Positions 1 to 64,000 of a stretch of DNA of 64,000 bases are shown here, piece by piece. The notes beneath the pieces are model-generated. The model made no database searches. It saw only the letters and a list, made by a program, of their open reading frames with translations, and was not told the origin of the DNA. Location: the sequence record PZ402301.1, one strand, 5' to 3'. How positions within the stretch are numbered: position 1 is the stretch's first letter; each line of letters starts with the position of its first letter. The position numbers and the translations under genes were made by a program. The DNA is from a phage.

Positions 1-242
1 TTCAAATACGCCGCAACCATAGTCAAAGACATATTTGATTTAAAGTGTTTAGAAGGACCTGCAAAAATAGTTAAACCAGACTGCATACCACCATCAATCG
101 CGCCAGAAATAGCGATATTAAGCATTGGGATTTTTGTACGGATTACATCCTTTTCATTAAAGAATTTAGATGTAGTCAGTTCAGCAGTCATTTTAGAAGT
201 GGAAGCTTTAATCAAACGGGATTTTAAATCTGCAATAGACAT
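1..242 (-). CDS. uvsX: UvsX recombinase (RecA-like), N-terminal part; CDS continues beyond window start
   Basis: Minus-strand translation from ATG at 240-242 reads MSIADLKSRLIKASTSK..., matching T4 UvsX N-terminus; lies downstream of gene 42 and the glucosyltransferase as in T-even phages. Confidence 0.85.
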   Translation of the reverse strand, partial: MSIADLKSRLIKASTSKMTAELTTSKFFNEKDVIRTKIPMLNIAISGAIDGGMQSGLTIFAGPSKHFKSNMSLTMVAAYL

Positions 243-319
243 TCATTTTTTCCATAGGCATCATTATATTTTCCTCACTGGTTAAAGATAGGGTAATTAT
301 AACACAATAAATTTAGGCA

Positions 320-1162
320 TTAATCAACTGCTATTGGATGAATAGCATTAAACTTATGAAACGCTTCTGATTTTTCTTTGCGCGAAACACACATGCGAAG
401 AACCTTTAATGGCTCGTCTTCTTCACCTAATGATTTTCGTTTTTCAATATTAGAAGTTTTCCAACGAGCTTGCTCTGGAAACTCTTTATTGATTTGCTCA
501 AGAGCTCTATTATGTTTTGAATTACTACGAATTGAACTACATCCGCCTGGAGCTTGTGCTTTTCCAGATACAACCAGATATTTGAACAAAGCCAAATGCG
601 GATAACCTTGATTAATTAAATTGAGAAATGCATACATATCTTCGCATAAATCAATTTTTCCATACCCAATTTGTTCTGTTGTAAGTTTTCCAAGGTCATA
701 CCAGGTATTCGTGAATCCATATGAATTTTCACGATAATTACCCCAAGATGAAGTAATTTTAAAAATAGGTAGACGAGCATGACCGTGATAATACCCACAA
801 TCCATGGCATCTTCAACGTATTGAATTAATTCATAGAACTGTTCACGGGTTAATTGATTAATTTTATCTACGCAGCGACGATCATCTTTCTTTCGCATTG
901 AACTCATACGAATAGTAGTATCATCGTCAATCATCCAAATTCGTTGACCTGCATACATATCAGTAATTGCTTTACGAGTACCAGCAATTCCATTGACATC
1001 ATCAGGAATAGTTATAATTTTAGCTCTAGACCCATAAGCGTCATAATAAGCTTTTTCTTCGTGTTCACGTACTACAATATGTGGTTCATACTCAGTCGGA
1101 AACATATCAAGGGCAGAAACTGCCCCTACGCGTTGATAGCTTGGAATTACGAATTGAATCAT
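320..1162 (-). CDS. DNA glucosyltransferase-like protein (GT-A type, DXD motif IDDDTTI); unlike T4 beta-gt, possibly T2/T6-type beta-glucosyl-HMC alpha-glucosyltransferase
   Basis: ORF 320..1168 (track start is GTG; ATG at 1160-1162 overlaps gene 42 stop as ATGA); occupies the beta-gt position between gene 42 and uvsX but does not resemble T4 beta-gt as I recall it. Confidence 0.5.
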   Translation of the reverse strand: MIQFVIPSYQRVGAVSALDMFPTEYEPHIVVREHEEKAYYDAYGSRAKIITIPDDVNGIAGTRKAITDMYAGQRIWMIDDDTTIRMSSMRKKDDRRCVDKINQLTREQFYELIQYVEDAMDCGYYHGHARLPIFKITSSWGNYRENSYGFTNTWYDLGKLTTEQIGYGKIDLCEDMYAFLNLINQGYPHLALFKYLVVSGKAQAPGGCSSIRSNSKHNRALEQINKEFPEQARWKTSNIEKRKSLGEEDEPLKVLRMCVSRKEKSEAFHKFNAIHPIAVD

Positions 1163-1899
1163 TTCCACTCACCGTTATAATCTTTTTTCGCAATATGAGT
1201 TTCGCCAGTTTTCCACCAATGGTCAACCAAATAAAAATGACGGGAATACACGTGAAGGCTCCCGACGTTCCATATAATGGAACCTGCTTTATACTGACGA
1301 GTTGAATCACCTGCATTCAAATCAGATACTAATTTATCTAGTACGTATTTTTGCCATGCATAATCATTACGGAATCCGAAGACCACGTCATTTGAACGCA
1401 TGCTTACTACTGCATTGACTTTCTTATCACGAATCAGATACTGTACTGTATTCGTACACATGAAATCTGACATGCCATCTTTATTGTAGTCAAACTGCAT
1501 GGATGGACGAGTATAAATCATGATACCACGTCGAGAATCAGGATTTTGACCAAGTTCAGCTAAACACATATCATATTGGGCATAGTTATCTTCTGACCAG
1601 ATGGCCCAACCATAATTCGAGTTAATTTCGCCTTTAGAAGATGCTACCTGCTGCCAAATCTTTGGTGTTTCACCTGGAATATCTTTAACAAACAAACTTT
1701 GAGACTTATACCATTCAAGTTCACGCTGAATGTATTCATCATTAAGAGCGCCAAAAATAAAAGGTTCATCTGCTACAAATGATGCACCAATAATTTCAAT
1801 AGTTTTAACACCGGTTTTATCAATTACGAAATCTTTTTCCTTTAATGCAAGACCCAAATCAAGACGGATTTCTTCAACTGTCATATAATCGTTAATCAT
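1159..1899 (-). CDS. 42: dCMP hydroxymethylase
   Basis: 246 aa, same length as T4 gp42; MTVEEIRL...VYSRHFYLVDHWWKTGETH matches T4 gp42. Confidence 0.95.
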   Translation of the reverse strand: MINDYMTVEEIRLDLGLALKEKDFVIDKTGVKTIEIIGASFVADEPFIFGALNDEYIQRELEWYKSQSLFVKDIPGETPKIWQQVASSKGEINSNYGWAIWSEDNYAQYDMCLAELGQNPDSRRGIMIYTRPSMQFDYNKDGMSDFMCTNTVQYLIRDKKVNAVVSMRSNDVVFGFRNDYAWQKYVLDKLVSDLNAGDSTRQYKAGSIIWNVGSLHVYSRHFYLVDHWWKTGETHIAKKDYNGEWK

Positions 1900-2052
1900 T
1901 TAAACCTCAATTGATGCATTCATATTTAACTTGTAACAGTAATAAACTCCACCCTATAATAAGCGTTGGAATCATACAAGGAACTGTTACGCTATAGTAT
2001 ATACTTATTATAATCATCAAGATTAAAAGCAATACTGCTAAAATTTTGCTTT

Positions 2053-2304
2053 TCATTCCTTCTCTCTGATGATAATTACTTGATTTTGCTGTACAGATTT
2101 TTTAGTTTCACCTGCAATTGACCAAATAAAGGTAATAAACCAACCAATAATTGACCAGTTAAACAGTAAAGACGTGAAAAAGATTCCTACTGTCGATTTT
2201 GACCCACGCATCAAGGCGATGAACCACGGAAGCATGTATATAATAATAGCCAACACGCCTGAAACTAAAACCATAAAAATTGAACCTGCTACTAAAGTTT
2301 CCAT
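2053..2304 (-). CDS. imm: Immunity (superinfection exclusion) membrane protein
   Basis: 83 aa, two hydrophobic helices, located between genes 42 and 43 as T4 imm (83 aa). Confidence 0.7.
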   Translation of the reverse strand: METLVAGSIFMVLVSGVLAIIIYMLPWFIALMRGSKSTVGIFFTSLLFNWSIIGWFITFIWSIAGETKKSVQQNQVIIIREKE

Positions 2305-2311
2305 GTTTTCC

Positions 2312-2692
2312 TCACTTAGTCAAATTTTTTACACATGAATTATAAGAATTCACTACATACTCCATCGGAGCATTTTTACCAGTACGCCATTGGTAATTAT
2401 TAGCCCAATTAGCCCAAAGTTCAGCACAGTAATTTTCAATTTTTTCTTCACGCGTAATCACATCTGAATTACGATATGCTTGTGCAGATTCATCTGGACG
2501 AATAGCTTCGTCAAAATTCGCCTGCATTTGTTCTACTGTCTGTTTTGGAGCCTCTTTATAACACTTGACGTTAGGATTATAAAATTTGCTTGAACAGTTT
2601 ACAATTTTTCCTACATCAGACTGATTTACTACTGGTCCTTGAGCTACACAACCAGTAAGACCCAATGCAATAACCAAAATAGCGATTTTCAT
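2312..2692 (-). CDS. Putative lipoprotein (signal peptide MKIAILVIALGLTGC with lipobox); imm.1 position
   Basis: ATG at 2690-2692 follows an early promoter; track ORF 2312..2881 extends upstream through the promoter so the internal start is preferred. Confidence 0.5.
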   Translation of the reverse strand: MKIAILVIALGLTGCVAQGPVVNQSDVGKIVNCSSKFYNPNVKCYKEAPKQTVEQMQANFDEAIRPDESAQAYRNSDVITREEKIENYCAELWANWANNYQWRTGKNAPMEYVVNSYNSCVKNLTK

Positions 2693-2715
2693 TTCATTCT
2701 CCAAATCCGCATCAG

Positions 2716-2780
2716 TTGATAGTTGTATAGTACCACAAAGGAACCGGGATGTAAACAGTTTTGTGAAAAAATTTTTAATG
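2716..2780 (-). promoter_or_regulatory. T4-type early promoter (sigma70: -35 GTTTACA, 17-nt spacer, -10 TACTAT, A/T-rich UP element)
   Basis: Reverse complement reads aaaaattttttcacaaaactGTTTACAtcccggttcctttgtggTACTATacaact; same motif recurs through the early region. Confidence 0.6.
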
Positions 2781-2835
2781 AATTCCAGATGCCCAGAATC
2801 ATCTATTTTTCCTAAGTATAGATTTATATTACTTG

Positions 2836-2851
2836 TATGAAAAAGGGACCC
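2836..2851 (-). terminator. Intrinsic terminator-like hairpin after gene 43
   Basis: gggacc-cgga-ggtccc; on the minus transcript followed by UUUUU. Confidence 0.6.
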
Positions 2852-2873
2852 GGAGGTCCCTAGATTTATTCTA

Positions 2874-5570
2874 TCAGCCAAACAAGAAGTCTAACGAAGC
2901 TTTTTCCTCATAGTCCATACCTGCCGATTCACACATGCCCGCAAGCGGTTTAACAAACGATTTTTGGAACAAAGTTGAGTAGTCAATCCAAGACAGTACA
3001 TCAGAACGAATTTCTTTTGGAAGTTCCGTACCCGACGGCCAAGCAATGCACTTGTCACCAAATGGATTTCCCTCACGTAATGGAAGAACCATTACCTTAT
3101 TTCCATCCAAAATTGGAGCTACACCTAAACCACTAACAGCTCGACGATAAGTTAGCACCCCACGAATGTGGAACGGGCATTTAAATCCTGGCCAACCTTT
3201 ATCGTCATATTTCGCTATATCGTTCGCGGTTTTTACTTCAGCAATAACTTTATAGTCAAGTTGACGATATTCTTTCTCAAAGTTCTTGTAGTATTCTTGG
3301 ACAGACTCTTCGCCTTCCTGAAGAATACGACGAATACTTTCTTCGAGAGCTTCTTGTACTGCTTTTGGTGTTGAACTCTGCTGAGTTTCCATACCCATGA
3401 TTTTTAGATGCGGTTCAGCAAATCGTTTATCTTCCATATCATAAACGTTCAGAGCATAACGTTTTTTCGCTTTCCAAAATCCACCAACACCCTTTGAACC
3501 AAGTGGAGGGCAAGAAATAGCTTCACGGTCCATATGCATCAGATGCTCGCGGTTATTCATATAATCACATAACTCACGATATGCAACATCAATCATAGGT
3601 TCCATCTTTTTCTTACCAAACTGATTCATAAATTCAACTAAATCATTTTGTTCTTTAAAGCGGTCAAGACCTACTTTTTCAATAACTTTATCTACACAAA
3701 CATATACCGAATCAGTATCACCCGCTGCGATGAAATCTTCACCATCAGTTCCACACACTTTATTCAGATATTCATTAATTTTACGAGCAATCCACTGAAT
3801 ACCAACTTGACCAAAAATTGTGATAGCAGTAGCATTTCGCAAATCATAATAGCGGAAATGAATATTACCAAGAGCACCATAAAGACTGTTGATAAGAATT
3901 TTACGGTTCAGCTGATTTGTGTTAGCAAGTGTAGCTGCTTTTTCACATTCTTCGATCAGACTATTAAGAACAGATTCAGTGTAATTCGATAATTCGTTTA
4001 AGAAATCATCATTGAATTTAACATATCGTTCAACTTCTGGTTTAGTTGAACAAGACCCTGCACCTTTCATAATAATCTTTTTAATAGCTTCGGCATTCAT
4101 TTCTTCAGCGAACATTTTCTTTTTCCAATCTTTACGTTGGAAAAATACTTTAGCGATTTCCTTTGGAATGATACCTTCTTGATGCTTATCATACATCCAT
4201 CCATTAGGAGAACAAGAATATTCATCACTTGGCTTAGGAGCTGTTCCTGCGATATATTCATGAATTGGATGAACTTTAAACTGCCCACGAATAGTCTCAG
4301 GACTAATGTTAACCTGACGAATAATGCTAGGATACAGAGACGTCAAGTCAAAACTCATAATGTATCGACGAGCAATCGGTTTAGGTTCAAATACAAATGC
4401 ACCTGGAAAACTCTGTTTAACGTGCGAACCTTGTTGAGGAATAACCTTATGTTCGCCTTTCAGTGAGTTAAAAATAATAGCGTCCCAAGTTTTAATAGGA
4501 CTCATTACACCAGAAAAAGGCATTTTAGCGTAATAAGACATACTTAAAACTAGATCAATAAACCCACGAATTTTATCAATTGCTTGAACTGATTCTACGT
4601 CAATGATGTTATAACTAATGTATCGTTGATGATTAGTCTCACGAAGTTTATTAATAGGACCATCGTACGGCAATTTACCTTTTTTGGTTTCGTGCTGAGC
4701 AACTGATTCCAAAGAGAATGATGGCAAATTAGTAAATGCGAATTTTTTGTACAAATCTAAATAATCAAGAATAGATACGCCATCAATAGAATAAATTTCT
4801 TTGCTACCGTACATATTTTGAATTAGTTTAGATTTTACTCGACCGATTGGAGAGAAGCGTTTCATACTACGTTCACCGAGAACCATTTTAACACGATTCA
4901 TGATATACGGAACGTCAAATCCCTCAATATTCCAACCGGTAAAAATAGCAGGTCGTTTCTGTTCCCAGAGATTAATATATTCCATGAGCATATCGCGCTC
5001 ATTATCAAATGGCATATAAATTACTCGGTCAAGAATTTCTTGAGGAACTTCATCACCACCTTCACAGTCAAGCTTAGCAGCTAACTTTGCATCCCATTTT
5101 GATACTGAACCGTACATTGAATTCAACAAATCAAAGACGTAAAAACGGTCGTCAATTGAATCATAATGAGTGATAGCATCAATTTCATATTCTGCTTTCA
5201 TTGGGTCAGGAAATTTATCACCAGTAACCTCAATGTCACAGTTAGCTACACGAACAAATTTTCGGTCATAAACAATTTCTGAACCATATGTATCACTGAT
5301 ATAAGCGAGTTTAAAATCGTTCATACCAAGAGCTTCGAGACCGATGTCTTCCATTCGCTTCATCCAGTCTCGTGCATCTTTCATTGATGGAAATTTTTGA
5401 GGAGCGCAATTTTTACCGTAAATGTCTTTGTACTTTGACTCTTCCTTACAATGCCTAAACATAGTCGGAAGATATTCTACTTCACGAGTACGTTCCTTTC
5501 CGTTTTCATCAATATAACGCTCAACAATATTATTTCCGACTGTTTCGATAGAGATATAAAATTCTTTCAT
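2874..5570 (-). CDS. 43: DNA polymerase (family B) with 3'-5' exonuclease
   Basis: 898 aa, MKEFYISIETVGNNIVERYIDENGKERTREVEY... matches T4 gp43 sequence and length. Confidence 0.97.
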   Translation of the reverse strand: MKEFYISIETVGNNIVERYIDENGKERTREVEYLPTMFRHCKEESKYKDIYGKNCAPQKFPSMKDARDWMKRMEDIGLEALGMNDFKLAYISDTYGSEIVYDRKFVRVANCDIEVTGDKFPDPMKAEYEIDAITHYDSIDDRFYVFDLLNSMYGSVSKWDAKLAAKLDCEGGDEVPQEILDRVIYMPFDNERDMLMEYINLWEQKRPAIFTGWNIEGFDVPYIMNRVKMVLGERSMKRFSPIGRVKSKLIQNMYGSKEIYSIDGVSILDYLDLYKKFAFTNLPSFSLESVAQHETKKGKLPYDGPINKLRETNHQRYISYNIIDVESVQAIDKIRGFIDLVLSMSYYAKMPFSGVMSPIKTWDAIIFNSLKGEHKVIPQQGSHVKQSFPGAFVFEPKPIARRYIMSFDLTSLYPSIIRQVNISPETIRGQFKVHPIHEYIAGTAPKPSDEYSCSPNGWMYDKHQEGIIPKEIAKVFFQRKDWKKKMFAEEMNAEAIKKIIMKGAGSCSTKPEVERYVKFNDDFLNELSNYTESVLNSLIEECEKAATLANTNQLNRKILINSLYGALGNIHFRYYDLRNATAITIFGQVGIQWIARKINEYLNKVCGTDGEDFIAAGDTDSVYVCVDKVIEKVGLDRFKEQNDLVEFMNQFGKKKMEPMIDVAYRELCDYMNNREHLMHMDREAISCPPLGSKGVGGFWKAKKRYALNVYDMEDKRFAEPHLKIMGMETQQSSTPKAVQEALEESIRRILQEGEESVQEYYKNFEKEYRQLDYKVIAEVKTANDIAKYDDKGWPGFKCPFHIRGVLTYRRAVSGLGVAPILDGNKVMVLPLREGNPFGDKCIAWPSGTELPKEIRSDVLSWIDYSTLFQKSFVKPLAGMCESAGMDYEEKASLDFLFG

Positions 5571-5628
5571 AGATATTCCTTAGTTTATAGCCCGAGTTAT
5601 TAGGCTCTTGATATATTATACTCCAAAT

Positions 5629-5646
5629 AAGGGGCCGAAGCCCCTT
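5629..5646 (-). terminator. GC-rich stem-loop (UUCG-type tetraloop on the transcript)
   Basis: aaggggccgaagcccctt. Confidence 0.5.
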
Positions 5647-5648
5647 GC

Positions 5649-5870
5649 TTAAATTAATACCATTTGTCGGTGAAAAATTGTCAATCCATCTGCATTAATT
5701 GACTTAACCACTGCGGTAAAGTGTTTTTGTTCTGGGTGAACTAATTTTTGAAATTCTACCTGAAATTTTAGTTGGAGATTTTCTGGTAAATCAAAAAGTG
5801 TTTCTGTTGCAGAAAGATTATATTTTTCTTTAAGAGACGCCATGTATTCTTGTGGGGTTATAGCAGTCAT
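5649..5870 (-). CDS. Hypothetical small protein between regA and gene 43
   Basis: ORF 5649..5912; internal ATG at 5868-5870 sits 1 nt after regA stop; followed by hairpin 5629-5646; no recognised homolog. Confidence 0.3.
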   Translation of the reverse strand: MTAITPQEYMASLKEKYNLSATETLFDLPENLQLKFQVEFQKLVHPEQKHFTAVVKSINADGLTIFHRQMVLI

Positions 5871-5871
5871 A

Positions 5872-6240
5872 TTAATTACCAATCGTATATTTTGGAACGA
5901 GTTTCCATTCATGTTTTTGTTTAAAAGAAATAACTCGGAAGTTATTGGTTAAATCTTTCATAAAAGTTCTTTGACCAGGAACGATTTCAATCAGTCCCCA
6001 ATCTTCTAACAGCCATGCAATCGAATCACGACGAACTTCATCTTCTTCTGTCATTTCAACCTGGCGACCATCCATACGAAGCATTTCTTTAAAATGAACG
6101 ATATAGTATAGTCCTTTTTTCTGAAGAATATGACAGGACTGATACAGAACTTTATCTTTATTATTAGCAATTCCCATGCGAGTCAAAGTTTCTTTTACTT
6201 TCAGAAAATCTTCAGGTTTTTTAAGAGTAATTTCAATCAT
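5872..6240 (-). CDS. regA: Translational repressor RegA
   Basis: 122 aa, MIEITLKKPEDFLKVKETLTRMGIANNKDKVLYQSCHILQKKGLYYIVHFKEM... matches T4 RegA. Confidence 0.93.
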   Translation of the reverse strand: MIEITLKKPEDFLKVKETLTRMGIANNKDKVLYQSCHILQKKGLYYIVHFKEMLRMDGRQVEMTEEDEVRRDSIAWLLEDWGLIEIVPGQRTFMKDLTNNFRVISFKQKHEWKLVPKYTIGN

Positions 6241-6241
6241 T

Positions 6242-6805
6242 TTACCATTCCACTGCTAGTTTTTTGAGTTGTTTCTGTTCTTTTACGTTCTTAGTCACTT
6301 CTTTCAAAAAATCATCCGTGACTAAACCTTTTAGTTCTTTTAATACTAAAGGAAGTTTTCCATTTTTAGTAAGAATTGATTTATAGTTAATTGCATCATT
6401 TGTATTAACTTGATACCGCTTAGCAAGTAACTTAATAATCAATACTTCGGTAGAATCTTCAACCAGTTTTGCCCATTTACCGTATCTTTTACCCCGAGGA
6501 ACAGCAGCCATCAGATAATTAAAATGGGCTTCATCGCTTAAACCTGATCCAATTAAATTCATAGCATATACAGCTGGCATGCACTCAGGAAATTGTGATA
6601 ATGCATTCTCAACCATGTATTTTGAATAATCTTTTTGAGTAATAGAGCATTTAGTTTTATTATTAATAGCTCCAATTATTTCAAAAAACTCATTTTCGGC
6701 TTTTTCTTTAAAAGAATCAGCAGCAGATTGGACAGCTGTCCAATCTTTTGAATACCAAGCAACTTGATGCTCGTTTAATTGAATATCATCTTCAAATAAG
6801 CTCAT
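6242..6805 (-). CDS. 62: Clamp loader small subunit
   Basis: 187 aa as T4 gp62; immediately upstream of regA in the 45-44-62-regA operon order. Confidence 0.93.
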
Positions 6806-6806
6806 A

Positions 6807-7766
6807 TCACTTCCACTGCATTTCGCATGCCAATTGAATGAAAAGATATGCTAAATGTAATTCCGTATTAGCCGCAATTCCGTGATACTGGTTATTTTCA
6901 CCAACAATTTCATACATACGAATAATACTTTGTGGAGTTACGCGTGTATAGATTTCTTCGGCAAGTTTACCAACGAACCACGAATAATCAGCCGCATATT
7001 TTGGTGCTAAAGCTCTGAGCTGTTTAACATCTTTATTTTTGAGAGATTCAAGAACATCATCAATAGCACCACGATCGTTAGTAACCAGTGATAAAATACC
7101 AGCATCCAAAACACCTTTAGACGAATAACTATCGAGCTCACCAATAGTTTTACGAAAATCAGGAAAATTCTTTTTAACCAAAGCTGCTACAACTTTCATA
7201 TCAGCTATAGCAATTCCTTCATGCTTACAGATTTCAGTCAATCGACGAATCATCTGCTTCATCATTTCAATTTTATCTTCATCGGTCGGTTGACCGAACG
7301 TAATAACTCGGCAGCGTGACTGAAGCGGTTTAATAATACCATCAATATTGTTAGCAGTAATAATAATACTACAGTTTGAACTATAAGCTTCCATAAAGGA
7401 ACGAAGATGTCGCTGAGACTCTGCTAACCCTGAACGGTCAAATTCATCAATAACGATTACTTTTTGACGACCATCAAATGAAGCTGCACTAGCAAAATTA
7501 GTCAAAGGACCGCGAACGAAATCAATTTTACAATCTGACCCATTCACAAACATCATATCAGCATTTACATCATGACACAATGCTTTTGCTACGGTTGTTT
7601 TACCTGTTCCTGGAGAAGGAGAATGAAGAATAATATGTGGAATCTTACCTTTACTTGTAATAGATTTAAAGGTTTCTTTATCAAAGGCGGGAAGAATACA
7701 TTCATCGATAGTAGATGGACGATATTTCTGTTCAAGAATGTGTTCTTTTTCATTTACAGTAATCAT
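6807..7766 (-). CDS. 44: Clamp loader large subunit (AAA+ ATPase)
   Basis: Walker [11 protein letters not shown]; start moved to ATG 7764-7766 ([27 protein letters not shown]) giving 319 aa as T4 gp44; track start is TTG. Confidence 0.95.
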
Positions 7767-7798
7767 AATTTCCTCATTCAAGTTTTAGTGTAAATTAT

Positions 7799-7815
7799 AA
7801 AGGGCCGAAGCCCTT
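7799..7815 (-). terminator. GC-rich stem-loop downstream of gene 44
   Basis: aagggccgaagcccttt; transcript hairpin with UUCG loop followed by U/A-rich tract. Confidence 0.5.
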
Positions 7816-7817
7816 TA

Positions 7818-8504
7818 TTAAAAGTCGTGGGTAGAATCAGCTTCAAGAGCTACTACATAATTCGCGTGTTCACCTTCAAATTTAGCAGCACCTTGTTTAC
7901 CTTTTGCCCAGAGCAGAAGTTTATAATTTCCTGGTTGCATTTTCATATTTGCCATATTGATAATGAAATTAAATGTATTTTCACCATCATAATCACCAAG
8001 AGTCAAAGAATATTTAACACGGGTCAAAGCAGAATCTTCTACTTTATTAAAACCGTTAATTACGATTTTACCTTCTTTTACTGTGATAGCAATTGTATCA
8101 ATCTGCAGACCGCGAGATACACGCAACAGCTGTTGAAGGTCTTCAGCTTTAATTTCAGTAACAACAGATGCTACCGGGAATGGAATTGGTTTATTAGGAG
8201 CAACTACTGTACTCGGATCAGCTGCTGGCCAAAAAATTGTTGAACGGGCATCAGCAATTTTAATATTTCCATCTTCTGACTGGGAAATTTCTGCATCGTC
8301 ATTAACTAGAGACAGAATACCGAGAAAACCGTTCAAATCGTAAATCGCTACATCAAAATCAATAGTGTCAGAAATATTTGCTTCTGCATAAGTTGTACCA
8401 TTAACCGCGCGAGTCATAATAAATTGACCGGATTTAAGCATAATACCAGAGTTAATAGTAGCGAAATTTTTGAGCAGAGCAGTGGTATCTTTAGACAGTT
8501 TCAT
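7818..8504 (-). CDS. 45: Sliding clamp
   Basis: 228 aa, MKLSKDTTALLKNFATINSGIMLKSGQFIMTRAVNGTTYAEANISD... matches T4 gp45. Confidence 0.95.
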   Translation of the reverse strand: MKLSKDTTALLKNFATINSGIMLKSGQFIMTRAVNGTTYAEANISDTIDFDVAIYDLNGFLGILSLVNDDAEISQSEDGNIKIADARSTIFWPAADPSTVVAPNKPIPFPVASVVTEIKAEDLQQLLRVSRGLQIDTIAITVKEGKIVINGFNKVEDSALTRVKYSLTLGDYDGENTFNFIINMANMKMQPGNYKLLLWAKGKQGAAKFEGEHANYVVALEADSTHDF

Positions 8505-8559
8505 GTAATTTCCTTCAATTCAAATGAGATTTAATTTTATAACTAATTTAATAAAGCAA

Positions 8560-8949
8560 TTAACGATTAAAATCAGCAGCAATTGTTTCCGCAACAATTT
8601 GAGCAGCGACAATTAGGCGTTCATCTGCATTACCGCAATAATCATCTTCAAGGCGTTCACCGCATGAAGTCATAATAAATTTAGCACCAGCATTTAGAGA
8701 TTCTGCAGTATGTTTGCGCATTAGTTCAATCCATTTATCACTCACTTCACGATCGATAGCTTCATAATACGCATGACGAGCAGGTGCAGATTTAATTTTG
8801 TTCTGAATAACTTCCATTGCGTTATCAGAAAGAGACAAAACCCATGCTCGACGAATTTTATTTTGGTTTTGTGGATTTGATTCAGAACGCACGTGTTTTG
8901 GCTGAATATCTTTTACATCAACAGTATAATTCACAGTAATTTTAGTCAT
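8560..8949 (-). CDS. rpbA: RNA polymerase binding protein RpbA
   Basis: 129 aa ORF in the T4 rpbA position between genes 45 and 46. Confidence 0.75.
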
Positions 8950-8958
8950 AATACACCT

Positions 8959-9147
8959 TTAGTCATAATAATCAGTAACAGTCCAAGCTTCATTTCTGTT
9001 GGACATTATTTTCGTATATTCTGATTTAAATGCATTCTTAAGCATAGATTCAGTAACTATATGCTCTTCATTAGAAAAATTATTTCTCAGAATATATCGT
9101 TTTATTTCAGGAATAGTTAATAGATGCTGTCCAGTTGAATATTCCAT
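8959..9147 (-). CDS. Hypothetical protein (45.2 position)
   Basis: 62 aa ORF between rpbA and gene 46. Confidence 0.5.
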   Translation of the reverse strand: MEYSTGQHLLTIPEIKRYILRNNFSNEEHIVTESMLKNAFKSEYTKIMSNRNEAWTVTDYYD

Positions 9148-9202
9148 GTTTTTCCTCCATAGAGATTATACTCTAATAAATTAAAGCATAATCTCTTATA
9201 AA

Positions 9203-10885
9203 TTAAACCATTACAGTAAACCGACCAACTTTCTTCATTTGAAGATGCTGACCATATGCTTGTGGGTCATGGTCTCTATGCGAAATAACAAAAACGTTAG
9301 TATTTTTTAAACTATCTAAAATAGTTGAAATAGCTTTTACACCTTCAACATCAGTTGCTGAATCAAAAACTTCATCAAGAATTAGTGTGTTTATTTTAAC
9401 ACCTGAAACTTTTTCAGCAATATCACGCCAAGTAAATAAAAGAGCAATATCAATTCGTGCTTTTTCACCTTGACTAAATGAAGCATAACTAAAATCTTCA
9501 CGACCACGGGATTTAATTGTCTCATTAAATTCTTCATCTAATGTAAACACATAATCCGCTTCCATTATTTTAAGATAATGGTTAATCTGCTTATTAAATA
9601 ATGGAATGTACTTTTTAATAATAGCACCTTTAATACCAGAATCTTTGAGCATATCAGTCAAAATTCCTCTGTGGTATTTTTCCATTACTAAATTAGTTTT
9701 TGTCTTAACAATTTTATCAAGTTCTTCTTGAAGCAGTGCTATTTCATCAGCATGGTCAATAAACTCAGATGATGCTTTTTCTATAGCTGCTTTAACTTTT
9801 TTAGCTTTATCTACCGTCGTGATTAGAGATTGCTTTTTATTGCGAATATCATTTGCCAACGTCTGCTGGGTTTTAATATTATCTCGGTATTCATCAACAA
9901 GAACTTTTAAATTATCACGATGTGTTGAAAGCTGTTCAAACGAATGCGTGCATTCAGAAACTTTATCTTTAATTTTAGAAACAACTTTATCACCGGAACT
10001 TAATTGTGACAAACAGGTTGGACATAATCCACCTTCGTGATACATATTAATGACTTTATTATACGAGTCAATTTTTGATTTAATCAAAACTGCTTCTTGA
10101 CCGATTTTATTAAATGCATCAGTCGGGTCTTCATCCAAAACAATATTAACTAATCTTTCATTAGCTTCTTCTATTTCCGATTTTAACGTTCTAGCTTCTT
10201 TTGCCAAATCATCATACATATTCTGTAGACGAGTAAGGTTATCACCAGTTAATTTTTTCTGGCGTTCAACGTTATCATTATATATTTTAATTTGCTGGAT
10301 AATACTATCTTTTTTAACATCAAGCACTTGGTTTTGTGAATTTAATTCACGTATTAGTGCTTTATTAAGCTTATCCATTTCAGCTAATGTTCCTACCTCA
10401 AGCAGGTCTTCCACAAGCTTTCTTCGCGCAGGGGTCGACAAACCCATGAAAGGGGTATACCCTGCTGTACCAAGGACAACAATTTGCTTGAAACTGGCAT
10501 ATGACATTCCGATAAGCTGTTCAAATTCTGCTTGGAAATCTTTACTGCTGGCAGATTCATTAAGACGTGTACCGTTAACGGTGATTTCGAAAACGTTTGG
10601 TTTTTGTCCTCTTTTGATATAGTACTTTTTCTCATCATATTCCATCCACAGTTCAACTAAAAGTTCTTTCTTATTTGTGCTGTTTATTAATTGACCTTTC
10701 TTTACATCACGAAATGGCTTGCCAAAAAGCCCAAATGTGATGGCTTCTAACATAGTAGACTTACCACCGCCATTTCGTCCAGTAATAAGAGTTTTTTGAA
10801 CCTTATCTAATTGAATGTCAATAGGATTTCCACCTACTGACATTATATTTTGATACCTAACTCGGTTTAGTTTAAAATTCTTCAC
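9203..10885 (-). CDS. 46: Recombination endonuclease subunit (Rad50/SbcC-like ATPase)
   Basis: 560 aa as T4 gp46; Walker A GRNGGGKST, long coiled-coil, Walker B LILDEVFD. Confidence 0.93.
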   Translation of the reverse strand: MKNFKLNRVRYQNIMSVGGNPIDIQLDKVQKTLITGRNGGGKSTMLEAITFGLFGKPFRDVKKGQLINSTNKKELLVELWMEYDEKKYYIKRGQKPNVFEITVNGTRLNESASSKDFQAEFEQLIGMSYASFKQIVVLGTAGYTPFMGLSTPARRKLVEDLLEVGTLAEMDKLNKALIRELNSQNQVLDVKKDSIIQQIKIYNDNVERQKKLTGDNLTRLQNMYDDLAKEARTLKSEIEEANERLVNIVLDEDPTDAFNKIGQEAVLIKSKIDSYNKVINMYHEGGLCPTCLSQLSSGDKVVSKIKDKVSECTHSFEQLSTHRDNLKVLVDEYRDNIKTQQTLANDIRNKKQSLITTVDKAKKVKAAIEKASSEFIDHADEIALLQEELDKIVKTKTNLVMEKYHRGILTDMLKDSGIKGAIIKKYIPLFNKQINHYLKIMEADYVFTLDEEFNETIKSRGREDFSYASFSQGEKARIDIALLFTWRDIAEKVSGVKINTLILDEVFDSATDVEGVKAISTILDSLKNTNVFVISHRDHDPQAYGQHLQMKKVGRFTVMV

Positions 10886-11097
10886 AAAAGATTCCTTTTA
10901 ATGTATCTTTTAGACCATTCTATCATATCATCATAATCTAAAAAGTATTCATCAAATTCAGCCATGCAAACAACACCTTGTGCTGCTTTTGATGTGATAT
11001 AAATTATTCCAACATATCTAGAATCTTCTTCGGTGTATTCAATATTTGCTATGAATTCATCGTTAATGTCAAATGTCGAAAACTTCACAGTATGCAT
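10882..11097 (-). CDS. Hypothetical protein (46.1 position)
   Basis: Track ORF 10882..11145; internal ATG (MHTVKF...) chosen to limit overlap with upstream ORF. Confidence 0.4.
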   Translation of the reverse strand: MHTVKFSTFDINDEFIANIEYTEEDSRYVGIIYITSKAAQGVVCMAEFDEYFLDYDDMIEWSKRYIKRNLL

Positions 11098-11332
11098 CCT
11101 TAATACAAGATACAGCCATATCTTGTAATGATTTAGGTGTGTCATTATCTAAAATGTTGAAGTTAAAAGATACAGCCCAGTCAGTGCAGACCGTGACCTT
11201 TTTAATACAATTATCTTCAATCTCTAGCGGTTCAAACCAATATTCAATAATTTCTTTATGCCCAATATCATCTTTTACTTCGCATTCAAAATGCTGACTC
11301 ATCATAACATTTTTAAATTCATCAAAAGTCAT
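11069..11332 (-). CDS. Hypothetical protein (46.2 position)
   Basis: 87 aa ORF between genes 47 and 46. Confidence 0.45.
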   Translation of the reverse strand: MTFDEFKNVMMSQHFECEVKDDIGHKEIIEYWFEPLEIEDNCIKKVTVCTDWAVSFNFNILDNDTPKSLQDMAVSCIKDAYCEVFDI

Positions 11333-12348
11333 TGTGTTGCCTCTACATATAACTGATTTGCATATTGAATAAGTGCTTCGCGGTCAGAATCAGTGATGTC
11401 TGGAATTGCATTAATGTATTCTTCCATCAACGTCTGAAGAGATTGAACTTCAACTTCTTCACTATCATCTGACTCGACAGAGTTATCAATCTTTGACACA
11501 ACTCGTAATGAATGCACAACTTTTTCTAGTTCAGATTCGAACTTCGTTAGATTTTTGTCTACCTCAGTTACTATAACACGTACTGATAGATTTGTAAAAT
11601 CTTTATAGTCAATTTTTCCCTTAAATGGATATTGAATTCGACGATGCCAGGTGGTGTTGTTTGGAATAAATTCCATTCGTTCTGTTTCTGTATCAAACAT
11701 CCAGAACCCGCGAGGGTCATTCTCGTCACCTGCAGTTAGTGTCCATGGTGTCCCAATATATCTGACGTTAGCAGCCTCAGAGATAGTATGGAAGTGACCA
11801 GACCACACCTCTTTATAAGTCTTAAGGAAATCAGGTTCAAGACCGTGAGATTTCATTCCTTTATAAAAATAAAATCCATTCAGTTCCCAGTGACCAACGC
11901 AAAAAGAAGCAGATGAAGTTTTGATGTGTTCAAGAATTTCACCAGTATTTTCTTCGCACATCCAAGGAATTAAATCAATCAAACATCCGTCAAAATCTAC
12001 TGTAGTAGGCTTATCATATACTTTAACATTAGGATATTTAGCCAAAAGCTCAGTAGAAGCATTTGGAGTTAAAGTATTTTTAAAGTGCATATCATGGTTT
12101 CCTACAACAGTATGTAGGGTAATACCAGCATCATCAAGCATTTGAACTATTTCACGAGCGAACTCCATAGTTTTATGCGTGATTGCTTTTCGCACATCAA
12201 AAATATCGCCGTATTGAATCCATGTAGTAATTCCATTTTTCTTAGAATATTCTATTGCTTGTTTAATTCCATCCAACTGAATGGATTGAACCCACTCATC
12301 ATCGGCTTTAACACCTAAATGCCAATCACCTAAATTTAAAATTTTCAT
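11329..12348 (-). CDS. 47: Recombination endonuclease subunit (Mre11/SbcD-like phosphoesterase)
   Basis: 339 aa as T4 gp47; phosphoesterase motifs GDWHLG, GDIFD, GNHD. Confidence 0.93.
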   Translation of the reverse strand: MKILNLGDWHLGVKADDEWVQSIQLDGIKQAIEYSKKNGITTWIQYGDIFDVRKAITHKTMEFAREIVQMLDDAGITLHTVVGNHDMHFKNTLTPNASTELLAKYPNVKVYDKPTTVDFDGCLIDLIPWMCEENTGEILEHIKTSSASFCVGHWELNGFYFYKGMKSHGLEPDFLKTYKEVWSGHFHTISEAANVRYIGTPWTLTAGDENDPRGFWMFDTETERMEFIPNNTTWHRRIQYPFKGKIDYKDFTNLSVRVIVTEVDKNLTKFESELEKVVHSLRVVSKIDNSVESDDSEEVEVQSLQTLMEEYINAIPDITDSDREALIQYANQLYVEATQ

Positions 12349-12485
12349 ATATCAAGAACCGTCATTGAAATGCAAAATAAAATTATTGAAATAAATCCAT
12401 CTGGAGTGCTAAAGAACCCAATCCAACATGCTCTAGTGAATAGATAAAATGCGAGAAAAAGTATCACATATCCAAGAAATATCAT
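12345..12485 (-). CDS. Putative small hydrophobic protein (46 aa)
   Basis: My own translation MIFLGYVILFLAFYLFTRACWIGFFSTPDGFISIILFCISMTVLDI; stop overlaps gene 47 start; below ORF-track length cutoff. Confidence 0.3.
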   Translation of the reverse strand: MIFLGYVILFLAFYLFTRACWIGFFSTPDGFISIILFCISMTVLDI

Positions 12486-12508
12486 TATATCAAACTCCGT
12501 ATAAAGCT

Positions 12509-12526
12509 AAAGGGCCGAAGCCCTTT
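12509..12526 (-). terminator. GC-rich stem-loop downstream of alpha-gt
   Basis: aaagggccgaagcccttt. Confidence 0.5.
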
Positions 12527-13727
12527 ATTTTGTAATAATGTCAAACTGTTCTTTAAAGCAGAAGCTTGAATCTTGATGCTGATACAAAAATTCATAAGCT
12601 TTTTCGCGTTCACGGTCATAAAGAGCTCGGTCAGATGACAGTTCTTTAATACGCTCAAATGTTGATTCCATGTCATTTTCATCAAACCAAACGATACCGC
12701 TATCATGAGAAATTAACGGAGTATTATCAACACGGAATTTTAAATTTTCGCCAGTAGATTTCCAAAATACTGGAATTGTTCCACATGCACCAAGCTCGAG
12801 ATGAGTGTATTCTAAAGAACGTTGCAGATATTTTTTGTCCAACTTGCTCAGCTGATAACCAAATCCGGATTTACTCATGCGTTCAAGCATTTCGCTATTT
12901 ACATAACGGTCAAGAATTTGCGTCGGCAAATTAGGAGCAATTTTAATTTGGTCTACTTGATGAAGACGATAATACTCGTATGGAATTCCTTTTTCTTTAA
13001 TAGGAATGAACGCTGGAGAACGTTCCAGACCTTCCATAATAGTACTTAGTCCTGCAGGTTTAAGATGTTTTTCGTGAAAATCAAACATCTGATAAAAGCC
13101 TTTCCATGTAGTAGTACGACCAATCCAACGGTTGATATTCATGTTAATTTCAGAAACATCTTTCCAGTAGGTTGATCGAACTTTCGCAATATCCATAGGA
13201 GGCTGGAAGTTATATACGGTCGGTGCTTCTTCAATATCATCAAACAAAGAAACTGTTTCTGGATACCATTCTTTCATTAAAACTTTATTAAAATCACCAT
13301 TATCAGAATGGCTAAAAATAACATCAGCTCGACGAACAGTTTCTTCTAATCCCAAATTTCGGCGTAAAGAAAGAGAAGAATGGTCATGCTGATAAACTAC
13401 AACACGAACCGAAGGTTTAATGTTATCAATAATTTTTTTATAGTTATTAATCGTGTCTTCTTCGACTGAAGTAGCAGGAACTGAATTGATAATTAGAATA
13501 TCACAATCATTTACCAGCTTAAGGGTTTTATCGTATTCTTTTGCCAATAAAACCGGAATTGAAAATGACTTATAATCATGTGCGCAATTACGAGTAAAAG
13601 ATTTATCTTTAGCATAAACCAAAGTTACTTCATGACCATTTTTAATAAACCAATCACGCTGCTCAAGAGAAAATTTAGTTACACCACAACCTTCAAGACC
13701 TCGAGCCATAAAAATGCATACTTTCAT
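12525..13727 (-). CDS. a-gt: DNA alpha-glucosyltransferase
   Basis: 400 aa as T4 alpha-gt; ...CIFMARGLEGCGVTKFSLEQRDWFIKNGHEVTLVYAKDKSF... matches. Confidence 0.93.
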   Translation of the reverse strand: MKVCIFMARGLEGCGVTKFSLEQRDWFIKNGHEVTLVYAKDKSFTRNCAHDYKSFSIPVLLAKEYDKTLKLVNDCDILIINSVPATSVEEDTINNYKKIIDNIKPSVRVVVYQHDHSSLSLRRNLGLEETVRRADVIFSHSDNGDFNKVLMKEWYPETVSLFDDIEEAPTVYNFQPPMDIAKVRSTYWKDVSEINMNINRWIGRTTTWKGFYQMFDFHEKHLKPAGLSTIMEGLERSPAFIPIKEKGIPYEYYRLHQVDQIKIAPNLPTQILDRYVNSEMLERMSKSGFGYQLSKLDKKYLQRSLEYTHLELGACGTIPVFWKSTGENLKFRVDNTPLISHDSGIVWFDENDMESTFERIKELSSDRALYDREREKAYEFLYQHQDSSFCFKEQFDIITK

Positions 13728-13744
13728 TTAATATCCTCATTGTT

Positions 13745-13790
13745 TTGGTTTATTTTACCAAAAAAATTTATAAAGCAATATAGGAGCCGA
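13745..13790 (-). promoter_or_regulatory. Candidate middle promoter (MotA box plus -10) upstream of alpha-gt
   Basis: Reverse complement: atTGCTTTAtaaatttttttggTAAAATaaacc (MotA-box-like TGCTTTA about 13 nt before -10 TAAAAT). Confidence 0.3.
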
Positions 13791-13799
13791 GGCTCCTAT
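13780..13799 (-). terminator. Stem-loop upstream of alpha-gt
   Basis: ataggagccgaggctcctat. Confidence 0.4.
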
Positions 13800-13972
13800 C
13801 CACATAATACGCCATACAGAGGCTCATTAGAGCTTCTAAATTTTATACGCTTATATGTTATAGTTCCTTCTGCTTTAGCTTTATCGTGAGCCTCTTTAAA
13901 GCGTCTCATCATTTCTACTTTAGAGGAACGAATTTTATTATAATCTATTTCAGAAGTCTGGGTGTTCATCTT

Positions 13973-14179
13973 TCACAGTTGCCACCATTTTTTGACTTGA
14001 TAGGAATCAACCCACACTTTCATATTAGGGTCTGCTCTTACAATAGGAGGATTAACTTCTTTGATTGAACTATCATGGTATTCTTTTTCAGAAATTTTCA
14101 CGCAAAGATGACCATTCAAAGATTCAGTAAATCCTGCATTAATTTTAAGACGCTTGAATTTTACGTGTGTAAGCATCAA
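13973..14179 (-). CDS. Hypothetical protein
   Basis: 68 aa ORF between alpha-gt and gene 55. Confidence 0.35.
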   Translation of the reverse strand: MMLTHVKFKRLKINAGFTESLNGHLCVKISEKEYHDSSIKEVNPPIVRADPNMKVWVDSYQVKKWWQL

Positions 14180-14462
14180 TCATATCCTCAATCTGCGATC
14201 TAGTAGTCTTCCAAAGAATACTAATGAGTTCATCGTTATATGGCTGTTTTAGAATATCCCGACTTTTCTTGATAGCATATTCGTATTGAGCAAAATTATT
14301 GTTTTCAGCTGCAATCTGAGCGTGTTTATAAAGACGGTTCAGTTCGCGTTTATTTTTAGACAATAACTTATTTGCTTTTCTTTCTGCTTCAAGACGGTTC
14401 TTTTCTTCAATAGAAGAAATAAGCTTTTCCACTTCATCATTAATTTCGGGTTTATCAGTCAT
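14145..14462 (-). CDS. Hypothetical protein (coiled-coil, basic)
   Basis: 105 aa ORF between alpha-gt and gene 55. Confidence 0.5.
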   Translation of the reverse strand: MTDKPEINDEVEKLISSIEEKNRLEAERKANKLLSKNKRELNRLYKHAQIAAENNNFAQYEYAIKKSRDILKQPYNDELISILWKTTRSQIEDMIDAYTRKIQAS

Positions 14463-14463
14463 A

Positions 14464-14682
14464 TTATTTCTCTAATATAAAATAAAAATCATCATCTGTT
14501 AAATGATACCGATAGTTTAATTCTACACCATTAGATTTAAAAGCGGTATCATACGGATTTTCTGGATCAATATCAATGTCAAGAGCTAAAACTTCCCTGA
14601 GATACATTTTAAGTAAATAGGGAATAGCTTCAACTTCAGGTATTTCTTCCAAGAATCCGGAGAGGTTAATCGTTAGCCTCAT
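14464..14682 (-). CDS. Hypothetical acidic protein
   Basis: 72 aa ORF immediately downstream of gene 55. Confidence 0.45.
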
Positions 14683-15223
14683 ATAAAAAATCCAAACTAG
14701 GAGAATCGTCTACAACACTTTTCTTTTCAGCCCCTGGTGTTCTATAGGTTGATTCTTCGTAATGCGTCATTTTATCGTAGATGTCTTGAATAAAAGTTTC
14801 ATCTACTAACGCAACCATATCGTCGTCACGACTGTCATAGACATTGTGAACGAAGTAACTATATTTCTTTGCAACTTCCTTACGTTCTTTTTTAATACGT
14901 TGGACGAATGCATTAAAACAAGCTTGAGTTATATATGCATGTGGGTTTTTATATTTCGTTTCATCAAAATTATGAAGCCCCTTAATAGAAGCTTCTATGC
15001 CATCTGCAATCATTTCTTGTTTCCAAGACTGGGTATATCCTGAAAAGTTGAAACGTTTAGATAAGCCTTCTGCAATAAGCATAATGGCTAATCCGATAGT
15101 ATCATTCTGACGAACTACTTTATTTGGGTCTTTATTATTTGCTAATTCTGTTTTCCAATCAATAATAGCTTGTAAAAGCTCTTTATTGTTTACGTAATTA
15201 TATTTAGGCTTAGTTTCTGACAT
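14666..15223 (-). CDS. 55: Late-transcription sigma factor gp55
   Basis: Start moved to ATG 15221-15223 ([32 protein letters not shown]) giving 185 aa as T4 gp55; track start is GTG. Confidence 0.93.
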
Positions 15224-15301
15224 TTTCACCTCTTAGCTCAATTCATAGATCTATTATATCATAATATTTGAAGATCTATCTTAAAGCATAGAGGATATCA
15301 G

Positions 15302-15571
15302 TTATCTAAGTAAACAGTATGCTTGGAACACTTTCTCCATCATCTTTTTAAATTCATGAATATCTATGTAATGACTAGTTAAATCAGCATGATATAAAAA
15401 GTCTAAAAACTTTTCATGTGTGCTAACATATTCGCTTTCATTTAATTCAGAAACATGGCTTTCCCAATATCCAACACCAGTCTTATTTGGGAAAAATGAA
15501 ATTTTCATATATTGGTCAACATAGAAAATTCCATAATTTTCAATAGTAATAGAAATATTAATAAATTTCAT
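15302..15571 (-). CDS. Hypothetical protein (55.x region)
   Basis: 89 aa ORF. Confidence 0.45.
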   Translation of the reverse strand: MKFINISITIENYGIFYVDQYMKISFFPNKTGVGYWESHVSELNESEYVSTHEKFLDFLYHADLTSHYIDIHEFKKMMEKVFQAYCLLR

Positions 15572-15783
15572 GCATTCATCAACTTAGCCGCTTCAAGAGC
15601 TGCATCTAGTGAATCAAATTGGTCAACGTATTCAATCAATTCGCCATAATTAGCATATAACCACCATTGGCTAAATTCATACTCAAGGATGAATCCATTT
15701 CCTTCAATTTGAGTTAAACCACTGCCGTTTGTATTTACTTCATATCCGGCAAGACGCAAATCGTTAATAAGAGCTTCGTTCAT
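15568..15783 (-). CDS. Hypothetical protein (55.x region)
   Basis: 71 aa ORF, start/stop overlap with neighbours. Confidence 0.45.
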   Translation of the reverse strand: MNEALINDLRLAGYEVNTNGSGLTQIEGNGFILEYEFSQWWLYANYGELIEYVDQFDSLDAALEAAKLMNA

Positions 15784-15785
15784 AA

Positions 15786-16112
15786 TTATGCCTTAGTAAT
15801 TTTCAGGTCAGCAAATTTTTTCTTGCGTTGATTTTTCATACGACGAATAGTTTTATCAGAAATTTCATGCTTTTGATAAGCTTTAGATTCTACGCCAAAA
15901 GCTTTAACATCAAATTCAGACAAGATATATTGAACCAACAATTCGCGGATAGTATTTCGTCCAATTTTCTGATCATTCTGTTTCATCATCTGATGAAGCT
16001 CTTTTTCCCATTTATCCAAAATTTGAGGAGTTACAATATCGCCTTTTTCTAGCAAAGAAACTACTTTATCATATGCGTAAGAATTGATGGCGTTTTTAAT
16101 TTGAATAGTCAT
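15786..16112 (-). CDS. Hypothetical protein (55.x region)
   Basis: 108 aa ORF. Confidence 0.5.
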   Translation of the reverse strand: MTIQIKNAINSYAYDKVVSLLEKGDIVTPQILDKWEKELHQMMKQNDQKIGRNTIRELLVQYILSEFDVKAFGVESKAYQKHEISDKTIRRMKNQRKKKFADLKITKA

Positions 16113-16150
16113 ACATTATCCTCAATTACGTTAAAATTTTATTATCCAAA

Positions 16151-16166
16151 AAGGGCCGAAGCCCTT
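16151..16166 (-). terminator. GC-rich stem-loop
   Basis: aagggccgaagccctt. Confidence 0.5.
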
Positions 16167-16365
16167 AGCTAAACTGTTTGGCACCCTTCCAGCCTTCGTA
16201 CATCATTGCAGCTGATATTAATATTGCTCCTGCGCATTTTGAATATTTGTGATTCCAAAACCAGTTCAGAAAAACTTCGTCATCAATACCTTGGGCTATC
16301 ATATTTTCAAAGAACTGGCGACGAGCTTCAGCAATTCGTTGCGATAATTTAGATTCAGGATTCAT
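16165..16365 (-). CDS. Hypothetical protein (55.x region)
   Basis: 66 aa ORF preceded by hairpin 16151-16166. Confidence 0.4.
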   Translation of the reverse strand: MNPESKLSQRIAEARRQFFENMIAQGIDDEVFLNWFWNHKYSKCAGAILISAAMMYEGWKGAKQFS

Positions 16366-16497
16366 TTAAATTTTCCAGTTACCGTTTTCATCAATAAATT
16401 TAATCCAGTCATTTACTGACCACTTGGTCGTATCGCCTTTTGGAGCAATATTTAAAGTGTATAATCCTTGTTTAAAAAGCATGCGTTTGGTATTCAT
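16366..16497 (-). CDS. Hypothetical small protein
   Basis: Track ORF 16366..16581; internal ATG (MNTKRMLF...) chosen because it abuts the stop of the upstream ORF. Confidence 0.3.
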   Translation of the reverse strand: MNTKRMLFKQGLYTLNIAPKGDTTKWSVNDWIKFIDENGNWKI

Positions 16498-16504
16498 ATT
16501 TTCC

Positions 16505-16843
16505 TCAGCTGTAACGATAGCACTCGTTTGATTTACGTTTAGCAACTCGTTGAGAAGTATTATAATCAAAATCATCGTCAATGTAAACTGATTTTTTCAA
16601 CTTTCTTACTTCACTACGTAATTGACGATTTAGCTCATCTTTAACTTCTGAATCAATGCCTTTCATTCTACGCCATTTATCAGAGCGAAAAATGTTTTCA
16701 ACCATATCTTTATGACTTACACCATCAGGAGCTTTACGCTTTCCGAAATAGTCATAATCACGTACTTTTAAATCTTTACGACGATACGTTTTACCCATGG
16801 AGTTTAATTTCCTTAGCAACTGAACTAAATACAGCACGATCAC
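16505..16843 (-). CDS. Hypothetical basic protein
   Basis: 112 aa ORF. Confidence 0.5.
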   Translation of the reverse strand: MIVLYLVQLLRKLNSMGKTYRRKDLKVRDYDYFGKRKAPDGVSHKDMVENIFRSDKWRRMKGIDSEVKDELNRQLRSEVRKLKKSVYIDDDFDYNTSQRVAKRKSNECYRYS

Positions 16844-16973
16844 AAATCATCTGTTTATGTAACTTGAGTATAAGATAATAAACTTCAAAGCCGTTTACAT
16901 AAGTAACACGAACAACACTACCATTAATAAAATAATATTGTCCCTTTTTAATTTCTTTATCAACCACAACCAT
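16791..16973 (-). CDS. Hypothetical protein
   Basis: 60 aa ORF just downstream of early promoter 16995-17060. Confidence 0.4.
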   Translation of the reverse strand: MVVVDKEIKKGQYYFINGSVVRVTYVNGFEVYYLILKLHKQMICDRAVFSSVAKEIKLHG

Positions 16974-16994
16974 ATCAAATCCTCAAAGGCAATT

Positions 16995-17060
16995 CATGTG
17001 TTAATAATACCACAGTTTGAACTGGTTGTAAACAACTTTGTGAAAATTATTTGGAACGAT
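16995..17060 (-). promoter_or_regulatory. T4-type early promoter
   Basis: Reverse complement: ...ttttcacaaagttGTTTACaaccagttcaaactgtggTATTATtaac. Confidence 0.55.
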
Positions 17061-17110
17061 AAGAAGTGAATGATAGTTAGAATGGTAATATACAGAATGC
17101 GAGAAAGAAA

Positions 17111-17124
17111 GGCCCAGAGGGCCC
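17111..17124 (-). terminator. GC-rich stem-loop downstream of nrdH
   Basis: ggccc-agag-ggccc; transcript followed by UUCUUUCU. Confidence 0.5.
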
Positions 17125-17127
17125 GTC

Positions 17128-17433
17128 TTAGTCTTCTATGATATCTCTATCATATCCAAGTGAAATGAGAGTTTCTTTGAAGTGTTTAATGTTCTTTTGT
17201 CTAGAATCATTGATGAAAATGACTGGATAACGAATGTTAAGAGATGTGAATCCAGCGCGTTTAGCAAGAGATACAATCAGTGGACGATCATACTCAATCT
17301 TACCATTATTTGTAAGAACTTTATAGAAAGTAAAAGGAGCATTGAGCTCCTTTAGAAGTTTTGTAACTGATTGACATCCAGGACAACGACCTACTTCTTC
17401 GGGGATGCCATAGATTTCAATCTTATTCTTTAA
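17128..17433 (-). CDS. nrdH: Glutaredoxin-like protein NrdH
   Basis: CPGC redox motif (IEIYGIPEEVGRCPGCQSV); no in-frame ATG near the expected start, so the start (possibly non-canonical or coupled) is uncertain. Confidence 0.55.
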   Translation of the reverse strand, partial: LKNKIEIYGIPEEVGRCPGCQSVTKLLKELNAPFTFYKVLTNNGKIEYDRPLIVSLAKRAGFTSLNIRYPVIFINDSRQKNIKHFKETLISLGYDRDIIED

Positions 17434-17734
17434 GTTCGAGTTTTGTTCCACGAGAAATAATTCCTTGATAAGCCCAGTATGGCGGGTTAACAGAATCATC
17501 GCCAGAATTTTCTTCAGGAAAATAAACCTGGATAACAAATCCAGATGCATCAAAGGTAAAATAAACCGTAGGTAATTCACCTAACAATTCAGCACGGTTA
17601 TTAATTTCTTCGAGTTCTCGTTCTCGTCCAGCCCAAAAACTAGGATTTAGACTACATTCATAAAAATAATAGTCATTACCGAACATATCAAAACCCTTCC
17701 AACTCTCTACCACGTACCGCTCAAAACTAATCAT
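17423..17734 (-). CDS. Hypothetical protein
   Basis: 103 aa ORF. Confidence 0.45.
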   Translation of the reverse strand: MISFERYVVESWKGFDMFGNDYYFYECSLNPSFWAGRERELEEINNRAELLGELPTVYFTFDASGFVIQVYFPEENSGDDSVNPPYWAYQGIISRGTKLELKE

Positions 17735-17736
17735 AA

Positions 17737-17976
17737 TTAAGCCTTTTTATCAAGAACCGCATTCAGTTTGTTAGTAATTTTATCCAGACGCTCATTGAAT
17801 TCGCTAGAAGATAAGCCTTTTTCTGGAGAAATCAAACTAATCACGAAAAATATAGCAATAAAAGGAATAAGAAAAATAGCTCCAACTGCCATAAACAAAA
17901 AGAATGTTACAGTTGTAAGAAAATCAGCTAAACCTTTACGAAATTTATACATATTTACCCTTAATTGATTAACCAA
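17737..17976 (-). CDS. Hypothetical membrane protein
   Basis: 79 aa with one long hydrophobic segment. Confidence 0.45.
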   Translation of the reverse strand: MVNQLRVNMYKFRKGLADFLTTVTFFLFMAVGAIFLIPFIAIFFVISLISPEKGLSSSEFNERLDKITNKLNAVLDKKA

Positions 17977-18066
17977 GCATTGATAAGCACTAAACTATAT
18001 TGCGAATAAAATTCTGGACCAAAATGAAAAATCATATCATTTATAGTGTCCATAATATAATTCAAT

Positions 18067-18537
18067 TTAATCATGTTTCCACACCCCATCGGTATTTGAC
18101 CAAAGTCGCTGATTATCTGATCCTCGCCACAGCTTTTTGGTCGGAAGATTTTTCTCATACTTCCCATCAATAATAACATCAACATATTTAAGCATTTCTA
18201 GTTGTTTAATATCTTCAAACTTATATCCTGTCCACAACCAAATGCTTTTATTGGGATAAAGATTTTTTACTGTTTGAACAATGCAATGAACAACATCTCG
18301 GTTATCAGGATAGAGAGGGTCTCCTCCAGTTATAGTTAATCCTTCTATATAATCATTATTCAAACATTCAATTAATTGTTCTAGTGTTTCACCAGTGAAT
18401 GGAACACCATTTCTAGCATTCCATGTTGATTTATTATAACACCCTTCGCATTTATGCAAACAACCTGTAACGAAAAGAACGACCCTGCATCCAGGGCCAT
18501 TCACAAAATCGCAGGGATAAAATCTATCGTAATTCAT
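18067..18537 (-). CDS. nrdG: Anaerobic ribonucleotide reductase activating protein (radical SAM)
   Basis: 156 aa; CxxxCxxC cluster motif GCLHKCEGC; downstream of nrdD as in T4. Confidence 0.9.
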   Translation of the reverse strand: MNYDRFYPCDFVNGPGCRVVLFVTGCLHKCEGCYNKSTWNARNGVPFTGETLEQLIECLNNDYIEGLTITGGDPLYPDNRDVVHCIVQTVKNLYPNKSIWLWTGYKFEDIKQLEMLKYVDVIIDGKYEKNLPTKKLWRGSDNQRLWSNTDGVWKHD

Positions 18538-20428
18538 TGGTGTTTAACCCTATGCATGATTTCTTTATTTTTGCCAAGATTAAATCCGCGCTCGTTCGGA
18601 TTTCCCAAATAACCGCAAGTTCTTCTTATGGTGTTCATCTTTTTAGGATCAGTTTCTCCACAAATAGAACAAACAAATCCGTTTTCAGTAGGAGTCATTT
18701 CATGGGTACTTCCGCATGTAAAACATTTATCTACTGGCATATTAACACCAAAATAATCTAAATGTTGTGCAGCATAATCCCATACAGCCTCAAGACCTTT
18801 TAGGTTATTTTTCATATCAGGAAGTTCAACATAAGAAATGTGACCACCTGTCGCAATGAAATGATACGGAGCTTCGCGAGAAATCTTTTCAAACGGAGTA
18901 ATATTTTCTTCTACTGAAACGTGGAAACTGTTAGTATACCAGCCTTTATCGGTAACATCTTTTACACTTCCATATTTTTCGGTATCAAGTTTACAGAAGC
19001 GATAGCACAGGTTTTCAGCAGGAGTAGAATATAAGCTAAAAGCAAAACCAGTTCTTTCAGTCCATTGTTTAAGATGAATATTCATTTTAGTTAAAATTTC
19101 TTGTCCAATATCACGACCGACAAGAATATTCAATTCGTGAATACCAATGTATCCTAGGGACACTGAACTTCTACCGTTTTTAAATAACTCAATTATATCG
19201 TCATCAGGTTTAAGACGAACCCCGAATGCACCTTCTTGATAAAGAATAGGAGCAACAGTAGCTTTAACCCCTTTTAAGGAACTAATTCTACACATCAAAG
19301 CTTCAAAACATAAATCCATTCGCTCATTGAACAATTCAGTAAATTTCTGTTCATTGAACTGTGTTCCAATATAAGAATCTAACGCAATACGAGGAAGATT
19401 CAGTGTTACAACACCAAGATTATTACGTCCATCAAGAATTTCATTACCAGTCGAATCTTTCCATACGCCCAAGAAACTACGACAACCCATTGGAGAAACA
19501 GGAATAGATGAACCGGTGATAGCTTTATTGTTCTTAGCCGAAATGATGTCAGGATACATTCTTTTACTTGCACACTCTAGAGCAAGCTGCTTAATATCAT
19601 AGTTCGGATCGTCTTTATAAAGATTAACACCTTCTTCAACGAACATAACAAGTTTAGGGAAAATAGGAGTTATCCCGTCACGACCAAGGCCTTTAATACG
19701 ATTTTTCAGAATTGCTTTCTGAATCATTCGTTCAGTCCAGTCAGTTCCCATGCCAAATGTAATTGTTACAAAAGGCGTTTGTCCGTTTGAACTAAAGAGA
19801 GTATTTATTCAGTCCAGTCAGTTCCCATGCCAAATGTAATTGTTACAAAAGGCGTTTGTCCGTTTGAACTAAAGAGAGTATTTAGTTCATATTCATAAGC
19901 TTGGAATGCATCGTATACGTCTTTTTCTGTTTTAGATTGGGCATAATTCAACGCATCAGCGATTTGCCATTTTTCTGCATCCTCAATATGTTTTGCATAG
20001 GTGCGTTTAACATAAGGAGAAAGGACTTTATCTACATTCGCAAAAGTCGTTCCACCATATTGATGGGAAGCAACCTGTGCAGTAATTTGTGCCATAATTG
20101 CAGTAGCAACACCGATTGATTTAGGAGTTTCAATCTGTGCATTACCGAGCTTAAATCCGTTCTCAAGCATTCCTTTTAAATCTACTAAACAGCAATTAGT
20201 AAATGGAAGAGCAGGGGAATAATCAATATCATGGAAATGAATAATTCCGCTTTCATGCGCTTTCATAATAAAAGACGGGACCATATTTTTGGCAATGTGT
20301 TTAGACACAATACCAGCCATAAGGTCCCGTTGAGTTGGAAAAACACGAGAATCTTTATTAGCATTCTCGTTTAAAAGGTCTTTATTAGTTTTATGAATCA
20401 ATCCTTCAATTTCTTTTTCAATTGTCAT
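18534..20428 (-). pseudogene. nrdD: Anaerobic ribonucleotide reductase NrdD, frameshifted by a 77-bp tandem duplication; intronless
   Basis: Two ORFs (19805..20428, 207 aa; 18534..19751, 405 aa) both carry GMGTDWTE at the break; together about 605 aa as T4 NrdD; C-terminal fragment has the Zn-ribbon motifs CFTCGSTHEMTPTENGFVCSICG and glycyl-radical region RRTCGYLG. Confidence 0.85.
19731..19884. repeat. Perfect tandem direct duplication, 2 x 77 bp (19731-19807 and 19808-19884)
   Basis: Unit ttcagtccagtcagttcccatgccaaatgtaattgttacaaaaggcgtttgtccgtttgaactaaagagagtattta occurs twice head-to-tail. Confidence 0.95.
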
Positions 20429-20898
20429 TTTAAACTCTTTCTAAGCTGCTTCTTAAATGAAGCTATTAATTGTGTTTTAGTGTCAGATTCATTATATTCA
20501 AATCCTCTTTGAAGCATCTCAGCCATCATTTCCTCTTTTCCTAAACGAGAAAATTCCTTTGATTTATCTCCAACGAAGTTAGGGTGAATATTATTTTGGG
20601 TGTAATCGGATTTTAAATAAGTAAGTAAATTTTCTAGCCATTCAAGATAATCAACACCTTGTCCCTTTAAGCCAGAACGATTGAATTTATGCTTCATTTG
20701 ACCTTCTGCAGCATTACAGAGATTACATAGCAACCCACGTACCTTTCCTGCTTTTGGTCCATTTAATTCATGGTCATGGTCAAGGTGATTAGCTTGAACA
20801 TCAGGATTTAGTTCTCGTTGGCAAATTAAGCATTTACCGTTTTGTGCATCATAAAATTTCTGTTTTTCTTCTTTGTATAATTTGCCAGTCAATAACAT
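20425..20898 (-). CDS. 49: Endonuclease VII (Holliday junction resolvase)
   Basis: 157 aa; MLLTGKLYKEEKQKFYDAQNGKCLICQRELNPDVQANHLDHDHELNG... matches T4 gp49. Confidence 0.95.
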   Translation of the reverse strand: MLLTGKLYKEEKQKFYDAQNGKCLICQRELNPDVQANHLDHDHELNGPKAGKVRGLLCNLCNAAEGQMKHKFNRSGLKGQGVDYLEWLENLLTYLKSDYTQNNIHPNFVGDKSKEFSRLGKEEMMAEMLQRGFEYNESDTKTQLIASFKKQLRKSLK

Positions 20899-20947
20899 AA
20901 TAAAACCCTTACCTTGAATAGATAAGGGTATTTATTATTTTCAAGTA

Positions 20948-21394
20948 TTAAAATGCTCGGTCAGAAAAAGAAATTTGAGTTTCAAGCCATTCAATATATT
21001 CTGCCGCAGCTTGCATCAAATTTCCTTCATAACCATCGTTATTTTCTTGTGCAGCTAATTTAGCTAATGCATATGAAATGCGTTCACCTTGAAAAGCGGC
21101 TTTAGGTTTATGAATAACTTGATCAACTCGTTCTACGACCTCTTCAATTTCGCCATTTTCTACTGATTCAGTATTCCACAAGCACCAATACGTAATTGGC
21201 TTATCGTAGATGTTAATAATCTTTCCATCAGAAAGTTCAATTTCAATAATTCCAGTATCAGGTTCTATATCATCTTCGCATTCTTTTGCAAGTTCACGAA
21301 CTTTAAAGACAGCACCTGCACTAAGTTCCGGCCAGTAATTACACAGCCCTGTATCAGCACGATTAATTCTAAACCACTTATCTACTGTAATCAT
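20948..21394 (-). CDS. pin: Protease inhibitor Pin-like protein (assigned by position)
   Basis: Track ORF 20948..21412 starts at TTG; first ATG at 21392-21394; position after gene 49 matches T4 pin but the sequence is not recognised from memory. Confidence 0.45.
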   Translation of the reverse strand: MITVDKWFRINRADTGLCNYWPELSAGAVFKVRELAKECEDDIEPDTGIIEIELSDGKIINIYDKPITYWCLWNTESVENGEIEEVVERVDQVIHKPKAAFQGERISYALAKLAAQENNDGYEGNLMQAAAEYIEWLETQISFSDRAF

Positions 21395-21517
21395 GTCCCA
21401 TCTCCATATCAATTAAGTCATTTATCGTTGGTTCATTATATACTGTTTCTTCATCAGTGTAAACCGGTTCTTCCGGCTCTGGCTCTACTGTTTTCCATCT
21501 AGCCGCCCACCAAGGTT

Positions 21518-21838
21518 TTATAGCGTAATCCATTCTCGTATTGTCTGAGTTACTACACGTTCACGGGGCTCGACTAGTTCAACAGTCGGAACTGCATAAT
21601 ACCAGTCAGAATGGTAAGAACCTGAGCGAGATTCATTTACGGAAACATGTACATTATGTTTCGGACTAAAATAAACGCACTGCCGATATTGGCATTTGCC
21701 ATCTTGTACCCAATCTTCTATTTCGACAGGTTTAAGATAATCCGAAAAATCGAAATCATAATTTTCTGAAAATGCATCATGGTCTTCGATGATTTCACTC
21801 AGAACTGCATCAACATCTAATTTATTTTCAATAGTCAT
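21518..21838 (-). CDS. Hypothetical acidic protein (49.x region)
   Basis: 106 aa ORF. Confidence 0.45.
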   Translation of the reverse strand: MTIENKLDVDAVLSEIIEDHDAFSENYDFDFSDYLKPVEIEDWVQDGKCQYRQCVYFSPKHNVHVSVNESRSGSYHSDWYYAVPTVELVEPRERVVTQTIREWITL

Positions 21839-21849
21839 TTGTCACCACT

Positions 21850-22059
21850 TTAATTTCGCAATTTATTAAGTTCTTCATAATCAATCCAGGATTCTAATCC
21901 TGATGGCAAATCAGATTCAATTTCCCAAAGAAGCTCTTCAATTTTCTGAAGACGATCTAATTCTTCGGCTGGAATAGTAACCATTGACGGAGTTCTTGAT
22001 ACACTAATATCGTAAATCATATTTACCCCAGTTTGACCATGCAATCGCCGTATTTCCAT
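21850..22059 (-). CDS. Hypothetical protein (49.x region)
   Basis: 69 aa ORF. Confidence 0.4.
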   Translation of the reverse strand: MEIRRLHGQTGVNMIYDISVSRTPSMVTIPAEELDRLQKIEELLWEIESDLPSGLESWIDYEELNKLRN

Positions 22060-22238
22060 TTAGAAATAGACTTTTCACCGTTAGAATAATAAACTTCGAG
22101 TTTAGCACGATTATTTTTAATTTGAATAACCTTTGCTGTCATCAAAGTTCCATATCCATAATAAACTGCAACCTCATCGCCTACATATACCGCGCTTCCG
22201 CGGTAGTCATGGATATAATCAGTTCCTTCGAGCATCAT
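22023..22238 (-). CDS. Hypothetical protein (49.x region)
   Basis: 71 aa ORF, stop overlaps nrdC start. Confidence 0.4.
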   Translation of the reverse strand: MMLEGTDYIHDYRGSAVYVGDEVAVYYGYGTLMTAKVIQIKNNRAKLEVYYSNGEKSISKWKYGDCMVKLG

Positions 22239-22498
22239 TTAAAGTATTCCCGCAATTGGTCAAATCCACCAATATGACTTCCATCAGGAGCAAATACTTG
22301 TGGCATTGTCAGCCCAATTTGAGTATCACGACCCAGTTTAGTTAGAAGCTCAGCGATTTTCTCATCATCAAAAACACCTTTTTCCGGCATAATGTTGATA
22401 AATTCAAACGGCTGTTTCTTCACAGTCAAGAGACGTTTTGCATTATCGCAATACACACATTTATGGATGTTGCTATCATAACCATATACTTTAAACAT
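22235..22498 (-). CDS. nrdC: Phage thioredoxin/glutaredoxin NrdC
   Basis: 87 aa as T4 NrdC; active site CVYC. Confidence 0.9.
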   Translation of the reverse strand: MFKVYGYDSNIHKCVYCDNAKRLLTVKKQPFEFINIMPEKGVFDDEKIAELLTKLGRDTQIGLTMPQVFAPDGSHIGGFDQLREYFK

Positions 22499-22499
22499 A

Positions 22500-22742
22500 T
22501 TATTCCTTAATTCCTAGTACTTGTTTAAAAGCCTCGTCGTAATCAAGACTTTGACCCGTTTGTTCTTTATGTTTGTATATAATATCACTTACTTCTGATA
22601 GCATATTTTTATATGAACGAGTTAAAGCAGATTTAAGCACGCTGTATCTATCAGGAAATTTACCGTGTTCATTATAATACGCTATTGCTAATTCACGGAC
22701 TGCCTTTTCAGCAATCTCCATATATTCTTTACGCTTTGTCAT
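22500..22742 (-). CDS. Hypothetical protein
   Basis: Track ORF 22500..22877; internal ATG (MTKRKEY...) abuts the stop of the upstream ORF. Confidence 0.4.
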
Positions 22743-22743
22743 T

Positions 22744-23133
22744 TTAATCCAAAATATTATTAGGCATTGGTTGAACACTCGCAAGTTCTTTAAAGAACTC
22801 AGTAGAGTCAGGTAATTTAACCATTTCCGGAGCATGCTTACTAAATTTATGTTTGCAATGACGGCATTTATATTCAAGTTCCGGTTTACGCCAGTTAATC
22901 AATTGAACCTGTTCAGTACCGCATTCAGGACAATTAGGAACGTTTTTAGAAGCCCTTTCGCGACGTTCAACCATAGCCATAATAGCATCCCAGGCTGGAG
23001 GTTTAAAATCTAAATCGTCACAACCATGAATCTTTCCACGCATTTCTAAATCGTCTTCTTCACCAGCCATAATAATTTTAATTAGACTGGAATTACTTGA
23101 AGCTGCAATATCTTCTAATAGACGCTTTTTCAT
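22744..23133 (-). CDS. Hypothetical Zn-ribbon protein
   Basis: 129 aa; CPECG...CRHCKH four-Cys motif. Confidence 0.45.
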
Positions 23134-24059
23134 TTCAGTACCTCAATAGCATTACGTAAACCATTTGCTTTTGCATTAAGAGCTTTTAACAATTTAGTGT
23201 GTTCGGCAATTTGGGCTTCAACTTCAATCAAACGAGCATTGAGATATTCGCGTTCTTCGCTCAAGCTATCAACCTTTTCTACTTTAGGTTCTTTTACAAC
23301 TGGCTTATATGTATTAGGGTTCTTCAGTTTAATTAGAATACGTGAACTGTATAACATTGAACCATTATTTTCGATTTCGTCATACATTTCTACTACGTCC
23401 ATGATTTTTAACATCATGCGGAGTTTATAAGATAACGAACGAATAGTTTTGTTGTGCTTATTAATTTCTCTAGCTGTCATGGTGCCGAGATTACGTGAGT
23501 AATAATAAGGAACCTGGATATTAATTAATACTGATGAACCACCTGGCTTGTGTGTTACTTCATCAGCAATAACCCAGTCCTTAACATGAACTGTATTTGT
23601 ACGGTCATCGCCCGCGGTAAATAGTTTACGAGCATGCTTAAAAAGCATATTCACTTGGTCATTGAATTGACAAGCAAATTTATCAGCAAATTTAGTTTCA
23701 GGAATGGTAGATAACCAATCAGCCAAATGGGTCTTTTTAACATCGTTAACAATAGTAAATTCAACTAAATCGGTTATAGATGTCGTAGATTTAATGAAGC
23801 TCGGCTTCATAAAGTTTTCAATGTTATCACGAGCTACAGTAGAAGATAACATACGAGAACGTTTAAACCATTCAAGCAAATTGCCTAACGAATAAGAATA
23901 AGCGTTTTGAGTATCTTTACAGATATGATTTTCCTGGCCAACATATTGAAGGAAATCACGAAGAATATTATTGATTACTGCTCTGTGTCCGATCTGATAA
24001 TTACGGTGTTTAGTAATAAGACTGTCAAAATAATCAATATAATGTTTACGAGTTTTCAT
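23130..24059 (-). CDS. Paralog family member 1 (N-terminal globular domain plus C-terminal coiled-coil)
   Basis: 309 aa; C-terminus ...[39 protein letters not shown]; N-terminus MKTRKHY similar to member 3. Confidence 0.55.
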   Translation of the reverse strand: MKTRKHYIDYFDSLITKHRNYQIGHRAVINNILRDFLQYVGQENHICKDTQNAYSYSLGNLLEWFKRSRMLSSTVARDNIENFMKPSFIKSTTSITDLVEFTIVNDVKKTHLADWLSTIPETKFADKFACQFNDQVNMLFKHARKLFTAGDDRTNTVHVKDWVIADEVTHKPGGSSVLINIQVPYYYSRNLGTMTAREINKHNKTIRSLSYKLRMMLKIMDVVEMYDEIENNGSMLYSSRILIKLKNPNTYKPVVKEPKVEKVDSLSEEREYLNARLIEVEAQIAEHTKLLKALNAKANGLRNAIEVLK

Positions 24060-24111
24060 GTTCTTCTCACTTGGTTAATGATTTATACTCCGAGCCATCC
24101 TTGGCTTTAAA

Positions 24112-25113
24112 TTACTTAATTAACTGTAAAGCTTGTTCAAGACGATCCAGGCGATTAACAGATTCTTCCCAAATCCTTTTAGCCTGCTCATATTCTTTCT
24201 GCGCTTTATTAGAAATTTCTAGAACTTCTTTATAAGTCTTTTCTAGTGCAATAACTTCTGGACGAATTTCTACAGGTTCAGGCGAATCATCAAGATTATC
24301 CATTAGTTCCTCAAGTGTAATTTCTTCTTTAGGAGTATTCACAATTTCATCACATTTTTGTTGGTAAATTTCTTTATCAGTCGGTGAGTATGCACATTTC
24401 ACTTCACGAAGACTAACTACAATTTTATATCCTTCCCAACCGCATATATTCTTAAAAGGATACGTATGAATATTTTCTACTGTTTCCATACAAAGTAATG
24501 CGGTTTCTAATTGACGAGTTATAGTGCTAGCAATTGAGAAAAATTTATTAATGTTCTTTTGGTTAGTTTCTGGTGTAAAAAATCCATAATTCACAAAAAT
24601 AGATACTTTATTTTTATCAAGTTCATATTCTTTTATGATAATCATATCAGAAGCCAAAGGATGAATTTGACGATAATTGCCATAACATAATTTAGAAGCT
24701 GATTTTAGAATTTGCTTTTTGAAAAGTCTGAAATTACTAATCCAACGACGAGTAAAAATATTCTCAGGGTCTTCTTTATTATTAAGATGATAAGAATTAA
24801 CATCACCGAACCAATTATATCCTACTACATCTTTGGTTCGTTTAATTTCTTTCCCAAAATTACCAAGAATATCCCGATTAACCAAATATGAAAGAAGACG
24901 AGAACCTTTAAAGGTTTTCTTAATGTCATCTTTATCCGTACGACTAGAAATTTCACGAACTTCGTGAATAAATTTGCTGGAAGAAACAATGCTTACATCA
25001 ATATTATTGAGCCATCGATTGATAATGGAAATAACGATATTCTGACTAGTCATAGGTTTAACTTTATCATCAATAACGCTATTGAATGATTTGATATATT
25101 CGTTACGAGTCAT
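24112..25113 (-). CDS. Paralog family member 2
   Basis: Start taken at MTRNEYIKSF; shares RWISNFRLFKKQILKSASKL with member 3; C-terminal coiled-coil. Confidence 0.55.
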   Translation of the reverse strand: MTRNEYIKSFNSVIDDKVKPMTSQNIVISIINRWLNNIDVSIVSSSKFIHEVREISSRTDKDDIKKTFKGSRLLSYLVNRDILGNFGKEIKRTKDVVGYNWFGDVNSYHLNNKEDPENIFTRRWISNFRLFKKQILKSASKLCYGNYRQIHPLASDMIIIKEYELDKNKVSIFVNYGFFTPETNQKNINKFFSIASTITRQLETALLCMETVENIHTYPFKNICGWEGYKIVVSLREVKCAYSPTDKEIYQQKCDEIVNTPKEEITLEELMDNLDDSPEPVEIRPEVIALEKTYKEVLEISNKAQKEYEQAKRIWEESVNRLDRLEQALQLIK

Positions 25114-25139
25114 ATTAATCTCCTCAGTAGAAAGTAAGA

Positions 25140-25175
25140 ACATTATACCACATCCTTGTGGCAAAGTAAACTAGT
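25140..25175 (-). promoter_or_regulatory. T4-type early promoter between paralog genes 2 and 3
   Basis: Reverse complement: tagtTTACtttgccacaaggatgtggTATAATgttc. Confidence 0.55.
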
Positions 25176-26199
25176 TTAGTGCATTTAGTGCATTGTTCAG
25201 TTTAGAACGTTGCTTCGTGAGATTTTTGACTTTTTCTTGAGCTTTTTCTAGCATCTTTTCAGCTTCTAACACTTCATTAGTTGCTTTAACGAGTTCATCA
25301 TCTACTGCCTTGATAGACTTCTCAATCGCATCGGCATGCCATTTTTCAACAGGTTTAAGACTCGGATTTTCAACAGGAAGAAAATTCACTTTATTGAATT
25401 TCCATGCATCCTTATTACCTGAACTATACATCCAAAATTTAGGATCGTTTGATGAGTAATTGGATAAATTTAAATTTAAGTTATCTTGCACTTCCTGCTT
25501 TTTCTCTTGCGGGACTTCGTCCTTTCTCAAAAATTCATATTTAAATGAAACGATCATATCAAGTTCATATGTTGTTGTGTCTAATTTAAATCGTTCGAAA
25601 TGTTGTGAAATCTTAGACTGAACAGCAGCAACAACATCCATATACTTAAATGCTTCTGTCAACTGCGATTTAAGGCATTCGCAAATTGAAAGAGAATTTT
25701 TTGTATTAGGTTTAAAGCTAATTCGTGCAGTTCTGTTATTTTCTTTTAATGGTCTTACTTCCATCTGAAGAGTATAACCATCAAATTTCAGGTTCTTTAA
25801 GTTAATGTCAGAACCTTTTAATCGACTAGCCGTCGACAAAATTTGCTTTAATTGTCTACGGAACAGAGCAATAAATCTCCATTCAATACGATAATGATTT
25901 GGATTGAAAAATCCAGATGATAAATCGACCTTACTTTGACCAACGCCTTGAACAAATAGAGGATTTTTATAATCAATGGTTTTACAGAAATCGGTGAGTT
26001 GCTCACGAGCAGTCATTTGTGTAATATACCCCGCTTTACTAAAATGACGTAACCATTCACTGCTATTCGTATACTTAAAGTGATGAATAACACGATTAAC
26101 TTTATCAGGGTCTAAATTATTTTCACACAAAAATGTCATAACATCACGAGTATAGCTGGCGTTACGAACCATATCTTCAATTTGAGAACGAGTTTTCAT
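25171..26199 (-). CDS. Paralog family member 3
   Basis: 342 aa; RIEWRFIALFRRQLKQILSTASRL; C-terminal coiled-coil ...LEKAQEKVKNLTKQRSKLNNALNALN. Confidence 0.55.
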   Translation of the reverse strand: MKTRSQIEDMVRNASYTRDVMTFLCENNLDPDKVNRVIHHFKYTNSSEWLRHFSKAGYITQMTAREQLTDFCKTIDYKNPLFVQGVGQSKVDLSSGFFNPNHYRIEWRFIALFRRQLKQILSTASRLKGSDINLKNLKFDGYTLQMEVRPLKENNRTARISFKPNTKNSLSICECLKSQLTEAFKYMDVVAAVQSKISQHFERFKLDTTTYELDMIVSFKYEFLRKDEVPQEKKQEVQDNLNLNLSNYSSNDPKFWMYSSGNKDAWKFNKVNFLPVENPSLKPVEKWHADAIEKSIKAVDDELVKATNEVLEAEKMLEKAQEKVKNLTKQRSKLNNALNALN

Positions 26200-26207
26200 G
26201 GTGTTCC

Positions 26208-27098
26208 TTAAGATTTAAGTAAATCAACAATTTTAATTAACTTTTCACGCTCAGATTTAGCTTTACTACTCAATCCAGATAGTCTGAAAATTTCATCGTC
26301 ATATTGTTGAATAGAAATATTCAGCTCTTCAATCTGTTTATTAAAATAATCAATTTGTTCAGAATGTTTTTCGTTACTACGAACTGGTACAGGTTTTGTA
26401 GGCAATGTAGTTGAACTGGATTCATCCGGGCGATAAATTAAAATACAACTTGAACCAATAGGGCATTTTGCACCAGATGAATATTCTAATGTTCCAGCTT
26501 CTTTTAAAACTTCAAAAGCTAAACAGAGATGATGCCCCATATTAACATAATCTGTAGAGTGAGCTCTGATGTAATAATCATCGCCACGAATACTAAATTT
26601 AAAGCATTTAAGGTCTTCTGTATTATTGGTCTTAAAAATCATCTGTTTATCTAGACCTTTAGCTAATCGAGCGCCCAATGCTAATAATCGTCGCTGATTT
26701 TCCCACAAATCCGCAATCATTTGGTCGAATGATAATTTTGGCATTAGTCGACCATAAAGGTCATATCCTTTATTGTAATTACGAAGGATTTCACTCGCGT
26801 TAATACGAGACAATGCTCCAATTTTATTAAGGGCTTTCATAATGCGATTAGATAAACTCATTCCAGATCCATTTGTTCGCTGTAAATGTTTTTCTAATCC
26901 AAATCCAATATCAACTTTAAACTTATCTAAAATTTCTGCATGAACATCTCTGTCAATAACATTCAAATCCAAAGTTGGGTTAAATCTATGAAAAAACTTA
27001 TCTGGCTCTCCACGGCGAAATACAGTCCATTCATTCATCATTTTTTTATTAGCTAAAGATTTAATTACTGCATTGACATTATTAATTACTACTGACAT
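26208..27098 (-). CDS. Paralog family member 4 (more divergent)
   Basis: Start taken at MSVVINNVNAV; DLWENQRRLLALGARLAKG; C-terminal coiled-coil. Confidence 0.5.
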   Translation of the reverse strand: MSVVINNVNAVIKSLANKKMMNEWTVFRRGEPDKFFHRFNPTLDLNVIDRDVHAEILDKFKVDIGFGLEKHLQRTNGSGMSLSNRIMKALNKIGALSRINASEILRNYNKGYDLYGRLMPKLSFDQMIADLWENQRRLLALGARLAKGLDKQMIFKTNNTEDLKCFKFSIRGDDYYIRAHSTDYVNMGHHLCLAFEVLKEAGTLEYSSGAKCPIGSSCILIYRPDESSSTTLPTKPVPVRSNEKHSEQIDYFNKQIEELNISIQQYDDEIFRLSGLSSKAKSEREKLIKIVDLLKS

Positions 27099-27105
27099 AT
27101 TTTCC

Positions 27106-27513
27106 TCACTCAATTTCAATTTTACTAAATACACAGAATATGATTGAACAGACTACATAAGCACCACACACAGATTGAACTAATACCATCCCAAAGAACC
27201 AAACAATATTATCAAACAGTGTCTGTTTTACGTCGAAAGGACGTAAACTTACAGTAATATTATCACCTTTTTCTATTGAAGAATACATCTCTGGGGAAAT
27301 ATATTCACTAAATCTATAACCGTCTTTGAGTTCATATACGGCAATAAACGATAAACTAGACCCTTTTCCTTGTGTTCCTGTAATGGTATTAACTACAGTA
27401 ACATCATAATCTTTATAATGCATATAATCATTAATTGCGTAATAACCGTATGCAACTACTACACATAAACAACATATCAATAAATTCAATCTTTTAATTA
27501 TCAACTGTTTCAT
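27106..27513 (-). CDS. Hypothetical membrane protein
   Basis: 135 aa with N- and C-terminal hydrophobic helices. Confidence 0.45.
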   Translation of the reverse strand: MKQLIIKRLNLLICCLCVVVAYGYYAINDYMHYKDYDVTVVNTITGTQGKGSSLSFIAVYELKDGYRFSEYISPEMYSSIEKGDNITVSLRPFDVKQTLFDNIVWFFGMVLVQSVCGAYVVCSIIFCVFSKIEIE

Positions 27514-27529
27514 AATAATCTCAATTAAA

Positions 27530-27570
27530 AGGGCTTAGAACCATTATACCATCCTTGGTATAAAGCGGTT
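27530..27570 (-). promoter_or_regulatory. sigma70-type promoter (-10 TATAAT), possibly a middle promoter (MotA-box-like GCTTTA near -30)
   Basis: Reverse complement: ccGCTTTAtaccaaggatggTATAATgg. Confidence 0.4.
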
Positions 27571-28096
27571 ATGCGAGTACCGTCTTTAACCGTTCTTCAA
27601 ACTTCCGAAGAGTATTTTGGCGTTCAGCTCTTTGCTTTTTGTAAGTTTCAATACGCTCTGAAATGAGAGTGTATCGTTCATTTACTGATTCTTTCATAAA
27701 ATCAGGAATTTCACGAGAAGCTTTAATCTCGTCAAATTTATCAATAACAGCTTGCTCTTCAGCAATTAAGTTATCATACATTAAAATATCTTTCTTGATG
27801 AACTCAATATCTTCTTGAGTTACACGAGATAATTTAGATGCTTTATCCTTTTTGTACTGTTCGTTAGTATCACGAGACCAGTGTAATGTACGATTTTTAT
27901 TCGTATTTTTGTAAATTTCTACAATACCAATCTCATCAATAATAACGATCCAATTCCAACGGGATTTGTAAATTTGTCCTCCATCAACTGTGATTTCACC
28001 TCCGATTGAGATGTCGTTAAAGAACTTGCTTTGTGCTTCAGATTTAAATTTACCATCGTTGTAATTTACCAAGTTGAAAATATCTTTAGCGTTCAT
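27569..28096 (-). CDS. Hypothetical protein
   Basis: 175 aa ORF. Confidence 0.45.
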   Translation of the reverse strand: MNAKDIFNLVNYNDGKFKSEAQSKFFNDISIGGEITVDGGQIYKSRWNWIVIIDEIGIVEIYKNTNKNRTLHWSRDTNEQYKKDKASKLSRVTQEDIEFIKKDILMYDNLIAEEQAVIDKFDEIKASREIPDFMKESVNERYTLISERIETYKKQRAERQNTLRKFEERLKTVLA

Positions 28097-28109
28097 TTTC
28101 TGTTCCTCC

Positions 28110-28165
28110 GTAGTTGATAGTTGTATAGTACCACAGAGGAACAGTCTTGTAAACCACTAAAAGAA
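28110..28165 (-). promoter_or_regulatory. T4-type early promoter
   Basis: Shared tagttgatagttgtatagtaccaca...gtaaac block. Confidence 0.5.
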
Positions 28166-28471
28166 ACTTCTTTCACAATTTTTTCCACTGAACCATGCAC
28201 TTACCGCTTTCTTAGTCTCGGGAGCAGTGTTATCCATAAACCATTCAAAGGCAGCCTTTTTATGATTCTGGAGGGCTTCTCGGGCTTTAATCTGCTCACG
28301 GTCTATTAACACTAACATATGAGCCTTTCTTGTCACCATGGGCTTCTTATGATTTTTTGAATATTCCCAGTCATTTGTCCATCGCATTGTCGTTGCGAAC
28401 TGAAATACTGCTTCTTTAATTTTAGTTTCGTAAATTTCACGAGCCTTTGAGTATAACATCACTACCTCCAT
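28157..28471 (-). CDS. Hypothetical protein
   Basis: 104 aa ORF downstream of promoter-like element. Confidence 0.4.
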   Translation of the reverse strand: MEVVMLYSKAREIYETKIKEAVFQFATTMRWTNDWEYSKNHKKPMVTRKAHMLVLIDREQIKAREALQNHKKAAFEWFMDNTAPETKKAVSAWFSGKNCERSFF

Positions 28472-28560
28472 TCACCAGTTTAATTCTAGTCATCTTTTTG
28501 ATGGCAGTCCATATAATCTATTTCTGAACTGCCTTTTTGTCATAGAAGTCCTCTTATGAA

Positions 28561-29529
28561 TTATTTCAGAAGAGTAACCTCAGCAATTTCTTCCCAACCG
28601 TTTTTGTCGGTCATAATAAAGTCAGCAAGATAAAGAGCAGTACGCAGTGAAACATTGCGTAAACGGTTAACATTAACTTTCATCCATGATAATGCTTTAT
28701 AAGTTTCTTCATCAGAAAGACCACGCTTTTGCATCATGTCAGTTGAAAGAATAACATCTTCAACCCTGACCATAATTTCTTCATTAGTGTGAACACCCAA
28801 ATCCAAATAAACCGAGCGGGACACTAATGCTTGTAAATGTGGAGCAAGTTTAGTACCACGGTCTAATTCGCGGTCAATGTCAACGTTTGTGATAAAAACA
28901 ATCGTTCCTTTAAATTCAAACTCACGGTCAATGCCTTTTTCTTCTAAGTAAGAAGATGCAGTGCTCCAGCAGACTTTACGGGTCTCTCCGGTGTCCAGAG
29001 CGGCTTTTAGAAGATTAAGAATGTCCATATCAGAGAAAACATCCACATCATCAATCAAAAGGACAGAATTCTCTTCACGATTATTCCAAAGCTGTTCATA
29101 AAGACCAATACCAGAGATTTTACCATTAATGCTTTTATATTCAATGTATCCAATATCATTTGCTTTATTTAAAGCTTTATCTAAAGAATACGTTTTACCA
29201 ATACCTGCTGCGCCAGAGATAATCAATGAACGAATATTTCCGTTAATAATACCATTCGTCATCATTCCCATAACATTAAATCTTTTATTAATGCGGGTTT
29301 TCATATCTTCATACGATTCTTTAACTTCTTCAACTTTTACACCATCATATGAAATATCTGATTTGTAAACCCAAACACCGCGACGTTTACCGTCAATTTC
29401 AACAAAAACTTTACCATCTCCTTGTGCATCTACCGGAGCATTATCTGGGAACCATTCGCCTAAGAGCTCAAAAGTTCCAGAGATTTCTTTACCGAAGTAG
29501 ATACCCTTATTGATAGTTACAGTTTTCAT
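28561..29529 (-). CDS. Predicted P-loop NTPase (AAA-like)
   Basis: Walker A GAAGIGKT, Walker B LLIDDVD; ATG at 29527-29529 with SD GGAG; track start is TTG. Confidence 0.6.
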   Translation of the reverse strand: MKTVTINKGIYFGKEISGTFELLGEWFPDNAPVDAQGDGKVFVEIDGKRRGVWVYKSDISYDGVKVEEVKESYEDMKTRINKRFNVMGMMTNGIINGNIRSLIISGAAGIGKTYSLDKALNKANDIGYIEYKSINGKISGIGLYEQLWNNREENSVLLIDDVDVFSDMDILNLLKAALDTGETRKVCWSTASSYLEEKGIDREFEFKGTIVFITNVDIDRELDRGTKLAPHLQALVSRSVYLDLGVHTNEEIMVRVEDVILSTDMMQKRGLSDEETYKALSWMKVNVNRLRNVSLRTALYLADFIMTDKNGWEEIAEVTLLK

Positions 29530-29549
29530 TTTATTCTCCAAATCCGTAT

Positions 29550-29615
29550 CAGTTGATAGTTGTATAGTACCATAAAGCTTTATGCCTGTAAACCGTTTTG
29601 TGAAAAAATTTTAAA
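29550..29615 (-). promoter_or_regulatory. T4-type early promoter upstream of ATPase gene
   Basis: cagttgatagttgtatagtaccataaagctttatgcctgtaaaccgttttgtgaaaaaatttt. Confidence 0.55.
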
Positions 29616-29623
29616 ATAAAAAA

Positions 29624-29641
29624 GGGAGCCCGAAGGCTCCC
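29624..29641 (-). terminator. GC-rich stem-loop downstream of nucleotidyltransferase gene
   Basis: gggagcc-cgaa-ggctccc. Confidence 0.5.
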
Positions 29642-29643
29642 TA

Positions 29644-30657
29644 TCATTTATAATAACTTCGATGGTTTTCAAGATAAACCCTCTCAAGGAAGTCATCCCA
29701 GAAACCCATGTCTACTTTTTGCTGCATACCGTTCTTAGAAGCTTCAATAGATGCTGCTTCTACTTGATCGACCACATCTTCCAAAAACTCTTGAACAGTT
29801 TTAAATGGATGCTTACCCAGCTTCACGTCGAGAATAAATGGAGCGTCTTGAAGTGGATAAACTAAGTCACCGGTTTTGTAAATTTCCAATAGTTGGAGTC
29901 CACCACGACAAGCATGACTCAGAGCTTTCCAGTCAATACCCTCATTCGCTTCAGCTTTACGAGCACGTTCACCATATTCAGCATCAAGTTTATTCAAAGA
30001 CTGCTTAAGCTCAATAAGAGAAAGTGTAGTCTGATATTTACGACCCAACACAGTGTAAAACGTTTGTGGGCCTGTTTTCTCATGATTATGGAATACCCAT
30101 TCGCAGAACTCGTTTTCTGGAAGACGATGCTTAATATCTTCAACTTTAGTGCGACGAAGTCTATCAGGGATTCCTTCTTGATAGTCGACCCACTGGTCAG
30201 GGATTTGATTAACTACTTTCAATACATCACGCAATGCGGCCAAACGAGAACCCTTGACACCATATTTAGAAGCTTGCTTGCGGACATATCCTAAATAAGA
30301 TTTCATGTTAGTTGTATAAAAACGAGAACGATTGTCTTGAATAAACTTCCATACATCAGGCAAATCAGATTTAACTACCAGTTCAGGTGGAGTGTGAAGC
30401 ATATCCAATGCTACAGTTTCACCATCTGCTGCTAATTTAAAGAAATACTTAAGACTGTATAGTTCATGGTCAATATCATCTTTAGTGTTTTTAGATGATG
30501 TGTTGTTAGTGTTTTTGCTCATATGCTCTTTAACATTTCCAATAAGAATATCACGAGCAGGAGGAACAAAGATTTCTTTAAAATCTACATCAGATTCTGG
30601 AGTAGAAGTTCCATAAAGATGACTACCAAAATAGCTTTTCATTACTGTTTTCATCAT
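29644..30657 (-). CDS. Predicted nucleotidyltransferase (Pol-beta superfamily)
   Basis: 337 aa; N-terminal motif GSHLYGTSTPESDVDF; start overlaps upstream stop (ATGA). Confidence 0.6.
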   Translation of the reverse strand: MMKTVMKSYFGSHLYGTSTPESDVDFKEIFVPPARDILIGNVKEHMSKNTNNTSSKNTKDDIDHELYSLKYFFKLAADGETVALDMLHTPPELVVKSDLPDVWKFIQDNRSRFYTTNMKSYLGYVRKQASKYGVKGSRLAALRDVLKVVNQIPDQWVDYQEGIPDRLRRTKVEDIKHRLPENEFCEWVFHNHEKTGPQTFYTVLGRKYQTTLSLIELKQSLNKLDAEYGERARKAEANEGIDWKALSHACRGGLQLLEIYKTGDLVYPLQDAPFILDVKLGKHPFKTVQEFLEDVVDQVEAASIEASKNGMQQKVDMGFWDDFLERVYLENHRSYYK

Positions 30658-31115
30658 TCAGCCTTATATTCAATAACAGGACATACTTTAGCTTTACGCG
30701 TTTTTAAAAATTCGACGATAATAGATTTCTTTGGTTGAATAGGAGGTAAACCTTTATACGCCCTATCAATATTTTCTACATGTAAAGAGTAATCCTTTTT
30801 CCATTTATAATCTTTATATTTTTCATGCAGTTGTGCGGGAATAACAAATGAACCGATAATAAGTAAAACAAGCAAAATAGCAAGTATAAATGCTGATGGA
30901 ATAAGAGTCCATAAACTACCAAAAATAAGCCATTTCTGTATGATTTCTGCACAGATGATAGTTAGACCTGCGAGTATAGTACATCCGAAAAAAGAAACGA
31001 AAAATGTAGGAATAACAATAGACCAAAAATACGCGCATAGTGTCTTAGGTCGTTTCCATTCATCATTAAACATTTTGAATAATTTATAGTGCCAAGAGCT
31101 TTCATTAATAATCAT
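30654..31115 (-). CDS. Hypothetical multi-pass membrane protein
   Basis: 153 aa, three to four hydrophobic helices. Confidence 0.5.
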   Translation of the reverse strand: MIINESSWHYKLFKMFNDEWKRPKTLCAYFWSIVIPTFFVSFFGCTILAGLTIICAEIIQKWLIFGSLWTLIPSAFILAILLVLLIIGSFVIPAQLHEKYKDYKWKKDYSLHVENIDRAYKGLPPIQPKKSIIVEFLKTRKAKVCPVIEYKAE

Positions 31116-31117
31116 AA

Positions 31118-31639
31118 TTATCCTTTCATTGAAGGTGTAACAGTTGTTAAATACTTAATCATAGCTTCAGCTTCTGATTTTGATAATGAAATTTCTCCAT
31201 TGTTTTGACGAATAGAAATAAAATCCGGATGACGGTCACCACCAGCTTTCAAAACACACATATAAGTATCAGTTTCATCTTCAATATTTGAAATGATTGA
31301 AGCAGTTCCACATGAATGTGGTTTTTGATAAATCAATGCAGCTTTTCTTCCACCGTTTGACTGTTCATAAACTTTTAATACATCAAACAAATCACTTCTT
31401 TTATCAATAGCTAAGATGTTGTTTTCATCTTCAATGTTAAATCCTTCGGATACTTCATAAAGTGTCACCCATAAATCACCTATATCGATAGTAGCATTTT
31501 CCTTTCCATGACTTTCAAGAGCATGACAAATTTTCTTGATTTCATCATAACTCATTTTAATAATATCATCTCCTTGAATAAGAAAGATGTCATTTTTAAA
31601 TTCAACACGAATTAAACCACTTTCACTTGAAATAAACAT
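31118..31639 (-). CDS. Hypothetical protein (paralog pair with next ORF)
   Basis: 173 aa; SD GTGAGGAAAT; C-terminus SKSEAEAMIKYLTTVTPSMKG. Confidence 0.5.
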   Translation of the reverse strand: MFISSESGLIRVEFKNDIFLIQGDDIIKMSYDEIKKICHALESHGKENATIDIGDLWVTLYEVSEGFNIEDENNILAIDKRSDLFDVLKVYEQSNGGRKAALIYQKPHSCGTASIISNIEDETDTYMCVLKAGGDRHPDFISIRQNNGEISLSKSEAEAMIKYLTTVTPSMKG

Positions 31640-31645
31640 ATTTCC

Positions 31646-32203
31646 TCACTTTGAAATCATAGTTGGAATGACAGAATCAAGATAAGTCTTTAGCGCAATA
31701 GCTTCGTCTTTGGTAAATGTGACAATATGTGATCGAAAATCATCAATTTGACGAATAGTTAAGACATCTCCCTCTTCATAACATTTTGATACATTTAAAA
31801 GAGTTTCATCATTCTGATTGCAATCGTTAGTAATAATAGCATTGCAATTTTTGAGCCATTTTAAACTATGTTTTCTTTCATTAGAATAATAAAAATATTT
31901 AATCTTAGCTATAAAACTATCCCAATGAATAACTGATAAACACATTGACTCACTTTTAATATTAAATCCTGGACATGAAGAATAAAAATGAATTTTGTGC
32001 TCATCATTGATGCTTACTATTTTATCAGTATAAGGATATTCAATTTGGGTTAAATGAATGATTTCACTAGGCGTAAAATACAGCATATCGTCTTCTTGCG
32101 TCAAACGATACATGCTATTTACTTTTTCTATAGCCAATTCACCAAAAAGCGGACTAACTTCTAATACTAATCGTTTCATATTGATTCTCTTCGACTCACT
32201 CAC
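31646..32203 (-). CDS. Hypothetical protein (paralog pair with previous ORF)
   Basis: C-terminus TKDEAIALKTYLDSVIPTMISK; start uncertain (GTG at 32203 or ATG at 32179). Confidence 0.45.
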   Translation of the reverse strand: MSESKRINMKRLVLEVSPLFGELAIEKVNSMYRLTQEDDMLYFTPSEIIHLTQIEYPYTDKIVSINDEHKIHFYSSCPGFNIKSESMCLSVIHWDSFIAKIKYFYYSNERKHSLKWLKNCNAIITNDCNQNDETLLNVSKCYEEGDVLTIRQIDDFRSHIVTFTKDEAIALKTYLDSVIPTMISK

Positions 32204-32329
32204 AATTACATACTCCTTTGAATAATATCAATAATGTTGTTCACCAGATTATAAGTAAACATCGGGTAATTATATTGAATCATCACATACACAACAAACA
32301 AAACTTTCATTCTCTTCTCCTTGGCAGTT

Positions 32330-32375
32330 GACAAGATTACTATACCATAACCTTGCCAACTTGTAAACCATTAAA
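32330..32375 (-). promoter_or_regulatory. T4-type early promoter
   Basis: Reverse complement: tgGTTTACAagttggcaaggttatggTATAGTaat. Confidence 0.55.
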
Positions 32376-32534
32376 TGACGTTTTCAATAAAATTCTGAAG
32401 CTTTGTGTGAGCATCAACCATGATTTTCATTTCTTCCTTTGCGAAAGCTGTACCTCTTTCACGAGAAGAATACTCATAGTCAGAAACTGCATTAGCGTAT
32501 TCTTCAATTAGCTTCATTAAAAACATCTGCTTTT
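32365..32534 (-). CDS. Hypothetical small protein (56 aa)
   Basis: My own translation MKTEKQMFLMKLIEEYANAVSDYEYSSRERGTAFAKEEMKIMVDAHTKLQNFIENVI; start overlaps upstream stop. Confidence 0.3.
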
Positions 32535-32728
32535 CAGTTTTCATTATTCCACCTAATCATTTCAAGATATTGAACTAACTTAGCTTTGGATTTATCCAAA
32601 TCCTTTTTAGCTGCTTCTATACCATCGTATGAATATCCTTCACAATGCTCAACTGCCAATTGGTATGAATCTATTTCAATATCACGTGCTAATTTAATGA
32701 TTTTTTCAAACTGTTCACGTGTTAGCAT
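32534..32728 (-). CDS. Hypothetical protein
   Basis: 64 aa ORF. Confidence 0.4.
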   Translation of the reverse strand: MLTREQFEKIIKLARDIEIDSYQLAVEHCEGYSYDGIEAAKKDLDKSKAKLVQYLEMIRWNNEN

Positions 32729-32730
32729 AC

Positions 32731-32934
32731 TTAAACTCTCGTATTATGATCGATAATTTCATCAAGAAACATATCTAAAGCTTCTACAGCATTATCAACT
32801 TTAGCTTCAAGTTCTTCAGCGCCTTTATTTGCAATGCCTGCCGAAAACCAAGCAAAGTCACTAAGTTCCTCATCTGCTTTGCGAATTAAAGCTACCAATT
32901 CTTTAATTTTATCTGCTTGTTCGATACTAATCAT
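32731..32934 (-). CDS. Hypothetical acidic protein
   Basis: Track ORF 32731..32970; start taken at [13 protein letters not shown]. Confidence 0.4.
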   Translation of the reverse strand: MISIEQADKIKELVALIRKADEELSDFAWFSAGIANKGAEELEAKVDNAVEALDMFLDEIIDHNTRV

Positions 32935-33122
32935 TATTCCACCACATATGAAAGAGAGAATATTGCACACGCCATATGAGTTGCAGCTTCATCACACATA
33001 TCATAACGTTTCTTAAGAAGTTTTTCAAGTTCTTCACTGGTAACTTCATCCATGTTGACGAAAAAATCACCATTAATGATGACGTAGATATTTCCTTCTT
33101 GATTAAGTGCTTCAATTTTCAT
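32934..33122 (-). CDS. Hypothetical protein
   Basis: Track ORF 32934..33167; start taken at [10 protein letters not shown] just downstream of early promoter. Confidence 0.35.
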
Positions 33123-33144
33123 GATGTTCTCCTCTTTATCTGAT

Positions 33145-33195
33145 GGTTGTATAGTATCACAACTCAAATGGAAAGTAAACCGGTAAAATGAAAAA
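33145..33195 (-). promoter_or_regulatory. T4-type early promoter
   Basis: ggttgtatagtatcacaactcaaatggaaagtaaaccgg block upstream of ORF 32934..33122. Confidence 0.5.
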
Positions 33196-33213
33196 AGTCT
33201 CCCGAAGGAGACT
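33196..33213 (-). terminator. Stem-loop
   Basis: agtctcc-cgaa-ggagact. Confidence 0.45.
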
Positions 33214-33217
33214 AATG

Positions 33218-33604
33218 TTATTCGAGGGAAAGAAGATATTTACTTTGATAAAACATTCCAGTAATATCATCTATCGTACTTTGAATGGCTGGAGGCATTT
33301 CTTTGTAAATGCTGTTAGATTGGTCTAGTATGCGATCAATCATTTTAATTGTGTCGGTAGGAAGTTTACTGGCATCCGGAATTGACGGCGTGTATTTTCT
33401 ACCAGAATACCCCAAATATTGCTCACCAAATTTATCAATCAAATCTGGTAACTCAGAGAAAATAAAATCGTATGCTTTGTGTCTAGCATAACTTTTAGTT
33501 TCAAAATGTGCAGAATGAAAATAAGCTTGTGCAGCCATTAATAAACCTAAGTATTCATCTGCCTTTGAAGGTTTTCCACTTTGTGAAAAGTCGCTGAATT
33601 TCAT
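33218..33604 (-). CDS. Hypothetical protein (rI.-1 position)
   Basis: 128 aa ORF immediately before rI. Confidence 0.5.
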
Positions 33605-33894
33605 TCAGTCTCCAATTTAATGTTCATAATTCTAGCGTATGATTGTGCCATCTCCGCGCCTCGTTCTATACATTCAAAATCGGAAGAGCACGGGTCATTT
33701 TTATAGGTCGTTCGCATAAAACTATAGAACTGTTCAGATGATTCTACGCTTTTATTTTCAAAAAGCATATAAACGTGTCTAATGCCAGATTCCATAAATT
33801 TATCAAAATGAGGATCGACATTCGCTTCAATCGGTGGAGATAAAGCAAACGCTAATCCTAGCATGGCAAATAGTGCCGTTGCTTTTAAGGCCAT
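33601..33894 (-). CDS. rI: Lysis inhibition regulator rI (secreted antiholin)
   Basis: 97 aa; MALKATALFAMLGLAFALSPPIEANVDPHFDKFMESGIRHVYMLFENK... matches T4 RI. Confidence 0.9.
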   Translation of the reverse strand: MALKATALFAMLGLAFALSPPIEANVDPHFDKFMESGIRHVYMLFENKSVESSEQFYSFMRTTYKNDPCSSDFECIERGAEMAQSYARIMNIKLETE

Positions 33895-33906
33895 AAAGGC
33901 CTCCTA

Positions 33907-34119
33907 TCATTTTTGTCCTGTATTTACTTTATGCCGATGCACGGCCTTAACTTTATCAAGGTATTTTTCAAAATTTCGCAATCTAGTATAGTCTGCCGGA
34001 GATTGGTTGAGTGATACTTCTCGACGCAAAGCTGAAATGATATTTCCAACTTCCCTACGAATTTCATCTAATTGAAGAACAGTAAGATTGCGAAGTTGCT
34101 TTTCAGTTAATTGTAGCAT
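33907..34119 (-). CDS. Hypothetical protein (rI.1 position)
   Basis: 70 aa ORF between rI and tk. Confidence 0.45.
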
Positions 34120-34161
34120 ATATACCCCTTTAGTTAGATAAACCTATTTATAACTTTTGCA

Positions 34162-34743
34162 CTAACCGAGCTTTTTAGTTAATTCATTCCAATGTTTTCT
34201 GCACAAAGAAACATAAATTTCATCACCAATACAGATTTGATTACCTTCTTTAACTGGTGTTCCATCTTCCATTAATCGAGCCGTCATAATCGCTTTTTTA
34301 CCGCAATGACAAACTGCCTTTAGTTCAATAAGTTTATCTGCAATCGCCAAAAGTTCTTTAGAACCTTCAAATAATTTTCCGGCGAAATCAGTCCTTAGAC
34401 CATAAGCCATAACAGGAACATTATATGTATCAACAATTCGACTTAATTGATGCACCTGTTCAGTTTTTAAAAACTGAGCTTCATCTACAAATACACAATG
34501 AATATCTTTTTGTGCTTCAGCCCATTTATAGAACTCAAAAATATCCATATCATCCGTAATAATATTCGCTTCCTGCTTAATTCCAATGCGAGAAACGACT
34601 TCACAAACAGAATCGCGAGTATCAATAGCAGGCTTAAGAACTAATACACCCATTCCGCGTTCTTTATAATTATGCGCAGCAGTCAAAAGAGAAGCAGATT
34701 TTCCAGCATTCATTGCTGCATAAGTAAAAATTAAACTCGCCAT
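34162..34743 (-). CDS. tk: Thymidine kinase
   Basis: 193 aa; P-loop AAMNAGKSASLL, C-terminal Zn motif CHCG...C. Confidence 0.95.
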   Translation of the reverse strand: MASLIFTYAAMNAGKSASLLTAAHNYKERGMGVLVLKPAIDTRDSVCEVVSRIGIKQEANIITDDMDIFEFYKWAEAQKDIHCVFVDEAQFLKTEQVHQLSRIVDTYNVPVMAYGLRTDFAGKLFEGSKELLAIADKLIELKAVCHCGKKAIMTARLMEDGTPVKEGNQICIGDEIYVSLCRKHWNELTKKLG

Positions 34744-34752
34744 ATCACCTTC

Positions 34753-34938
34753 TTAAAGCGTATTCACATAAGCTATTAATTCATTTTCTTTCTTATCGAA
34801 CCGATCAGCAAATTCTTCTTGCTGATCGGGAGATAGCGGGCCGTATTCATCATAAAAGGTGTTTGCTTCTACATGCTCATCTAGAAGTTCATGGATAAGC
34901 TCAAACAATTTATCTTTTTGTTCTTTACTCAGACTCAT
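34753..34938 (-). CDS. Hypothetical acidic protein (tk.1 position)
   Basis: 61 aa ORF. Confidence 0.4.
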   Translation of the reverse strand: MSLSKEQKDKLFELIHELLDEHVEANTFYDEYGPLSPDQQEEFADRFDKKENELIAYVNTL

Positions 34939-35108
34939 ATATTAATTTCCAGGAGTTTTAAAATAATTCGCTTTTGCTTAAATATTTCCGTAGTTAAATG
35001 GTCAGTATCTTTTTGACCGATTCCAATGGCAAAACCTTTATTAACAGCGAGTTCAATTAAATTATCAAGCTCACGTAACACTTCATATTGTAACTCAAAA
35101 TTATTCAT
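34935..35108 (-). CDS. Hypothetical small protein (57 aa)
   Basis: My own translation MNNFELQYEVLRELDNLIELAVNKGFAIGIGQKDTDHLTTEIFKQKRIILKLLEINI; stop overlaps next start. Confidence 0.3.
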   Translation of the reverse strand: MNNFELQYEVLRELDNLIELAVNKGFAIGIGQKDTDHLTTEIFKQKRIILKLLEINI

Positions 35109-35317
35109 TTTGGTTTACCTTCTTTAACGAAATCGGGATAAGGATAAAATCCTGAATAAAATCCTTCACCTTTATGATTGATGCATCCTTTATTAGAACA
35201 ATAGCACCAATAATCGAAATCACAAGCCATTTCATCATTACATAAAGCAAAAACAACCGGCCATTTACACTTTTCACAATGGGCATTTTTAAGAATACTA
35301 GTTTGGCTCATAACCAT
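35105..35317 (-). CDS. Hypothetical Cys-rich protein
   Basis: Track ORF 35105..35332; multiple Cys/His (CEKCKW...CNDEMACDFDYWCYCSNKGCINH). Confidence 0.4.
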   Translation of the reverse strand: MVMSQTSILKNAHCEKCKWPVVFALCNDEMACDFDYWCYCSNKGCINHKGEGFYSGFYPYPDFVKEGKPK

Positions 35318-35520
35318 GTAACCTTTAAGCAATATTCTTCTACGTGCTGTTTACGACCTTTCTTATCAATAAAGGTATATTCAACGAATGTTCCAATATA
35401 ATCTTTATCTACATCATGAGAACTATTAATTGGGCATTTAGTACGGCAAATGCGTTCCCATTGACGAATAATTTCTGCTTTGTTTTTAGGATCAAACGGA
35501 TGCGGGTAATGTACTTTCAT
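35308..35520 (-). CDS. Hypothetical protein
   Basis: 70 aa ORF. Confidence 0.4.
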   Translation of the reverse strand: MKVHYPHPFDPKNKAEIIRQWERICRTKCPINSSHDVDKDYIGTFVEYTFIDKKGRKQHVEEYCLKVTWL

Positions 35521-35971
35521 AATCCACCACTATTAAATCAATATCAGGAGTAAACATGTCGATTAATTTAGAAACCTTATCCCAATCACCGCCAGCAATA
35601 CCACAACCTATGCGTGGAATGTAAATTACTGGTTTAAACAAAAGGGTCTCTGCCTGTAGATTTAATTCTATCATGCAGTTTACTAAAGCACCATAATCAA
35701 GATTAGGACCCGGTTCGTATTGCGTATACAGGTTATAGCATATACCAAATCCCGTAGGACTATGTTTAAAAACAATAGACATATCGCCTAATTTATCGCG
35801 AGAACCGTACTCGGTAGTAGTTTTATCTATTTCTAAAATTTTAGGATAGGCCCTCGCTAATTGACCCGCTACACCTGAACCCATAGTATGAAAGCAGTTG
35901 CACCCGTGCGCAATAATATTACCTTGAAGAAATAGGGCGACAATATCGCCCTTGATATATTTTACAATCAT
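35492..35971 (-). CDS. Macro-domain protein (ADP-ribose binding/processing fold)
   Basis: 159 aa; GDIVALF...NIIAHGCNC...GSGVAG...GCGIAGG pattern typical of macro domains. Confidence 0.55.
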   Translation of the reverse strand: MIVKYIKGDIVALFLQGNIIAHGCNCFHTMGSGVAGQLARAYPKILEIDKTTTEYGSRDKLGDMSIVFKHSPTGFGICYNLYTQYEPGPNLDYGALVNCMIELNLQAETLLFKPVIYIPRIGCGIAGGDWDKVSKLIDMFTPDIDLIVVDYESTLPASV

Positions 35972-36309
35972 CTAGTACTCAATCCTCGATTATAAGAATC
36001 TACCAAACGGTCAACCATTGAATGACAAGCGGCTTTATCTTTCTCCTCCGCAACTGAACATTCTAAGGTATTCCACTTTTTAGCATATCGTTTTAACAAT
36101 GTATCATTTTTATATCTACTTGATTTATCTCTTTCTCCGTCTTTATATGCATATATTAATTTCTGCGCAAATTCAGCTTGGCATGCTTTATTTTTCCCGC
36201 AATAATCCGCGGCAGTACGGTTTACATACTCTCTAATTTCAGTGTATGATGTATTTGCTAACGCAGAAAATGAAATTAATCCTACACATAAAACCAAAAT
36301 TTTAGTCAT
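35968..36309 (-). CDS. Hypothetical secreted protein
   Basis: 113 aa; N-terminal signal peptide MTKILVLCVGLISFSALA. Confidence 0.45.
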   Translation of the reverse strand: MTKILVLCVGLISFSALANTSYTEIREYVNRTAADYCGKNKACQAEFAQKLIYAYKDGERDKSSRYKNDTLLKRYAKKWNTLECSVAEEKDKAACHSMVDRLVDSYNRGLSTR

Positions 36310-36847
36310 TTACTATTTCCAACAGTTTATTATTTTTAAGGTAGTTAGCCTTTTCTAGGACTTCAGAAGCATATTTAGAACCTGCTTTAACATTCCATCC
36401 CGAATTATAAGAGGATATTGCCTTTCTTATATCGCCCTTATGTATATTTAACCAATAAGAAAGTTCAATGTACGCCCAGGAAGCTGAATTGGACCGTTTA
36501 TTCAACATTCTTTTTATTTCAGCATCGGTCATATTATAACCAAGTTCCTTAACTCTTGCTCGCATGGTCGGCAAATAATTTTGGAACATTCCATAGGCAT
36601 GATGCTTTGGTTTAGATTTTAAATTAACTCCGGCAGAGCTTTCTTGCCATAAAATAGCAGCCATTATATGACCTAATCCACTCTTGTGGATATTTTTGTG
36701 TGTTTTATATTTTCCATCCTTAGAAAATTGTTCCCCGAATTGATATGCGTAACGCATGTTATCGAGTTGGACATTACTGAAAGTATGCTCGGAGCTATGT
36801 GCCATCATTGAAATGGCCAATAGACCAGCGAGTAGTGCTTTTCTCAT
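36302..36847 (-). CDS. Secreted lytic-transglycosylase-like (SLT-like) protein
   Basis: 181 aa; signal peptide MRKALLAGLLAISMMAHS; ILWQESSAG and AYGMFQ resemble SLT catalytic motifs. Confidence 0.5.
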   Translation of the reverse strand: MRKALLAGLLAISMMAHSSEHTFSNVQLDNMRYAYQFGEQFSKDGKYKTHKNIHKSGLGHIMAAILWQESSAGVNLKSKPKHHAYGMFQNYLPTMRARVKELGYNMTDAEIKRMLNKRSNSASWAYIELSYWLNIHKGDIRKAISSYNSGWNVKAGSKYASEVLEKANYLKNNKLLEIVND

Positions 36848-36854
36848 GCTTACC

Positions 36855-37316
36855 TCATTGAGTTTTAATTACTGCTTTAGAAGCCTTTCCTGGTAAACGA
36901 CGACTGTTAATAATTGCCATCCTGCACTGAAGCGACGGGTCTTTGAACTTCGCATTAGGTTTACAAACTGTAAATCCAAGCCAAAGATTTCCATCTGTGA
37001 TTTCTAAACGCCCAGGACGATATTCAACCCCATCAATAAAATCCTCGTCAATGTCAGGACGCGGAGGCATACTCAGGAATTCATTAACTTCTAAAACATG
37101 GTCTTTTATCTTGTGGAATAATTCAAAAACATATGTCTCATCAATCTCCCGTTGAATTGCACGATCAAGAAGATGTTGAGAATATTTTAGATGAAACGAT
37201 GAGACCCCTGCTGCTTTTGATGCCTCACGAATCTCATTGTTAATTTGACGAAACTCCGACTCAAAGTGACGACGGAGCTTATTTCGACGGATAAAAACTT
37301 CTGTGTTGATAGTCAT
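36855..37316 (-). CDS. regB: Endoribonuclease RegB
   Basis: 153 aa; MTINTEVFIRRNKLRRHFESEFRQINNEIREASKAAGVSSFHLKYSQHLL... matches T4 RegB. Confidence 0.9.
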   Translation of the reverse strand: MTINTEVFIRRNKLRRHFESEFRQINNEIREASKAAGVSSFHLKYSQHLLDRAIQREIDETYVFELFHKIKDHVLEVNEFLSMPPRPDIDEDFIDGVEYRPGRLEITDGNLWLGFTVCKPNAKFKDPSLQCRMAIINSRRLPGKASKAVIKTQ

Positions 37317-37339
37317 GTTATTCTCCTCTTAACTGATAG

Positions 37340-37385
37340 AAAAATTATACCACAGTCAAGAGGAAAAGTAAACAATTATTCTTTA
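37340..37385 (-). promoter_or_regulatory. T4-type early promoter upstream of regB
   Basis: aaaaattataccacagtcaagaggaaaagtaaacaatt (reverse complement gives -35 GTTTAC and -10 TATAAT). Confidence 0.5.
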
Positions 37386-37696
37386 AATCTAATCAATTTA
37401 TTCATAGACTTTGTAACTTCTGCACGAACCTCATGTAGGTTTTTAAGCTGTTCAAGACGCTGCTCATAGTAAGCAATTTCATCTTCTTCGAGACAGTCCT
37501 GTGAATCTTCTTTAAGATAACGTGCATAGTCCTGGAAAGCTTTGCGGACTACTTCCTGGAAGTCATCAAGACTTTGAATTTTCTTAGGAGCAACAGATAC
37601 ACGACGAGGGGCAGTATAATACTCATAACCAAACCCTGCGCTTAATTGAGCCATTAATATTTTTCCTCTGGTTGGAACACAGCACGACAAGCCCAC
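37376..37696 (-). CDS. Hypothetical protein (vs.3 position)
   Basis: 106 aa ORF. Confidence 0.4.
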
Positions 37697-37920
37697 ATAC
37701 TGGCTTCTTTGAGTTTCGTTTTAGCAATAGTTAACTGATCAAGACTTTCAGCATAATTCTTCGCGAATTCACAGTCTTCACAATTATCTAGTGCTTCCCA
37801 GAATTCATCATATAAAGCATCAAAGATAAGTCCTAAACGAACTTCAGCATCTTTAATAGCATTCACTTTACTGATTTTATCGTCAGTATGTGGCTTATAA
37901 CCTTTAATGTCTTCAATCAT
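37654..37920 (-). CDS. Hypothetical helical protein; positional candidate for T4 Vs.4/Acb2 (cyclic-oligonucleotide sponge)
   Basis: 88 aa ORF; assignment is by gene order only, sequence not verified. Confidence 0.35.
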
Positions 37921-38134
37921 ATTTTACTTCCTCACCTGTTCCCAAATCATATTCAACTAAACGAATAGGCTCATGAATGCCATATCCCTGAACAGAAATT
38001 TCTGTCGTAGGATAAATTCCACTAATATCACCCATGTTCCATGCTTCATTAAATTGCTGTTCGCCTGAATTACTAAACCACTCGGCGAAAGCATTTAGCA
38101 CATCTTTAGAACCTTCAATAATTATCTTTGCCAT
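37913..38134 (-). CDS. Hypothetical protein
   Basis: 73 aa ORF; start overlaps GrcA-like stop. Confidence 0.4.
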   Translation of the reverse strand: MAKIIIEGSKDVLNAFAEWFSNSGEQQFNEAWNMGDISGIYPTTEISVQGYGIHEPIRLVEYDLGTGEEVKYD

Positions 38135-38496
38135 TACAGACTCTCAGTAAAGGTACGAGCGATAACGTCGCGCTGCTGTTCCGGAGTCAGAGAGTTAAAG
38201 CGAACTGCATAACCGGATACACGGATGGTCAGCTGCGGATATTTTTCCGGATGCTTAACTGCATCTTCCAGAGTTTCACGACGCAGAACGTTTACGTTCA
38301 GGTGTTGACCACCCTCAATTTTAACTGTAGGATGTGTTTCAATTTCAATTTCACGGGCATGCAAACCATAGAAAATTTCTGGGTCTACAAAAGAGTCCTC
38401 TTTAAAAGTTTTAGAGACAATAATTCGTGCTTGAATACCGTCTTCAAAATAAATAGTACCTTTATGCGTGCCTTCAAGAATTTGATATGCTTTCAT
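38134..38496 (-). CDS. Autonomous glycyl radical cofactor (GrcA/YfiD-like; T4 Y06I-type)
   Basis: ATG at 38494-38496 with SD GAGAGG; C-terminus ...[60 protein letters not shown] carries the RVSGY glycyl-radical motif. Confidence 0.85.
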
Positions 38497-38504
38497 ATAA
38501 CCTC

Positions 38505-38885
38505 TCAATTAGAAAATAAATTTATCCAAGATTGCTCTTTAATTAAAAATGGCTCAGAATCATATGCCATTAAACTTTGGGTGATTAGTCCTTTAAAAGG
38601 TCCATCAATAAATTCCATGGTAAAATATGGAATTTTATTCATTAATCTTGCATTAGGAGCAGTGCACAAAACTCTGCATCCTTTGAATACGCCTTTTTGT
38701 AATTTGTATTGCTTAGGATAAAATTCGCTCAAGACGTTGTTATTTGCCAAAATTTCAAAATGATTCACCAATTTATTTTTAATAGTTTTTGGCGAAAAAT
38801 AAAGATATTCGAAAAGTTGCGTGTCTGTCATCATTGCATTCCGATTATGAAAAACTGTGGACGAGTAATACCACCAATGCAGCAT
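38505..38885 (-). CDS. Hypothetical protein
   Basis: 126 aa ORF. Confidence 0.4.
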
Positions 38886-39421
38886 TTACTATTGCAACAG
38901 TGGTGCACAGTTTCAATATGAATATCGTAAATTTTATCCATATCAGGAGATTTAACAGGCTCATCAATTATATACAAAATCCGCGAAAGCGATAAACCTC
39001 TGAACTTGCTACCTCTATTACCAACAAAACTACGGACAGAATCAGTAAATAAACGGAATCGAATATCATCATTAGAATAGCGTGAAAATTCTTTTTTAAT
39101 GTGGCCCGCAGAAATTTTAGCGTAAGCTGAAGTATTAGAAAGAACAATAACTGTTCCACCGTCATACAACCAATTAGCGGCAAAATTAGTTACTGCAGTT
39201 GATTTACCGGATTGACGTCCACCATCTAGTCGAAGTGTGCAGTATTCTTTAAATAAATGTGGCGAATCAGGTACATAAAATCCACTATTACAAATTTCTT
39301 CTACTCTAGCATCAGAATGGTGTGTAAAAGCATTCATCAGGGATAGATAAGGACCAGTTAAAAATGTTCTCATTTTATTCTCTCTAAATTTGGGCCATTC
39401 CATGGCGCGTGAATTGTCCAT
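38831..39421 (-). CDS. Predicted small P-loop NTPase
   Basis: 196 aa; Walker A GGRQSGKST, Walker B ILYIIDEP. Confidence 0.5.
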   Translation of the reverse strand: MDNSRAMEWPKFRENKMRTFLTGPYLSLMNAFTHHSDARVEEICNSGFYVPDSPHLFKEYCTLRLDGGRQSGKSTAVTNFAANWLYDGGTVIVLSNTSAYAKISAGHIKKEFSRYSNDDIRFRLFTDSVRSFVGNRGSKFRGLSLSRILYIIDEPVKSPDMDKIYDIHIETVHHCCNSKCCIGGITRPQFFIIGMQ

Positions 39422-39526
39422 TTCTGTATTTACCCATTACCGCACTTGGGCTCGACCTTATTACAGGTTGGCGGGAATCCCTCATAGAATCATGAGGTCC
39501 AGTTTGTTCCCATATTTCTTATTTGC

Positions 39527-40000
39527 TTATTTGAATGATTTGACGTACTGAATAGAACCTTTACTATTCACGAAAGCGATTTTACCATTTTTATTATACA
39601 TGGTAGCAGTACGCTGATAGCCATAAGTTTGTTTACCAGATTGATAACCAACTAATGCGAAATTATCTTCACCCATTTTATTCTGTTTAGCGCGAATACG
39701 TTCATGACCGTGTGCCATAAGAACCTTAGCATCACCAGTTGAAATTGATCTACGAGTTTTTTCATCTTCAACTGTATTAACAAAGTCGTCAAATGAATCA
39801 AATTTAGCATGGGATTTATTATACAGTTTTCCATCTACTGCATAATTATATCCCTGTACATCCATCTCAACTTCTGTACCATCATCCAATACAGCAGTGA
39901 TTTTTTGACCTTTTTTAAATTTCAAAAGATCAGTAAAAGATTCAGCAATAATTTGAGAATTAATAGCTGCTTCAGTGATAAATTCTTGATATGTTTTCAT
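39527..40000 (-). CDS. Internal (capsid-packaged) protein, IPII/IPIII family
   Basis: 157 aa; N-terminus MKTYQEFITEA matches the T4 IP capsid-targeting sequence (MKTYQEFIAEA). Confidence 0.65.
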   Translation of the reverse strand: MKTYQEFITEAAINSQIIAESFTDLLKFKKGQKITAVLDDGTEVEMDVQGYNYAVDGKLYNKSHAKFDSFDDFVNTVEDEKTRRSISTGDAKVLMAHGHERIRAKQNKMGEDNFALVGYQSGKQTYGYQRTATMYNKNGKIAFVNSKGSIQYVKSFK

Positions 40001-40009
40001 ATGTTTCCT

Positions 40010-40426
40010 TTAAATGTAAATATTTTTGCCGTAATACTTGTACCAGTGTGGCTTCATTAAAATTTTTTCATCGAGTCGTTGTTGACTCAATTTAATAGCT
40101 GATTTGCATGGATTATAATCATTTTTCCATTCTGCTGGAATATCGCTGATGTCAGGAACTTCAGTATCTTTTATACTAAACCCACGTTTTAAGCATTCCA
40201 TTATAATGTCTGATTGACGCTTTCGCAAAAATTCTAATTTGTCGTAAAAGAACGTAACATGACCAGAACCTAAAATAAACTCGGAAGATATTTTAAAATC
40301 TTTAACCCGCTTACCATTTGCCACGTGTTTACGAACTATACCAAAAACGCGTGGCAATTCACGGTATTCTGCGATTAAATGTTGATCAGCAAGTTCAGAT
40401 ACTAAAGTCAAATTAATACGAGTCAT
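40010..40426 (-). CDS. denV: Endonuclease V (pyrimidine-dimer DNA glycosylase)
   Basis: 138 aa; [29 protein letters not shown]... matches T4 DenV. Confidence 0.93.
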
Positions 40427-40444
40427 TTTATCCCTCCAAGTAAC

Positions 40445-41016
<572 letters not shown>

Positions 41017-41472
41017 TTAAAAGAGACTGTTCATTATTCGGTAAAGTGAAGGACCCATCACATATTGCCACTGAGTACGAGGAATAAGAGCAAAAGCATC
41101 CATCTCTGGAATCATAACACCATCTTTATTTTCAAAATAAGACTCGCAATGGCAATTTCTAAACATCTCATGCTCTACTGGAATCGTATAATAAAATAAC
41201 TGTAAGTCTTTATTACTAGAATATTTAAATACGCCTAGGTCTTCTAGAAGGTCTGGATTATAATTGCTAAAACCAGTCTCTTCTAAACATTCTCTTCGTG
41301 CTGCATCTAGTGCGCTTAAATCAGAACTTTCTACACGACCCTTTGGAATATCCCAGCGATGGGCCATCATTCCAGGCTTACGAGAACCAGTAACCCGTCC
41401 CATGAATAAATCTTTATCTTCTGTCATAAAGATAATACCAGCTGATAATGTTTTCATTTTAATTTCCTGCAT
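41017..41472 (-). CDS. nudE: Nudix hydrolase
   Basis: 151 aa; Nudix box GRVESSDLSALDAARRECLEETGF. Confidence 0.85.
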   Translation of the reverse strand: MQEIKMKTLSAGIIFMTEDKDLFMGRVTGSRKPGMMAHRWDIPKGRVESSDLSALDAARRECLEETGFSNYNPDLLEDLGVFKYSSNKDLQLFYYTIPVEHEMFRNCHCESYFENKDGVMIPEMDAFALIPRTQWQYVMGPSLYRIMNSLF

Positions 41473-41942
41473 TCAGTGATAAAGTTATTTAAATTTTGAG
41501 TATATTTCTTTTCATCAAAAATCTTTTGTTGTCTGCGTAGCCGCCATGGCATTTCAATGAACGTGTACCATATCCCAGATAATATTGCTGCTGTAAAAAT
41601 ATTAACAAGTATGGTTAAAAGAATCCAATCTCCTATTCTGTCCATTGGATTTTTTATAAAAAAGTAAAATACGAATGATGTCACAGGAAGACTAATAATA
41701 TACCACAGAATCATAATTTTATCTGTGAACCAATCAGCGCTCGTTAACTTAGCGCGACCATTATGAATACACACGAATTTATCGTCTGTTATAGTAGATG
41801 GCTTAACTGGTTGATATCCCATTCTAAACTCCCTAATCAACAAATTTTTCATATCTTCGGAACAGCCATTCCAATCAACTCTATCAACTGGAATGCCATC
41901 ATCCCCATCATCTAAATCATACCAGCGAGTTTTTAAAATCAT
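41454..41942 (-). CDS. Small membrane protein, e.x paralog family (C-terminus ...FITECRKLK)
   Basis: 162 aa; two TM helices then basic tail; stop overlaps nudE start. Confidence 0.5.
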   Translation of the reverse strand: MILKTRWYDLDDGDDGIPVDRVDWNGCSEDMKNLLIREFRMGYQPVKPSTITDDKFVCIHNGRAKLTSADWFTDKIMILWYIISLPVTSFVFYFFIKNPMDRIGDWILLTILVNIFTAAILSGIWYTFIEMPWRLRRQQKIFDEKKYTQNLNNFITECRKLK

Positions 41943-42301
41943 TTAATTTTCCTACAATCACTCACAAACTCTTTCATTGATTCATTTTCAATATAAGACA
42001 TGTAGTTATTATATTCTTTTAATTGTATTTTGTAATCCTTTTTTCTTTGCCAATTTATTTTAAAATTATCATAATGAAAATATAGCATGGTGCCAAAGAA
42101 TGAAAATAATGAAATCGCTATAGTAAAACGAAGTTCACTCCAAACCTCTGTTATAATTACTGTGCCGTCGATGTTTAAAATAAAACAGTCAATTAGCAAT
42201 CCAATAAGACTACCCGCAAGAGCTGCAAATACTGACACAGCAAGAATTAATAGTGCCTCGGGAAACGAATATTTGACTTTATTTAGTTTTGGCTTTTGCA
42301 T
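41939..42301 (-). CDS. Small 2-TM membrane protein, e.x paralog family (C-terminus ...FVSDCRKIK)
   Basis: 120 aa; overlaps neighbours at both ends. Confidence 0.5.
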   Translation of the reverse strand: MQKPKLNKVKYSFPEALLILAVSVFAALAGSLIGLLIDCFILNIDGTVIITEVWSELRFTIAISLFSFFGTMLYFHYDNFKINWQRKKDYKIQLKEYNNYMSYIENESMKEFVSDCRKIK

Positions 42302-42675
42302 CGTGATTCCTTAACAAATTTCATAATTTCGTTAAATTCATACGCAGCAAGTTTAAGCTGGTGTTCCTTTTTAATCTTTTTACACTGAGCTTTCCATTCG
42401 CGTACACGTTTACGATAATGTCTTCCTTGATACCAGTATCCTACCCAATTTACAGGTACTAATAAAAGCGGAATTATTAATGGAAGAATTAGTGTTGCTC
42501 CAAATATTACACCGGATTCAATATCAGTCATAACGTCTATAACCATTCCAGCAATTAGCAGAATCACAAATGATACAGCTACCACAGGACCCATTAATAC
42601 ATCGGTAGAAATTATCTGGCGCTTTAGTTCATACTTCACAGGTTTACTTGGAAGGTATAGTGATGGCTTTGACAT
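42283..42675 (-). CDS. Small 2-TM membrane protein, e.x paralog family (C-terminus ...FVKESRCKSQN)
   Basis: Track ORF 42283..42696; start taken at MSKPSLY. Confidence 0.5.
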   Translation of the reverse strand: MSKPSLYLPSKPVKYELKRQIISTDVLMGPVVAVSFVILLIAGMVIDVMTDIESGVIFGATLILPLIIPLLLVPVNWVGYWYQGRHYRKRVREWKAQCKKIKKEHQLKLAAYEFNEIMKFVKESRCKSQN

Positions 42676-43258
42676 ATTCTCTACATTCCTTAACAAATTT
42701 TTCTAATAATAAATCGCTTTCAAAACTAGGATTTTCCACGAATTTATCAAAAAGATCATCAACAATATTCAAGATATTCCTTTTACTAAGAATACGTTTA
42801 TTTTCATGTTTCGTTTCAGAATCAACTATAAGAGTAAAGAAATATTTCTTTCCCTGAAATTTTACTGTAGTATCAATATAGAATAAATTTGACTTTTGTA
42901 AGTTACGTTTAAACCATGCGTCACTTAAACTATAAACACCGAGATAATCAAAATCGTCGTTTAAATAACAAACTGTCCATTCAGGAGAAATGAAATCAGT
43001 AAATTCAACATCAAAATCACACGTCAATGAATGAATTGATTCAATACTGTTAATAAGTATTCCAGGGCGTATTAAAGACTTTTTACCTCTAGAAAATCTT
43101 CCAGAAAGACTTTCATCAGTTTCATATGAAGACCCCCAATAGTAATTACGTCCTTCTGCCATACGTTTAAGAGCATTTAGTAATTGGTCTGGAACATCAA
43201 CATGTCTTTGGAACTCTTCAAACATTGAATTGAAATCATTTTGCATTTTCATTTTCAT
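42644..43258 (-). CDS. Hypothetical protein (C-terminus ...KFVKECREYVKAITIPSK)
   Basis: 204 aa; three in-frame ATGs at start (MKMKM). Confidence 0.5.
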   Translation of the reverse strand: MKMKMQNDFNSMFEEFQRHVDVPDQLLNALKRMAEGRNYYWGSSYETDESLSGRFSRGKKSLIRPGILINSIESIHSLTCDFDVEFTDFISPEWTVCYLNDDFDYLGVYSLSDAWFKRNLQKSNLFYIDTTVKFQGKKYFFTLIVDSETKHENKRILSKRNILNIVDDLFDKFVENPSFESDLLLEKFVKECREYVKAITIPSK

Positions 43259-43277
43259 TCCTATTTACTCCAAGTAT

Positions 43278-43295
43278 AAGGGGCCGAAGCCCCTT
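43278..43295 (-). terminator. GC-rich stem-loop
   Basis: aaggggccgaagcccctt. Confidence 0.5.
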
Positions 43296-43299
43296 ATCA

Positions 43300-43893
43300 T
43301 TATTTCAGAGAATTAATGTATTCCTGAACATCGGCAGAGGTAGTTTCAACCCCGGAAATATTACCGTTAAAGGTTTCAACTCGAGCAAGAGTATCTTCAA
43401 TATCAACCTTAGTTAGCGCTGCGATTTCAACTACATCATCAGCAGTACTAATTCCAAGGGCATTTGCCGCACGAGTTTCACGGATATATTCCAATTTAAC
43501 TGCAAGTTCTTGACGAGCATCATCTAACTCAACTACTTTCTTGGCGATTTCAATTCGCATTTCAGCATAACCATCAGCTTTAGTAGTCAACTGCTCAGCT
43601 GTTCGACGATATAGTAAACCGAGCTTAGCATGCATTGTTACATCTTGACCTTCGGAAAGAAGTTTGCGAATTTCACGCTCTTTTGATTCGGCTTGTCGAT
43701 TCTTTTCGATAACAAGTTCACGAATACGTTTTTCTTCATTAATAGATTTAACAGAAGCAGTTTTTAGGTCTTTAATCTTATCAAGTAATTTTGCTGCTGC
43801 AGCAGTATACTGTTCTTCAACAGATAGATTTTTAGCCATAGCAGAACCAAGTTTAGTGCGAATAAACTCAACAATTTTCTTCAGTGTGTTCAT
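43300..43893 (-). CDS. Hypothetical coiled-coil protein (PspA/IM30-like composition)
   Basis: 197 aa, predicted largely alpha-helical; SD AAGGAA. Confidence 0.5.
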
Positions 43894-43935
43894 AGTATTT
43901 CCTTAGGTTAATTAAAAATTTAAATCTGTGGAAGA

Positions 43936-44115
43936 ATATTATATTTCAAAGAGTTTATAAACTATTTCAACATCTCCTTTTGCCGCTTTATAACCTTCGG
44001 CCCAAGATACAACAGAGTTTTTATCTGAGGATTCAAATTCAGGCATTGGACTTTCACCAATATTCACACAATATGTTTCTTCATTTTCATCGAACCAAAT
44101 AATTAAAGTAGTCAT
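43936..44115 (-). CDS. Hypothetical small acidic protein (59 aa)
   Basis: My own translation MTTLIIWFDENEETYCVNIGESPMPEFESSDKNSVVSWAEGYKAAKGDVEIVYKLFEI; SD GGAG; just downstream of early promoter. Confidence 0.35.
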
Positions 44116-44129
44116 TTTGTTTACTCCTC

Positions 44130-44180
44130 TGTAGTTGATAAGTCTATAGTATCACCATCCTTGGTGCTTGTACATCATTA
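44130..44180 (-). promoter_or_regulatory. T4-type early promoter (weaker -35)
   Basis: gtagttgataagtctatagtatcaccatccttggtgcttgtacatc. Confidence 0.4.
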
Positions 44181-44182
44181 TT

Positions 44183-44515
44183 TTAATTTTTCCAACTTAA
44201 CAACTTGTAGTGTCCTTCATTAATACGTGGTTTATCCCAAGAAATACTAATATATGATTCACTGTCAATAGAAGTCGCCGGGTTTTTCTCTACCGTAAGA
44301 CCTTCACTTTCCAGCCATTCAATAGTATTTGCGCATAAATCGGAAGAACACCTCATCGGAAACCGGCAAGATTTTTCACCTTTAGCTGCAGTGTTATACA
44401 TCTTTTCCAAAATACGCTTTTGCACGTTTTTAAAAATAGTTTCAGCAGATTCTTCAGATTTTTTATTCAGTTCAGTATAAAGACTCATAACATTCTTCTC
44501 ATTAATAGGGCTCAT
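44183..44515 (-). CDS. Hypothetical protein
   Basis: 110 aa ORF; alternative start at MSLYTEL. Confidence 0.4.
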   Translation of the reverse strand: MSPINEKNVMSLYTELNKKSEESAETIFKNVQKRILEKMYNTAAKGEKSCRFPMRCSSDLCANTIEWLESEGLTVEKNPATSIDSESYISISWDKPRINEGHYKLLSWKN

Positions 44516-44545
44516 AATATCTTAATCATGAGCCCATGTAAACAA

Positions 44546-44809
44546 TTATTTCATATTATTGAAATATTCTTCTGCAATTTCATCATTATCATGGTAAACT
44601 TTAGAAGACAGTTTAACATAACCTTCTGCTGTGAACATGTTAATCACAACTTTTACAGTATACCACTGACCGTCTTCATTACCCATTACTGCGTAAGTTT
44701 CAAACATCGGATGATCAGGACCGATAACTTTAATATCATTCACTGTACGACCGAAATCTTCTGAAACGCATTTCATAAAGAAGTTGAACAGTTCGCCGTA
44801 ATTATCCAT
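44546..44809 (-). CDS. Hypothetical protein
   Basis: Track ORF 44546..44863; start taken at MDNYGELF. Confidence 0.4.
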   Translation of the reverse strand: MDNYGELFNFFMKCVSEDFGRTVNDIKVIGPDHPMFETYAVMGNEDGQWYTVKVVINMFTAEGYVKLSSKVYHDNDEIAEEYFNNMK

Positions 44810-44837
44810 TTCATTCTCCAAGTTGTTTTTCTGTATC

Positions 44838-44910
44838 AGTAGTTGATAGTTGTATAGTACCACAGTCCTTGTGGTATGTAAACTGTTTTGTGAAAAAATT
44901 TTTAAAAAGT
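44838..44910 (-). promoter_or_regulatory. T4-type early promoter
   Basis: cagtagttgatagttgtatagtaccacagtccttgtggtatgtaaactgttttgtgaaaaaattttt. Confidence 0.55.
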
Positions 44911-45016
44911 TTTAGGGAATTCTAGGGCAGGGATGGGCAATTAAAGGATAGGATAATATATTATAAAGGGTATAAACTAAATGATGCCTAGAGAGGTCCA
45001 GAAAGGCCTAGATATC

Positions 45017-45046
45017 AAAAAGCCCCAACCTTTCGGTCGGGGCTAA
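45017..45046. repeat. 30-bp direct repeat copy A (hairpin-forming) downstream of the IP-like gene
   Basis: aaaaagccccaacctttcggtcggggctaa, identical to 45571-45600. Confidence 0.9.
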
Positions 45047-45050
45047 AATG

Positions 45051-45524
45051 TTATTTGATTTGTTTAGCAGACCAAATGCGGTCTTTAATAATTTTTTGGA
45101 TGTCTTCAACATACTCAAGAGAGTGAGCATGTGGATTATCTTTGAAACTATAAGCACGAGCTAGTTTTTGGCCTTCAGTTTTGATTACTAAAAGCTCTTT
45201 AAGGATAGCTTCATATTTAGCGATAATTCCTTTAACAATATTTTTTTCTTGTGCAGCTTTAGGATCTGCTTTAGGAGCAGGTTTACCCGAAGCCTTTGCA
45301 AAAGCAGCACCAGTAGCAACTAAACTTTTCCAGGCCATACTAACCGCATTTCCTGTAAATCCTTCTGCTTTCATGTCGCGAGCAAACTGGAATCGTGATT
45401 CGTCAGAAGCATCTTTATAGGAATATTTACCCGCTGCAATGGCTGCTTTTGCGACAGCTTGAATTTCGGTGCTAGATGCTTCATTTAACACCGCTTCATT
45501 TAAAAATTGAGCATATGATTTCAT
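45051..45524 (-). CDS. Internal-protein-like protein (N-terminal capsid-targeting-like sequence MKSYAQFLNEA)
   Basis: 157 aa, Ala/Lys-rich; late promoter TATAAATA 37 nt upstream; flanked by 30-bp direct repeats. Confidence 0.55.
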   Translation of the reverse strand: MKSYAQFLNEAVLNEASSTEIQAVAKAAIAAGKYSYKDASDESRFQFARDMKAEGFTGNAVSMAWKSLVATGAAFAKASGKPAPKADPKAAQEKNIVKGIIAKYEAILKELLVIKTEGQKLARAYSFKDNPHAHSLEYVEDIQKIIKDRIWSAKQIK

Positions 45525-45560
45525 CTTATTTCCTGTTTTAATTCGTGATTTATACTACTA

Positions 45561-45568
45561 TATTTATA
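45561..45568 (-). promoter_or_regulatory. Late promoter core TATAAATA for the IP-like gene 45051..45524
   Basis: tatttata on plus strand, about 37 nt upstream of the ATG. Confidence 0.55.
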
Positions 45569-45570
45569 CT

Positions 45571-45600
45571 AAAAAGCCCCAACCTTTCGGTCGGGGCTAA
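45571..45600. repeat. 30-bp direct repeat copy B (hairpin-forming) upstream of the IP-like gene
   Basis: aaaaagccccaacctttcggtcggggctaa, identical to 45017-45046. Confidence 0.9.
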
Positions 45601-45604
45601 GCCT

Positions 45605-45905
45605 TGCGGCAACCTTGTCGGGGTTCCACCTGCTAAGGCAAGTGTTTGTACGAAACGCCGGGATTCGAACCCGGTTATTAAGCAGTTGACGCTACTCAAT
45701 ATTTTTTAAAAGGCCATATCTCGACCATATCCGAACGTTCCGTCAAAAACGCTACTCGGCTTACGGCAAAGATATTTCCTCGAATCGATAATTCTGTGCG
45801 CCGTTTCTGCTGTGATGTAAGGGGATATTAACAAATCGTAAAGATTTATTAAGACCAGTCCTTACGCAGGGAACATCAGTCCGACGACTTACCGGTAGCG
45901 ACCCG
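45605..45905 (-). ncRNA. Structured non-coding region, possibly small stable RNAs (T4 rnaC/rnaD equivalents)
   Basis: No convincing ORF; contains a tRNA-like T-arm (ccgggattcgaacccgg at 45658-45674) and several hairpins; position matches T4 species 1/2 RNA genes near tRNA-Arg. Confidence 0.3.
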
Positions 45906-45910
45906 GTTTC

Positions 45911-46261
45911 TTAGTATTCTTTTAAAGCATCAACCTGTTCACGACGTTTACGCCATAAATCAATTACTTCATGCACAGATTCAGCATTTCGAATTGGACG
46001 GCATTTATATAAAGACTTATGATTTTGATATTGTGTAGATAACGGAATTTTATCTAAAAGGTCTTTACGTTCAAAATATTCGTAACCATCTAAACCAAAT
46101 GAACGATTTTTGAGAAATTGCCAATGACCATATTCGTTTTCGACATAAACATAATCTGCATGCTGATAAAGTAAATTAATTACACGTTCAGAAATAACAG
46201 TGTCATTATGATTAAAATAGAATGTTAAATCATGAACTACTAAATAAACATTACCTTTCAT
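45911..46261 (-). CDS. Hypothetical protein
   Basis: 116 aa; ATG with strong SD GTGAGGAAAAT. Confidence 0.45.
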   Translation of the reverse strand: MKGNVYLVVHDLTFYFNHNDTVISERVINLLYQHADYVYVENEYGHWQFLKNRSFGLDGYEYFERKDLLDKIPLSTQYQNHKSLYKCRPIRNAESVHEVIDLWRKRREQVDALKEY

Positions 46262-46279
46262 ATTTTCCTCACTTATAAT

Positions 46280-46355
46280 TGGTCGAGGCAGTAGGGATCG
46301 AACCTACGACCTAGGACTTAGAAGGTCCTTGCTCTTCCTTCTGAGCTATGCCTCG
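46280..46355 (-). tRNA. tRNA-Arg (anticodon UCU)
   Basis: Manual fold of reverse complement: acceptor CGAGGCA/TGCCTCG, anticodon loop CUUCUAA, T-loop TTCGATC, encoded CCA. Confidence 0.8.
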
Positions 46356-46359
46356 GATT

Positions 46360-46434
46360 TGGCGGACATGCATGGATTCGAACCATGGACCAATTGATTA
46401 ACAGTCAACTGCTCTACCACTGAGCTACACATCC
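46360..46434 (-). tRNA. tRNA-Asn (anticodon GUU)
   Basis: Manual fold: acceptor GGATGTG/CATGTCC, D-arm GCTCAGTGGTAGAGC, anticodon loop CUGUUAA, T-loop TTCGAAT, CCA. Confidence 0.75.
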
Positions 46435-46438
46435 AAAT

Positions 46439-46525
46439 TGGTGGGGAGTGATGGAGTCGAACCACCCGAGTCGCAATGACAATGGATTTACAGTCCACAC
46501 CGCTACCTCTACGGGATAACTCCCC
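46439..46525 (-). tRNA. tRNA-Tyr (anticodon GUA), long variable arm
   Basis: Manual fold: acceptor GGGGAGT/ACTCCCC, anticodon loop CUGUAAA, 87 nt with extra arm, CCA. Confidence 0.75.
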
Positions 46526-46538
46526 TTAATTCTTAATT

Positions 46539-46613
46539 TGGTGGCCCTGGGTGGAATTGAACCACCATCTGGCGATTATGAGTCGCTTGCTTGAACCTTC
46601 CAGCTACAGGGCC
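46539..46613 (-). tRNA. tRNA with anticodon CAU (Met, or Ile if lysidine-modified as in T4)
   Basis: Manual fold: acceptor GGCCCTG/CAGGGCC, anticodon loop CUCAUAA, T-loop TTCAATT, CCA. Confidence 0.7.
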
Positions 46614-46621
46614 AAATTTTC

Positions 46622-47104
46622 TTATTTTATGTAATATTTATTTAAAAACTTTCTAGCTTGAGTATGGCTAACATTTATAGCGTTTGCATAATTTTTAATA
46701 AAACCTCGTTCATCCATATTAAAATTTTCTAATATTTTTAATCGTCTAGTTATCTCATCTTGACTTAAGGTACTTGCATTATTTTTAGAAATTTTTTCTA
46801 AGGACTGCGCCGAGTGTTTTCGACCATTAAAATTAAAATTTTTAGATTTTGGAGGAAATCTAGCATTTAGTCTCGCATCTTTTGTATTTTGATTATTAGT
46901 TGCGCAATATATGTTATTTAATGAATATGGTCCTTTATCGCCGAAACGGCACATGCAATATTCATGACCCTTTCTTCCACGCTTATCATAATTTCCCGTT
47001 GATTTCCACCAATGCAGCCATTCATCAAAAGTTAAATTCCATTCAATGTTTCTACGTATAGCAGAATTCCGCTGAGAAATATATTTTGCATAATCTTCTT
47101 TCAT
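46622..47104 (-). CDS. Homing-endonuclease-like protein (NUMOD3-type motif, C-terminal HTH-like tail)
   Basis: About 160 aa; NGRKHSAQSLEKISK resembles NUMOD3; C-terminus NVSHTQARKFLNKY parallels the segB-like ORF; catalytic domain type unclear. Confidence 0.5.
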   Translation of the reverse strand: MKEDYAKYISQRNSAIRRNIEWNLTFDEWLHWWKSTGNYDKRGRKGHEYCMCRFGDKGPYSLNNIYCATNNQNTKDARLNARFPPKSKNFNFNGRKHSAQSLEKISKNNASTLSQDEITRRLKILENFNMDERGFIKNYANAINVSHTQARKFLNKYYIK

Positions 47105-47151
47105 CACAAATTTCTCTACTTATTCAATACACTGAGCTAAATCAGCAAAAC

Positions 47152-47241
47152 TGGCGGAGGCGATAGGATTTGAACCTATGAGTCGCCGGAGCGACTGCCG
47201 GTTTTCAAGACCGGTGCATTAAACCACTCTGCCACGCCTCC
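47152..47241 (-). tRNA. tRNA-Ser (anticodon UGA), long variable arm
   Basis: Manual fold: acceptor GGAGGCG/CGCCTCC, anticodon loop CUUGAAA, T-loop TTCAAAT, CCA. Confidence 0.8.
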
Positions 47242-47247
47242 AAATAT

Positions 47248-47856
47248 TTATATACTGTTAATTTGATTTAGAATTCTTTTTGCTTGAGTATGACTTACTC
47301 CAATATGCTTAGCATATTTATATAATTCACCACGCTTAGAAAAATCATATAATTTAGAAATTTCTATTCTTCTTTTTCTTTCATCCGCAGAAACTTTTGC
47401 TTCGTTTGCTTTTGCTATTTTACGTTTAGCTTCTTGAGAATGAGTTTTACCAGCAAAGCCATTCTTCATTAATCCATTTGAAGACCATCCTTTTAATTTT
47501 CCATTAGAATGAGCCTTTTTAACACCCAATGAAATTAATTCGCGTTGCTGATCTGTCATAGGATAATTATTTATATGGTCCCATCCACCTTCACCGCCAA
47601 GTTTTAAATTATACACATCTGGTCTATTTAAAAACTCTTCTGTGACAATATTTTTCTCGGCTTCAAGCATAGATTCTTTATCATCAAAATACTCTAATAT
47701 TTCTTTAGAGAAATTTTCTATACCATACTTGTCTTGGGCTCTTTTTAATAATTTACCAGAACCCATATATCCATCATCTAAATTTTCGGTAGAATGCACA
47801 CCAATATAAATTTTATTATTAATTTTATTTGTTATTTTATAAAGATAAAAATGCAT
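47248..47856 (-). mobile_element. segB: GIY-YIG homing endonuclease gene (SegB-like) inside the tRNA cluster
   Basis: Start taken at MHFYLYKITNKINNKIYIGVHST (GIY-YIG core); NUMOD3-like GKTHSQEAKRKIAKA; C-terminal HTH-like tail; T4 segB also sits in the tRNA cluster. Confidence 0.7.
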
Positions 47857-47902
47857 ATCAGTCCCTAATAAAGAACTGAGCGTCTCACGACGAGTCATAA
47901 AT

Positions 47903-47976
<74 letters not shown>

Positions 47977-47981
47977 AAATT

Positions 47982-48068
47982 TGGTGCGAGAAGTGGGACT
48001 CGAACCCACAAGGAAATCATTCCGCAGCATTTTAAGTGCTGTGCCTTTACCAATTTGACCATTCTCGC
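47982..48068 (-). tRNA. tRNA-Leu (anticodon UAA), long variable arm
   Basis: Manual fold: acceptor GCGAGAA/TTCTCGC, anticodon loop CUUAAAA, T-loop TTCGAGT, CCA. Confidence 0.8.
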
Positions 48069-48069
48069 G

Positions 48070-48142
48070 CTGGGAATAAAGGACTTGAACCTTTGCATCT
48101 AGCAGTCAAAGTGCTATGCCTTACCAACTTGGCTAATTCCCA
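48070..48142 (-). tRNA. tRNA-Gln (anticodon UUG), CCA not encoded
   Basis: Manual fold: acceptor TGGGAAT/ATTCCCA, anticodon loop CUUUGAC; 3' end abuts tRNA-Leu 5' end as in the T4 Gln-Leu dimeric precursor. Confidence 0.8.
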
Positions 48143-48228
48143 ATTATTAACAAAGGCTCTCAGGAAAGAACCCTTGATGATAGAGGGTATTAATCAATGC
48201 GATATGAGTTAATAATAACAAATAATTC

Positions 48229-48753
48229 TTAAAGCAAATTAAACATTTTAACGGTCGGCAAAACAATTTCTTCTTCTATATAAGAGTATTTAACACTCTC
48301 AACTACACGCAAAAAATCATAATCATAATACTCAGAAGCATTACCTAAAATATTAATAAGTCCTTCAAGCACTTTATTACCATTCACAAAGAATAAGTCA
48401 AATACACGTTCTTCATCTTCTTCAGATTTATTACCAAGGTCAACTTCTATATCAAAGACCTTTTTAATGAATTCTGGATAAAGTTGGTCTGAGAACAGTC
48501 CTTCAACCAAGTATTCATAGATAAAAAGCGATTGCTCACTGAACGAAGCATTACCACAATAGTGCTCAATTTTAGTACTAGAATGTCGGCTTTTAAACTT
48601 CTTTAAAAGATATTGGAATTGTAAGATTTCATGCTCTTCTACGCCAAACAGTGTTTTGGTTTTATAGTTGTCACCATCATTTTCCCAGGTAGTGACATCA
48701 ATTACGTAACCCTGCGGAATTGTAGTACCCAAACAAATATTCATTTTCACCAC
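48229..48753 (-). CDS. Hypothetical protein
   Basis: 174 aa ORF upstream of the tRNA cluster. Confidence 0.45.
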   Translation of the reverse strand: MVKMNICLGTTIPQGYVIDVTTWENDGDNYKTKTLFGVEEHEILQFQYLLKKFKSRHSSTKIEHYCGNASFSEQSLFIYEYLVEGLFSDQLYPEFIKKVFDIEVDLGNKSEEDEERVFDLFFVNGNKVLEGLINILGNASEYYDYDFLRVVESVKYSYIEEEIVLPTVKMFNLL

Positions 48754-49037
48754 GCTGCATTAATGTAAGTATATTTAATACATTCAAGACCCAAAGGATT
48801 CTTGAAAATATCATATTCAAGAGGACCTTTTTCTGTTTCAATAAAGAAATCAAAATTTACTGTATTAAATTTACGGTCTTCCTTCACTAATTTAACTTGA
48901 GAAGATGAACGGTCAATGTAAACCTTTTCAACTTCAAAACATGTTAAAATACCATAATCATCAATCAAAGCTTTAGCCGCGTCTTGATCGTATTTATATC
49001 CATTTTCAATGGATGATACTTTAGCATAAAGAATCAT
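48747..49037 (-). CDS. Hypothetical protein
   Basis: 96 aa ORF. Confidence 0.4.
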   Translation of the reverse strand: MILYAKVSSIENGYKYDQDAAKALIDDYGILTCFEVEKVYIDRSSSQVKLVKEDRKFNTVNFDFFIETEKGPLEYDIFKNPLGLECIKYTYINAAW

Positions 49038-49039
49038 TA

Positions 49040-49420
49040 TCAGCCTTCATCAACAATAGTGTGAGTATTGGCATTTACGATTTGCCACCAGTCAAAACGA
49101 TTAGAACCATACATCGGTTTATTTTCATTTTCTTTAATAATATCACGAAGTTCATCTTCGGTAGCGGCTTTCGCGATTAAATCAGCATATCCACCACGAG
49201 GATAATAATTATCACCTGCAAAAAGTAAAAAGTTTGGTTTAATATTATTGAACTCTTCAAGAGTAATAACTTTTCCTGACGGTTGAACAATCTCTACATA
49301 TTTATATCCCAATTTTTGGGCAGCATCTACTGCTTCAAGCAAAGTATCATGAGCCCATCCAATTTGACAACCTGGCTTTTCAGATGGATTAGCCTGATAA
49401 TCCGCGTAAACTTTATACAT
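49040..49420 (-). CDS. Hypothetical protein
   Basis: Track ORF 49040..49453; start taken at MYKVYADYQ, abutting the upstream ORF stop. Confidence 0.45.
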   Translation of the reverse strand: MYKVYADYQANPSEKPGCQIGWAHDTLLEAVDAAQKLGYKYVEIVQPSGKVITLEEFNNIKPNFLLFAGDNYYPRGGYADLIAKAATEDELRDIIKENENKPMYGSNRFDWWQIVNANTHTIVDEG

Positions 49421-49421
49421 T

Positions 49422-49607
49422 CTATTCACCTTTAGAAATTTTATCCATAACAATAGCGATTAAACCAATTAAAAATGCTACTACAAGTGAAAACACATTT
49501 TCTGCTGTAGTTAATAATCCACATATAAATCCAACAAACATTGAAAAACTAAAAGCAGAAGCAGAAATTGCAATAGCAACATTTCGAATTAATTCACAAC
49601 GTTTCAT
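49422..49607 (-). CDS. Hypothetical small membrane protein
   Basis: 61 aa, two hydrophobic helices; follows early promoter 49620-49682. Confidence 0.35.
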   Translation of the reverse strand: MKRCELIRNVAIAISASAFSFSMFVGFICGLLTTAENVFSLVVAFLIGLIAIVMDKISKGE

Positions 49608-49619
49608 TTTATTCTCCTC

Positions 49620-49682
49620 AGTAGTTGATAGGGTAATAGTATCACAACTAAAACCCTATGTAAACAACTTTGTGAAATATTT
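49620..49682 (-). promoter_or_regulatory. T4-type early promoter downstream of ipI
   Basis: agtagttgatagggtaatagtatcacaactaaaaccctatgtaaacaactttgtgaaatattt. Confidence 0.5.
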
Positions 49683-49683
49683 A

Positions 49684-49971
49684 TTACAAAAGATTTTTAG
49701 CAATAATCTTGAGATGTGCCGCAGAAATGTGTTTAGCTTTAAACAACGCAGTTTCTTCAGCAGGAGAGATAACGATTGTAGCACCATCCTTTTTAGCAGA
49801 CCACCCATCACCTAGGTAAACAGTACCTTTGATTTCTTCGCCATCAACCAAACTAATCATTGGTTTACCTTCTCGTCCTTTATTTGCTTTAATAACTTCA
49901 GAAGTAAGAGTAGCTTCAGTAATAGTAGAAACCGGGGTAGTTTTTGTAGTAAACTCTTTGAAAGTTTTCAT
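49684..49971 (-). CDS. ipI: Internal protein I (capsid-packaged anti-restriction protein)
   Basis: 95 aa; MKTFKEFTTKTTPVSTITEATLTSEVIKANKGREGKPMISLVDGEEIKG... matches T4 IPI. Confidence 0.9.
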   Translation of the reverse strand: MKTFKEFTTKTTPVSTITEATLTSEVIKANKGREGKPMISLVDGEEIKGTVYLGDGWSAKKDGATIVISPAEETALFKAKHISAAHLKIIAKNLL

Positions 49972-49984
49972 TTTATTTTCCTAA

Positions 49985-50043
49985 TTAATTTTGATGAGGT
50001 AATAGTATCACTACCTCATCAGCGTGTAAACAACTTTGTGAAA
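49985..50043 (-). promoter_or_regulatory. T4-type early promoter upstream of ipI
   Basis: ttgatgaggtaatagtatcactacctcatcagcgtgtaaacaactttgtgaaattatttt. Confidence 0.5.
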
Positions 50044-50740
<697 letters not shown>

Positions 50741-50741
<1 letters not shown>

Positions 50742-51454
50742 TATAGTACCTTTAGTGTATTTTTAATTTTAGAAAAAAGTTCTTCAAGAGAACCATCGTT
50801 TGTAATTACTAAATCACCATCACGAATTGGCAATCCAGCTTCTGTAATATGTGTATCATTGGATTTTTGACCAGGACGAACTACATGAATTACTGTAGCA
50901 CCCATCGCCCTAGCCGCATCCATTTCATGATCTTGACGAGTATCAGGAACGATATAATAATCATAACCTGAGTTAAATTTATCAAGATAATCTAAAGCAA
51001 ATAATTTTACCCAATACATGCGGTCGAAGTTATTAACAATCAAATCCGTACCTAGGGCTTGCATCAGACGACGGACTGACCATTGATCTTCAATATTATT
51101 TATAACGTCAGCAATCTTGTTAAATGCTACGAAATTAACTGCGTCATCAAAAACAAACACACCTTTAATTGGGCTTTTACTATTAAGATAGCAAAATGCT
51201 TGTTCCATAATCGTAATTACTTCTAATTTAGTCAGATTTAAATTAGTTTCACGATCATAGTCAATTCCTTCAAACTCTTTACGAGTTAAACAAGGATAGC
51301 CAGTGTTTGCTGCAAATACACCCCATGCATAAGCCAATGCATCCTTAATAGGACCAGCAAGTTGATATTTAACTGCAGAATAATTATTCATAATAAAATC
51401 TGCAGTAGTATCTTTTCCACTACGCTTTACACCACTTAAAAAGATTAGTTTCAT
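50741..51454 (-). CDS. 1: dNMP kinase
   Basis: 237 aa; P-loop LSGVKRSGKDT; position between 57A and gene 3. Confidence 0.9.
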
Positions 51455-51503
51455 ATGTTTCTCCTCAAATTTAGTTAAGATTATAACACATGAAACTGAA
51501 GCA

Positions 51504-52034
51504 TTAAACTTCTGCTATAATTTTTCCATCTTTTTCTACTTGAAAATACGTATAAGGAATCGTTGCTGTGCATACTAAGGCTGGGTCTGAATCTTCTGTG
51601 TAGCTAAATTCTACTTCAGACAGGTCAGAAACCCAGGGCTTATAAAAATTTATTGACATCACGATTTCAGTTTTACTATTATCTAAAATGTAAAGCGTAA
51701 TGTATTCAGGACCTGTTTTTTGGGCAGTATTTTCGCCTGTAAGATAGTTACTAGTTCCTAGCATCCATTCATACATTCCTATCCATGACTTAAGCTCTTC
51801 ATCAACTATAAATCTCACGATGAGTGGATCGTACTCAAATGTAACTCCTGGACGCTGTGCTCGGCCTAGTCCAAACGGCCCAGTCACGGTATCAGTAACA
51901 GGTATCCTAATTCCCGGAATAGGAACTGACTGAGCATTTAAAGTAAAAGCAGATGTAGTATTACTATGCGGTATTGATACTACAAAGTTAGTTGTATTTG
52001 CTTGGTTAAAAATTTGTTGTAGTGCTTGCGACAT
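51504..52034 (-). CDS. 3: Tail completion / sheath stabiliser gp3
   Basis: Start taken at MSQALQQIFNQANTTNFVVSIPHSN giving 176 aa as T4 gp3; track ORF extends upstream. Confidence 0.85.
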   Translation of the reverse strand: MSQALQQIFNQANTTNFVVSIPHSNTTSAFTLNAQSVPIPGIRIPVTDTVTGPFGLGRAQRPGVTFEYDPLIVRFIVDEELKSWIGMYEWMLGTSNYLTGENTAQKTGPEYITLYILDNSKTEIVMSINFYKPWVSDLSEVEFSYTEDSDPALVCTATIPYTYFQVEKDGKIIAEV

Positions 52035-52140
52035 ATATTCCTCATAATGCTTCATAAATGTTGGTGGTATAATGGGTCTAAGTCCCTTCCATTCAATTCC
52101 AATTAGAACAAACAATAGAAAAGAATGGAAGATAATAGAA

Positions 52141-52965
52141 TTAGATATTTGACCAGACTTTGTTTGCAGAGAAACGTTTTCCTTTTGAAATGAACTGCTG
52201 AAGTGGCATTAATACAACGTTCGCCCAGTCTTTCGGGGCGATTTCAACAAGGCTACCCATGATATTACCAGGTATATATGCCTTAATCATTTGGTCTGCA
52301 CCCCTAAATCCTTTCACTTGACTCCAATCAATTTTTAATTTCGTTTTATTAGTAATAGTAGGTGTATTTGAATATTGCTTTAAAAGCTCTTCTAGAAATT
52401 GCTGACGAGCTTTAGGTGGAATATAGTGCAAGTTCAATCCGTACATTAAATTATGTTTACCTAAACCGAGGTAAATTATCAAAGGAAATTTATCCCAGTA
52501 AGGAAGAGTTTCTTTGTGTTTAGCATCGTAAGCAAAAGCATATATTCGTCCCGGCTGCGGGCGAACAACTTTATGTCCTTTTACCTGCTTAATAGTTTCA
52601 GCAAACCACTTTCTGGTTTTATTATTAATTGCTGCACCTTCATTACGAATTTTATCACGCAATGTTTGCCTGAATGAATTTATCATAAGCAGTTGTCTTT
52701 CTTGCTTATTGAGTTTATTCATTGGTTTTGATTCAAGCTTTTGAATCTTTTCAGCCGTTTTAATTCCTGAAGCATATTTTGACATTGCCGAAGTAAACGT
52801 AGAGTATTTGATTCCTCTTTCTTCGGCAAATTGCTTTCCTGTCATTCCTTTTGCTTTGGCCTTTTTGTATTCAAGACCTATCTGAATCCATTTCTTTTCG
52901 TTTAATGATTGCTTAACCTTTGGAACTTGGGGAGTGCTTTCATTAATTATTTGAAAAATAGCCAT
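52141..52965 (-). CDS. 2: DNA end-protector protein gp2
   Basis: 274 aa as T4 gp2; between genes 4 and 3. Confidence 0.9.
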
Positions 52966-53417
52966 TATGCCCCCTTAAAGCCAAGAGCTCGTAATCCATC
53001 TTCTGTTAGAATTCTAAATTTTATTCCACGCTTTTCAGCTAAAGCTTGCGCTGCTTTCCATTTGTCAGTATTAACGGAATATGTATAAATTTCATTCATA
53101 AATCTTTTCTTCGCTGCAGTTGTTAGATGTGCTGGTTTAACTGGTGGTTGTGTTTCTTTTTTAGGTTTTATTTCAATAAAAAATTCTTGCCCAGAAGAAT
53201 CTTTCATCCAAATATCCATGAAGTATCTACGTTTTTTCCCTTCTGCATTACAAAAATAAGGAATTACTGCTGTTTCACTACCCCATGCAATAATTTCTGG
53301 ATTTTTATCTAACCATTCAAAAAAGAATTTTTCCCAATTTGATCTATACGTAATTTTTTTAGGGTCACCTCTATATTTTGATATATTTTTAGGAACCCAT
53401 TTTCCAGAATATGCCAT
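52965..53417 (-). CDS. 4: Head completion protein gp4
   Basis: 150 aa as T4 gp4; late promoter TATAAATA 27 nt upstream. Confidence 0.9.
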
Positions 53418-53428
53418 TGGATTCTCCT

Positions 53429-53436
53429 TATAAATA
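53429..53436 (+). promoter_or_regulatory. Late promoter core TATAAATA for gene 53
   Basis: TATAAATA on plus strand 29 nt upstream of gene 53 ATG. Confidence 0.7.
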
Positions 53437-53443
53437 GATAATA

Positions 53444-53451
53444 TATTTATA
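53444..53451 (-). promoter_or_regulatory. Late promoter core TATAAATA for gene 4 (divergent from gene 53 promoter)
   Basis: tatttata on plus strand = TATAAATA on minus, 27 nt upstream of gene 4 ATG. Confidence 0.7.
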
Positions 53452-53464
53452 AACAGGAGGGCCC

Positions 53465-54055
53465 ATGCTCTTTACATTTTTTGATCCGATTGAATATGCG
53501 GCCAAAACGGTGAATAAAAACGCGCCGACTATTCCTATGACAGATATTTTTAGAAACTATAAAGACTATTTCAAACGTGCTCTTGCGGGATACCGTTTAC
53601 GTACTTATTATATTAAAGGTTCACCACGCCCGGAAGAATTAGCAAACGCTATATATGGAAATCCACAGTTGTATTGGGTTTTATTGATGTGTAATGATAA
53701 TTATGATCCGTATTATGGATGGATTACTTCGCAAGAAGCTGCTTATCAAGCATCTATCCAAAAATACAAAAATGTAGGTGGAGACCAAATAGTATATCAT
53801 GTGAATGAGAATGGTGAAAAATTTTATAATTTAATATCATATGATGATAACCCATATGTTTGGTATGACAAAGGCGATAAAGCTAGAAAATATCCTCAAT
53901 ATGAAGGAGCACTTGCTGCGGTCGATACGTATGAAGCTGCTGTTCTTGAAAATGAAAAACTTCGTCAAATAAAAATAATAGCAAAATCAGACATCAATTC
54001 ATTTATGAACGACCTTATACGTATAATGGAGAAATCTTATGGAAATGATAAGTAA
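53465..54055 (+). CDS. 53: Baseplate wedge protein gp53
   Basis: 196 aa as T4 gp53; SD GGAGG; late promoter upstream. Confidence 0.93.
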   Translation: MLFTFFDPIEYAAKTVNKNAPTIPMTDIFRNYKDYFKRALAGYRLRTYYIKGSPRPEELANAIYGNPQLYWVLLMCNDNYDPYYGWITSQEAAYQASIQKYKNVGGDQIVYHVNENGEKFYNLISYDDNPYVWYDKGDKARKYPQYEGALAAVDTYEAAVLENEKLRQIKIIAKSDINSFMNDLIRIMEKSYGNDK

Positions 54056-55766
54056 TAACCTTAATTGGTTTGTTGGTGTTGTTGAAGATAGAATGGACCC
54101 ATTAAAATTAGGTCGTGTTCGTGTTCGTGTAGTTGGTCTGCATCCACCTCAAAGAGCACAAGGCGACGTAATGGGTATTCCAACTGATAAATTACCATGG
54201 ATGTCAGTTATTCAACCTATAACTTCTGCAGCAATGTCTGGAATTGGAGGCTCCGTTACTGGTCCAGTAGAAGGAACTAGAGTTTATGGTCATTTTTTAG
54301 ACAAATGGAAAACTAACGGAATTGTCCTTGGCACATATGGCGGAATAGTTCGCGAAAAACCTAATAGACTTGAAGGATTTTCTGACCCAACTGGACAGTA
54401 TCCTAGACGTCTAGGAAATGATACTAACGTATTAAACCAAGGCGGAGAAGTAGGATATGATTCGTCTTCTAATATTATCCAAGATAGCAATCTAGACACT
54501 GCGATAAATCCCGATGATAGACCACTATCAGAAATTCCAACTGATGATAATCCAAATATGTCAATGGCTGAAATGCTTCGCCGTGATGAAGGATTAAGAC
54601 TAAAAGTTTATTGGGATACTGAAGGATATCCGACAATTGGTATTGGTCATCTTATCATGAAGCAGCCAGTTCGTGATATGACTCAAATTAATAAAGTTTT
54701 ATCAAAACAAGTTGGTCGTGAAATTACCGGAAATCCAGGTTCTATTACAATGGAAGAAGCGGTAGCTTTATTTGAACGTGATTTGGCTGATATGCAACGT
54801 GACATTAAATCACATTCTAAAGTTGGCCCAGTTTGGAAAGCAGTTAATCGTTCTCGTCAAATGGCATTAGAAAATATGGCATTTCAGATGGGCGTTGGCG
54901 GTGTAGCTAAATTTAACACAATGTTAACAGCTATGTTAGCCGGAGATTGGGAAAAAGCATATAAAGCTGGTCGTGATTCATTGTGGTATCAACAAACAAA
55001 AGGCCGTGCATCTCGTGTTACCATGATTATTCTTACAGGTAATTTGGAATCATACGGTATTGAAGTGAAAACACCAGCTAGGTCTTTGTCAGCAATGGCT
55101 GCTACTGCAGCAAAGTCTTCTGATCCAGCTGACCCTCCTATTCCGAATGATTCGAGAATTTTATTTAAAGAACCTGTTTCTTCATATAAAGGTGAATATC
55201 CATATGTTCACACAATGGAAACTGAAAGCGGTCATATTCAGGAATTTGATGATACCCCTGGGCAAGAGCGATACAGATTAGTTCATCCGACTGGAACGTA
55301 TGAGGAAGTATCACCGTCAGGAAGAAGAACAAGAAAAACTGTTGATAATTTGTATGATATAACAAATGCTGATGGTAATTTTTTGGTAGCTGGCGATAAA
55401 AAGACTAACGTCGGTGGATCAGAAATTTATTACAACATGGATAATCGTCTTCACCAAATAGATGGAAGCAACACAATATTTGTCCGTGGCGATGAAACTA
55501 AGACAGTTGAAGGTAATGGAACTATCCTAGTTAAAGGTAATGTTACTATTGTAGTCGAAGGTAATGCTGACATTACAGTTAAAGGAGATGCTACCACTTT
55601 AGTTGAAGGAAATCAGACTAATACAGTAAATGGAAATCTTTCTTGGAAAGTTGCTGGAACAGTTGATTGGGACGTTGGTGGTGATTGGACAGAAAAAATG
55701 GCATCTATGAGTTCTATTTCATCTGGTCAATACACAATTGATGGATCGAGGATTGACATTGGCTAA
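54039..55766 (+). CDS. 5: Baseplate hub plus tail lysozyme gp5
   Basis: 575 aa as T4 gp5; internal lysozyme domain (MAEMLRRDEGLRLKVYWDTEGYPTIGIGHL) and C-terminal beta-helix VxGxxxxxV repeats. Confidence 0.95.
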   Translation: MEMISNNLNWFVGVVEDRMDPLKLGRVRVRVVGLHPPQRAQGDVMGIPTDKLPWMSVIQPITSAAMSGIGGSVTGPVEGTRVYGHFLDKWKTNGIVLGTYGGIVREKPNRLEGFSDPTGQYPRRLGNDTNVLNQGGEVGYDSSSNIIQDSNLDTAINPDDRPLSEIPTDDNPNMSMAEMLRRDEGLRLKVYWDTEGYPTIGIGHLIMKQPVRDMTQINKVLSKQVGREITGNPGSITMEEAVALFERDLADMQRDIKSHSKVGPVWKAVNRSRQMALENMAFQMGVGGVAKFNTMLTAMLAGDWEKAYKAGRDSLWYQQTKGRASRVTMIILTGNLESYGIEVKTPARSLSAMAATAAKSSDPADPPIPNDSRILFKEPVSSYKGEYPYVHTMETESGHIQEFDDTPGQERYRLVHPTGTYEEVSPSGRRTRKTVDNLYDITNADGNFLVAGDKKTNVGGSEIYYNMDNRLHQIDGSNTIFVRGDETKTVEGNGTILVKGNVTIVVEGNADITVKGDATTLVEGNQTNTVNGNLSWKVAGTVDWDVGGDWTEKMASMSSISSGQYTIDGSRIDIG

Positions 55767-55776
55767 TATACTTCCA

Positions 55777-56295
55777 ATGAGCGCTGATTTAGGAGAATCC
55801 ATGGAAGGTTCTTCTATCGACGTCACCTTTACCGCTCAATTAGAAACAGGTGAAACGTTAGTATCTATAAATATAACTAGTTACGAAGAAACTCCTGGGG
55901 TTTTAGTAGAAGAAAATCGTTTATATGGAACGTATGAATCTGTATTTGGATTTGGAAATGATGCGTTGAAATATCGTTTAGATAATGAATTTAAAACCGC
56001 TGCTTCATGGGAAGACCTTCCAACTGATTCTAATACTCAGTTATATTTATGGAAAGCTCCTCAAAACCTCCAGAAGACATTCACTTACGAAGTAACATTA
56101 ATATATGACTACCAAGAACAAAGTGAATCTGGAGGTTCTGGCAGTAATTCTAGGTCATCTTCTGATACTACTGAACCAACGAATCCTCCAGCTCCAATAA
56201 GAAAAACTCTTGTTAAAAATTATACAAAAACTATAGTTGGAAATTGGAGTCGTTGGGCTAATAAATTGAGAAGCTACGTGTATGAGAGGCCATAA
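55777..56295 (+). CDS. 5.1: gp5.1-position protein
   Basis: Track ORF 55738..56295 overlaps gene 5 end; first ATG after it at 55777. Confidence 0.6.
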
Positions 56296-56589
56296 ATGTC
56301 AGGATTAAGTTATGATAAGTGTGTTACTGCCGGCCATGAAGCATGGCCTCCAACAGTTGTGAATGCTACACAAAGTAAAGTATTCACTGGAGGAATTGCT
56401 GTTCTCGTAGCAGGTGATCCAATTACAGAACATACAGAAATTAAAAAGCCATATGAAACACATGGCGGAGTGACACAACCTAGAACTTCTAAGGTATATG
56501 TCACTGGAAAGAAAGCTGTTCAAATGGCTGATCCAATATCATGCGGTGATACTGTGGCTCAGGCATCATCTAAAGTATTCATTAAATAG
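56296..56589 (+). CDS. 5.4: Baseplate spike tip protein gp5.4 (PAAR-repeat)
   Basis: 97 aa as T4 gp5.4. Confidence 0.8.
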
Positions 56590-56597
56590 GATTTAAA

Positions 56598-58580
56598 ATG
56601 GCAAATACCCCTGTAAATTATCAATTAACAAGAACAGCAAATGCTATTCCCGAGATATTCGTCGGGGGTACATTTGCTGAAATAAAACAAAACCTCATTG
56701 AATGGCTTAATGGTCAAAATGAATTTTTGGATTATGATTTTGAAGGCTCAAGATTAAACGTTCTGTGCGACCTTTTGGCTTATAATACATTATACATTCA
56801 GCAGTTTGGTAATGCTGCCGTATATGAAAGCTTTATGCGTACTGCTAACTTACGTAGTTCAGTAGTTCAAGCGGCGCAAGATAATGGATATTTACCTACT
56901 TCAAAATCAGCTGCTCAAACTGAAATTATGCTAACTTGTACAGACGCACTGAATAGAAATTACATTACTATTCCTCGTGGTACTCGCTTTTTAGCATATG
57001 CAAAAGATACTTCAGTTAATCCTTATAACTTTGTATCTACCGAAGATGTTATTGCTATTCGTGATAAAAATAACCAGTATTTTCCACGTTTAAAATTAGC
57101 CCAAGGGCGTATAGTAAGAACTGAAATCATTTATGATAAATTAACACCTATTATCATTTATGACAAAAATATAGATAGAAACCAAGTTAAGCTGTATGTT
57201 GATGGAGCAGAATGGATTAACTGGACAAGAAAGTCAATGGTTCATGCTGGTTCTACATCAACAATTTACTACATGCGTGAAACTATTGATGGAAATACTG
57301 AATTTTATTTTGGTGAAGGTGAGATTTCTGTTAACGCGGCAGAAGGAGCATTGACTGCTAATTATATTGGGGGTCTTAAACCTACCCAGAACTCTACGAT
57401 TGTTATTGAGTACATCAGTACTAACGGCGCAGATGCGAATGGCGCAGTCGGATTTTCATATGCAGATACATTAACAAATATAACTGTCATCAATATTAAC
57501 GAAAATCCAAATGATGACCCAGATTTTGTTGGGGCAGATGGCGGCGGCGATCCAGAAGATATTGAGCGTATTCGCGAATTGGGTACTATTAAACGCGAAA
57601 CCCAGCAACGCTGCGTAACTGCAACCGACTATGATACATTCGTCTCAGAAAGATTCGGTTCTATTATTCAAGCAGTTCAGACTTTCACTGATTCTACTAA
57701 ACCTGGTTATGCATTTATTGCTGCTAAACCTAAATCAGGATTGTATTTAACTACTGTACAACGCGAAGATATTAAAAATTATCTCAAAGATTATAATTTA
57801 GCTCCTATTACGCCATCAATTATTTCTCCTAATTATCTTTTTATTAAGACTAATTTAAAAGTCACATATGCTTTAAATAAGCTGCAAGAATCCGAACAGT
57901 GGCTTGAAGGTCAAATAATTGATAAAATTGATCGTTATTATACCGAAGATGTAGAAATTTTTAATTCATCTTTCGCTAAATCTAAGATGTTGACATATGT
58001 AGATGATGCAGATCATTCTATTATTGGCTCATCGGCGACAATTCAGATGGTACGTGAAGTACAAAACTTCTATAAAACGCCTGAAGCGGGTATTAAATAC
58101 AATAATCAAATAAAAGATCGTTCTATGGAATCTAATACGTTTTCATTTAATTCCGGACGAAAGGTTGTAAATCCTGATACTGGCTTAGAAGAAGATGTAT
58201 TATATGACGTTCGTATAGTATCAACAGACCGAGATTCTAAAGGAATTGGTAAAGTTATTATTGGTCCATTTGCTTCTGGCGATGTTACAGAAAATGAAAA
58301 CATTCAGCCATATACAGGCAATGATTTTAATAAATTAGCAAGTTCCGATGGACGCGACAAATACTACGTTATCGGTGAAATAAATTATCCAGCTGACATG
58401 ATTTATTGGAATATCGCTAAAATTAATTTAACATCCGATAAATTTGAGGTTCAGACTATTGAGCTATATTCTGATCCAATAGACGATGTTATTTTCACAC
58501 GCGATGGTTCACTGATTGTATTTGAAAATGATTTACGTCCACAATACTTAACTATCGATTTGGAGCCTATATCACAATGA
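56598..58580 (+). CDS. 6: Baseplate wedge protein gp6
   Basis: 660 aa as T4 gp6. Confidence 0.93.
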   Translation: MANTPVNYQLTRTANAIPEIFVGGTFAEIKQNLIEWLNGQNEFLDYDFEGSRLNVLCDLLAYNTLYIQQFGNAAVYESFMRTANLRSSVVQAAQDNGYLPTSKSAAQTEIMLTCTDALNRNYITIPRGTRFLAYAKDTSVNPYNFVSTEDVIAIRDKNNQYFPRLKLAQGRIVRTEIIYDKLTPIIIYDKNIDRNQVKLYVDGAEWINWTRKSMVHAGSTSTIYYMRETIDGNTEFYFGEGEISVNAAEGALTANYIGGLKPTQNSTIVIEYISTNGADANGAVGFSYADTLTNITVININENPNDDPDFVGADGGGDPEDIERIRELGTIKRETQQRCVTATDYDTFVSERFGSIIQAVQTFTDSTKPGYAFIAAKPKSGLYLTTVQREDIKNYLKDYNLAPITPSIISPNYLFIKTNLKVTYALNKLQESEQWLEGQIIDKIDRYYTEDVEIFNSSFAKSKMLTYVDDADHSIIGSSATIQMVREVQNFYKTPEAGIKYNNQIKDRSMESNTFSFNSGRKVVNPDTGLEEDVLYDVRIVSTDRDSKGIGKVIIGPFASGDVTENENIQPYTGNDFNKLASSDGRDKYYVIGEINYPADMIYWNIAKINLTSDKFEVQTIELYSDPIDDVIFTRDGSLIVFENDLRPQYLTIDLEPISQ

Positions 58581-61500
58581 CAGTAAAAGCACCTTCAGTC
58601 ACTAGTCTCAGAATTTCCAAGTTATCCGCAAATCAGGTGCAAGTACGCTGGGATGACGTTGGTGCTAATTTCTACTATTTTGTAGAAATCGCTGAGACAA
58701 AAACAAACTCGGGGGAAAATCTCCCGAGTAATCAATACAGATGGATTAACTTAGGATATACTGCAAATAACAGCTTCTTTTTTGATAACGCTAATCCATT
58801 GACATCGTACATTATTAGAGTAGCTACAGCTGCGCAGGATTTTGAGCAGTCTGATTGGATTTATACTGAAGAGTTTGAAACTTTTGCTACAAACGCTTAT
58901 ACATTTCAAAACATGATTGAAATGCAATTAGCTAATAAATTCATTCAGGAAAAATTTACTCTTAATAATTCTGACTATGTCAATTTTAACAATGATACTA
59001 TAATGGCTGCATTGATGAACGAATCGTTTCAATTCAGCCCATCATATGTTGATGTTTCATCAATAAGTAATTTTATTATTGGTGAAAATGAGTATCATGA
59101 AATACAAGGTTCTATTCAGCAAGTATGTAAGGATATTAACCGAGTTTATTTGATGGAATCAGAAGGGATTCTATATCTTTTTGAGCGTTATCAACCTGTA
59201 GTTAAAGTATCTAATGATAAAGGACAAACTTGGAAAGCTGTAAAACTCTTCAATGACCGCGTAGGATATCCTTTATCTAAGACAGTATATTACCAATCTG
59301 CAAACACAACATACGTTCTAGGATACGACAAGATTTTCTATGGCCGCAAATCTACTGATGTTAGATGGTCAGCTGATGATGTCAGATTTAGTTCGCAGGA
59401 TATAACATTTGCTAAACTTGGCGACCAATTACATCTAGGATTTGATGTAGAAATTTTTGCCACTTACGCGACTTTGCCAGCTAATGTATACCGCATTGCA
59501 GAAGCTATTACTTGCACCGATGATTACATTTACGTTGTCGCCAGAGACAAAGTTAGATACATAAAAACGAGTAATGCACCTATAGATTCTGACCCATTAT
59601 CTCCAACATATTCGGAAAGGCTATTTGAACCTGATACGATGACTATAACTGGAAATCCTAAAGCAGTATGTTATAAAATGGATTCTATTGGTGATAAAGT
59701 TTTTGCTCTTATTGTTGGAGAAGTTGAAACATTAAATGCTAATCCTAGAACATCAAAAATAATTGATTCTGCCGATAAAGGAATATATGTTTTAAATCAT
59801 GCCACGAAAACATGGAAAAGAGTTTTTGGCAACACTGAAGAAGAAAGAAGACGTATTCAACCTGGATATGCGAATATGTCAACTGATGGTAAATTAGTTT
59901 CTCTGTCTTCGAGTAATTTTAAATTTTTAAGTGATAACATTGTTAATGACCCTGAAACTGCAGCGAAATATCAGTTAATCGGTGCTGTTAAATATGAATT
60001 TCCTCGTGAATGGCTAGCTGATAAGCATTATCATATGATGGCATTTATAGCAGATGAAAAATCTGATTGGGAAACTTTTACACCTCAGCCGATGAAATAC
60101 TATGCAGAACCATTCTTTAACTGGTCTAAAAAATCTAACACACGCTGTTGGATAAACAACTCTGATAGAGCTGTAGTAGTTTATGCTGATTTAAAATACA
60201 CCAAAGTTATAGAAAATATTCCGGAAACATCACCAGATAGATTAGTTCATGAATACTGGGATGATGGTGATTGTACGATAGTAATGCCAAATGTTAAATT
60301 CACGGGATTTAAAAAATACGCGTCTGGGATGCTTTTTTATAAGTCTTCTGGTGAAATAATTTCTTACTATGATTTTAACTATCGAGTGAGAGACACGGTT
60401 GAAATAATTTGGAAGCCAACTGGAATATTTTTAAAAGCATTTTTACAAAACCAAGAGCGCGAAACTCCTTGGTCCCCGGAAGAAGAGCATGGATTAACTG
60501 ATCCTGATTTAAGACCATTGATTGGCACAATGATGCCTGATTCTTATTTGCTACAGGATTCTAATTTTGAGGCATTCTGCGAAGCATATATTCAGTATCT
60601 TTCTGATGGATATGGAACTCAGTATAATAATTTACGAAATTTAATTCGTAACCAATATCCGCGAGAAGAGCACGCGTGGGAATATTTGTGGTCAGAGATA
60701 TATAAAAGAAACATTTATTTAAATGCTGATAAACGTGATGCTGTTGCAAGATTTTTTGAATCACGTAGCTATGATTTTTATTCTACTAAAGGAATTGAAG
60801 CATCATACAAATTTCTTTTTAAAGTTCTTTATAATGAAGAAGTTGAAATTGAAATTGAATCTGGGGCTGGTACTGAATATGATATAATCGTTCAATCTGA
60901 TTCTTTGACTGAAGATTTAGTAGGACAAACGATTTATACAGCTACAGGAAGATGTAATGTTACTTATATAGAAAGAAGCTATTCTAATGGTAAATTGCAA
61001 TGGACCGTAACTATTCATAATCTTTTGGGAAGATTAATTGCCGGTCAAGAAGTTAAAGCAGAAAGACTCCCTAGTTTCGAAGGCGAAATTATTCGCGGGG
61101 TTAAAGGAAAGGATTTGCTTCAAAATAATATAGACTATATTAATAGAAGTAGATCATATTATGTAATGAAAATTAAATCCAATTTACCTTCTTCCCGCTG
61201 GAAATCTGACGTTATTCGTTTTGTTCATCCAGTAGGATTTGGATTTATAGCAATTACTCTTTTAACAATGTTTATTAATGTTGGTTTAACCCTTAAACAC
61301 ACAGAGACTATAATTAATAAATACAAAAACTATAAATGGGATTCTGGATTGCCTACTGAATATGCTGATAGAGTAGCTAAATTGACTCCAACCGGTGAAA
61401 TTGAGCATGATTCGGTAACAGGCGAAGCAATTTATGAACCTGGCCCAATGGCTGGTGTAGAATATCCTCTTCCTGATGACTATAATGCTGAAAATAATAA

Positions 61501-61675
61501 TTCAATATTTCAAGGTCAATTGCCATCTGAACGACGTAAATTAATGAGTCCTCTATTTGATGCATCTGGAACAACATTTGCGCAATTTAGGGATTTAGTT
61601 AATAAACGTCTAAAAGATAATATAGGAAATCCAAGAGACCCTGAAAATCCAACACAGGTTAAAATAGATGAATGA
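58577..61675 (+). CDS. 7: Baseplate wedge protein gp7
   Basis: 1032 aa as T4 gp7; start overlaps gene 6 stop. Confidence 0.93.
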   Translation: MTVKAPSVTSLRISKLSANQVQVRWDDVGANFYYFVEIAETKTNSGENLPSNQYRWINLGYTANNSFFFDNANPLTSYIIRVATAAQDFEQSDWIYTEEFETFATNAYTFQNMIEMQLANKFIQEKFTLNNSDYVNFNNDTIMAALMNESFQFSPSYVDVSSISNFIIGENEYHEIQGSIQQVCKDINRVYLMESEGILYLFERYQPVVKVSNDKGQTWKAVKLFNDRVGYPLSKTVYYQSANTTYVLGYDKIFYGRKSTDVRWSADDVRFSSQDITFAKLGDQLHLGFDVEIFATYATLPANVYRIAEAITCTDDYIYVVARDKVRYIKTSNAPIDSDPLSPTYSERLFEPDTMTITGNPKAVCYKMDSIGDKVFALIVGEVETLNANPRTSKIIDSADKGIYVLNHATKTWKRVFGNTEEERRRIQPGYANMSTDGKLVSLSSSNFKFLSDNIVNDPETAAKYQLIGAVKYEFPREWLADKHYHMMAFIADEKSDWETFTPQPMKYYAEPFFNWSKKSNTRCWINNSDRAVVVYADLKYTKVIENIPETSPDRLVHEYWDDGDCTIVMPNVKFTGFKKYASGMLFYKSSGEIISYYDFNYRVRDTVEIIWKPTGIFLKAFLQNQERETPWSPEEEHGLTDPDLRPLIGTMMPDSYLLQDSNFEAFCEAYIQYLSDGYGTQYNNLRNLIRNQYPREEHAWEYLWSEIYKRNIYLNADKRDAVARFFESRSYDFYSTKGIEASYKFLFKVLYNEEVEIEIESGAGTEYDIIVQSDSLTEDLVGQTIYTATGRCNVTYIERSYSNGKLQWTVTIHNLLGRLIAGQEVKAERLPSFEGEIIRGVKGKDLLQNNIDYINRSRSYYVMKIKSNLPSSRWKSDVIRFVHPVGFGFIAITLLTMFINVGLTLKHTETIINKYKNYKWDSGLPTEYADRVAKLTPTGEIEHDSVTGEAIYEPGPMAGVEYPLPDDYNAENNNSIFQGQLPSERRKLMSPLFDASGTTFAQFRDLVNKRLKDNIGNPRDPENPTQVKIDE

Positions 61676-62672
61676 TTCAAGTGTTATCTATCGTGCGATA
61701 GTTACTTCAAAATTTAGAACAGAAAAAATGTTGAATTTTTATAATTCAATTGGAAGTGGTCCGGATAAAAACACTATCTTTATTACATTTGGAAGATCAG
61801 AACCGTGGTCATCAAACGAAAATGAGGTGGGATTTGCCCCACCTTATCCCACCGATTCTGTGTTAGGTGTAACTGACATGTGGACTCATATGATGGGAAC
61901 CGTGAAGGTTCTTCCATCTATGCTTGATGCAGTTATTCCTCGTCGAGATTGGGGAGATACTAGATATCCGGATCCATACACATTTAGAATTAACGATATT
62001 GTAGTGTGTAACTCAGCTCCTTACAACGCTACCGAATCAGGCGCAGGCTGGTTAGTATATCGTTGTTTAGATGTTCCTGATACTGGAATGTGCTCAATTG
62101 AGTCTTTAACTAATAAGGATGAATGCCTTAAGCTAGGTGGAAAATGGACTCCTTCTGTTAGGTCAATGACTCCTCCTGAAGGTCGAGGAGACGCGGAAGG
62201 AACAATCGAACCTGGAGACGGGTATGTATGGGAATATCTTTTTGAGATTCCGCCTGATGTATCTATAAACAGATGCACGAATGAATATATCGTGGTTCCT
62301 TGGCCTGAGGAATTAAAAGAAGATCCGACTAGATGGGGGTATGAAGATAACCTCACTTGGCAGCAAGATGATTTTGGATTAATTTACCGGGTTAAGGCAA
62401 ATACTATTCGTTTTAAAGCATACTTAGATTCAGTTTATTTTCCTGAAGCTGCATTGCCAGGAAATAAAGGATTTAGACAAATATCGATAATCACGAATCC
62501 TCTTGAAGCTAAAGTTCATCCAAATGACCCAAACGTTAAAGCTGAAAAGGATTACTATGATCCGGAAGATTTAATGAGGCATTCGGGCGAAATGATTTAT
62601 ATGGAAAATAGGCCACCTATTATTATGGCAATGGATCAAACGGAAGAAATCAATATTCTGTTTACATTTTAA
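61668..62672 (+). CDS. 8: Baseplate wedge protein gp8
   Basis: 334 aa as T4 gp8; followed by intrinsic terminator. Confidence 0.93.
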   Translation: MNDSSVIYRAIVTSKFRTEKMLNFYNSIGSGPDKNTIFITFGRSEPWSSNENEVGFAPPYPTDSVLGVTDMWTHMMGTVKVLPSMLDAVIPRRDWGDTRYPDPYTFRINDIVVCNSAPYNATESGAGWLVYRCLDVPDTGMCSIESLTNKDECLKLGGKWTPSVRSMTPPEGRGDAEGTIEPGDGYVWEYLFEIPPDVSINRCTNEYIVVPWPEELKEDPTRWGYEDNLTWQQDDFGLIYRVKANTIRFKAYLDSVYFPEAALPGNKGFRQISIITNPLEAKVHPNDPNVKAEKDYYDPEDLMRHSGEMIYMENRPPIIMAMDQTEEINILFTF

Positions 62673-62677
62673 ATTAA

Positions 62678-62700
62678 GGGAGCCCATGGGCTCCCTTTTT
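62678..62700 (+). terminator. Rho-independent terminator after gene 8
   Basis: gggagccc-atg-ggctccc followed by TTTTT. Confidence 0.7.
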
Positions 62701-62703
62701 CTT

Positions 62704-62711
62704 TATAAATA
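62704..62711 (+). promoter_or_regulatory. Late promoter core TATAAATA for gene 9
   Basis: TATAAATA 25 nt upstream of gene 9 ATG, right after the gene 8 terminator. Confidence 0.7.
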
Positions 62712-62735
62712 CTATAAACTCATAAGGAAACCGCT

Positions 62736-63602
62736 ATGTTCATTCAAGAACCAAAGAAATTGATTGATACCGGCGAAATTGGTAACGCTTCTACTGGTGA
62801 TATCTTATTCGACGGTGGTAATAAAATTAACAGTGATTTTAATGCAATTTATAACGCGTTTGGCGATCAGCGTAAAATGGCAGTAGCAAATGGTACTGGT
62901 GCTGACGGCCAAATTATCCATGCTACTGGATATTATCAAAAGCATTCTATCACAGAGTATGCAACTCCGGTGAAAGTTGGTACTAGACATGATATTGATA
63001 CCTCTGCTGTAGGTGTTAAAGTTATCATTGAAAGAGGCGAACTTGGTGATTGCGTTGAATTTATTAACTCAAATGGATCTATATCAGTTACCAATCCTTT
63101 AACGATTCAAGCGATTGATTCAATTAAAGGTGTTTCAGGTAATTTGGTAGTAACTAGCCCATATAGTAAAGTTACTTTACGTTGTATTTCATCTGATAAT
63201 TCTACGTCAGTTTGGAATTATTCTATTGAAAGTATGTTTGGCCAAAAGGAATCACCGGCTGAAGGTACATGGAATATTTCTACATCCGGATCAGTTGACA
63301 TTCCATTATTTCATCGTACTGAATACAATATGGCTAAATTGCTAGTTACGTGTCAATCGGTAGATGGAAGAAAAATTAAAACGGCAGAAATAAATATTCT
63401 TGTAGATGCTGTTAATTCAACGGTCATTTCTTCTGAATATGCTGTCATGCGGGTTGGGAATGAAACCGAAGAAGACGAAATCGCTAATATTGCATTTAGT
63501 ATTAAAGAAAATTATGTAACGGCGACTATAAGTTCTTCAACTGTCGGTATGAGAGCAGCAGTTAAAGTTATCGCTACGCAGAAAATCGGGGTGGCTCAAT
63601 AA
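62736..63602 (+). CDS. 9: Baseplate wedge protein gp9 (long tail fiber socket)
   Basis: 288 aa as T4 gp9; late promoter TATAAATA at 62704-62711. Confidence 0.93.
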   Translation: MFIQEPKKLIDTGEIGNASTGDILFDGGNKINSDFNAIYNAFGDQRKMAVANGTGADGQIIHATGYYQKHSITEYATPVKVGTRHDIDTSAVGVKVIIERGELGDCVEFINSNGSISVTNPLTIQAIDSIKGVSGNLVVTSPYSKVTLRCISSDNSTSVWNYSIESMFGQKESPAEGTWNISTSGSVDIPLFHRTEYNMAKLLVTCQSVDGRKIKTAEINILVDAVNSTVISSEYAVMRVGNETEEDEIANIAFSIKENYVTATISSSTVGMRAAVKVIATQKIGVAQ

Positions 63603-64000
63603 TGAAACAAAATATTAATATCGGTAATGTTGTTGATGATGGTACCGGTGACTACCTGCGTAAAGGTGGTATAAAAATAAATGAAAACTTTGATGAACTT
63701 TATTATGAACTTGGTGATGGAGATGTTCCATATTCAGCCGGTGCCTGGAAAACTTATGATGCTTCATCTGGACAAACACTAACGGCAGAATGGGGAAAAT
63801 CATACGCTATTAATACCTCTTCTGGAAGAGTAACTCTACAACTTCCTAAAGGAACTGTTAATGATTACAACAAGGTAATTAGAGCTAGAGACGTATTCGC
63901 TACATGGAACATCAATCCAGTTACTTTAGTAGCTGCTTCCGGAGATACAATTAAAGGATCGTCATCGTCAGTTGAAATTAATATTCAATTTAGTGATTTA
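63603..64000 (+). CDS. 10: Baseplate wedge protein gp10, N-terminal part; continues beyond window end
   Basis: MKQNINIGNVVDDGTGDYLRKGGIKINENFDELYYELGDGDVPYSAGAWKT matches T4 gp10 N-terminus; ATG directly follows gene 9 stop. Confidence 0.85.

Follow-up and report, generated by a model that had tools for sequence, protein, structure and literature searches.

At one end of the 64,000-nt stretch of phage DNA analyzed here (PZ402301.1; hereafter, the window), gene 42, ba-gt and the beginning of uvsX follow each other on the minus strand. Gene 42 (1159..1899) codes for a dCMP hydroxymethylase of 246 aa that shares 95% of its residues with T4 gp42 along the full length. Immediately downstream of it and upstream of uvsX, the location of ba-gt in T-even phages, is an intact open reading frame (320..1162, stop codon included) that runs from an ATG at 1162 through 280 codons to a stop codon ending at 320. 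We refer to it as ba-gt, the gene for a beta-glucosyl-HMC-alpha-glucosyltransferase, also known as TAGT. An earlier note on this DNA had described the same 280-aa frame between gene 42 and uvsX, and we recovered it at these coordinates. The window edge truncates uvsX and leaves its 5′ part (3..236), which matches residues 1–78 of T4 UvsX at 78% identity (tblastn) and agrees with the annotation of phage Solly. The frame is a real gene rather than a chance ORF, because the full-length sequence is kept at a nucleotide identity of at least 90% in 475 phage records. Over its first 24 kb, the window is 96–97.6% identical to many Tequatrovirus genomes, and no genome in the collection matches this segment exactly.

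The automatic ORF list offers an alternative upstream start for ba-gt (GTG at 1168, giving 282 aa), but the annotations of Solly, Geo and two T2 records all begin the gene at the ATG that lies at 1162 here. Read from the sequence, this ATG (1162..1160) overlaps the TGA stop codon of gene 42 (1161..1159) in an ATGA junction (1159..1162, minus strand), which is likewise annotated in Solly, Geo and T2. The overlap suggests that ba-gt is co-transcribed with gene 42 and translated, by coupling, from the gene 42 message. A scan for promoters and terminators around ba-gt returned counts no higher than expected from shuffled sequence, and a terminator-like hairpin (1128..1108) falls within the ba-gt coding sequence.

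The product of ba-gt matches the T2 and T6 enzymes over their full length. It shares 97.9% identity with the T2 protein over 280 aa, 97.3% with the T6 protein over the 261 aa annotated there, and 98.6% (276 of 280 residues) with the Solly protein. The T2 enzyme is itself 280 aa long (Q06717) and the T6 protein (UniProt Q06718) is 98% identical to it (PMC6024577). Family searches agree with this assignment: the protein matches phrog_842 (beta-glucosyl-HMC-alpha-glucosyltransferase) with E = 2.7e-89 and the Pfam family PF20691 (TET-associated glycosyltransferase, TAGT) with 38.8 bits against a gathering cut-off of 27.5, with residues 3–207 aligned to positions 2–205 of the 205 in the profile. 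The activity of a T2/T6-type enzyme corresponds to EC 2.4.1.28. NCBIfam returned no model for this protein and none for alpha-gt, and most of the 475 nucleotide matches (90–99% identity) are annotated as beta-glucosyl-HMC-alpha-glucosyltransferase or glucosyl transferase.

No such similarity links the protein to the T4 enzymes. BLASTP comparisons gave only chance fragments with T4 beta-gt (best E = 3.3) and T4 alpha-gt (best E = 0.6), and tblastn of T4 beta-gt over the whole 64-kb window yielded zero matches at E ≤ 10. These results place the protein outside the T4 beta-glucosyltransferase family (PF09198), whose members have a GT-B fold. A diverged T4-type beta-gt is thus ruled out by the lack of similarity in both searches and by a predicted fold of the GT-A rather than the GT-B type. 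The earlier note had argued that the protein did not resemble T4 beta-gt and that a T2/T6-type ba-gt occupied the beta-gt locus, and had proposed a BLASTP comparison as a check; both views hold, with near identity to T2 and T6 and nothing to T4 beta-gt.

We examined conserved residues in the wider family, of which an exhaustive HMMER search with ba-gt returned 349 cluster representatives (E ≤ 0.001). When 93 full-length members, most of them sharing 20–35% identity with ba-gt, are aligned, four positions are invariant (R11, D80, D175 and G207) and seven nearly so (P7, R63, D79, D81, G186, G206 and R212); every one of these residues is present in ba-gt. A confident AlphaFold2 model built on the same 93-member alignment (mean pLDDT 94.4, pTM 0.92) predicts a GT-A fold, with a single Rossmann-like alpha/beta/alpha domain and an acidic DXD motif where a central strand ends. 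This motif is the IDDDTTI segment that had been singled out previously as GT-A-like, and it maps to residues 78–84. In the model, D79-D80-D81 directly follow strand 74–78 and D175 starts helix 174–184. A published model of the T6 TAGT protein also has a GT-A fold and is placed as sister to GT2 (PMC13216743, 2026). Neither the single sequence nor the 93-sequence profile retrieved a solved structure of a ba-gt relative, and relatives of known structure were reached by fold comparison only. Because there is no solved TAGT structure, residue roles rest on fold analogy with GT2 enzymes: the acidic triad D79–D81 would bind the metal and UDP-glucose, and D175 would serve as the base for inverting catalysis.

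The enzymes needed to make the acceptor of ba-gt are both encoded intact in the window, as in the T-even phages and as the earlier note had held. One is gp42, which also has weak matches to the thymidylate synthase family. The other is the DNA alpha-glucosyltransferase alpha-gt (12525..13727, minus strand), a full-length protein of 400 aa found by tblastn with T4 alpha-gt (91% identity over residues 1–400). Its identical residues number 364 of 400 with T4, 396 with T2 and 398 with Solly. Searches of the 64-kb window for gene 56 (dCTPase) and dam found neither, and synteny with Geo and T4 places both beyond the uvsX end. The pathway seen within the window is thus incomplete: full hmC substitution requires gene 56, and this gene lies outside it.

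By analogy with the work on T6 and the Solly group, gp42 would make hm-dCMP and hmC would be incorporated into the DNA, after which alpha-gt would place an alpha-linked glucose on hmC following replication. The ba-gt protein is then predicted to add a second glucose from UDP-glucose to alpha-glucosyl-hmC in a beta-1,6 linkage, yielding gentiobiosyl-hmC. The historical name of the enzyme suggests an alpha-transferase, but its linkage is beta.

Published nucleoside measurements indicate how much product such a gene set can make. Solly and six other Tequatroviruses contain about one third hmC, two thirds alpha-5-gentiobiosyl-mdC and traces of alpha-glucosyl-mdC, and the authors hold the TAGT gene, which is syntenic with T4 beta-gt, responsible for the disaccharide (PMC13390438, 2026). 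Geo, EL and BGP have a 1:2:2 ratio, and beta-glucosyl-mdC was detected in none of these measured Tequatroviruses (PMC13390438). Furthermore, gentiobiosylation reaches 72% in T6 and only 5% in T2, although the gene is common to both (PMC13390438). Together with the Geo group ratio, this contrast means that the presence of ba-gt alone does not set the level of gentiobiosylation.

Thus, the T2/T6-like modification pattern anticipated in the earlier note stands as far as the gene, its partners and the published data go, but the label spans 5–72% and needs refining. The sequence favors the high end. The window protein keeps R11 and P251, and the Solly alpha-gt and TAGT proteins differ from those of the window by only two and four residues, respectively, which argues for a T6/Solly-like gentiobiosyl fraction. 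On this basis the virion DNA is predicted to carry about two thirds gentiobiosyl-hmC and one third unglucosylated hmC; mono-alpha-glucosyl-hmC should be scarce and beta-glucosyl-hmC absent. We assign a probability of roughly 0.93 to the reading that 320..1162 encodes a T2/T6-type ba-gt/TAGT enzyme with this activity and a yield near two thirds gentiobiosyl-hmC, both as predicted from its relatives.

The alternative that fares best, though it is quite unlikely, is that ba-gt makes little product as in T2, so that the DNA would be mostly mono-alpha-glucosyl-hmC with a few per cent gentiobiosyl-hmC. The near-identical gene of T2 does coincide with low gentiobiosylation, and the alpha-gt of the window is of the T2 type. 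However, Solly has the same T2-type alpha-gt and still reaches about two thirds gentiobiosyl-hmC. T2 also differs at two positions: R11H and P251S are found in all three independent T2 genome records (ba-gt at 3001–3843, 3295–4137 and 3286–4128), whereas P251 is kept in the window, T6 and Solly, and position 11 is an arginine in all 93 divergent family members as well as in Geo, Solly, T6 and the window. From these comparisons we hypothesize that R11H in T2, as opposed to R11 elsewhere, could account for the difference between about 5% and 72% gentiobiosyl-hmC.

Slightly less probable still is an effect of the few residues that distinguish this ba-gt from the T2, T6 and Solly alleles (E24, K92, I101 and K226), which would shift the extent or sequence context of gentiobiosylation and produce a pattern unseen in the measured T-even phages. 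If so, the altered gentiobiosylation might bring new sensitivities to restriction enzymes or glycosylases.

Far more remote is direct glycosylation of hmC by the enzyme, or its use of a sugar other than glucose, such as the arabinose of RB69-like phages. This reading draws on the 288 of 753 phage genomes that have TAGT homologues without alpha-gt or beta-gt (PMC13216743), which indicates that acceptor specificity is not uniform across the wider TAGT family. Yet a change of specificity is very unlikely for a protein 97–99% identical to those of T2, T6 and Solly, and the DNA of the Solly group has neither beta-glucosyl-hmC nor arabinose (PMC13390438). Thomas et al. (2018, PMC6024577) also detected no ba-gt homologue in RB69, and this result, together with the identity to T2 and T6, rules out an RB69-type arabinosyltransferase.

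Equally improbable is a non-functional remnant at 320..1162, since the ORF is full length with a standard start and all the invariant residues, even though two laboratory T6 records are damaged in ba-gt and such lesions can therefore arise in laboratory stocks. In T6 MH550421 a TAG at codon 10 interrupts the gene (4138–4980), whose annotation starts at Met20 and covers 261 aa, and in T6 AP018814 (3135–3974) one Asp codon of the DDD motif is missing. Such lesions are unexpected in T6, where gentiobiosylation is highest, and may reflect stock differences or sequencing errors.

The gene had been presented in the earlier note as a different one at the beta-gt locus. This is true relative to T4 only, because ba-gt is the majority arrangement in Tequatrovirus. 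A tblastn search found 690 phage records with a ba-gt match, about 470 of them at 95% identity or higher, and a second group at 60–80% identity in T4-like phages of Klebsiella, Enterobacter, Citrobacter and Salmonella. By comparison, a T4-type beta-gt at 90% identity or higher is present in about 29 records. Our counts (about 29 versus 470) agree with a survey that found the alpha-gt and beta-gt pair in only 6 of 753 phage genomes (PMC13216743). Among the RB phages, 12 of the 15 that have been sequenced possess alpha-gt and ba-gt (Thomas et al., 2018, PMC6024577). Hence, ba-gt at this locus is the norm in Tequatrovirus and T4 is the exception.

The T4 locus retains what looks like a trace of the gene. 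Positions 4239–4263 of T4, between segA and beta-gt, are identical at 24 of 25 nucleotides to positions 318–342 of the window, which span the 3′ terminus of ba-gt, stop codon included. This 25-nt remnant is positioned just upstream of segA in T4, and a second short T4 match, to the spacer upstream of uvsX, adjoins beta-gt. The remnant and the spacer match suggest that the T4 lineage once had a ba-gt gene whose place beta-gt and segA have taken. In T4, segA lies between beta-gt and uvsX; no segA is present at the ba-gt locus of the window. Elsewhere in the window (47407–47847, minus strand), far from the segA position of T4, is a stretch 44% identical over 147 residues to T4 SegA, a GIY-YIG homing endonuclease.

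Other features of the window also set it apart from Solly. In Solly, the spacer between imm.1 and gene 43 is about 246 bp longer and gene 43 ends at 3120, against 2874 in the window, where the spacer (2312–2881) lacks the small ORFs SOLLY_049 and SOLLY_050. Furthermore, nrdD, a single 605-aa gene in Solly, has an internal tandem duplication of 77 bp (19730–19889; 2.1 copies, 97% match) that shifts the frame and splits the gene into two ORFs (19805..20428 and 18534..19751) with the peptide MGTDWTE common to both. Either a genuine mutation or an assembly artefact could explain the duplication.

Which host defenses can attack the phage depends on the kind of sugar that hmC carries. McrBC and McrA target unglucosylated hmC, and enzymes of the GmrSD/BrxU type cut unglucosylated, alpha-glucosylated and gentiobiosylated forms alike (PMC13216743; PMC13390438; PMC11078745). 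The glycosylase Brig1 targets alpha-glucosyl-hmC and does not degrade gentiobiosylated T6 DNA in vitro (PMC11078745). Deletion of ba-gt makes T6 DNA degradable by Brig1 and the phage more sensitive, and the authors presume that the mutant carries only alpha-glucosyl-hmC (PMC11078745). Published work already covers the gene and its distribution as well as the protein and its fold, and our analysis adds nothing new to biology in this respect. Recognizing the alpha-gt and ba-gt set in this phage is useful for annotation and host range prediction.

Among known systems, the T2 and T6 genes (ba-gt or ggt) share with the window the locus between gene 42 and uvsX, the length of 280 aa, the DDD motif and the partners gene 42 and alpha-gt. 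The window protein differs from T2 by six substitutions and from T6 by seven over the common 261 residues. SOLLY_044 of phage Solly (OY720021) is also close, with identical coordinates in the aligned region, 276 of 280 ba-gt and 398 of 400 alpha-gt residues in common, and four conservative substitutions in ba-gt (E24D, K92R, I101V and K226R), although the window is only about 96% identical to Solly over its first 24 kb. The PF20691 family as a whole resembles the window protein in that its entire 205-position profile is covered and the conserved residues are present, but its members are mostly 20–35% identical and the functional experiments found in the literature concern the T-even clade only. 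T4 beta-gt has in common with ba-gt a syntenic position, the UDP-glucose donor and a beta linkage on phage DNA. In contrast, it has a GT-B fold (PDB 1JG7, per PMC13216743) rather than GT-A, no sequence similarity, a neighboring segA gene that is lacking here, and hmC itself as acceptor, whereas the predicted acceptor of ba-gt is alpha-glucosyl-hmC. The inverting GT-A enzymes of the GT2 family (TarS, TarP, SpsA and AvpGT) are 8–15% identical to ba-gt, beyond detection by sequence searches, and their acceptors are polymers or lipids rather than DNA.

Follow-up and report, generated by a model that had tools for sequence, protein, structure and literature searches.

An exact 77-nt tandem duplication splits the intronless nrdD of a T-even phage record and is probably an untrimmed assembly overlap

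In phage T4, nrdD (sunY) is interrupted by a 1033-nt group I intron that encodes the GIY-YIG endonuclease I-TevII, with exon 1 ending in GCTTATGAGT and exon 2 starting with ATGAAGTGAACACGTTATTC. I-TevII is said to cut 13-15 nt 3' of the insertion site. In T2 and most other Tequatrovirus phages the gene is intronless, the junction reading GCTTATGAAT/ATGAAGTAAATACTCTCTTT without interruption, and nrdG follows directly after nrdD. In Aeromonas phage Aeh1, the ribonucleotide reductase gene nrdA is split by mobE; the second half has translation signals, and activity has been demonstrated. T4-like phages have circularly permuted genomes, which are commonly re-oriented before deposition, and 77 is the largest default SPAdes k for reads of about 150 nt. 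Under default settings, SPAdes contigs of circularly permuted phage genomes start and finish with the same 77 bp, one copy of which must be removed (Gendre et al., PMC9409062), and a 127-bp version of this end overlap has also been described (Philipson et al., PMC5923482). Finally, SegB drives tandem segmental amplification in T6, where the unit is 718 bp long, multi-copy, joined by microhomology, selected by a defence system and inclusive of the endonuclease gene (PMC13096335). The same 2026 study leaves open whether I-TevI or I-TevII drive such amplification (PMC13096335).

Here we set against these systems the nrdD locus in a 64,000-nt stretch of phage DNA (record PZ402301.1; hereafter the window), in which the gene is read as two ORFs around an exact 77-nt tandem duplication. 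We put the probability at roughly 0.75 that the phage has an ordinary, intact, intronless nrdD of the T2 type and that the split is an untrimmed 77-nt assembler overlap, a reading drawn from the sequence itself.

The nrdD locus and its intronless state

The window has the T4 gene order 49, nrdD, nrdG across 18067-20898 on the minus strand. Gene 49 (endonuclease VII; 20425-20898, minus strand; Pfam Endonuclease_7 and Endonuc-dimeris) lies directly upstream of nrdD as in T4, and the activase gene nrdG (18067-18537, minus strand; Pfam Fer4_12 and Radical_SAM) overlaps the nrdD stop at 18534-18537. Unlike in T4, there is no mobC, a free-standing HNH endonuclease gene, between nrdD and nrdG, an absence common to the close relatives examined. 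The N-terminal nrdD ORF (19805-20428, minus strand) encodes 207 aa, comprising NrdD residues 1-206 followed by a stop that the duplication junction creates. It matches positions 1-170 of the 562 in Pfam NRDD (E 1.7e-52) and covers residues 1-207 of the NrdD of phage ECO07P2 with 98.6% identity. The C-terminal ORF (18534-19751, minus strand) encodes 405 aa and starts at the natural M201 codon, which here lies inside the second copy of the duplicated block. It matches NRDD positions 172-562 of 562 as well as Gly_radical (E 8.8e-26), and carries the glycine-radical domain and the Cys cluster, with the motif NTIRRTCGYLG readable in its translation. As in a class III NrdD, the full-length family profile is covered, by the two fragments together, and the glycine-radical domain (RRTCGYLG) is accompanied by an adjoining nrdG, but the sequence as given holds two frames in place of a single uninterrupted one.

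The surroundings of the gene are well preserved. Among the 42 ECO07P2 CDSs compared with the first 24 kb of the window, 38 align end to end without gaps, 2 more are gap-free save at their last residues and 1 accessory gene is absent; nrdD is the sole CDS to be split across two frames. This indicates that base-level quality is high and that nrdD shows no other decay, which suggests that the gene was under selection until now. The absent CDS encodes an 83-aa hypothetical protein beside gene 43 in ECO07P2 (positions 2705-2956 of that contig, L042; about 2700-2870 in the window) and has no window counterpart, a small accessory-gene difference. Between uvsX and gene 42, the ORF at 320-1168 (minus strand) matches a 280-aa protein of ECO07P2 with 99% identity, and its equivalents in other contigs carry Pfam PF20691 (TAGT). 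It represents a glucosyltransferase of the T2/T6 type in the place of T4 beta-gt, in agreement with an earlier remark that the glucosyltransferase of this phage differs from that of T4.

The locus is the same gene and target region as T4 nrdD, with exons that are 95-97% identical, but it lacks both the intron and the endonuclease. No group I ribozyme core follows GCTTATGAGT, and no GIY-YIG endonuclease ORF (I-TevII) lies within the gene. At Rfam gathering thresholds, no Intron_gpI (RF00028) was found in the 64 kb window in a scan that did find eight tRNAs and in which the T4 nrdD intron, used as a positive control, scores 105 bits. The tRNA genes are clustered at 46283-48142 (minus strand), the one at 46444-46523 being barely over the Rfam threshold (30.2 versus 29 bits). 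A blastn search with the T4 nrdD intron DNA gave no match in the 64 kb window, and tblastn searches with T4 I-TevII and T4 MobC gave no counterpart in the window, the best window-wide E-value for I-TevII being 1.1. These searches bear out the preliminary description of this DNA, which had read nrdD (18534-20428, minus strand) as intronless and without I-TevII.

The same description took the intronless gene as the mark of a non-T4 isolate. The phage is indeed not T4: the genomes closest to it, at about 97-98% identity, belong to ordinary Tequatrovirus isolates, and mobC is absent. The intronless state is not, however, diagnostic of this. A 62-nt probe spanning the uninterrupted exon junction found 537 phage records; in 535, phage T2 among them, the match is contiguous, a count to be read as a lower bound of at least 535 records. 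Of 50,697 records, just 27 contain DNA of the 1033-nt T4 nrdD intron, and most of these are T4 or laboratory derivatives of it. An intronless nrdD is the ordinary state among Tequatrovirus and was already known as such, and nothing new is learnt from the intronless state itself. A diverged nrdD intron, 80-90% identical to that of T4 and with a homing endonuclease gene, was seen in Salmonella phage pSe_SNUABM_01 (NC_054937, positions 2229-3351 of the locus examined, L002). It occupies the same insertion point as the T4 intron, and its exon 2 starts ATGAAGTAAATACAC, which resembles the T2-type intronless allele more closely than it does T4.

Anatomy of the duplication and the base beside it

Copy 1, the first in the gene sense, lies at 19808-19884 (minus strand; gene-sense positions 545-621), and copy 2 at 19731-19807 (minus strand; gene-sense positions 622-698); the two are identical at 77 of 77 positions. 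The periodicity ends abruptly at 77 on both sides of the tandem block, leaving zero microhomology. The junction of copy 1 and copy 2 reads ...GGACTGAA/TAAATACTCTC..., also given as GGACTGAA/TAAATACTC, and it is this junction (GAA/TAAAT) that forms the TAA at the end of the N-terminal fragment. Deletion of either copy restores the frame and yields an 1818-nt gene for 605 aa, of which 598 are identical to T4 NrdD.

According to the preliminary description, a 77-bp duplication and nothing else separates the two fragments, with copies 97% identical and a mutated stop. Nothing else does lie between the ORFs, but the copies are 100% identical. The lower figure stems from the register in which the repeat search and TRF reported the tandem, the correct one being 5 nt away. 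The same 5-nt shift disposes of a CGA-to-TAA mutation selected to end the first fragment, a candidate that we rejected, as the identity rises to 100% and the TAA is the junction itself. Unequal crossing-over at a TGAA microhomology was also rejected; it predicts a 78-nt period with a G retained, which is not observed. TRF found no second array like the 77-nt tandem in the window, which, together with the intact gene left when one copy is deleted, speaks against a chance repeat. It reported imperfect 24/48-nt tandem repeats at 55503-55637 (plus strand), inside an ORF at 54039-55766 (575 aa). The length of this ORF suggests gene 5 (baseplate hub), in which case the repeats would probably correspond to the 8-residue units of the C-terminal beta-helix.

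The duplication was found in no other record. All phage records listed lack the extra 77 nt: each aligns as two segments that together extend over 77 nt less than the query (a 154-nt span in one of the searches), and a carrier would rank first of the 690 matches. A 31-mer across the junction has zero matches in the viral, genome and metagenome contig collections, the complete E. coli genomes searched contain no match to the duplication, and neither nrdD fragment is on record among proteins. The 1032-aa product of the ORF at 58577-61675 is likewise without a record, and contigs with an identical DNA polymerase agree with the window at only 95-99% at the DNA level.

The base that adjoins the block in the gene-upstream direction is equally private. 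At window position 19885 (minus strand; gene-sense position 544), all colinear relatives have G (GAA GTA, Glu-Val); C (GAA CTA, Glu-Leu) is confined to the window and gives V182L. Once deduplicated, the 62 nt around the exon junction are identical at 61 positions to T2, GEP001 and many others. None of the 537 records that match the 62-nt probe is identical to it, the best agreeing at 61 of 62 positions. The window thus differs from the T2-type allele by the C at gene-sense 544 and by the extra 77-nt copy, neither of which occurs in any other record searched. Of 35 loci compared, 32 have Val at residue 182 and 3 have Ile, with Leu in none, and close relatives show no variation there. Comparison with a panel of 17 relatives gave only two private bases in the 2874 deduplicated nt of 18000-20950, the other being a synonymous GGA-to-GGG change at 19269 (codon 161 of the C-terminal fragment). 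The chance that a private base would touch the block is about 2 x 2/2874 = 1.4e-3.

Two ORFs of a ribonucleotide reductase gene in a T4-like phage recall Aeh1 nrdA, and the halves of nrdD could in principle be translated separately into an active reductase. T4 tolerates intervening DNA at the place of the split, both ORFs together cover the whole Pfam NRDD model, and the second ORF opens with an in-frame ATG. We nevertheless consider this reading highly improbable. The ATG lies 54 nt past the first stop and is preceded by no Shine-Dalgarno sequence within 30 nt, 25 residues would occur in both fragments, and the arrangement is unique to the window sequence and bears no sign of age. The intervening endonuclease gene and the second-half translation signals of Aeh1 have no equivalent between the ORFs of the window. 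M201 itself is natural variation, shared with WL-3 and three more distant loci (L012-L014), in all of which nrdD is intact. For this reason, and given that no ribosome-binding site precedes it, M201 was discarded as an adaptive start of the second fragment.

Proximity to the T4 intron site

The intronless homologue of the 30-nt T4 I-TevII target lies at 19871-19900 (minus strand) and reads GCTTATGAAT/ATGAACTAAATACTCTCTTT; the 30-nt target string of T4 agrees with the T4 exon junction as read here. The T4 insertion point falls between window positions 19891 and 19890. The gene-upstream boundary of the duplicated block (19884) is 6 nt downstream of that point and inside the 30-nt target. The preliminary description had proposed to align the duplication with the T4 intron site and would have given up a homing-site origin if the two were far apart. 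With 6 nt between them, the proposal survives this comparison. The block starts about 9 nt upstream (5') of where we take the I-TevII cut to fall. The stretch from insertion point to cut differs from that of T4 at 7 of 15 positions. By our own rough estimate, a random cut point would place the boundary inside the I-TevII target with a chance of ~1-2% within nrdD and ~1e-4 genome-wide.

This proximity bears first on the notion that the duplication is the footprint left when an intron or homing endonuclease gene once present here was lost imprecisely. Closeness to the insertion site is what such a loss would lead one to expect. However, no intron-derived nucleotide is left, and the additional 77 nt are exon 2 sequence without a single change. 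The flanking exon is that of the T2-type intronless allele rather than the intron-plus context of T4 or pSe_SNUABM_01. We know of no deletion mechanism that yields a 77-nt exon duplication, and the notion is scarcely credible.

It bears more directly on a real and recent 77-bp tandem duplication that, with the adjoining point mutation, inactivates a non-essential nrdD, whether or not through repair of a break. Overall we regard such an event as unlikely. It may have originated in the faulty repair of a double-strand break that an I-TevII-like endonuclease of a co-infecting intron-plus phage had introduced at the nrdD homing site. In favour of this, the upstream boundary lies inside the 30-nt target, 6 nt past the insertion site in the 3' direction and about 9 nt short of the expected cut, and a private substitution at the boundary could also be left by error-prone junction formation. 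Identical copies in an otherwise undamaged gene are as expected for a very recent event. T6 offers a precedent, SegB-driven tandem segmental amplification (PMC13096335), and the likeness goes some way: in both cases, a tandem direct repeat starts beside a homing endonuclease target in a T-even genome, here with its boundary 6 nt 3' of the insertion site. In contrast to the T6 unit, that of the window is 77 bp long, is present in two copies and has no microhomology, no endonuclease and no evident selection. The cognate I-TevII is missing from the window, although a co-infecting donor is conceivable, and the junction microhomology of the SegB case is missing as well.

Further points weigh against a real duplication. 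Its length would have to coincide exactly, at 77 nt, with the default k of SPAdes, no I-TevII, MobC or intron sequence lies in the window, no selective benefit is apparent, and no second genome with the duplication was found in the collections searched. The narrower version, in which both the duplication and V182L are real and are the scar of a mis-repaired I-TevII-like break at the intronless nrdD site during a mixed infection, is more doubtful still. Thus the homing-site idea rests on a true proximity and is still not the best explanation of the duplication, owing to the exact 77-nt length, the zero microhomology, the adjoining private base and the absence elsewhere (see also PMC9409062).

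A probable untrimmed k = 77 overlap

We return to the assembly overlap as the preferred reading. The characteristic mark of a circular SPAdes contig that was cut at a bubble vertex of a de Bruijn graph with k = 77 and then rotated untrimmed is a private single-nucleotide difference at position x, with x+1 to x+77 repeated directly after it. From the anatomy of the block, its uniqueness and its fit to this graph model, we infer an assembler, a polymorphism in the reads and a rotation that would have acted together as follows. Assembly of the circularly permuted genome with k = 77 would have given a circular de Bruijn path, and the contig would in consequence have been written with the same 77-mer at both ends. 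Later rotation or joining without removal of one copy would then turn the overlap into an internal exact tandem duplication. The cut point may have been set by a mixture of G and C alleles among the reads at gene-sense position 544, in which case the G/C bubble would close at the 77-mer spanning 545-621, which is the duplicated unit.

The structure was reproduced in a toy graph with k = 77, built from the deduplicated region with both G and C at 544. The duplicated 77-mer is the sole converging node of this graph, and a loop cut at that 77-mer and rotated untrimmed gives the junction contexts of the window base for base. Compared with the described SPAdes k-mer overlap (77 bp by default, 127 bp with longer reads), the repeat of the window has the same exact identity, a length equal to k and, after joining of the ends, a direct tandem order; it too lies in a circularly permuted phage genome, here a T4-like one. 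Two exact copies of a length that equals the default largest k (77) are present here, and they are absent from the related genomes and independent assemblies searched. The repeated k-mer may also be a graph vertex next to a position that varied in the reads: the private base adjoins the block, and the toy graph gives the same structure. The repeat differs from the described overlap in being internal, and rotation or an untrimmed join must therefore be assumed. A minority of intron-plus phage, T4-like or pSe_SNUABM_01-like, was considered as the source of the graph branch and rejected, as the exon 2 of such phage differs from the duplicated 77-mer and the vertex would not be shared.

Two observations on the gene also support an overlap. 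After removal of one copy, the rest of nrdD is undamaged (598 of 605 residues identical to T4), and the downstream fragment has no ribosome-binding site. On the other side, the position of the cut point inside the I-TevII target is a coincidence that the overlap does not account for, unless heterogeneity among the reads is linked to the homing site. A bulge remover should moreover keep the majority allele, so that C would be the majority base of the stock and V182L a real, recent change. Finally, nrdD is dispensable in aerobic laboratory growth and a real frameshifting duplication would be tolerated, which also counts against an overlap.

If the duplication were real after all, it would be modestly interesting as a tandem duplication seeded at the target of a homing endonuclease. 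A break-repair scar would be a natural case of a homing endonuclease that creates a local tandem duplication and a disrupted, cut-resistant target, instead of intron homing. On the preferred reading of an assembler overlap, the practical value lies in quality control: one of the 77-bp copies in the record is probably spurious, and with it a conserved gene that is otherwise intact reads as two ORFs. Such a copy would mislead annotation, as a "split" or "pseudogene" nrdD, and with it surveys of gene disruption or of homing-site scars.

Follow-up and report, generated by a model that had tools for sequence, protein, structure and literature searches.

The class III ribonucleotide reductase (RNR) of phage T4 is a close described counterpart of the locus presented here. 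The T4 large subunit, NrdD (PDB 1H78/1HK8), is a 605-aa protein with Zn-ribbon cysteines and a glycyl-radical motif; its gene is followed directly by nrdG and is non-essential under aerobic growth. The large subunit of a phage RNR may also be encoded by two ORFs, as in Aeromonas phage Aeh1, whose nrdA was reportedly found by Friedrich et al. in 2007 to be split by mobE, with both halves carrying translation signals and with activity shown.

A precedent of another kind comes from genome assembly. T4-like phages use headful packaging and have circularly permuted genomes, and 77 is the largest default k of SPAdes for 150-nt reads. SPAdes contigs with identical 77-bp ends have been documented for circularly permuted phages (PMC9409062), and a 127-bp equivalent has been reported for phages, with very high coverage making false graph branches (PMC5923482).

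The DNA analyzed in this study, referred to below as the window, is a 64,000-nt stretch of the phage record PZ402301.1. It represents a Tequatrovirus: many T4-like phages of Escherichia and Shigella match it at 96-98% DNA identity, and none of the relatives matched was a record identical to the window. Its nrdD gene contains a perfect tandem duplication of 77 bp, which, in our view, very probably is an untrimmed assembler k-mer overlap and not a mutation of the phage. The duplication, the two nrdD ORFs and the related intact genes are as follows (window coordinates).

19808-19884, minus strand: copy 1 in the gene sense, CDS nt 545-621, codons 182-207, ...LNTLFSSNGQTPFVTITFGMGTDWTE, an exact 77-mer
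19731-19807, minus strand: copy 2 in the gene sense, entered out of frame
Copy/copy junction on the plus strand: GTATTTA, followed in copy order by TTCAGTCC
The same junction in longer form: ...AAGAGAGTATTTA, followed by TTCAGTCCAGTCAG...
19805-20428, minus strand: N-terminal nrdD ORF, 207 aa, ending ...FGMGTDWTE, matching positions 1-170 of 562 of the Pfam NRDD profile
18534-19751, minus strand: C-terminal nrdD ORF, 405 aa, starting MGTDWTE, matching NRDD profile positions 172-562 plus Gly_radical
18067-18537, minus strand: nrdG activase, 156 aa, intact, with a 4-nt overlap at the nrdD stop
38134-38508, minus strand: GrcA/YfiD-like ORF, 124 aa, intact, PF01228 with E=2e-18, glycyl-radical motif RVSGYAV

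Direct sequence comparison showed that the two copies are identical at 77/77 positions and lie head-to-tail without a spacer. The period-77 identity stops exactly at the copy edges, with 0 bases of further identity on either side, and this extension check revealed no in-register microhomology at the repeat boundaries. An exact tandem repeat of 77 bp is far beyond chance, and Tandem Repeats Finder (TRF) reported no second array of this type in the whole 64-kb window. The nearest short direct repeats, GTTCA/CTTCA, one of which differs by 1 base in the consensus, are spaced 78 bp apart and not 77; they would give a different junction, and slippage between short repeats was therefore rejected. An imperfect 24/48-nt tandem array is also present at 55503-55637, where it encodes a C-terminal beta-helix repeat (VxGxxxxx) in the ORF of the gp5 baseplate hub/lysozyme (54039-55766); this array is ordinary.

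The first three bases of copy 2 form a TAA triplet at the copy/copy junction, at which the N-terminal ORF stops, and the deposited nrdD is thereby broken after codon 207 and has no single uninterrupted frame. When one copy was removed in silico, a single 605-aa nrdD ORF was obtained. Its product aligns with T4 NrdD (PDB 1H78) without gaps, residues 1-605 on 1-605, and shares 99% identity with unbroken NrdDs of 605 aa from T4-like phages. It contains both PF13597 and PF01228 and, being co-linear with T4 NrdD, qualifies as a class III RNR large subunit; of the two deposited ORFs, the C-terminal one carries the glycyl-radical motif RRTCGYLG and the Zn-ribbon. Like T4 NrdD, the repaired protein has 605 aa, Zn-ribbon cysteines, a glycyl-radical motif and nrdG directly downstream, and it differs from the T4 counterpart in the absence of the group I intron from the gene, in the substitutions V182L and T201M, and in the break after codon 207 of the deposited ORF. 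The initial annotation had described a perfect 77-bp tandem duplication that divides nrdD into ORFs of 207 and 405 aa, both of which were found at the ends it gave, and had stated that deletion of one copy yields an NrdD of about 605 aa with intact Zn-ribbon and glycyl-radical regions, in agreement with the Pfam and alignment results. Its statement that nrdG, nrdH and a GrcA-like gene are intact also holds, all three being found whole; the NrdH-like glutaredoxin is accompanied in the window by an intact NrdC.

Several other features of the window and its relatives were recorded. The 4-nt overlap of nrdG and nrdD (18534-18537) leaves no room for a mobC-like free-standing endonuclease between these genes; T4 mobC is listed at the nrdG/nrdD site (PMC2988022). 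At the 3' end of nrdD, four window-private and apparently synonymous substitutions are clustered (18591, 18594, 18615 and 18630), with no amino-acid differences seen in this cluster, which may be a small recombination patch. Phages GEP001 and SH-1 carry a ∼595-bp insertion at the position corresponding to ∼12342-12348 of the window, between genes 47 and a-gt, which in GEP001 includes an annotated HNH endonuclease gene; the window is without it. Eight tRNA genes are clustered on the minus strand at 46283-48142, forming a T4-type tRNA region.

The distribution of the duplication was analyzed with a 46-mer probe centered on the copy/copy junction, each half of which is too short to seed megablast alone. 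No match to this probe was found in 50,697 GenBank phage records, and an exact junction 32-mer was not found in IMG/VR, JGI metagenomes or GTDB genomes. Every listed relative carries one copy, as judged from the alignment of the nrdD query, which matches each of them in two overlapping pieces with a span that is 77 bp shorter. Exact records of the 207-aa and 405-aa ORFs were absent from 153 billion gene positions and 15 billion proteins, and an exact lookup of the repaired NrdD with L182 or V182, as a trace of another assembly of the phage, also returned none. On these database comparisons, the duplication appears to be unique to the PZ402301.1 sequence. Across ∼25 kb around nrdD, comparison with close relatives revealed only small indels, located in intergenic spacers or occurring as compensating pairs; within this region the genome appears otherwise clean, with the 77-bp block as the one large anomaly.

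A second peculiarity of the locus lies immediately beside the repeat, at its outer edge. It is a single-base difference that lies close to the homologue of the insertion site of the nrdD group I intron. The initial annotation had missed both this SNP and the fact that the intron insertion site and the homing site of I-TevII are nearby. The positions concerned are the following.

19885: near-private SNP, G on the plus strand and C in relatives, CDS nt 544, V182L
19890-19891, minus strand: counterpart of the position at which nrdD is interrupted by the group I intron, CDS nt 538/539, placed by alignment with phage IME537
19875-19878, minus strand: predicted I-TevII cleavage positions, which fall in copy 1 and follow the insertion site by 13 and 15 nt

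The repeat aside, position 19885 (CDS nt 544) is the single base that distinguishes the window from phage WL-3 across CDS nt 500-720. The allele was traced with a 55-mer centered on 19885, designed such that every 28-nt seed must include that base. With the common base, the probe matched 585 records, 402 of them at 100%, and, again apart from the repeat, 19885 is the sole difference from this 402-record consensus 55-mer. With the window allele, two records were matched, those of Shigella phages sb1 and sb4; these were rejected as true matches, as further changes there give a different codon context. A 41-mer carrying the window allele gave no match in IMG/VR, JGI metagenomes or GTDB genomes, whereas the control allele was found. 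It should be noted that nrdD of phage sb1 (PQ666539; L007 254-2071), which has unusual substitutions beside CDS nt 544, is itself annotated as two CDS, nrdD_1 and nrdD_2, with the break close to the 3' end; the probable cause is a fault in the sequencing or assembly of PQ666539. Across nrdG, nrdD and gene 49, about 0.24-0.28% of the bases are shared with none of the aligned relatives. The chance that a private base falls on either of the positions flanking the repeat is thus roughly 0.5%, and because of this low value the SNP and the duplication are probably linked. The V182L change, which lies 6 nt downstream of the position of the nrdD intron, may either confer natural resistance to the endonuclease or reflect heterogeneity of the phage stock at this base.

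Such a link is predicted by the assembly explanation. In a de Bruijn graph with k=77, the bubble created by a SNP is bounded by the 77-mers that flank the variable base, and a repeat abutting the SNP is therefore expected. For a circularly permuted T4-like genome, a de Bruijn assembler would give a 'circular' contig with the same k bases at both ends, and the final k would be 77 under SPAdes defaults on 150-nt reads. The contig would have been opened at a graph vertex beside a single-base polymorphism at 19885 that the assembler left unresolved. It would then have been circularized or rotated, or two contigs would have been joined, with the 77-bp overlap left on, which would place the two copies side by side within nrdD. 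We infer the use of this assembler and this k, the heterogeneity of the reads at 19885, and the failure to trim the overlap.

To simulate the procedure, the locus with one copy was closed into a circle, both G and C were allowed at 19885, and a de Bruijn graph was constructed with k=77. The graph contained two branching vertices, one of which was the repeated 77-mer (19731-19807). A contig starting and ending at this 77-mer had identical 77-bp ends, and when it was rotated untrimmed, it reproduced window positions 19701-19920 base for base. The assembly explanation accounts for the length of the repeat, its perfect identity, the lack of microhomology, the unique junction and the abutting SNP. 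The locus combines a repeat length equal to an assembler k, identical adjacent copies with no sign of a target site or microhomology, a genome type that assembles as a circle, and a graph vertex beside a polymorphic site. With typical SPAdes terminal overlaps it has in common the length of 77, the perfect copies without a spacer, the circularly permuted phage and the disappearance of the anomaly on trimming. Unlike in those cases, the copies are internal and adjacent, which requires a later untrimmed rotation or join; in the literature searched we found nothing specific on internal, post-rotation k-mer duplications. Simple SNP bubbles are normally collapsed by SPAdes, and the bubble version of the explanation therefore needs very high coverage or real heterogeneity. 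Two further points stand against an artefact: the nearness of the repeat to the nrdD intron insertion site and the putative I-TevII cut is not predicted by the model, and a real lesion in nrdD would be tolerated in the laboratory, the gene being dispensable aerobically.

We consider a real duplication of any origin unlikely. In its plainest form, a very recent tandem duplication, generated by replication or illegitimate recombination, would have inactivated nrdD in this phage stock, a loss tolerated in aerobic propagation, for which class III RNR is not required. Such an event, to which we assign a low probability, is compatible with the presence of the repeat in the sequence as given, with the identity of the copies, which is expected of a recent event, with the aerobic dispensability of T4 nrdD, and with the intact state of nrdG, nrdH, nrdC and the GrcA-like gene. 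Arguing against it is the absence of in-register microhomology and of the junction from any other genome (GenBank phages, IMG/VR, JGI metagenomes, GTDB). Moreover, the exact length of 77 has no biological meaning, yet it is the modal assembler overlap, and the rare SNP at 19885 would need a second, independent mutation alongside. A more specific origin, which we regard as less probable still, is the faulty repair of an I-TevII break made in the intronless nrdD during a mixed infection with an intron-bearing relative. Both ends would have been extended on a template and joined out of register, doubling the 77 bp around the cut, and the neighboring base change would stem from error-prone synthesis or co-conversion. 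Rfam detected no group I intron anywhere in the window. In phage IME537, nrdD is interrupted by a group I intron of 1045 nt that contains a homing-endonuclease gene, and the inferred splice, GAGT/ATGAAG, gives AYEYEV, matching T4 NrdD. The intron together with the endonuclease gene is present in full in 44 related phage records, which makes exposure to I-TevII plausible. In the gene sense, the first base of the repeat is CDS nt 545, and 6 nt separate it from the insertion site upstream. According to Bell-Pedersen et al., I-TevII was in 1990 reported to cut the intronless allele 13 and 15 nt past this site. The cut, in the REBASE site of I-TevII (GCTTATGAGTATGAAGTGAACACGTTATTC), would fall at CDS nt 551-554, within the repeat; no explicit number for the cleavage coordinate was present in the literature searched. 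If the 13/15-nt figure is right, the SNP at nt 544 lies inside the ∼30-bp homing site and the cut in copy 1, so that the repeat (nt 545-621) encloses the cut just downstream of the insertion site at nt 538/539. This geometry would favor break repair. The exact length of 77 is left unexplained by it, and the base change lies at the outer repeat edge, in DNA that the break would have left alone, instead of where the copies meet. High-fidelity homologous recombination is the route by which T4 mends such breaks, and the literature searched describes no product of this kind.

That the interrupted gene is still functional is scarcely credible. The two fragments would have to form an active NrdD in the manner of genes in pieces, or ribosomes would have to bypass 77 nt, taking off at the GAA preceding UAA at the end of copy 1 and landing at the identical GAA that ends copy 2, to produce the wild-type protein. 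The two ORFs together do span the whole protein, the C-terminal one opening at an in-frame ATG (M201), and GAA followed by UAA does have an identical GAA 77 nt downstream, by construction. However, there is no Shine-Dalgarno motif upstream of the ATG of the C-terminal ORF, no slippery heptamer of the X XXY YYZ type, and no significant RNA fold at the junction (z -1.7 and -1.8); rescue by frameshifting, bypass or reinitiation was rejected on these grounds. Nor is the arrangement conserved in any relative (GenBank phages, IMG/VR). The ATG results from a change of codon 201 from ACG (T201M), located at CDS nt 602 in each copy (19750 and 19827). This substitution is rare, being found in 0/23 full-length protein matches compared. 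Phage vB_EcoM_WL-3, however, has it in an uninterrupted nrdD, and selection of the ATG as a start codon for the C-terminal fragment was therefore rejected. As in the bypass of T4 gene 60, a stop comes after the take-off codon and the landing codon further downstream is identical, a resemblance inherent in every duplication that makes a stop codon where its copies meet. Unlike in gene 60, the gap measures 77 nt and not 50 nt, a significant take-off hairpin is lacking, and neither a known nascent-peptide signal nor conservation accompanies it. The locus resembles the RNR of phage Aeh1 in that a large subunit is coded as two ORFs, and differs from it in having no inserted endonuclease gene, no ribosome-binding site and no conservation.

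The initial annotation had left open whether the duplication is a pseudogenizing mutation or an artefact. The length of 77, the abutting SNP, the lack of microhomology and the unique junction favor the latter. Its suggestion that the anaerobic dNTP pathway has been recently and specifically broken is probably untrue of the phage itself, because the evidence for an assembly artefact is the stronger.

Were the duplication real, it would mean that a T-even phage has lost its class III RNR, with mutagenic repair at an I-TevII homing site as a possible route. Repair of an I-TevII break would have destroyed the homing site at the cost of a dispensable gene, and would provide a natural phage example of a break by a homing endonuclease that was repaired mutagenically instead of leading to homing. 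If the repeat is an untrimmed assembler overlap, the deposited genome holds a false nrdD pseudogene, and the value of the finding is mainly curatorial. The same signature could be used as a flag in databases: a perfect tandem repeat with a length equal to a k of 55, 77 or 127, without microhomology, with a private SNP abutting it, and occurring in one record only. If the repeat is such an overlap, automatic annotation of the deposited sequence would wrongly give two nrdD fragments and a broken anaerobic dNTP pathway; most likely, the phage itself carries a single copy of the 77-bp segment and encodes an intact 605-aa NrdD.

Follow-up and report, generated by a model that had tools for sequence, protein, structure and literature searches.

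The window, a 64,000-nucleotide stretch of phage DNA (PZ402301.1), is from a Tequatrovirus, and four of its minus-strand genes are orthologous to nrdC.3, nrdC.4, nrdC.5 and nrdC.6 of T4. A preliminary description of this DNA had reported four consecutive minus-strand ORFs, with a common MKTR start in members 1 and 3, and had left it undecided whether T4 has the same genes. The ORFs were recovered at that place, encoding proteins of 309, 333, 342 and 296 aa, the MKTR start is present in both members (MKTRKHY and MKTRSQI), and all four genes are present in T4.

23130..24059, minus strand: nrdC.3 orthologue (member 1), ORF, 309 aa, starting MKTRKHY
24112..25113, minus strand: nrdC.4 orthologue (member 2), ORF, 333 aa, starting MTRNEY
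25142..25170, minus strand: sigma-70/T4-early-type promoter-like site upstream of nrdC.4 (GTTTAC, 17 nt, TG-extended TATAAT)
25171..26199, minus strand: nrdC.5 orthologue (member 3), whose T4 counterpart is the published anti-Dsr1 protein, ORF, 342 aa, starting MKTRSQI
26208..27098, minus strand: nrdC.6 orthologue (member 4, the most divergent), ORF, 296 aa, starting MSVVIN

In both phage ime09 and T4, the member 1 gene carries the annotation nrdC.3; its product matched phrog_1435 (E 1e-115) and is 61% identical to T4 NrdC.3 and 76% identical to the Mosigvirus allele. Member 2 matched the same PHROG (E 1e-164) and is 92% identical to T4 NrdC.4, and member 4 matched phrog_2257 (E 1.5e-151). Member 3 belongs to the same length class as T4 NrdC.5 (UniProt Y05A; DUF7235), to which it is 95% identical over its full length, and is syntenic with it, between nrdC.4 and nrdC.6. 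The name “thioredoxin” has been wrongly propagated onto nrdC.3-nrdC.6 genes in GenBank records, and this error is widespread.

The start of nrdC.4 was placed at MTRNEY because a ribosome-binding site (GAGGAG) lies 7 nt upstream and the longer alternative starts fall within or upstream of the promoter-like GTTTAC-17-TGGTATAAT. This site is a pattern match from a consensus scan, with 10 of 12 consensus matches and the TG extension, and the count of promoter-like sites that the scan gave for the region was not above that in shuffled sequence. The nrdC.6 start, MSVVIN, is preceded by a ribosome-binding site (GAGGAA), with the ORF open as far as a GTG at 27134.

Architecture of the four proteins

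All four proteins have a helical N-terminal domain, a small alpha/beta subdomain (in the order beta-hairpin/helix/beta-hairpin), a variable linker, which is poorly conserved and probably disordered, and a C-terminal helix. The conserved basic motif described previously proved to be real: HMM-HMM alignment set members 1-4 opposite one another, with RRWISNFRLFKKQILKSASKL of member 2 aligned with EWRFIALFRRQLKQILSTASRL of member 3, KFADKFACQFNDQVNMLFKHARKL of member 1 and DQMIADLWENQRRLLALGARLAKG of member 4. The core can be described by two motifs, motif A (F-K-x-S-R-x-L-S-x-x-V-x-R-D-x-L-x-x-F-G-K) and motif B ([RK]-W-x-x-x-F-[RK]-x-x-x-x-Q-I-L-K-S-A-S-K-L), and the motif-bearing segment has a pI of 9.3-10.2 in each of the four proteins.

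23610..23879, minus strand: basic helical core of member 1, residues 61-150, with motifs A and B (HMM-HMM; pI 9.25)
24664..24933, minus strand: basic helical core of member 2, residues 61-150, FKGSRLLSYLVNRDILGNFGKE ... RRWISNFRLFKKQILKSASKL (HMM-HMM; pI 9.95, net charge +10)
25816..26064, minus strand: basic helical core of member 3, residues 46-128, FSKAGYITQMTAREQLTDFCKT ... EWRFIALFRRQLKQILSTASRL (HMM-HMM; pI 10.1)
26625..26843, minus strand: basic helical core of member 4, residues 86-158, MKALNKIGALSRINASEILRNYNKG ... DLWENQRRLLALGARLAKG (alignment; pI 10.2)
23133..23273, minus strand: C-terminal amphipathic helix of member 1, residues ~263-309 (heptad analysis; right-justified C-terminus comparison)
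24115..24258, minus strand: C-terminal amphipathic helix of member 2, residues ~286-333, ending RLEQALQLIK (heptad analysis; C-terminus comparison)
25174..25350, minus strand: C-terminal amphipathic helix of member 3, residues ~284-342, ending QRSKLNNALNALN (AlphaFold helix 286-341)
26211..26372, minus strand: C-terminal helical hairpin of member 4, residues ~243-296, ending EREKLIKIVDLLKS (AlphaFold helices 243-272 and 277-295)

The C-terminal module begins with P-V-E..H, continues as an amphipathic heptad helix of ~45 residues and ends in [QE]RxKLxxA[LIM]xxLK. Over the last 42 residues of all four members, occupancy of the heptad a/d positions was 0.62-0.79, versus 0.13-0.22 at other positions, and the heptad periodicity had a shuffle p of 0-0.02 in each (for the member 3 helix, heptad score 0.66, shuffle p 0). 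The register, counted from the C-terminus, is identical in the four proteins, and long C-terminal helices are present in the AlphaFold models of two of them, NrdC.5 and NrdC.6. The amphipathic coiled-coil of the preliminary description is therefore borne out, but not its length of 35-40 residues, the helices being 45-55 residues long. Sub-threshold matches to coiled-coil Pfam models (DUF4164, CENP-F_leu_zip and V-SNARE_C) were obtained for 9-13 of 36 members of the merged NrdC.3/.4/.5 alignment, in which paralogues are pooled. Coiled-coil association of the four proteins, with themselves or with one another, is a prediction from the heptads and the monomer models.

In the AlphaFold model of member 3, the core contains helices 46-69 and 105-128, and in the NrdC.6 family invariant columns are packed most densely in the member 4 core. 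Conservation in the NrdC.5 and NrdC.6 families is highest in the coil and the basic core; in NrdC.4 the coil alone stands out, with an entropy of 0.73 bits for the C-terminal helix, 0.88 for the linker and a mid-range 0.99 for the core. This conserved, basic region might just as well serve to bind nucleic acid.

Relationships across three database families

The public databases hold these proteins in three separate families. Pfam PF26897 (Phage_T4_Y04OP), the equivalent of phrog_1435, covers NrdC.3 and NrdC.4, which the public classification already unites, and members 1 and 2 are its predicted members. Precomputed annotations give it to homologues of NrdC.4 that share 39-93% identity with member 2, as well as to the 309-aa and the 333-aa gene of a canonical array. 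PF26899 (Phage_T4_Y05B) covers NrdC.6, with member 4 as a predicted member, and in a precomputed table is carried by 105/105 homologues of member 4 (44-98% identity). DUF7235 (PF23882) was matched by member 3 over the whole length of the protein (419.5 bits, E 1e-125; curated gathering cut-off, 30 bits), and members 1, 2 and 4 gave no match to this model even at E<=1; member 3 is thus the only one of the four that belongs to DUF7235. A tyrosine-recombinase N-terminal SAM-like domain was considered and rejected, the Phage_int_SAM match being confined to one of 36 family members, member 1, and sub-threshold (Pfam E 0.1, NCBIfam E 0.004).

Judged by sequence similarity, nrdC.3 and nrdC.4 are clear paralogues: they matched one another in BLASTP (E 8e-7), fall in one PHROG (phrog_1435) and, with the coil removed, were aligned by HMM-HMM comparison at 98% (E 6.6e-14). 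The coil-free comparison of nrdC.5 with the merged nrdC.3+nrdC.4 profile gave 89% (E 2.2e-6, 176 columns), and column-shuffled controls, run on the nrdC.4-nrdC.5 pair, scored 11-19 versus 36.5 for the real alignment. Pairwise and profile alignment, which the preliminary description had put forward as a check, hence yields significant similarity beyond the coiled-coil.

The link of nrdC.6 to the other three is weaker than that of nrdC.5. Its N-terminal domain matched the merged nrdC.3/.4/.5 profile at 94% (E 8.8e-8, score 59.6, 108 columns), with scores of 10-18 for 21 shuffled controls; single-family HMM-HMM comparisons gave probabilities of 0.3-12%, and hmmsearch within the window an E of only 0.03. 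This weak link depends on the merged profile, on bridging sequences and on monomer models of moderate confidence. The bridging homologues are single-copy proteins in Marfavirus and Kanagawavirus. The 315-aa protein of Marfa matched the merged profile at 98.7% (E 3.5e-16), the 335-aa protein of IME523 matched both NrdC.6 (87%, E 4e-6) and the merged profile (93%), and the two bridges matched one another (tblastn, ~E 2e-9); neighbouring genes, used as negative controls in this comparison, all remained below 2.1%. The AlphaFold models of NrdC.5 (pLDDT 70) and NrdC.6 (pLDDT 78) have their secondary-structure elements in identical order and a Foldseek match in common, a protein of Klebsiella phage Mineola (BFVD); the two proteins may have the same fold.

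An alternative is that only nrdC.3, nrdC.4 and nrdC.5 are truly paralogous, nrdC.6 encoding an unrelated helical coiled-coil protein or having gained the C-terminal module by recombination, such that the array would consist of three paralogues and one mosaic gene. The low single-family scores of NrdC.6 are compatible with this possibility, as is the absence of any NrdC.6-family member from the matches to the nrdC.3/.4/.5 profile among 1.84e9 proteins, and module shuffling does occur, P0236 carrying the NrdC.5 coil on an unrelated N-terminus. We nevertheless consider it quite improbable, because NrdC.6 matches the merged profile in the N-terminal domain rather than in the coil, with both motifs aligned, its weak pairwise matches all fall in one colinear region, and the IME523 protein has matches of 148-226 columns to NrdC.6 as well as to the merged profile; the identical element order and common Foldseek match of the NrdC.5 and NrdC.6 models also argue against it. 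The comparisons support homology of all four proteins over the globular part and the C-terminal module alike, with nrdC.3 and nrdC.4 as the closest pair, followed by nrdC.5, and with nrdC.6 as the most distant. On the basis of the profile-profile, bridging and model evidence, we propose that DUF7235 and Y05B be joined to Y04OP as one superfamily, a link that we did not find stated in the searchable literature.

Distribution and evolution

Among 1.84 billion proteins, the NrdC family profile retrieved 16 representative clusters, from T4-like phages only, and the ancestral gene is specific to these phages (Straboviridae and close relatives such as Marfavirus). One copy is found, at the same genomic place, in distant T4-like genera, three in Dhakavirus, Gaprivervirus and Mosigvirus, and four in Tequatrovirus, compatible with growth of the family by duplication within the variable nrdC region. 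Mosigvirus has nrdC.3 and lacks nrdC.4, and Dhakavirus and Gaprivervirus have nrdC.4 and lack nrdC.3, the alleles of which are deeply diverged. Given this split and the greater similarity of the nrdC.3 studied here to the Mosigvirus allele, an origin by recombination is possible: the nrdC.3/nrdC.4 pair could consist of diverged alleles stacked by inter-lineage recombination, instead of arising by duplication in place.

Within Tequatrovirus, dN/dS ranged from 0.05 to 0.34, indicating purifying selection on each of the four genes, which are functional. The duplicates are old, not recent, and each gene is a conserved Tequatrovirus orthologue. Serial duplication and divergence, as originally suggested, is thus in keeping with the homology and the copy-number pattern, but recent duplication is not. 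The converse possibility, that these were single-copy conserved orthologues of known function, holds only in part: each is a conserved orthologue and the function of nrdC.5 has been published, but the genes are paralogous. NrdC.6 is very strongly conserved (dN/dS 0.05-0.08), which is unusual for an arms-race gene, and a housekeeping partner could be an alternative explanation. Natural chimeras and decayed copies of the family exist, P0236 with its NrdC.5 coil being one example; NrdC.6 of the T4 reference has lost its coil through a frameshift, and in some phages nrdC.4 has been lost and a decayed nrdC.5::nrdC.3 hybrid is present.

Counter-defence by nrdC.5 and a proposed similar role for its paralogues

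The statement that function is unknown is out of date, because T4 nrdC.5, described as an early gene, was published in 2022 as overcoming the Dsr1 defence of E. coli ECOR17 (Srikant, Guegler, Laub, eLife 2022; PMC9391042). A T4 clone with a deletion removing nrdC.5 is viable, and when nrdC.5 alone is supplied in trans from a plasmid, plaques form again on cells with Dsr1; the text does not give the limits of that deletion, and other paralogues may have remained (PMC9391042). Dsr1 contains a SIR2 domain and presumably acts on NAD+. Its Avs7-type sensor recognises the phage major capsid protein (PMC13581612). Direct binding of NrdC.5 to Dsr1 was not found reported in the searchable literature. 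Member 3 is, by sequence, the orthologue of this experimentally studied gene, and anti-Dsr1 activity is predicted for it. The domain order, basic motifs and C-terminal module of T4 NrdC.5 are common to members 1, 2 and 4, but these are only ~15-25% identical to it, Pfam and PHROG class them elsewhere, and none of them has been reported to act on Dsr1 or another defence system.

Our preferred reading, to which we assign a probability of about 0.6, is that the four genes are ancient paralogues of one T4-like-specific gene and constitute an early, dispensable counter-defence battery. The counter-defence role demonstrated for one member, nrdC.5, is one that we infer for nrdC.3, nrdC.4 and nrdC.6, which are plausible candidate anti-immunity genes. 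Among the neighbours of the array, gp49.2 inhibits OLD and NrdC.1 inhibits Septu. These two genes and the T-even dmd-tifA-adfA “anti-TA island” are likewise dispensable, lineage-restricted and located in variable regions; several are described as early, and each neutralises one host system. They are, however, small and mutually unrelated, whereas nrdC.3-6 encode what is probably one fold, repeated in tandem three or four times in proteins of 300-340 aa.

In the preferred reading, the family proteins would neutralise immune proteins of the host and so broaden host range. NrdC.5 would bind Dsr1 and inhibit it stoichiometrically, as DSAD1 does with DSR2. The conserved core and coil would serve all members as scaffold and as a handle for oligomerisation, target specificity would be set by the parts that vary (N-terminal helices, alpha/beta subdomain and linker), and NrdC.3, NrdC.4 and NrdC.6 would address other defence proteins. 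DSAD1 of phage SPbeta is reported to bind DSR2, a sirtuin-type abortive-infection sensor that responds to a virion protein, and to hold it in the inactive state, which makes the pair a functional analogy for NrdC.5 and Dsr1; the two cases differ in host, phage lineage and target, with the tail tube sensed by DSR2 and the capsid by Dsr1. DSAD1 and the family have no sequence relationship, and a search of the PDB, which includes DSAD1-DSR2 complexes, with the family profile returned nothing significant. A more specific version of the battery, which we put forward tentatively and regard as doubtful, is that of diversified inhibitors on one scaffold, each paralogue disarming a different immune sensor, for example different proteins with Avs7/Dsr1-type sensors of virion proteins, and the conserved coil allowing homo- or hetero-oligomers that match oligomeric immune complexes.

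The C-terminal modules of the four proteins agree in length, register and terminal motif, as would also be expected if the proteins were subunits of one hetero-oligomer, assembled through the coil and with a single function, such as nucleic-acid binding through the basic cores or remodelling of a host machine, the anti-Dsr1 effect being one output. The adjacency of the four genes on one strand, the purifying selection on all of them and the conservation of coil and basic core in NrdC.5 and NrdC.6 (the coil only in NrdC.4) are in line with such a complex. It nonetheless appears unlikely, given that copy number varies from one to four and membership differs between genera (Mosigvirus versus Dhakavirus), that the T4 reference has a frameshifted NrdC.6 devoid of the coil, and that some phages have the decayed nrdC.5::nrdC.3 hybrid and no nrdC.4. 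Restoration of infection by plasmid-borne nrdC.5 alone also argues against it, with the proviso that other paralogues were possibly still present (PMC9391042).

The triggering of Dsr1 by the major capsid protein raises the idea of decoys, which would mimic a phage structural protein and occupy virion-protein immune sensors without activating them. The NrdC.5 model had many weak Foldseek matches (E ~5e-3 to 3e-2, target TM 0.3-0.43) to 130-aa tail completion, tail terminator and head-tail connector proteins. These matches are below a safe threshold, involve only the small alpha/beta subdomain, concern tail proteins rather than the capsid and were not reproduced with the NrdC.6 model, making decoys a very improbable explanation.

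Although T4 serves as the reference lytic phage, most genes of its nrdC-rI region are still without an assigned role. As nrdC.5 is the only characterised gene of the block, paralogy makes nrdC.3, nrdC.4 and nrdC.6, carried by ~470-500 sequenced Tequatrovirus genomes, specific candidates rather than “hypothetical proteins”, and the division into a common scaffold and variable surfaces indicates where target specificity is to be expected. Variation in copy number and alleles may help to explain host-range differences among therapeutic T4-like phages. If true, the diversified battery would bring three new anti-defence proteins, along with an inhibitor fold not described before, and would parallel, in phages, the multigene families of immunomodulators known from large eukaryotic viruses.

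Gene content of the nrdC.3-nrdC.6 array

By the annotation of relatives and of T4, the four consecutive genes are nrdC.3, nrdC.4, nrdC.5 and nrdC.6, placed just beyond nrdC (window 22235-22498), nrdC.1 and nrdC.2. The preliminary description had left open whether T4 carries the same four genes; all of them are present in that phage. The 4-kb stretch was matched by 657 phage records, nearly all from Tequatrovirus, the best with 97.3% identity over the whole length, and tblastn searches retrieved 654 phage records for nrdC.3, about 560 for nrdC.4, 582 for nrdC.5 and 742 for nrdC.6. All four are genuine, conserved genes.

Open reading frames (ORFs) of the array
23130-24059, minus strand, nrdC.3 orthologue, 309 aa
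24112-25113, minus strand, nrdC.4 orthologue, 333 aa
25171-26199, minus strand, nrdC.5 orthologue, 342 aa
26208-27098, minus strand, nrdC.6 orthologue, 296 aa

The 333-aa start was favoured for nrdC.4 because it has a GAGGAG ribosome-binding site and the longer alternatives are overlapped by a promoter-like site (GTTTAC-17-TGGTATAAT). For nrdC.6, a GAGGAA ribosome-binding site precedes the 296-aa start. No further copies of the family were identified by hmmsearch among 246 ORFs of the window.

Several database entries for this region call for comment. In many GenBank genomes, nrdC.3 through nrdC.10 are called “thioredoxin”, or sometimes “Mur ligase domain-containing protein”; none of the proteins so labelled matched a thioredoxin model, and the “thioredoxin” label was evidently propagated from the gene name nrdC. 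The T4 reference nrdC.6 (NC_000866, about 9040-9110, corresponding to window 26260-26300) lacks one nucleotide found in the window (GAGCTGATATTTC versus GAGCTGAATATTTC), which shifts the frame, so that the annotated 275-aa product lacks the C-terminal coil; the coil remains intact in the next frame. In Shigella phage Sf25 (MF327009.1, 142971-144215), the nrdC.5 match falls into two pieces over about 1245 nt, and P0122, the homologue of nrdC.6, is annotated at 378 aa, suggesting an insertion or fusion in this array. Finally, a 489,447-bp contig labelled E. coli (GCA_025336695.1) contains a complete T4-like nrdC region at 12-33 kb; because its 489-kb size approximates three times the length of a phage genome, the contig probably represents contamination or an assembled phage concatemer, not an integrated element.

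Homology of the four proteins

In pairwise BLASTP comparisons among the four proteins, only nrdC.3 and nrdC.4 were significantly similar (E 8e-7, 26% over 226 residues). Both are assigned to phrog_1435, with nrdC.5 in phrog_2351/Pfam DUF7235 and nrdC.6 in phrog_2257; newer Pfam annotation along the array agrees (Phage_T4_Y04OP twice, DUF7235, Phage_T4_Y05B). Family alignments were compared as profiles, and were built from database homologues and from orthologues read from JS98, UPEC01, wV7, mar005P1 and T4; the alignments A1-A3 were too shallow (hhalign 0.3-29%), and diverse sequences from further genera had to be included. The initial HMM-HMM probability for nrdC.3 and nrdC.5 (96%, E 2e-9) was inflated, because P0056, a natural NrdC.5::NrdC.3 chimera, sat in the NrdC.5 alignment, and it dropped to 44% (E 2e-4) without this sequence. 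With P0056 removed and the coil cut off, the probability was 98% (E 6.6e-14) for nrdC.3 and nrdC.4, and 45% (E 2.2e-4, 170 columns) for nrdC.4 and nrdC.5, with a score of 36.5 versus 11-19 in column-shuffled controls (n=15). The kinship of nrdC.5 rests on the merged nrdC.3+nrdC.4 profile, with which it gave 89% (E 2.2e-6, 176 columns, score 49.7), again with the coil cut off. There was strong support for the homology of nrdC.3, nrdC.4 and nrdC.5.

The position of NrdC.6 was established less directly. Any single family gave weak values (0.3-12%), as would be expected of a mosaic outsider to the paralogue family. With the merged nrdC.3/.4/.5 profile, NrdC.6 gave 94.4% (E 8.8e-8, score 59.6) over 108 columns of the N-terminal domain, with the two conserved motifs paired exactly, versus scores of 10-18 for the reversed alignment and 20 shuffled controls. 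Single-copy homologues provided bridges: P0237, the sole family member of Klebsiella phage Marfa, matched the merged profile at 98.7% (E 3.5e-16) and, used as a query, identified a single 335-aa member in Enterobacter phage IME523 (tblastn, E 2e-9), which gave 93% with the merged profile and 87% with NrdC.6 (E 4e-6, 148 columns). The outsider reading is accordingly improbable, and the support for homology of nrdC.6 to the other three genes is good, but indirect. The proposed paralogy of four consecutive genes is thus borne out beyond the coil.

Of 1.84 billion representative proteins searched with the profile, only 16 were hit, and all of these came from T4-like phages, to which the family is restricted; no relative of known structure was detectable. 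Other candidates were rejected by profile comparison. NrdC.8 (window 27569-28096, 175 aa) ends in a long amphipathic helix, yet gave 1.1% or below, and NrdC.2, NrdC.7 and NrdC.9, like the 256-aa neighbours in Marfa and IME523, stayed at 2.1% or below. An integrase SAM-like domain hit in NrdC.3 was not reproduced across the family.

The common C-terminal coiled-coil architecture initially described was confirmed: heptad periodicity was found in all four tails, in a single register when counted from the C-terminus. The right-justified C-termini of all families, those of the Marfa and IME523 proteins among them, coincide in the pattern P-V-E..H, about 45 helical residues and the ending [QE]RxKLxxA[LIM]xxLK; this reflects homology of a module and not coiled-coil composition alone. 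The basic core, the helical N-terminal segment with the two motifs, has a pI of 9.3-10.2 in all four proteins. Conservation is highest in the core and coil for the NrdC.5 and NrdC.6 families, whereas in NrdC.4 the coil alone is clearly more conserved than the remainder; variation is greatest in the linker for NrdC.5 and, for NrdC.4 and NrdC.6, in the N-terminal helices and alpha/beta subdomain. The last ~50 residues of a 173-aa protein, P0236, are identical to the window NrdC.5 coil and its N-terminal 120 residues are unrelated, reflecting either module shuffling or an assembly artefact.

The AlphaFold models of NrdC.5 and NrdC.6 (pLDDT 70 and 78, respectively) have the same predicted succession of elements: N-terminal helices, including two helix pairs carrying the motifs, then a beta-hairpin, a helix and another beta-hairpin, followed by a linker of low confidence and, at the C-terminus, a long helix or helical hairpin. 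Foldseek searches against viral models matched only proteins of 300-375 aa, all uncharacterised, from other Straboviridae (phages of Acinetobacter, Klebsiella, Yersinia, Erwinia, Serratia, Pectobacterium and Aeromonas), with a Mineola protein matched by both models. A KPV15 protein of 175 aa, the length of nrdC.8, appeared weakly in both searches. Many 130-aa tail completion, tail terminator and head-tail connector proteins were hit weakly (E 5e-3 to 3e-2) by residues about 105-225 of the NrdC.5 model (window 25525-25887), a result that could reflect virion-protein mimicry or noise; we consider structural-protein mimicry very improbable as an explanation of the family.

Copy number and probable allelic exchange

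One copy is present in Marfavirus and Kanagawavirus, three in Dhakavirus and Gaprivervirus (nrdC.4, an nrdC.5-like gene and nrdC.6) and in Mosigvirus (nrdC.3, an nrdC.5-like and an nrdC.6-like gene), and four in Tequatrovirus. Together with the homology of the genes, these copy numbers largely support the serial duplication and divergence originally suggested. Contraction also occurs: in four metagenome contigs, nrdC.4 has been lost, leaving a frameshifted nrdC.5::nrdC.3 hybrid (115-aa and 299-aa ORFs) in which the first ~274 residues of nrdC.5 run into nrdC.3 at about its residue 137, with a short KVN/QVN microhomology at the junction.

Hybrid loci in metagenome contigs carrying P0056
L009, 4570-5900, nrdC.5::nrdC.3 hybrid
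L010, 1931-3261, nrdC.5::nrdC.3 hybrid

Estimates of dN/dS were made between orthologues, as paralogues with 15-25% identity have saturated synonymous sites. All four genes proved to be under purifying selection when compared with T4, ime09 and wV7 (0.17-0.34 for nrdC.3, 0.16-0.27 for nrdC.4, 0.10-0.14 for nrdC.5 and 0.05-0.08 for nrdC.6), with no sign of positive selection in these gene-wide values. The window nrdC.3 is closer to the Mosigvirus allele (76% identity) than to that of T4 (61%, dS about 1), which points to allele exchange between lineages; flanking genes are 92-100% identical to T4. Gene nrdC.2 (22744-23133) is likewise unusually divergent, and its length is variable (129 aa, as against 104 aa in T4); with nrdC.3 it forms a local hotspot of allele replacement.

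Known and possible counter-defence functions

The initial statement that function is unknown is out of date, since nrdC.5, called an uncharacterised early gene by the authors concerned, has a published anti-Dsr1 role. A T4 clone whose deletion covered nrdC.5 was unable to infect ECOR17, infection was regained on deletion of host dsr1, cloned dsr1 protected MG1655, and nrdC.5 expression alone restored plaquing (Srikant, Guegler and Laub, eLife 2022, PMC9391042). Dsr1 consists of a SIR2 domain and an Avs7-type sensor recognising the phage major capsid protein (PMC13581612). Downstream of the array, beyond nrdC.2 (window 20948-22742), lie orthologues of pin (Lon inhibitor), 49.2 and nrdC.1, placing the array in a counter-defence neighbourhood; gp49.2 counters OLD (PMC13096335) and nrdC.1 counters Septu (bioRxiv 10.1101/2025.11.20.689424).

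NrdC.5 would, by analogy with DSAD1-DSR2, bind Dsr1; the coil may mediate oligomerisation, and the other three paralogues may target other immune proteins. The common coil register is also compatible with a single hetero-oligomeric complex of the four proteins, which we consider unlikely, family members being found singly or in threes in other genera. The genes themselves have long been known, and a role has been published for one of them; the searchable literature contained no function for nrdC.3, nrdC.4 or nrdC.6, nor did it treat all four as a single family. The new elements are the joining of three database families into a single paralogous one and the candidate status that nrdC.3, nrdC.4 and nrdC.6 thereby gain.

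Follow-up and report, generated by a model that had tools for sequence, protein, structure and literature searches.

The locus considered here raises the question of whether a macrodomain gene shares a task with the two genes for predicted exported proteins that it adjoins, or whether they are neighbors with separate roles. It lies in a 64,000-nucleotide stretch of phage DNA (record PZ402301.1; this whole stretch is the window). The phage is a Tequatrovirus (T4-like), with 99% DNA identity to Tequatroviruses in which tk.4, vs, vs.1, and regB are annotated, and the gene identities also match the annotation of T4 itself (protein identity to T4 of 58% for Tk.4, 97% for Vs, and 99% for Vs.1). The locus corresponds to the early block regB-vs.1-vs-tk.4 of T4-like phages, in which two functionally separate things lie side by side. 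The account developed below, of a predicted anti-DarT macrodomain functionally separate from an exported, translationally coupled Vs.1-Vs pair, is one that we consider likely as a whole.

An earlier note on this DNA had described three open reading frames: a macrodomain protein and two secreted proteins, one of them reminiscent of soluble lytic transglycosylases. The three frames occupy the minus-strand positions given in Table 1, and every motif that the note quoted appears on translation: the 159-aa protein contains GDIVALF, NIIAHGCNC, GSGVAG, and GCGIAGG, and the 181-aa protein contains ILWQESS and AYGMFQ. The domains were assigned correctly, yet the assignments concern named T4 genes whose A1pp/macro and SLT similarities, including that of Vs.1, have been in print since 2006 (PMC1524935). 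All three genes sit downstream of regB on the minus strand, and regB adjoins vs.1 in 45 of 47 related loci. The sigma-70-like site upstream of regB is the best-scoring one, but such sites are no more numerous here than in shuffled sequence, and it is thus to be read as a consensus match only.

Table 1. Positions in the window of the genes and features discussed in the text.
Feature	Position	Strand	Description
tk.4 (adfM orthologue)	35492..35971	(-)	159-aa ORF, macrodomain; predicted cytoplasmic, without signal peptide
vs	35968..36309	(-)	113-aa precursor, predicted exported four-helix bundle; label "valyl-tRNA synthetase modifier"
vs signal peptide, codons 1-18	36256..36309	(-)	Predicted Sec, cleavage after Ala-Leu-Ala18
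vs.1	36302..36847	(-)	181-aa precursor, predicted exported family-1 (GH23/SLT) lytic transglycosylase-like enzyme
vs.1 signal peptide, codons 1-18	36794..36847	(-)	Predicted Sec, cleavage after Ala-His-Ser18
Vs.1 Glu69 codon	36641..36643	(-)	Predicted single catalytic acid (W-Q-E-S-S)
vs.1 stop/vs start overlap, 8 nt (ATGACTAA)	36302..36309	(-)	Read in sequence
vs stop/tk.4 start overlap, 4 nt (ATGA)	35968..35971	(-)	Read in sequence
regB	36855..37316	(-)	Pfam REGB_T4 1.4e-68; first gene of the inferred early unit regB-vs.1-vs-tk.4
Sigma-70-like promoter (TTTACT, 17 nt, TG, TATAAT)	37344..37372	(-)	Consensus match upstream of regB

The macrodomain call for the 159-aa protein is borne out by profile matches to both Pfam and PDB entries. 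Tk.4 matches Pfam Macro (PF01661) over 116 of the 118 profile positions with a score of 32 bits (E 1.3e-7; cut-off 22), and the 12 orthologues examined all match Macro too. Its PDB profile matches include BT1257 (6e-15) and TARG1 (9e-11), with SCO6735 and the DarG macrodomain as other relatives. The best NCBIfam match is DarG (1.5e-6; PADLOC DarG 5.2e-7), although the DarG equivalog (NF048014; cut-off 250 bits) is matched with a score of only 27.7 bits and over no more than positions 2-142 of 338. Judged by sequence profiles, Tk.4 is closest to the DarG/TARG1/BT1257 macrodomain class. The two glycine-rich ADP-ribose-binding loops align with their counterparts in BT1257 and TARG1; across the 12 orthologues, G31, G33, and A35 are invariant in the first loop (G36 in 10 of 12), and G122, G124, I125, and G128 are invariant in the second. 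The TARG1-type catalytic pair is absent from the Tk.4 family in the HMMER profile alignment, a comparison of sequence only in which K84 aligns with an invariant Q84 and D125 with A126, and this makes the chemistry of any ADP-ribose removal by Tk.4 uncertain. The catalytic lysine of DarG, which we take to be K80, was checked here only through TARG1. Rule-based n/h/c analysis found no signal peptide in Tk.4.

Orthology to T4 tk.4 is indicated by the position of the gene, which in both phages is flanked by vs and tk.3, and by the identity of 58%, which extends over the full length; with these two neighbors, no darT gene is adjacent. The T4 protein, an anti-DarTG2 factor, was named AdfM (anti-DarT factor Macrodomain) in a 2025 preprint, in which tk.4 was the single significant hit of a genome-wide screen and its clean deletion sensitised the phage to the DarTG2 defence, a protection demonstrated for the T4 protein only (bioRxiv 10.1101/2025.11.20.689424). 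As the AdfM orthologue, the Tk.4 of this phage would be a small cytoplasmic macrodomain that most likely binds ADP-ribose via the loops G31-S-G-V-A-G36 and G122-C-G-I-A-G-G128. Its most likely activity is to strip the ADP-ribose added by the host toxin DarT2 from thymidines of phage single-stranded DNA, which would let replication continue; we infer this enzymology, and the genetics come from T4 only.

For the 181-aa protein, Vs.1, the SLT-like call holds in that Pfam SLT (PF01464) is matched above its cut-off, albeit marginally (23.4 bits, cut-off 21.3, E 4.8e-5), and is also matched by 24 of 27 orthologues (best E 1.3e-7). Searches of PDB sequences with Vs.1, both as a single sequence and as a 27-sequence profile, returned no significant lytic transglycosylase, and the relationship was detected only by the Pfam HMM and by fold comparison. 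As modeled, Vs.1 has the lysozyme-like all-alpha fold of GH23, and it combines a predicted catalytic Glu-Ser at a helix end with GLMQ-like and AYNxG-like motifs. In the structure model E69 is at the end of helix 59-70, and this residue is invariant in the 27 orthologues, together with G86, F88, Q89, Y147, N148, and G150, while S70 and S71 are nearly so. The protein is separate from the endolysin e (40489-40980) and the gp5 lysozyme domain (54558-55055; window coordinates), the two enzymes from which the earlier note had set it apart.

Signal peptides were judged by rules (a positive n-region, an h-region of 7-15 residues, a small-x-small site, and no further transmembrane segment) and by conservation. 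In Vs.1, the predicted signal peptide consists of MRK, then ALLAGLLAISMM, then AHS↓S (arrow, cleavage site), and its features recur in 39 of 40 distinct orthologues. That in Vs consists of MTK, then ILVLCVGLISF, then SALA↓N (KD10 3.0), and all 41 distinct orthologues have one, even though identity in that segment is low. Besides the signal peptide, no further hydrophobic segment was found in either protein. The prediction that both genes encode secreted proteins is supported by these classical n/h/c signal peptides and by their conservation across orthologues. A SAR (signal-anchor-release) domain in Vs.1, by analogy with RI and the SAR endolysins, was considered and rejected because the h-region has ~13 residues and the small-x-small site is conserved. 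Vs.1 would leave via the Sec pathway and be cleaved after residue 18 to give a mature form of 163 aa (pI 9.7) with the predicted N-terminal peptide SEHTFSNVQLDNMR. This form would be a single-domain GH23/family-1 lytic transglycosylase in which Glu69 would cut the MurNAc-GlcNAc bond of murein, probably leaving 1,6-anhydroMurNAc ends, and it would act from early to middle infection onward. Both Vs and Vs.1 have been detected as proteins in T4-infected cells, and T4 omics assign their RNA to the early class and the proteins to the middle class. Vs.1 is, in sum, a predicted exported cell-wall-cutting enzyme; our literature search found no paper on a Vs.1 activity.

The middle gene of the three had been described simply as encoding a secreted protein, and while the signal peptide is there, its identity had been missed: it is vs, the gene labeled valyl-tRNA synthetase modifier. 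Vs matches phrog_1256 (7.5e-40), and its homologues carry PF26829. A canonical lipobox (LSG↓C) occurs in five distinct orthologue sequences. The L-V-L-C8 of Vs in this phage was rejected as a lipobox because it is not canonical; canonical LSGC is confined to another lineage. The AF2 model of Vs (pLDDT 85) has four helices, with Cys37/Cys43 and Cys84/Cys95 at helix ends and turns, and these four cysteines are conserved among full-length orthologues. Vs would be exported via Sec and cleaved after residue 18, giving a mature form of 95 aa (computed mass 11.0 kDa, against 12.9 kDa for the precursor) with the predicted N-terminal peptide DTSYTEIR in T4 and NTSYTEIR in this phage; the mature protein would be a bundle of four helices that two disulfides probably staple together. 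These predicted export features are hard to square with the traditional description of Vs as modifying a cytoplasmic tRNA synthetase, and no paper discussing Vs export was found in the literature searched.

An ORF of the Vs family follows vs.1 with a gap of -8 to +3 nt in all 47 related loci, in which Vs.1 identity ranges from 44 to 100%, and hhalign shows the distant Vs to be homologues of the T4-type ones (98.5%, E 2e-15). The 8-nt overlap in this phage implies translational coupling, and Vs.1 and Vs would thus be made from overlapping, coupled genes. Across loci, Vs identity tracks Vs.1 identity (Spearman 0.64-0.89), but Tk.4 identity does not (0.01-0.09). In published T4 transposon data, mutants of vs and vs.1 both have ~10-fold lower counts than those of flanking genes. 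In minimal medium the log2FC is -2.19 for vs (adjusted p 0) and -0.87 for vs.1 (p 0.0055, adjusted p 0.155, not significant after correction), and the depletion of vs.1 could be a polar effect on the coupled vs. A role of Vs as a pure inhibitor of Vs.1 is not favored, as insertions in vs.1 are not neutral but depleted as well, although polarity precludes a firm conclusion. A Vs-like neighbor is absent beside the Vs.1-like exported SLT proteins of Slopekvirus, Kuttervirus, Felixounavirus, and Tedavirus, which indicates that Vs is not an obligatory partner, and the pI of Vs (4.7 to 9.1 across orthologues), set against an always-basic Vs.1, gives no consistent electrostatic match. Vs.1 and Vs resemble a conserved pair of exported proteins, and this is the one fresh point of the analysis.

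The macrodomain gene behaves differently from this pair. Tk.4 identity is 57% where Vs.1 identity is 99%, and 90-93% where Vs.1 identity is 66-68%; on this sequence evidence, tk.4 alleles are swapped frequently and independently of vs.1 and vs. A single functional module of all three genes, in which the macrodomain would cooperate with the exported proteins as the title of the earlier note hinted, has in its favor that the genes overlap and are probably co-transcribed, that 42 of the 47 loci have tk.4 no more than ~1.5 kb downstream of vs.1, and that a gene for a Tk.4-like macrodomain comes immediately after a Vs.1-like gene in phiA8-29, an unrelated phage of Aeromonas (Ackermannviridae). We nonetheless regard a single module as extremely improbable, and a three-gene functional unit was rejected on the allele shuffling and on the distinct phenotypes, that of tk.4 appearing only with DarTG2 and those of vs and vs.1 in minimal medium; Tk.4 also has no export signal, and many phages carry other genes between vs and tk.4. 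The macrodomain beside two exported proteins would thus reflect gene order without a common function. For Tk.4 itself, a job other than opposing DarT2 is conceivable, in which it removes or reads ADP-ribose or RNA chains placed on host proteins by the transferases of the phage, Alt, ModA, and ModB, or acts as an ADP-ribose-1''-phosphate phosphatase. Sequence records and PHROGs name it "phosphatase" or A1pp, its N-terminal half matches yeast ADP-ribose 1''-phosphate phosphatase structures (E 1.5e-11), the catalytic Lys and Asp of TARG1 are missing, and most phage macrodomains have been argued from comparative genomics to target small ADP-ribose derivatives (PMC9503650). Such a job is nevertheless unlikely: the only experimental phenotype is the loss of DarTG2 resistance in T4, from one screen hit and a clean deletion, the best curated family match is DarG, and tk.4 insertions are neutral in LB and M9 without a defence system (T4 transposon data). 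We judge it quite unlikely that Vs.1, instead of being a lytic transglycosylase, hydrolyses murein as a muramidase, in the manner of goose-type lysozyme, or binds it without catalysis. While a g-type lysozyme is the sole near-significant match among PDB sequences and there is a second invariant acid, E128, the 27 orthologues have no invariant counterpart of the aspartate by which g-type lysozymes assist hydrolysis, the invariant catalytic Glu speaks against a pure binder, and ES, G-x-F-Q, and Y-N-x-G are the motifs that Blackburn and Clarke reportedly assigned in 2001 to family-1 lytic transglycosylases.

As labeled, Vs would be a cytoplasmic peptide that binds and modifies the host valyl-tRNA synthetase (ValRS), its adjacency to vs.1 reflecting conserved order, and its hydrophobic N-terminus being unused for export or its pool exported in part. 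The label is carried by T4 and hundreds of other records, by phrog_1256, and by PF26829; the vs knock-out defect is specific to minimal medium, fitting a role in translation under amino-acid limitation, and other phage groups have Vs.1-like enzymes but no Vs. Marchin, Neidhardt and co-workers reportedly tied vs to a ~10-kDa phage peptide bound to ValRS, and classical vs mutants are said to show altered growth on valS(ts) hosts. The mass of that peptide is nearer that of mature Vs than that of the precursor, however, such that the ValRS-bound form may be exported, cleaved Vs. A purely cytoplasmic Vs is also difficult to reconcile with a canonical signal peptide in every distinct orthologue, a lipobox in five distinct orthologue sequences (meaningful only for exported proteins), four conserved cysteines placed where disulfides would staple helix hairpins, a gene always translationally coupled to that of an exported enzyme, and the insolubility of full-length His-tagged Vs in the cytoplasm (PMC8076793), and we find the labeled role somewhat doubtful. 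In place of, or besides, modifying cytoplasmic ValRS, Vs may act in the envelope as a partner, adaptor, or regulator of Vs.1. In its fullest form, this proposal would make Vs an envelope protein and the dedicated periplasmic partner of Vs.1 (adaptor, regulator, or inhibitor), lipid-anchored in some phages, and the pair a conserved early murein-remodelling module that is most important in slow-growing cells, with ValRS modification secondary or occurring after cell breakage. We offer that fuller version tentatively, and rate it as rather unlikely in all its parts.

Taken alone, the observation first filed on this locus re-discovers published annotations of well-known T4 genes and adds little; what is new here is that a Vs-family gene comes within 8 nt after vs.1 at all 47 loci, the lipobox in five Vs orthologue sequences, and the common transposon fitness defect. 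An early exported predicted transglycosylase is conserved in >2,000 sequenced large virulent phages and is coupled to Vs always in T4-likes. Seeing Vs as exported would join two old questions, namely the function of Vs and the reason for a third T4 murein enzyme. The divergent tk.4/adfM allele, exchanged between phage genera independently of its neighbors, presents a pattern typical of counter-defence genes, and this allele diversity could serve to ask if alleles match different DarT toxins.

Compared with known systems, Tk.4 shares with T4 Tk.4/AdfM its macrodomain class, position, and similar length (159 aa, against 155 in T4), with nearly identical N-terminal 47 residues and the family-invariant residues kept; it differs in the overall identity noted above and in its second loop, where the GCGIAGGDW of the window is nearer the family consensus than the GAGIGKGNW of T4. 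The antitoxin DarG, the closest curated family, and human TARG1 (OARD1) resemble it, a PRIGCG-type loop being common to Tk.4 and TARG1, but Tk.4 (159 aa against a 338-position model) is without the C-terminal DarT-binding domain of DarG. T4 Vs.1 (P13311, "conserved hypothetical") shows no difference of substance from the Vs.1 of the window, with one substitution and the same operon position. Slt70, MltC, and MltE of E. coli, MltF and Slt of P. aeruginosa, and the T3SS-specialised EtgA, in contrast, share only 13-21% sequence identity with Vs.1. These family-1 lytic transglycosylases are host lipoproteins or multidomain enzymes, whereas Vs.1 is a soluble phage early protein that has, unlike them, a family-specific N-terminal extension (residues 20-58).

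For Vs, the nearest likeness in kind is to T4 Spackle (gp61.3) and RI, which are also small, early, signal-bearing proteins and whose periplasmic targets are related to murein or to lysis. A comparison of Vs with these detected no similarity in sequence or in fold, and no evidence ties Vs to gp5 or to the holin. In the window, rI lies ~2 kb away (33601-33894), and in Acinetobacter-type T4-likes it lies ~0.7 kb beyond vs and 0.3 kb beyond a third exported gene. T4 Vs (P13310; PF26829, phrog_1256) is nearly the same protein as that of the window, and its label implies a cytoplasmic target, whereas the signal peptide, lipobox variants, paired cysteines, and coupling to an exported enzyme would together imply export.

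The tk.4, vs and vs.1 ORFs lie on the minus strand where the earlier note had placed them, and follow the gene order of the T4 record: regB, vs.1, vs, tk.4, tk.3 ... tk ... rI. The window is a T4-like (Tequatrovirus) genome; over the 2.1 kb around these ORFs, it shares 99% identity with Escherichia phages HY01 and PEC04, and there are matches in 726 phage records that annotate the genes as tk.4, vs, vs.1, and regB. The vs.1/vs overlap is ATGACTAA and the vs/tk.4 overlap is ATGA; a good sigma-70-like promoter match occurs upstream of regB, although the region as a whole has no more such matches than expected by chance. T4 data place tk.4, vs, and vs.1 in the class "early RNA, middle protein," with Vs.1 and Vs both seen by mass spectrometry (PMC9697503 supplement). 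We confirm the observation, and its interpretation (a macro fold, an SLT fold, and two exported proteins) is supported; because the locus was already known at the level of annotation, and the macrodomain also at the genetic level, the finding is ordinary. The mechanism we propose has two independent parts, a cytoplasmic macrodomain and the exported Vs.1 and Vs; what remains of interest is that Vs.1-Vs coupling is conserved and that the export signals of Vs clash with its historical label.

Coordinates of the genes discussed, in the window and in related phage loci (L0xx, each with its own coordinates); the phrog_4957 gene also occurs in other loci
Feature	Sequence	Position	Strand	Remark
tk.4	window	35492-35971	minus	ORF, 159 aa
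vs	window	35968-36309	minus	ORF, 113 aa
vs.1	window	36302-36847	minus	ORF, 181 aa
endolysin e	window	40489-40980	minus	96% identical to T4 lysozyme
gp5 lysozyme domain	window	54558-55055	plus	43% identical to T4 lysozyme
phrog_4957 gene	L030	4869-5306		
phrog_4957 gene	L032	4872-5291		
phrog_4957 gene	L046	4842-5267		

Further features were observed beside these genes. The interval from tk to tk.4 holds four small ORFs in the window, against three in the T4 annotation, and a 75-aa Cys-rich ORF (35105-35332, minus strand; CEKCKW...CNDEMACDFDYWCYCSNKGC) is zinc-ribbon-like. A perfect GC-rich inverted repeat at 35934-35952 (AGGGCGA-TATTG-TCGCCCT) has a terminator-like score on both strands; as it falls inside the first tk.4 codons (K-G-D-I-V-A-L), it is probably mere coding sequence.

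Vs.1 begins with a textbook predicted Sec signal (MRK, a 13-residue hydrophobic core, AHS↓S); a signal of this kind is kept in 39 of 40 distinct orthologues, and the remaining one probably has a miscalled start. The Pfam SLT match is just over threshold and recurs in 24/27 orthologues, and AlphaFold, given 27 orthologues, yields a confident model (pLDDT 88). Conservation extends to the family-1 motifs: Glu69, Gly86-x-Phe-Gln89, and Tyr147-Asn-x-Gly150 are invariant, and the Ser after Glu69 is nearly so. Sequence-only PDB searches with Vs.1 fail, which marks it as a divergent member. These results support the SLT fold suspected in the earlier note, as well as its suggestion of a murein enzyme separate from e and gp5: both are encoded elsewhere in the window, so that Vs.1 is a third such candidate in this phage segment. 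Vs.1 would be an exported lytic transglycosylase dependent on Glu69. Its SLT similarity was reported earlier from six T4-like genomes, together with A1pp similarity for tk.4 and citation of earlier PSI-BLAST results (Nolan et al. 2006, PMC1524935), and some GenBank records already read "transglycosylase SLT domain-containing protein"; our literature search found no experimental study of Vs.1.

The middle gene, vs, is annotated "valyl-tRNA synthetase modifier." Its product has a strong predicted signal peptide (MTK, ILVLCVGLISF, SALA↓N), and signal-peptide criteria hold for all 41 distinct Vs sequences, so that both proteins called secreted in the earlier note are predicted to be exported. Four cysteines are conserved in full-length orthologues; in the model, a confident four-helix bundle (pLDDT 85), the first helix turn carries Cys37 and Cys43, and the third Cys84 and Cys95. 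The Vs family is very small, with 27 representative clusters among 1.84 billion proteins and almost all members 100-134 aa long, and no informative structural relative was found. Together, the signal peptide, cysteines, and helix-bundle model predict export. A canonical lipobox (LSG↓C), which makes sense only for an exported protein, occurs in five of the 41 sequences. In one T4-like lineage (L032 4549-4875; L033, L035, L036, L048), the orthologue starts MKKLFVLLVVFALSGCK..., with the LSG↓C lipobox and Lys at +2; sequence thus predicts that here the "valyl-tRNA synthetase modifier" is lipid-anchored, probably in the outer membrane. In classical work, vs was reportedly tied to a ~10-kDa peptide bound to valyl-tRNA synthetase (ValRS), a size that the calculated mass of mature Vs (11.0 kDa) fits better than that of the precursor (12.9 kDa). 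Full-length tagged Vs in the cytoplasm is insoluble (PMC8076793). Vs would be an exported four-helix protein, probably disulfide-stapled and co-expressed with Vs.1.

In 47/47 viral loci that encode a relative of Vs.1 (44-100% identity), the start of the following gene lies -8 to +3 nt from the vs.1 stop, and its product is ~105-122 aa long, with four cysteines and a signal peptide (truncated copies in two loci). Even the distant forms are homologues of T4-type Vs (hhalign 98.5%, E 2e-15; hmmsearch on mature parts only, down to 6e-8), and share its PHROG and Pfam family. As a limit on the pairing idea, pI is not conserved in Vs (4.7-9.1), whereas Vs.1 is basic throughout (9.3-10.0). In T4 transposon data from LB liquid competition, mean insertion counts are low in vs (26.6) and vs.1 (22.6) and far higher in their neighbors (tk.4, 289.6; regB, 178.6; vs.3, 652); in M9-glucose, insertions drop further in vs (log2FC -2.19, adjusted p 0) and also in vs.1 (log2FC -0.87, p 0.0055, adjusted p 0.155), while on plates tk.4, vs, and vs.1 are all non-essential (bioRxiv 10.1101/2025.11.20.689424). 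This common behavior fits a joint function, but polar effects of vs.1 insertions on the coupled vs gene could also account for it. Joint function is the reading we retain: Vs.1 and exported Vs would probably act together in the envelope, and it is possible, if on the doubtful side, that Vs is a periplasmic partner of Vs.1. Insertions in regB, which adjoins vs.1 upstream, show the opposite M9 trend (log2FC +1.17 versus LB, p 0.049, adjusted 0.80; Extended Data Table 6, sheet S8, of the same preprint), which may be transposon read-through boosting vs.1/vs expression, or noise.

Many non-Tequatrovirus lineages carry a third signal-peptide gene (phrog_4957; 130-147 aa, motif W-E-K-L-P-G-Y-P-E) directly after vs and before tk.4, absent from T4 and the window. 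The antiholin gene rI follows vs within ~0.7 kb in phages of the Acinetobacter type; one such T4-like locus (L046 4842-5859) has an uninterrupted run of envelope-protein genes, vs.1, vs, phrog_4957, a phrog_6298 small membrane protein, and rI (PF24205, 1e-30). Vs.1-like exported SLT proteins occur in 2,085 of 50,697 phage records, outside the T4-likes in Ackermannviridae, Felixounavirus, and Slopekvirus, among others, and Kuttervirus also has related genes. In Escherichia phage AYO145A (L050, Felixounavirus; 2501-3049), such a gene lies directly downstream of rIIA-rIIB, with its own annotated promoter. No Vs-like gene follows the Vs.1-like gene in the four non-Tevenvirinae phages examined, which again limits the pairing idea: a Vs.1-type enzyme can function in the absence of Vs.

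Identity to the T4 counterpart is 97% for Vs and 99% for Vs.1, but only 58% for Tk.4. Across the 47 related loci, identity of Vs, RegB, and Tk tracks that of Vs.1 (Spearman 0.6-0.9), whereas Tk.4 identity is uncoupled from that of its neighbors (0.01-0.09); the window Tk.4 is 90-93% identical to alleles from phages in which Vs.1 identity is only 66-68%. This shuffling fits an arms-race gene, and argues against a functional tie of the macrodomain to the two exported proteins. In Aeromonas phage phiA8-29 (L051, Ackermannviridae), a Vs.1-like exported SLT protein (2480-2989; 34% identity, E 1e-23) is directly followed, with no Vs between, by a 239-aa protein that carries a macrodomain resembling Tk.4 (2991-3710; 33% identity, E 1e-15), so that SLT-macro adjacency recurs outside the T4 family.

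The macro fold proposed in the earlier note was recovered by Pfam Macro, above threshold in Tk.4 (32 vs 22 bits) and in 12/12 orthologues. In a 2025 preprint, tk.4 proved to be the single T4 gene required on hosts expressing DarTG2, as confirmed by clean deletion, and was named adfM (anti-DarT factor Macrodomain; bioRxiv 10.1101/2025.11.20.689424). This would make the first ORF a counter-defence macrodomain: a cytoplasmic, DarG-like Tk.4 would counter DarT2, most likely by removing ADP-ribose from DarT2-modified thymidines. The closest solved structures are Bacteroides BT1257, human TARG1, Streptomyces SCO6735, yeast Poa1p (N-terminal half only), and the DarG macrodomain. DarG is also the best curated family match (NCBIfam, PADLOC), far under the full-length cut-off because Tk.4, unlike DarG, has no second domain. 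In a profile alignment, the catalytic Lys84 and Asp125 of TARG1 are replaced by invariant Gln84 and Ala126, and Tk.4 chemistry is therefore predicted not to be TARG1-type. The protein tested in the preprint, T4 Tk.4 (AdfM), itself differs from the window's allele, with which it shares only 58% identity.
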